This document shows positions 1-11,624 of a stretch of 11,624 nt of DNA, in pieces. The position numbers were made by a program, and so were the translations under genes. The notes beneath the pieces are model-generated. The model was not told the DNA's origin. It made no database searches and saw nothing but the letters and a program-made list of their open reading frames with translations. The number at the start of each line of letters is the position of its first letter. Position 1 is the first letter of the stretch. The stretch comes from Bdellovibrionales bacterium (GTDB lineage: Bacteria > Bdellovibrionota > Bdellovibrionia > Bdellovibrionales > DASUEL01), in NCBI GenBank assembly GCA_050250255.1, contig JBFWOZ010000069.1, forward strand, positions 1 to 11,624, given 5' to 3'.

Positions 1-31
1 GTACTGATAAAGAACGGATAAAAAATGAGAA

Positions 32-150
32 GCCCTGACTTAACAACCCACCCGAAGACCCAAAACGGCAGTAAATAAAAAGTCTGCAGAGGCCAAAGTT
101 TATTTACTTGACCGACTTCTTCATAGATGGATGACGGGTTAAGCAATGAG
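32..150 (-). other. Long imperfect hairpin element (candidate ncRNA or structured leader; attC-like ends)
   Basis: Nested inverted repeats: AGTAAATAAA 70-79 / TTTATTTACT 99-108; CGGC 66-69 / ACCG 111-114; GAAGA 54-58 / TCTTC 118-122; CTTAAC 39-44 / GTTAAG 138-143. Several mismatches become G-U pairs only on the minus-strand RNA. A U6 tract follows (plus-strand A20-25). Confidence 0.45.
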
Positions 151-156
151 TTTGTG

Positions 157-186
157 AGTATAACTTTAGGACTAGCTGAGTTTCAA
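157..186 (-). promoter_or_regulatory. Putative sigma70 promoter TTGAAA-N18-TATACT, predicted start site near 150
   Basis: Minus-strand -35 TTGAAA (plus 181-186) and -10 TATACT (plus 157-162), each 5/6 consensus, directly upstream of the hairpin element. Confidence 0.5.
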
Positions 187-193
187 AGCGAAC

Positions 194-1006
194 CTAAGTA
201 ATCCGTCGCTCTTCCACGCGCGTGAGAAGGCGTTGAAGCATCTGCAAACGGTTCTCATGAGTTCGCTGTTGAGCGATCTCCTCGAGATCAACGGGCTGAA
301 CCGTGACCTGCGAAGCCTGAAGGCGCGAAAGAAGAAGCTTTCTTCTTTTTTCTACCTCAGGATGCGGACCCAATTCATTCGTAGCTTTTTGAAGCACGTT
401 CAATGCGCTTTCGGAATCATTGCGAACAATATAAGCATCGGTCAGAGAAAGATAACGATCGAGAATACGTTGAGTGGTTAAGGCGTCTAACAAAAAAGGC
501 GCCGAAGAAAACTCTTCGGTTACTTCAGGAGTCAAACTCTCAACAGCTTCTGGAAGCTTCTTCATTGCAAAAGCATCTTCTTCGTATTCGTCGGCAGTGA
601 GACTCTCTAGCTTTTGCACCGAGTGACTCGCTTTTTCATCGGTGGGATTCAAAAACAGCACCATTTTAAAAGCTTTCAAGGCTGATTTCATCTCTCGCAC
701 TTGCAAATAACATTCACCTAAAAGGGAGTGCCCCAAAATATTTTCGGGAGAAAGCTCAACCGCGACCTTGAGCTGTTCGATCGCAAGTGGATACATTTTT
801 TTCTCAATCAAAATTTTCGCCAGAGCGACACGGCCACTTGGAAAATGAGGATGTTTTTTAACCCCAATCTCGCAAATGCGATGGGCCTCTTCCAAAAGTC
901 CCATTTTTCGATAGGCTTCGGCCAAAGGCGCAAAGATTTTCGAATTAGGATCCTGTTGATAAGCTAGCTGATAGCGTTCAATAAATTCTGGGTTCACCGA
1001 TGACAT
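194..1006 (-). CDS. Tetratricopeptide repeat protein, likely Bd2492/SgmX C-terminal-TPR-like (putative MglA partner)
   Basis: 270 aa with tandem TPR-like helices (FAPLAEAYRKMGLLEEA; GRVALAKILIEKK; GHSLLGECYLQ; ALKAFKMVLFLNP), an acidic linker, a further TPR-like unit and a C-terminal amphipathic basic helix (LQMLQRLLTRVEERR). The TPR call is firm; the orthology is from recollection of the family. Confidence 0.85.
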   Translation of the reverse strand: MSSVNPEFIERYQLAYQQDPNSKIFAPLAEAYRKMGLLEEAHRICEIGVKKHPHFPSGRVALAKILIEKKMYPLAIEQLKVAVELSPENILGHSLLGECYLQVREMKSALKAFKMVLFLNPTDEKASHSVQKLESLTADEYEEDAFAMKKLPEAVESLTPEVTEEFSSAPFLLDALTTQRILDRYLSLTDAYIVRNDSESALNVLQKATNELGPHPEVEKRRKLLLSRLQASQVTVQPVDLEEIAQQRTHENRLQMLQRLLTRVEERRIT

Positions 1007-1102
1007 CTCTTTTATAAAAACACGGAAGCCCCCTTTTTTTCAACAAAGAAAGGCTTGATCGCCCGGCCAAACTTCGATTTGATGGGTTTTAATGAGGTTC
1101 AT

Positions 1103-1615
1103 TTGAGAATACTTGGCATCGATCCTGGCAGTCAGAATGTGGGTTTTGGAGTGATTGATGTTCAATCCGAAAAACTCCGCTATGTAGAACACGGAGTGAT
1201 CCAACTCAAGGCGAAGGAAGAGTTTCTTTCACGCATGAAGACATTAGGTGCGCGGATGGATGAACTTCTGTCACGTTTTCAGCCGCAAATTTTGGTGATC
1301 GAAAAAGCCTTTGTCGGAAAAAATGTCGACAGCGCCTTTAAGCTTGGCCATGCCCGCGGTATTTGCATTTATCTCGCAATGAACCGAGGCGCCTTAGTGG
1401 CGGAATATGCGCCCCGCGAAATAAAAAAGGGAATTACGGGAAGTGGAGCTGCCGAAAAAGATCAAGTAGCGACCTGCGTACAAGCTCTCTTAGGGCTTAG
1501 AACCCTTGATTCCGTTAGCTTTGACGCCACAGACGCTCTCGCCATGGCGGTTCATCATGCCCATGTGCTCGAGCAACAGATCCGCTTAGATCCACGTCGT
1601 TTTCTTGACCGCTAA
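1103..1615 (+). CDS. ruvC: Crossover junction endodeoxyribonuclease RuvC
   Basis: MRILGIDPG N-terminus, VIEKAF, KLGHARG, EYAPREIKKGITGSGAAEKDQV and DATDALA motifs, with the catalytic acidic residues present. Start moved from 1055 to the TTG at 1103, which has GAGG at 1094-1097 and gives the canonical N-terminus. Confidence 0.97.
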   Translation: MRILGIDPGSQNVGFGVIDVQSEKLRYVEHGVIQLKAKEEFLSRMKTLGARMDELLSRFQPQILVIEKAFVGKNVDSAFKLGHARGICIYLAMNRGALVAEYAPREIKKGITGSGAAEKDQVATCVQALLGLRTLDSVSFDATDALAMAVHHAHVLEQQIRLDPRRFLDR

Positions 1616-1660
1616 GCCCGCCTAGGACAGCATGGGTGGTTTGTCAAAAGAGGAGTCCCT

Positions 1661-2227
1661 GTGATCGCTTTTCTAAAAGGAACATTGTTCGAAACCACCG
1701 CCGATACGCTCGTGATTGAAACGGGTGGGGTTGGCTACGAAGTGCATTGTTCGCAAAATACCCTGACGGACCTGATTGGTTCTGCAAGTGTGCAGGTATT
1801 TGTACATACACATGTGCGAGAAGATCAGATCACGCTTTTTGGGTTTTCAACTCGCATGGAAAAAGAACTCTTCATTTCTCTTAACAAGGTGAACGGAGTC
1901 GGCCCTAAGATGGCTCAAAAAGTGCTCTCGGGAGCTTCACCCACACATCTTATGGAAATGATTGAGCAGGAAGATGCGGCAGGTTTGAGCCGTCTTCCAA
2001 AAGTTGGTAAAAAAACGGCCGAGCAAATCATTCTGACTTTAAAAGGGAAGCTCCATTTAGATTTTGAATTGGCTCAACCTTCTTCTCAGAGAAAAGACAT
2101 TGTTTCTGCTCTCACAAATTTAGGTTTCAAATTGAACGATGTCGAAAAAGTGGTGAACCAATTTCCAACAGATTTAACAATGGAAGAAGGTTTGAAGCGA
2201 GGCCTCGCGGCCCTCACTCAATTGTAA
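1661..2227 (+). CDS. ruvA: Holliday junction branch migration protein RuvA
   Basis: [26 protein letters not shown], HhH motifs VNGVGPKMA and [13 protein letters not shown]-terminal ALTNLGF. GTG start with AGGAG at 1651-1655. Confidence 0.98.
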
Positions 2228-2235
2228 GAGGATTT

Positions 2236-3285
2236 ATGGCAAAAGCATCAGAAGGTACAGATACACGAATGTTGGACGCTCATAAAACAACTCAAGATCA
2301 GCAGTGGGAAAAATCCTTAAGACCCACCTCGTTTGAAGAGTTTCCTGGTCAGCATAAAGTGAAAGAAAAACTTCGTATCTTTGTAGAAGCCGCGAAAACT
2401 CGCGGAGAATCTTTAGATCACGTGCTTCTCTCAGGTCCTCCAGGCTTAGGAAAAACCACCCTTTCACACATTCTCGCACATCATTTGGGTGTGGAAATGA
2501 AATCGACTTCGGGCCCAGCTCTTGATAAAAAAGGCGAGCTCGCAGCAATTTTAACTTCTCTTAAGCCTCACTCCATTTTGTTTATTGATGAGATTCATCG
2601 ACTCAATACGGTGGTCGAAGAATATCTCTACAGCGCAATGGAAGATTTCACTCTGGATATCATTACCGGTGAAGGTCTTGGTGCGCGTGCCATGAAGTTT
2701 CAATTGGTTCCTTTTACTTTGATCGGTGCAACGACCCGTGCAGGCCTTCTCAATGCGCCTTTTCGTGATCGCTTTGGCATCGTAGAGCGTCTCTCTTTTT
2801 ATGATCGTAAAGACCTGCAGCAAATTCTGATTCGTTCTGCAAAACTTCTTCAGGTGTCTCTCACGGAAGAAGGAGCCGAGGAAATTTCCAGACGTTGCCG
2901 AGGAACTCCTCGGATCGCTAACCGATTGCTGAAACGTGTACGTGACTACGCTCTAGTAAAAGGGGATGGCAGGATCGATGGAAAACTTGCAACCTACGCT
3001 CTCAATCAATTGGAAGTCGATCAGATGGGTCTTGACGATATGGATCGTCGTTTACTTTCACTCATTTGTGAGAAATTTAACGGTGGTCCTGTGGGTGTCG
3101 ATACGCTTTCTGCTGCCTTAAACGAAGAGCGAGATACGATTGAAGAAGTTTATGAACCTTTCTTGATTCAAGAGGGCTTCATTCAGAAAACCCCTCGCGG
3201 ACGTATGTGCACACGACTTGCGTTTGAGCATTTGAAATTAGAAGTGCCTCAGCGCTCAACCCCACAACAACCCCCTCTCCTTTGA
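2236..3285 (+). CDS. ruvB: Holliday junction branch migration DNA helicase RuvB
   Basis: [12 protein letters not shown], Walker [10 protein letters not shown], Walker [40 protein letters not shown] and TPRGR motifs. Confidence 0.99.
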
Positions 3286-3300
3286 TGAGAATGTCTCCGT

Positions 3301-3448
3301 TTGGTCGAAATGATTTCATAACGCATATAATCATATTCCTATTTTCCAAATAGTTTCCTGATCATAACGAGATTGACACAAGGTTGTGCTGTGTTTAATT
3401 CTTACTAGCGAATTTTAAAATTCCCAAAAATGATCAGGAGATCAAATC
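3301..3448 (+). promoter_or_regulatory. liv operon promoter and structured 5' leader
   Basis: Perfect TATAAT at 3326-3331 (weak TTGGTC at 3301-3306, 19-bp spacer); perfect TTGACA at 3373-3378 with only a weak -10; TTTCCTGATCAT 3354-3365 complementary to ATGATCAGGAGA 3430-3441, which contains the SD AGGAG; 14-bp palindrome GAATTTTAAAATTC at 3410-3423. Confidence 0.55.
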
Positions 3449-4630
3449 ATGAAACAAAGATTGTGCAAAACTTCCCTGTTTTCTCTGCTTGTTATGACAG
3501 CGCTGACTTTCTCCGCTTGTACAAAAAAGAATGCGGATCCTGGAGCAGATGCACAGGCAACAGTCGCCTCTGACGAAATCCTTGTGGGTGAAGTGCTTTC
3601 GTTGACGGGAGCGGAAGCAACTTTTGGAACGTCTACTTCTAATGGAACAAAGTTAGCGGTTGAAGAAATCAATGCCGCTGGTGGGATCAAAGGCAAAAAG
3701 GTTCGCGTAATCACTCTTGATAACCAAGGAAAGCCTGAAGAAGCAGCAACCGCTGTGACAAAACTGATCACACAAAATAAAGTTCAAGTGATTTTAGGTG
3801 AAGTGGCAAGCTCCCGCAGTCTTGCAATGGCACCGATTGCACAAAATAGCAAAATTCCGATGGTGAGCCCGTCTTCAACAAATCCTAAAGTGACAGAAGT
3901 AGGGGATTACATCTTCCGCGTTTGTTTCATCGATCCTTTCCAAGGAAAAGTGATGGCAAAATTCGCTCTTGATCACCTTAAAGTGAAAAAAGTAGCGATT
4001 CTTCGTGACGTGAAAAACGATTACAGTATCGGTCTAGCAGATTTCTTCATCGAAACTTTTAAAGCCGGTGGCGGTACTATCGTTGCGGATCAAAGTTATT
4101 CCGCTCAAGATATTGATTTCAAGGCTCAGCTCACAGCGATCAAAGCCAAGAAGCCAGAAGCGATCTTTGTTCCTGGTTACTACACAGATGTGGGTTTAAT
4201 TGCTCGTCAGGCGAAAAAAGACGTGGGTATCAACGTTCCACTGCTTGGTGGCGATGGTTGGGACTCTCCGAAGTTGACAGAAGTTGCTGGAGACGCTCTT
4301 GATGGTTCTTACTTCTCAAATCACTACTCTGCAGAAGACCAATCTCCACACGTTCAATCTTTCATTAAGAAGTTCAAAGAAAAATTTGGGGTTATTCCAG
4401 ATGGTCTTGCAGCAATGGGTTACGATGGCGCGAAAGTCTATTTCGATGCTGTCAATCGCGCTGCCAGCTTAAAGCCATCTGATGTACGCGACGCTTTGGC
4501 AGCCACAAAAGGCTTTCAAGGGGTAACAGGCGTGATCAGCATGGATGAGAAGCGTAATCCTGTAAAACCAGCGGTGGTTATTAAAATCGTTAAAAAAGAT
4601 TTCAAATATCAAACGACCGTAAATCCGTAA
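3449..4630 (+). CDS. livK: Branched-chain amino acid-type ABC transporter substrate-binding lipoprotein (LivK/LivJ family)
   Basis: Signal peptide with lipobox FSA-C; class I periplasmic binding protein motifs SLTGAEATFG, INAAGGIKGKK, FRVCFIDPFQG, DFKAQLTAIK, GGDGWD, GYDG and FQGVTG. Exact ligand cannot be determined from sequence. Confidence 0.93.
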   Translation: MKQRLCKTSLFSLLVMTALTFSACTKKNADPGADAQATVASDEILVGEVLSLTGAEATFGTSTSNGTKLAVEEINAAGGIKGKKVRVITLDNQGKPEEAATAVTKLITQNKVQVILGEVASSRSLAMAPIAQNSKIPMVSPSSTNPKVTEVGDYIFRVCFIDPFQGKVMAKFALDHLKVKKVAILRDVKNDYSIGLADFFIETFKAGGGTIVADQSYSAQDIDFKAQLTAIKAKKPEAIFVPGYYTDVGLIARQAKKDVGINVPLLGGDGWDSPKLTEVAGDALDGSYFSNHYSAEDQSPHVQSFIKKFKEKFGVIPDGLAAMGYDGAKVYFDAVNRAASLKPSDVRDALAATKGFQGVTGVISMDEKRNPVKPAVVIKIVKKDFKYQTTVNP

Positions 4631-4666
4631 GTTGAATTTTGTTACTTGAGGTTTTAAAAGTTACAC

Positions 4667-5569
4667 GTGGTTGAATTTCTACAGCATATTATTAATGGAC
4701 TCTCTCTAGGAAGTATCTACGCACTCATCGCATTAGGTTATACGATGGTGTTCGGGATACTTAAGCTCATTAACTTTGCTCATGGCGATGTTTTTATGTT
4801 GGGCGCGTTTATCGGTATGTATAGCGCTCGCTGGCTGAATCTTGCAGATCATCCTTCTTTAGCATCTCTTTTTATTTGCTTGGCTTGTGCCATGGTTGGT
4901 TGTGCTTTAGTGGGCTTTTTGATTGAACGCTTAGCATATCGTCCTTTGAGAAATGCACCTCGTATTAACGTTTTGATTACGGCAGTTGGGGTTTCTCTCT
5001 TTTTAGAGTTTGCAGGCCAAATCGTATTTGGTTCTGACCCAAAACTTTTTCCTCCTGTTTACGCCCCCGAAGGTGATTGGAATATCGGTGAAATTCGCCT
5101 GAGCCCTCTTCATGGCGTCGTTTTTATTGTCTCCATCATTATGATGGTGATCCTCCAGTACGTGATTTTTAAAACTCGTCTCGGTCGTGCGATGCGCGCC
5201 GTGAGTTTTAATCATGATCTTGCAAGTCTCATGGGAATTCCCACGGATCGCGTGATCTCCTATACATTTATGATCGGATCCGCACTTGCAGGCGCTGCCG
5301 GCGTGATGGTGGGTCTCATTTATCCAAAAATTGAACCTCTCATGGGCGTTATGCCGGGCTTAAAAGCTTTCGTTGCGGCGGTTTTTGGTGGAATCGGAAA
5401 TATCACCGGAGCCGTAGTGGGAGCTTTAGTTTTAGGTCTCAGTGAAGAATTCCTAGTGGCTTACTGGGCGCCCACATTTCGTGATGCTCTCGCATTCTCT
5501 CTTTTGATTTTGGTTCTTTTATTTAAACCGACTGGGCTGTTCGGCACGAGCCGACGGGAGAAGGTATGA
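4667..5569 (+). CDS. livH: Branched-chain amino acid ABC transporter permease LivH
   Basis: NGLSLGSIYALIALGYTMVFGILKLINFAHG, ERLAYRPLR, TRLGRAMRA and KAFVAAVFGGIGN motifs; GTG start. Confidence 0.96.
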   Translation: MVEFLQHIINGLSLGSIYALIALGYTMVFGILKLINFAHGDVFMLGAFIGMYSARWLNLADHPSLASLFICLACAMVGCALVGFLIERLAYRPLRNAPRINVLITAVGVSLFLEFAGQIVFGSDPKLFPPVYAPEGDWNIGEIRLSPLHGVVFIVSIIMMVILQYVIFKTRLGRAMRAVSFNHDLASLMGIPTDRVISYTFMIGSALAGAAGVMVGLIYPKIEPLMGVMPGLKAFVAAVFGGIGNITGAVVGALVLGLSEEFLVAYWAPTFRDALAFSLLILVLLFKPTGLFGTSRREKV

Positions 5570-6561
5570 CGGCGACGCTCCGTTCTCTCAGCCTGTGGTT
5601 GAGTATCATTCTTCTCATTTGGCTTTTTGATATCTTCGGCTCTCAGGATATGAATCCTTATTATTTCAGTATCGTTATGTATGCTGGAATCAACGTGATT
5701 ATGGCCGTGAGCTTGAACTTAGTGAATGGCTTTACCGGCCAGTTTTCTATGGGGCACGCGGGCTTCATGGCTGTCGGCGCTTATGGTTCGGCCTACATTA
5801 CCACCACTCTACAAACAGCTTCGCCAGAGATGATGACAGGAACGCAAGCCACTTTAATTTTCCTCATTTCTCTTTTCGTGGGTGGCGGACTTGCCGCTCT
5901 TGCTGGTTACATTGTGGGTCTTCCTTCTTTGAGATTAAGCGGAGATTATCTCGCCATCGTCACTCTCGGTTTTGGTGAGATCATTCGCGTGGTTCTTTTA
6001 AATATGAATGTCGTTGGCGGAGCCCGTGGAATGCCGAGCATTCCGGCTCTTTCAAGTTTTGGCTGGGTTTACACTTTCATGGTGATCACCATTTTTGTGG
6101 TGTGGAGACTTTTAAAATCAGCACACGGTCGAGCTTTTCTCTCAGTACGAGAAGATGAGATCGCGGCTCAGTCGATGGGAGTGAACACGACGACGACGAA
6201 AGTGCGCGCTTTTGTTCTCTCCGCATTTTTTGCAGGCATCGGTGGCGGACTTTTTGCTCATTACTTACGCTTTATCAATCCTTCAACTTTCGACCTCAAC
6301 CGTAGCTTTGAAATCATCATCATGGTGGTGATGGGCGGAATGGGTAGCGTGACCGGTTCGGTCATTGCGGGAGCTTCTTTAACGATCTTGCGTGAAGGTT
6401 TAAGAGAATTACAGCAGGTGACTTTGATTGATCTTCGTATGGTGATTTATTCTCTTTTGCTGATTATTCTTATGCTCACGCGTCCCACAGGACTATTTGG
6501 CACAAAAGAACTTCCTGATCTTTTTGAGCGTTTTAGAAAAAAGTCAGGAGGGCAAAATTAA
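5566..6561 (+). CDS. livM: Branched-chain amino acid ABC transporter permease LivM
   Basis: SLNLVNGFTGQFSMGHAGF, LRLSGDYLAIVTLGFGEII, REDEIAAQSMG and GGMGS motifs; ATGA overlap with the livH stop. Confidence 0.96.
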   Translation: MTATLRSLSLWLSIILLIWLFDIFGSQDMNPYYFSIVMYAGINVIMAVSLNLVNGFTGQFSMGHAGFMAVGAYGSAYITTTLQTASPEMMTGTQATLIFLISLFVGGGLAALAGYIVGLPSLRLSGDYLAIVTLGFGEIIRVVLLNMNVVGGARGMPSIPALSSFGWVYTFMVITIFVVWRLLKSAHGRAFLSVREDEIAAQSMGVNTTTTKVRAFVLSAFFAGIGGGLFAHYLRFINPSTFDLNRSFEIIIMVVMGGMGSVTGSVIAGASLTILREGLRELQQVTLIDLRMVIYSLLLIILMLTRPTGLFGTKELPDLFERFRKKSGGQN

Positions 6562-7352
6562 TGTCGGTTGCTCTCAAGGTACAATCCCTCACCATCCAGT
6601 TTGGTGGTTTAAAAGCCGTTTCTGCACTCGATCTTTCGATTGAGAAGGGAATGATTTTTGGTCTCATCGGCCCCAACGGCGCGGGTAAAACCACCGTGTT
6701 CAACATGCTCACGGGAGTGTATCAGCCGACAGCGGGTACGATCGAAGCTTTTGATCAAAGCGTTGTGGGCTGTAAGCCCTACGAAATCACCGCTAAAGGT
6801 TTGGCGCGAACATTTCAAAACATTCGACTTTTTAAAGATCTTACCGTGCTTGATAATCTTATGGTTTCTCGCGATCAGAGCACGCAGACACCAAAATTTG
6901 GCCTTCTCCGTTCTGTTTTGAGAACTCCACGAGTGATGGAAGTAGAAGAGAGTAAGAAAAAAGAGTGTGTTGAACTTTTAAAACTCTTCAAGCTCGACCA
7001 TCGCAAAGACGATCTCGCTAAAAATCTTCCTTACGGTGCCCAACGCCGCCTCGAAATCGCACGTGCGATGGCGACCGGGGCTCAACTTCTTCTTCTTGAT
7101 GAACCAGCGGCGGGCATGAATCCACAAGAAAAAATTGAATTGATGAATACCATTCGTTTCATCCGCGATCATTTTAAAGTCACCGTGCTTTTGATTGAGC
7201 ATGATATGAAGCTTGTGATGGGAGTTTGTGAGAAAATTGCCGTTTTAGATTACGGCGTGAAAATCTCTGAAGGAAATCCCCAGCACGTGCAGAACGATCC
7301 GCGTGTGATTGAGGCGTATTTAGGAAAGGAGCATGCACATGTCAAATCGTGA
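6561..7352 (+). CDS. livG: Branched-chain amino acid ABC transporter ATP-binding protein LivG
   Basis: FGGLKAV, Walker A GPNGAGKTT, RTFQNIRLF, LivG-type signature LPYGAQRRLEIARA, LLDEPAAG, IEHDM and VIEAYLG; TAATG coupling to livM. Confidence 0.97.
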   Translation: MSVALKVQSLTIQFGGLKAVSALDLSIEKGMIFGLIGPNGAGKTTVFNMLTGVYQPTAGTIEAFDQSVVGCKPYEITAKGLARTFQNIRLFKDLTVLDNLMVSRDQSTQTPKFGLLRSVLRTPRVMEVEESKKKECVELLKLFKLDHRKDDLAKNLPYGAQRRLEIARAMATGAQLLLLDEPAAGMNPQEKIELMNTIRFIRDHFKVTVLLIEHDMKLVMGVCEKIAVLDYGVKISEGNPQHVQNDPRVIEAYLGKEHAHVKS

Positions 7353-8070
7353 TGTGGAAAAGGCTCTTTTTAAATGTGAAAACATCAGCGTCCACTACGG
7401 CGCGATCCGTGGAATCAGCGATATTTCTTTTTCCGTGAATAAAGGAGAGATTGTCACCCTCATCGGCTCTAACGGTGCGGGTAAGTCGACCACTCTTCGC
7501 GCGATCTCGGGACTTGTAAAGTTAAGCAGAGGGCAAATCTCTTATCAAAACGAATTAATTTCGAATTTGCCAGCTCATGAAATTGTGAAGCGTCGTCTCT
7601 GTCAGGTACCTGAGGGTCGCGGAATTTTCTTAAACTTGAGCGTAGAAGAGAATTTAGATCTCGGTGCATGGACCATGAAGGATCACTCTACGTACGATGC
7701 GGATCTCGAGCATGTGTTCCAATTGTTCCCTCGTCTCAAAGAACGTCGTAAGCAAAATTCCGGAACTCTGTCGGGTGGAGAGTTGCAGATGCTCGCCATC
7801 GGCCGCGCACTCATGGCCCATCCTGAGTTTTTACTCCTTGATGAACCAAGTCTTGGGCTTGCACCGCAAGTGATTGAGAAAATTTTTGAAATCATTAAAA
7901 CCATCAATAAAGAAGGCACGACGGTTCTCCTCGTAGAACAAAATGCGCTTCAAGCTTTGCAGATCGCGCATTACGGAATCGTTTTGGAATCAGGATCCAT
8001 CAAAACTCAAGGGCCTGCCAAAGATCTCCTCGCTTCCGACGAAGTTCGCAAAGCCTACCTCGGCGTCTAA
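7339..8070 (+). CDS. livF: Branched-chain amino acid ABC transporter ATP-binding protein LivF
   Basis: GSNGAGKST, VPEGRGIF, FPRLKERR, LSGGELQMLAIGRAL, LLDEPSLGLAP, VEQN and VRKAYLG. The ATG at 7339 is preferred over 7333 because AAGGAG (7326-7331) is spaced 7 nt from it. Confidence 0.97.
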   Translation: MSNRDVEKALFKCENISVHYGAIRGISDISFSVNKGEIVTLIGSNGAGKSTTLRAISGLVKLSRGQISYQNELISNLPAHEIVKRRLCQVPEGRGIFLNLSVEENLDLGAWTMKDHSTYDADLEHVFQLFPRLKERRKQNSGTLSGGELQMLAIGRALMAHPEFLLLDEPSLGLAPQVIEKIFEIIKTINKEGTTVLLVEQNALQALQIAHYGIVLESGSIKTQGPAKDLLASDEVRKAYLGV

Positions 8071-8096
8071 CTATTTCTGAGAATTTTCATCTCATA

Positions 8097-8630
8097 CTAC
8101 TTTAATTTTTTTGTTGCGAATTTTTTGATTGCTCGAAGGGTTTTGTAGACCCAATCAAATTCAGCGTTTTCAACAACCTCCAAATATAAACTTGGTATCG
8201 CATCGGGCGTATTGGTAAGGTGTAAAATCCCATATTCTAAAAGCGTTGCTAGGGCTTCATTTTCGTCAGCGACGATGTGATAGAACTCGTGAATCAAAAC
8301 TTGAATTTGTGCGCCATCACTGAATGTGTAAAAAACAGGGCATACGTTAATGAAAGGTTTGTTCACATAGGCAAGCGCTCTCTGACTACAAACAGCATCA
8401 ATAGGGTCTTTCAGTTCGAGGGGAACGGTTGCTCCTACATCGAGTATTTTCTGCATGTTAGTTTTTAAAAAATCGAAAGCCTTCGGATCTATTTTTAAAG
8501 TCTTTGGGCTTTGTTTTTCAAGGATTTGGGAGGCCTGACGGATTTTTTCAAAAGTCAGTTTGTAATCCGTCTGCTGGGCTTGGGCCGTCAGAGAGCTGAA
8601 TAAAAGAAATCCTAAAAGCAAATTTTTCAT
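8097..8630 (-). CDS. Secreted small zincin-like metallopeptidase (HExxH), hypothetical
   Basis: Sec signal peptide MKNLLLGFLLFSSLTAQA; CSQRALAYV...INVCPVFY...LIHEFYH (HEFYH codons at 8277-8291), followed by ENEALATLLE. Confidence 0.7.
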   Translation of the reverse strand: MKNLLLGFLLFSSLTAQAQQTDYKLTFEKIRQASQILEKQSPKTLKIDPKAFDFLKTNMQKILDVGATVPLELKDPIDAVCSQRALAYVNKPFINVCPVFYTFSDGAQIQVLIHEFYHIVADENEALATLLEYGILHLTNTPDAIPSLYLEVVENAEFDWVYKTLRAIKKFATKKLK

Positions 8631-8636
8631 GTGGCG

Positions 8637-8664
8637 ATCATAAGTGGCTGCTTCAAAATTTCAA
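8637..8664 (-). promoter_or_regulatory. Putative sigma70 promoter giving a leaderless transcript of the peptidase gene
   Basis: Minus strand reads TTGAAA (8659-8664)-N16-TATGAT (8637-8642)-CGCCAC-ATG, with no SD-like sequence before the ATG. Confidence 0.55.
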
Positions 8665-8724
8665 AGGGAATAAGGCCGCTAAGAAAAGGCTACAAGTCAT
8701 GTGTGATGATTAAACAGTCCATGT

Positions 8725-9666
8725 CTATTTCTGGATTTGAAGTAAGACCGAATACAGCGCTTTGAGAAGATCAGGATCAAAGCGCGCCGTTAATTTTTCG
8801 TTCATCATATTCACGGCATCAGTAGGGCTCATAGGATTATTATACGAACGCTTTGTGGTCAAAGCGTCGTAACAATCGGTGATCGCCACAATCTTCGCCA
8901 TAGGATGAATTTCACTTCCCGAAAGAGACTGTGGATAGCCATTACCAGCTTCATTTTCATGGTGCTCAAACACGCAAGCCTTCATGTTGTCGGTGGCTTC
9001 GGCGTAATCATTTAAAATTTGTAAGCCAAAGAGCGGATGATTTTTCATCTGCGCCCACTCGACGTCATCAAGAGGGCCTTTCTTACAAATAATGTCCGCA
9101 CTCACGTGCCGCTTACCGATATCGTGGAAGAGAGATCCACGCCCCAACTCCATAAGCTCAGCAGGAGTTGTGTAACCCGCAGCGCCGCCTAAAGCTAAAG
9201 AGTAAACACATACATCAAGTGAGTGGTTGTAAGTGTAGAAATCATGGCTTGAAAGACCGATGAGGTTGGAGAGACCATCAGGCTCTTGCTCCATGAATTG
9301 CACAAAGTTGTTGATCACATCTTTGGATTGATCAAGCGCTTGGTAGACATCAGGATTTTCAAAAAGTTCTTCGACAAGAGAGTAGGAGCTTTCTCTTAAG
9401 ATCAAAGCCTTTTCCTTTGCGGGGAGGCTACTGTCGGTGAGCTGTCTGTGGACATACTTTTTGAACTCAATACGATCTTGTTCTTTGATATAGAAGACTT
9501 CAGAGTTGCTGCGGCTGAGCTTTGATAATTTTTCGTCGTCGAGGCTATCGCCGGCACGTAAATAGAGGACGTACTTTCCATTAATCAAGACGTGGAGGTC
9601 GAAGGTCGTCGGACGTTTTGGATGAAGGCTTTGAATACGAATTTTGAGAAACTTCTCTTCGCTCAT
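8725..9666 (-). CDS. HD-GYP domain cyclic dinucleotide phosphodiesterase (RxxN variant)
   Basis: Metal-binding and family motifs HDFYTYNHS, LFHDIGK, EHHENEAGNGYP and AITDCYDALTTKRSYN are intact. Start placed at ATG 9666 (MSEEKF, AAGGA upstream) because the 9756 start would overlap the recG start. Confidence 0.93.
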   Translation of the reverse strand: MSEEKFLKIRIQSLHPKRPTTFDLHVLINGKYVLYLRAGDSLDDEKLSKLSRSNSEVFYIKEQDRIEFKKYVHRQLTDSSLPAKEKALILRESSYSLVEELFENPDVYQALDQSKDVINNFVQFMEQEPDGLSNLIGLSSHDFYTYNHSLDVCVYSLALGGAAGYTTPAELMELGRGSLFHDIGKRHVSADIICKKGPLDDVEWAQMKNHPLFGLQILNDYAEATDNMKACVFEHHENEAGNGYPQSLSGSEIHPMAKIVAITDCYDALTTKRSYNNPMSPTDAVNMMNEKLTARFDPDLLKALYSVLLQIQK

Positions 9667-9748
9667 TTTAGACTTATTCCTTCGAGGCTGTTTCATTAGT
9701 GTGCCATGATTTGCCCCGCTGTCCAATATCGGATATGAACAATATGTG

Positions 9749-11624
9749 ATGAACAAAAAATCCCCTTATTCTCCTGCACCCGGCCCGACACTTGACACGC
9801 CTGTTCAATATTTAAAAAGTGTGGGACCTCATCGAGCTAGTCTTTTATCCCGGAAGGACATCCAAACCGTCGGGGATTTGCTGTCTTATTTTCCTCGCGC
9901 TTACGAAGATCGACGTGCGGCCCGAAACATTTCGTCGCTTCTGCCAAACGAGATTGTCAGCCTACAAGCAGAGATCGTGCGTGTGTATGCTGCAAACTTG
10001 GGGCGATCAAAAAGAAAAATGTATGATGTCGTTGTGAAAGACAGTTCTGGAAAAATTCACTGTAAATATTTTCGCGTCCCTTACAAGGGGTATTTTGAAC
10101 GTCTTGCCATCGGGAGTGCAGTTCGCGTGGTGGGGAAAGTCACGCTCTACCGTGGGCAAATGGAATTTCATCATCCTGACATTGTGTTGAGTGAAGAAGA
10201 ATCTGAAGAAAACTTAGATGCGATCGTGCCGATATATCCTGAAACGGAAGGTCTCACATCACGCACTCTTCATAAAACAGTTCAGGCCGCGCTTGAACAA
10301 GTCGCCATTCCCGAAAACCTGCCCTACACGGTAAGAAAAGACTATTACCTCATCTCTCGTGATGAGGCTTGGAGGCTTCTTCATTTCCCCAGCCAAGAAA
10401 TGTCTCCGCAACTTGCAAGCTTTCGTACCCCTGCACACAGGCGCGTGATTTTCGAAGAATTTTTTTGGTTGGAACTTCTGTTGGCCAAAAAACGTGAAGG
10501 CATAGTGAAGGCGATAGGGCCAAAAATTCATGGAGATTCTTCGGTTCTAGATAAGATCAAAAAGAGTTTACCCTTTGAATTGACCGGCGCACAGAGAAGA
10601 GTTCTAGAAGAAATTCTTCAGGATATGGGCAAAGCACACCCGATGCATCGTCTTGTACAAGGAGATGTGGGAAGTGGAAAAACAATCGTGGCCCTCATGG
10701 CAGCGACTCAAGTTGTGGTGGACGGTTATCAATGTGCATTGATGGCCCCCACGGAAATTCTCTCTGAACAACATTTCTTAAATTGCAAAAAATGGCTTGA
10801 GCCCTTGGGATTTCGAGTGGCCCAACTCACTGGGAGAATGACCCAAAAGGAGCGCTCACTCATTACGGGAGCTTTAGAAAAAGGAGCTGTTGATCTTGTG
10901 GTGGGTACCCATGCGCTCATTCAAGAGGATGTCGAATTTCATCGCTTAGGGCTTGTCATTATCGATGAGCAGCATCGTTTCGGTGTGAGCCAGAGGGGGC
11001 ACTTAAAAAATAAAGGAATAGAACCACACTTTCTGGTGATGACCGCGACACCTATTCCCCGCACGCTCGCGATGACTGTCTACGGAGATTTAGATGTTTC
11101 TGTGATTGGGGAAATGCCAAAGGGTCGTCAGCCAGTGGTGACCAAGATGGTGTATGAGTCGAAGCGTGAAAATGTTATGGGGTTTTTAAAACAAAAATTA
11201 GAAGAAGGTCATCAAGCCTACATCATCTATCCTCTCGTTGATGAAAGTGAAAAGATGGATCTGCGAGATGCGGTGAAGGCGTTTGAAGATATGAAGGCGC
11301 AGTTTCCTCAGTTCCAATTTGGCCTGCTTCATGGGCGAATGAAGTCAGAAGAAAAAGACGAAGTCATGACTCGGTTTCGAGAGGGCAAAGTCCAAGCACT
11401 CATTTCGACAACGGTGATTGAAGTGGGAGTGGATGTTCCTAACGCCACATTAATGCTCATCGAACACTCAGAGCGTTTTGGGCTTTCTCAGCTTCATCAG
11501 TTACGAGGACGTGTGGGTCGGGGAACAAAGAAAAGTTACTGCGTTTTGATGCTGGGGAATGCTCTATCGGAAGAAGCGAAAGCCCGTTGTGAAATCATGG
11601 TATCAACAACCGACGGTTTTAAGA
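9749..11624 (+). CDS. recG: ATP-dependent DNA helicase RecG (3'-truncated by the window edge)
   Basis: Absent from the ORF track because there is no stop in the window. Read manually: MNKK...PVQYLKSVGP...YFPRAYEDR, PIYPETEGL, LPFELTGAQ, RLVQGDVGSGKT (GGA at 10661), MAPTEIL, IIDEQHRFG (GAT at 10964), MTATPIPRTL, LHGRM, TTVIEVGVDVPNA, ERFGLSQLHQLRGRVGRG (CAG at 11498) and TDGF. The motifs whose coordinates were checked are in one frame. Alternative start GTG at 9746. Confidence 0.97.
   Translation, partial: MNKKSPYSPAPGPTLDTPVQYLKSVGPHRASLLSRKDIQTVGDLLSYFPRAYEDRRAARNISSLLPNEIVSLQAEIVRVYAANLGRSKRKMYDVVVKDSSGKIHCKYFRVPYKGYFERLAIGSAVRVVGKVTLYRGQMEFHHPDIVLSEEESEENLDAIVPIYPETEGLTSRTLHKTVQAALEQVAIPENLPYTVRKDYYLISRDEAWRLLHFPSQEMSPQLASFRTPAHRRVIFEEFFWLELLLAKKREGIVKAIGPKIHGDSSVLDKIKKSLPFELTGAQRRVLEEILQDMGKAHPMHRLVQGDVGSGKTIVALMAATQVVVDGYQCALMAPTEILSEQHFLNCKKWLEPLGFRVAQLTGRMTQKERSLITGALEKGAVDLVVGTHALIQEDVEFHRLGLVIIDEQHRFGVSQRGHLKNKGIEPHFLVMTATPIPRTLAMTVYGDLDVSVIGEMPKGRQPVVTKMVYESKRENVMGFLKQKLEEGHQAYIIYPLVDESEKMDLRDAVKAFEDMKAQFPQFQFGLLHGRMKSEEKDEVMTRFREGKVQALISTTVIEVGVDVPNATLMLIEHSERFGLSQLHQLRGRVGRGTKKSYCVLMLGNALSEEAKARCEIMVSTTDGFK

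Follow-up and report, generated by a model that had tools for sequence, protein, structure and literature searches.

A probable sigma-70-type promoter and a lineage-specific inverted repeat in the ruvB–livK spacer of a Bdellovibrionales bacterium

The 163-nt spacer between ruvB and a livK-like gene in a Bdellovibrionales genome probably holds an ordinary sigma-70-type promoter of the liv operon (TTGACA at 3373, AATTCT at 3397, transcription start near 3410) together with an unconserved repeat, P1, that has no selected job. An earlier note on this DNA had read the same letters as a candidate cis-regulatory RNA, a riboswitch-like three-way junction of helices P1, P2 and P3 that is transcribed from a TATAAT farther upstream and buries the ribosome-binding site of livK. 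Comparison with orthologous leaders suggests instead that TTGACA at 3373 belongs to a conserved promoter, likely the main one, and that P1 is probably an inverted repeat peculiar to this lineage, with no regulatory role under selection.

The window, that is, the whole stretch of 11,624 nt analyzed here, is one contig (C69) of a genome that is 99% complete (G000), and within it the livK-like gene is the first gene of a livH-M-G-F-like ABC operon (Table 1). The transporter genes score below the curated NCBIfam cut-offs, and we therefore infer their substrate. Named records with the closest LivK proteins belong, among the matches listed, mostly to Bdellovibrionales, Oligoflexales and Bacteriovoracaceae. 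A scan of the spacer found no terminator-like site between ruvB and livK, so that some read-through from ruvCAB is plausible; the genome also has two LexA-family genes, a context for possible SOS control of ruvCAB. Of three DNA sequencing runs from one study, only the possible source run covers the spacer; it shows no variant in the spacer and hence yields no covariation between strains. Beyond the operon, a 177-aa protein with a signal-peptide-like start and without an NCBIfam or Pfam match is encoded at 8097–8630 on the reverse strand, convergent with livF, and an HD_5-domain protein, HD-GYP-like and a possible cyclic di-GMP phosphodiesterase, at 8725–9756 on the same strand, downstream of recG.

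Table 1. Genes and sequence features in and around the ruvB–livK spacer (window numbering)
Feature	Coordinates	Strand	Remarks
ruvB	2236..3285	+	Last gene of ruvC-ruvA-ruvB; NCBIfam RuvB model over cut-off; likely source of read-through RNA
22-codon ORF	3285..3353	+	TGATG overlap with ruvB stop; second in-frame ATG at 3291; putative; not conserved in L119
Free-standing TATAAT	3326..3331	+	Without −35 box or TG extension; same letters as Ile run; likely no promoter
Weak 6-bp 5' hairpin	3339..3353	+	Pair probability 0.30–0.46; not conserved
P1 5' strand (anti-SD)	3354..3365	+	Upstream of predicted start; likely in read-through RNA alone
P2	3369..3403	+	3369–3380 with 3390–3403, two bulges; promoter core; chance-level stability
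−35 box TTGACA	3373..3378	+	6/6 consensus; 76 nt before ATG; predicted sigma-70-type liv promoter
−10 box AATTCT	3397..3402	+	18-nt spacer; A at position 2, T at position 6
Predicted transcription start	3409..3410	+	C-G step 7–8 nt after −10 box; placed by the usual sigma-70 geometry
P3	3410..3423	+	Perfect 14-bp palindrome; would be a weak 5'-terminal hairpin of short mRNA or an operator-like DNA site
P1 3' strand with SD AGGAG (3436–3440)	3430..3441	+	AGGA predicted in loop of 5-bp hairpin 3431–3444 in short mRNA
LivK/LivJ-like periplasmic binding protein	3449..4630	+	Peripla_BP_6; under NCBIfam cut-off for E. coli-type model; ATG at 3449
livH-, livM-, livG-, livF-like genes	4667..8070	+	Same operon; best NCBIfam hits, all under curated cut-offs

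Leaders of orthologous liv operons were gathered from 41 relatives, at least 80 GTDB loci, at least 80 metagenome loci, one family search and one order-wide search; the last matched 146 of 301 genomes and contributed its listed loci plus 80 upstream regions picked by hand across genera. In the first set, the A and T of the −10 box stand at a spacer of 17 or 18 nt in 23 of 39 TTGAC sites, and at most six sites fall at any other spacer from 12 to 24 nt. The last set gives 33 of 77 at 17 or 18 nt, with side peaks at 22 nt (9) and 24 nt (15) that are probably due to related genomes. The motif TTGAC-N17/18-NANNNT is present within 200 nt in 71 of 248 distinct liv leaders (the livK leader of the window not counted), related genomes among these leaders not being independent; TATAAT occurs in six of the same leaders and a P1-like 8-mer in one. 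It counts against the promoter reading that the motif as defined is absent from the remaining 177. In genus g31, TTGACC-N17-AAT(T/C)CT lies at −55 to −85 amid variable flanks in 18 of 23 fetched leaders, which again are not independent, and the window carries TTGACA-N18-AATTCT at −76, with the same −10 hexamer. The upstream gene appears by eye to end 5–30 nt before the −35 box in several g31 leaders, which leaves no room there for a long leader.

The site before livK resembles promoters of the sigma-70 (RpoD-type) class in its −35 box, in A2 and T6 of the −10 box at a spacing of 17–18 nt, and in boxes whose position before orthologs is conserved amid diverging flanks. It differs from the textbook form in that AATTCT matches TATAAT at two positions only, which is why a scan for the consensus missed it, and its activity is predicted. 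Within the genome itself, TATAAT is found in none of 35 upstream regions (90 nt) of tRNA and tmRNA genes, and one tRNA-Leu has TTGAAT-N17-AATTCT. Before tandem genes the TTGAC motif occurs 33 times in sense and 13 times in antisense orientation and TATAAT 20 and 15 times, control spacers being strand-biased as well (38 to 16). The spacer preference of 85 TTGACA sites, an AT-rich set, is weak (16 at 16 nt, 16 at 17 nt, 12 at 18 nt and 13 at 23 nt), so that own-genome support for the promoter is limited. A matrix from 70 orthologous sites scores the boxes at 3373 with their 18-nt spacer at 13.7 and the best pairing for TATAAT at 4.1, with a −35 term that is circular, as the matrix was trained on TTGAC-selected sites. 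At the −35 position of TATAAT stands TGGTCG or GGTCGA, and there is no TG extension; with no usable −35 box, the start near 3338 that the earlier note had derived from this hexamer is not borne out. The same note had proposed TTGACA at 3373 as a second promoter whose transcript lacks the anti-SD strand; the promoter stands, but its secondary rank does not, as it is likely the main one. In the available parts of a study that mapped 140 attack-phase promoters of Bdellovibrio, mostly FliA-type, the promoter table lists no start site for the liv operon of B. bacteriovorus, and branched-chain ABC genes appear, under column heads that are partly shown, to have low values in the attack phase and high values in the growth phase (PMC3627812).

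Given the sigma-70 consensus and the usual distance of +1 from the −10 box, the main liv mRNA would start at C3409 or G3410, and this predicted transcript therefore lacks the anti-SD strand, the 5' strand of P1, along with P2. It would begin with the weak P3 hairpin and would present AGGA as the loop of a 5-bp stem, the SD being predicted to be unpaired at 0.80 in this short RNA, at an opening cost of 3.0 kcal/mol, compared with 0.02 and 8.4 kcal/mol in the read-through RNA. P1 would form solely on RNAs that start upstream of about 3354, and in any of these the SD would be closed; read-through from ruvCAB would be a minor source of RNA, with the silencing of its livK site a by-product. Two mRNA isoforms of differing translatability are possible on this model, the long one being ruvCAB read-through and not a transcript from TATAAT. 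An out-of-frame ATG at 3430 on the forward strand, inside the 3' strand of P1 and 19 nt before the livK start, is preceded by no SD, and its ORF overlaps livK.

The fold described in the earlier note is accurate as drawn. Its helices, the junction strands AAC, ACUAGC and CCAAAA, and a P1 of 12 bp, one of them G-U, that covers the SD AGGAG and to which RNAfold adds a 13th pair, G3353–U3442, are at the positions given there; TATAAT, TTGACA, the SD and the livK ATG are likewise confirmed in the letters. For 3338–3460 the three-way junction is both the MFE structure and the centroid (−25.1 kcal/mol, z −2.44, 3 of 200 shuffles), and for 3338–3448 none of 200 shuffles is as stable (z −3.23). Pair probabilities in the longer stretch are 0.88–1.0 for P1, 0.72–0.98 for P3 and 0.43–0.98 for P2; the small hairpin at the 5' end is present in the letters but weak and not conserved. 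What does not survive is the junction as a whole, since its interior (3366–3429, P2 plus P3) has a z of −0.24 and is equaled by 176 of 500 shuffles. All of the excess stability stems from P1, and P2, which contains the conserved promoter motif, amounts to self-pairing of the promoter core. Nor is the claimed preference of the fold for the mRNA strand borne out: the reverse complement folds as well (−25.8 kcal/mol, z −3.19).

P1 itself is genuinely unusual, at roughly one in 100 to one in 1000, and this is also why the finding was picked for study. Our own simple gene caller yielded 2841 genes with approximate start positions, and the leaders of 664 genes with a spacer of at least 111 nt and an SD motif served for comparison. 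With the livK leader included in each count, 4 of the 664 have an SD-covering helix of at least 13 bp, 54 have an opening cost as high and 307 an overall fold as stable. When the pairing of the ribosome-binding site with the 60 nt before the −35 box is scored, livK is the sole outlier of 81 promoter-bearing leaders (z −4.9, 2 of 3000 shuffles), a result that speaks against a repeat without a job; as a general rule of this genome, an anti-RBS strand upstream of the −35 box was rejected (mean z −0.08 for tandem and −0.04 for divergent genes). Of 732 spacers, 59 contain a perfect inverted repeat of at least 10 bp whose arms stand 30–120 nt apart, against 5–9 (about 1%) per shuffled set, and many of these 59 come from repeat families. 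Several arm sequences recur in 5–7 spacers, which suggests REP- or MITE-like families. The ruvB–livK spacer was rejected as a MITE or REP copy, its only significant match genome-wide being to itself (next best E 0.07).

Conservation of P1–P3 was sought in L119, the sole locus among the matches listed with ruvB directly 5' of livK (order ruvB-livK-livH-livM; identity 79.7% for LivK and 80% for RuvB); that there is a single such relative weighs against the preferred reading. In a MAFFT alignment L119 keeps 4 of 12 P1 pairs, 5 of 12 P2 pairs, 2 of 6 pairs of the 5' hairpin and 3 of 5 P3 pairs, and when anchored on the −35 box and the ATG it keeps 3, 5, 2 and 5, respectively, so that the conservation or covariation expected of a functional junction did not materialize; most of the P2 pairs it retains belong to the promoter boxes. 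The leader of L119 carries TTGACT-N18-AAAACT at −75 and no TATAAT, and its fold is unremarkable (z −0.81, 46 of 200 shuffles). Its MFE structure places a 5-bp UUCCU/AGGAA pairing over the SD, which counts against a promoter-only reading, but this length is at or under the genome's typical value. As in the window, a hairpin- or palindrome-like stretch lies at the predicted start, in a different sequence. No LivK more than 85% identical was found in the GTDB sample or among the metagenome matches listed.

More distant leaders show no general anti-SD signal (median z −0.38 in 55 orthologous leaders). Of 166 leaders examined for pairing, 42 were promoter-bearing, and 11 near-duplicates were dropped; anti-RBS pairing upstream of the promoter reaches p ≤ 0.05 in 1 of 30 orthologs (mean z +0.23), and in 33 further leaders, not de-duplicated, in 4, with none at p ≤ 0.01 (mean z −0.29). 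On these counts a general rule of an anti-RBS strand upstream of the −35 box was rejected for orthologs as well. The exception is a pair of loci, L003 and L004 (G010:C19 and G030:C71), from another family and with another upstream gene, in which a long stem of unrelated sequence, roughly 110 nt ahead of livK, joins the bases just 5' of the −35 box with the SD and ATG (1 of 3000 shuffles). This similarly placed stem also tells against the preferred reading, and would reflect either convergent placement or chance. L007, a locus of that genus, shows a 10-bp stem of its own in another register (89 of 3000 shuffles). The SD opening costs in long and short RNA are 3.5 and 2.6 kcal/mol for L003, 9.3 and 2.6 for L004, and 5.7 and 2.4 for L007; a family-wide search around L003 gave five loci, too few for covariation. 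Between 170 and 110 nt before its livK, L007 also has a 20-codon, TTG-started, Leu/Ile-rich ORF ending I-A-I-I-L-F, the last codons of which are its 10-bp anti-SD strand; the ORF is absent from L003 and L004. A 12-bp SD-covering helix in L017 was rejected as a parallel; it draws on what looks by eye like one side of a terminator-like hairpin and lacks significance (250 of 3000 shuffles).

Leaders of g31 (L017, L240, L256, L264, L270, L276, L283 and others) have differing short inverted repeats that straddle the predicted start and flank a conserved TAT, with a mean z of only −0.93 in 15 leaders. The idea of a hairpin kept at the predicted start, which both the window and L119 have, was rejected as weak overall, the mean z in a set of 45 being −0.31.

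The rival that survives best accepts the promoter and holds that P1 is retained to keep livK silent on mRNA reading through from ruvCAB, in the manner of T4 gene e, with a ribosome opening the stem. We regard it as unlikely, and selection for read-through sequestration at livK as doubtful. In detail, ribosomes that had finished ruvB and entered the 22-codon ORF would open P1 at its last codons, and a stall on its Ile run would keep P1 shut. The rarity of the P1 duplex among shuffles and the lack of a terminator-like site after ruvB are in its favor, as is the layout, in which the ORF is entered through the TGATG stop–start overlap and its stop codon TAG (3351–3353) directly abuts the 5' strand of P1; a coupled, Ile-rich ORF that ends exactly at P1 is also an argument against the preferred reading, for which chance is not proven. 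The ORF speaks against the earlier statement that there is no Leu/Ile/Val-rich leader peptide, insofar as it has four Ile codons, three of them consecutive, and one Leu codon, an ILV content (5 of 22) that is not high. ATA, a rare codon that accounts for 4941 of the genome's 55,088 Ile codons, encodes three of the four Ile residues. In a simulation in which only RNA 3' of a 9- or 12-nt ribosome footprint was folded, the SD is 0.00–0.02 unpaired while the ribosome occupies codons no farther than 3339, the Ile run included, and about 0.8 unpaired once it is at 3348–3351.

As background, 5 of 268 tandem spacers and 136 of 3000 shuffles contain a coupled ORF that stops in the range that would open P1, and in 17 of 3000 shuffles a coupled ORF both reaches P1 and carries three consecutive Ile codons; 5 of 527 spacers, and 12 of 1000 shuffles, hold an ORF with such a triplet. 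The features were selected post hoc, however, the shuffle kept the first base and so favored TGATG, and the Ile run coincides with the AT-rich letters of TATAAT. In L119 there is neither a coupled ATG ORF nor an Ile run, and its anti-SD pairing spans only 5 bp; an ORF with the Ile triplet is found in none of the 248 orthologous leaders, where ILV runs match shuffles (14 versus 15.7). The sign is wrong for an importer induced by starvation, which a stall would hold off, and an internal promoter would bypass the gate. The different long anti-RBS strand that abuts the −35 box in L003 and L004 can be cited in support, but the effect on SD opening is not robust in L003. The fullest version, in which the 13-bp stem locks the livK site on read-through mRNA, completion of the ORF unlocks it, the promoter mRNA is always open, and L003/L004 and L007 have arrived at the same solution convergently, seems to us slightly less likely again.

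Upstream ORFs of the SecM–secA type provide one precedent for coupling of this kind. Translational coupling through stop–start overlaps with short ORFs is documented in a further study (PMC13285730), and here too such an overlap feeds a short ORF and a ribosome at its end would expose the ribosome-binding site; those ORFs overlap the main gene, whereas the present one stops 95 nt short of livK and would work by way of a long-range helix. The leader-peptide attenuators of ilv and leu operons use a short ORF with a run of branched-chain codons (PMC6123439), and a short ORF with such codons, including a cognate run, likewise precedes a branched-chain operon here. In contrast to those attenuators, there is no terminator and no SD of its own, the peptide is not conserved, and a stall is predicted to turn expression off (SD 0.00–0.01 unpaired at the Ile codons).

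A strand upstream of the proximal start that closes the long RNA and leaves the short one open is the anatomy of several T4 genes and of IS10, which is protected by it from external promoters. The livK leader displays this anatomy in silico only, and it is not kept in relatives, the SD of L119 staying 0.52 unpaired where the short RNA of the window gives 0.80 and few orthologous leaders reaching significance in the pairing test described above. According to the T4 study (PMC3014915), the SDs of genes e, soc, 49 and I-TevI are buried in long transcripts initiated upstream, and transcripts from a promoter just 5' of the ribosome-binding site do not carry the 5' strand and are translated. The likeness to livK extends to the predicted closed-long, open-short design. 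The structure at gene e is demonstrated, cuts lysozyme synthesis 100-fold, occurs in related phages and guards a lethal gene (PMC3014915), whereas the livK stem, with 64 nt between its arms, is predicted, is absent from the syntenic L119 and guards a harmless transporter. For IS10, read-in transcripts that sequester the translation signals of the transposase are cited in PMC13181058; unlike that case, there is no mobile element here, and the spacer has no other significant copy in the genome.

It is also conceivable, if quite improbable, that the repeats act as DNA, the TGATCA-containing arms (3356–3365 and 3430–3439), the 14-bp palindrome at 3410–3423, or both, being repressor sites that flank and overlap the promoter. 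Over 10 bp the two arms match as perfect complements and are strand-symmetric; 72 bp, or some seven helical turns, separate their GATC cores, and the palindrome would occupy +1 to +14, at the position of the palindrome-like stretch of L119. Yet neither L119 nor 247 of the 248 leaders contain the arm sequence, the 10-mer is no repeated motif in the genome, where it has four exact intergenic copies, two of which are these very arms, and intergenic perfect palindromes of at least 14 bp number 36. A Dam/Lrp epigenetic switch on the analogy of pap, suggested by three GATC sites near the promoter, was rejected: no Dam-type (D12) methylase and no Lrp/AsnC-family gene was found in the genome, and GATC shows no bias (observed/expected 1.01).

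Least probable, to the point of being very hard to sustain, is the riboswitch-like junction transcribed from TATAAT near 3338 and opened by a ligand, a protein or an sRNA. Besides the MFE and centroid fold, it has in its favor that P1, with a probability of about 1 in every long context folded, fully buries the SD at an opening cost of 8–15 kcal/mol, depending on the stretch folded, that the downstream operon is an amino-acid importer, and that csrA is present. However, P2 plus P3 is at chance level, conservation in L119 is lacking, and TATAAT is poorly scored and rare among the leaders. As the earlier note had supposed, no known riboswitch or T-box class is recognizable: the Rfam 15 covariance models give no relevant match, the one match in the window at E ≤ 5 being snoRNA sR45 (E 3.6) inside ruvB, and none of 10 orthologous loci has a match at gathering score. 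A switchable aptamer needs a competing fold, and none of similar stability was found, which counts against this reading; the best SD-open fold (−16.2 kcal/mol) lies 8.9 kcal/mol above the MFE and rearranges P1 only.

Control by a ligand, protein or sRNA is likewise unsupported. An Hfq-dependent sRNA was rejected, as Hfq was not found in the 99%-complete genome. For a CsrA target no enrichment was seen: the short RNA has one GGA-in-loop SD, where CsrA-controlled sites usually come with additional GGA motifs, and SDs of this type, common with 117 of 993 genes in the genome, show no excess among orthologs, at 8 of 110. The csrA gene lies at G000:C4:83916-84074 (L200), among neighbors that we take to be flagellar. 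In the literature searched, with most subscription journals outside its reach and some sources seen in part, no livK riboswitch or anti-SD leader is described. The earlier note had itself set a start downstream of 3365, and a lack of conservation of P1–P3, against its proposal; the conserved promoter predicts a start near 3410, and P1–P3 are unconserved, so that as far as can be computed the riboswitch reading fails on its own terms.

The likeliest reading, a housekeeping-type promoter with a degenerate −10 box, matters little in itself. It yields as a by-product a comparative promoter signature, TTGAC-N17/18-NANNNT, for the liv operons of the order, and a caution that a promoter region folded on paper may resemble a riboswitch. 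If, instead, the gate on read-through mRNA were real, it would tie amino-acid import to unhindered translation and to the decoding of rare ATA codons, and it would be a chromosomal case of T4/IS10-type control with the ribosome as key and a sign opposite to that of classical amino-acid attenuators.
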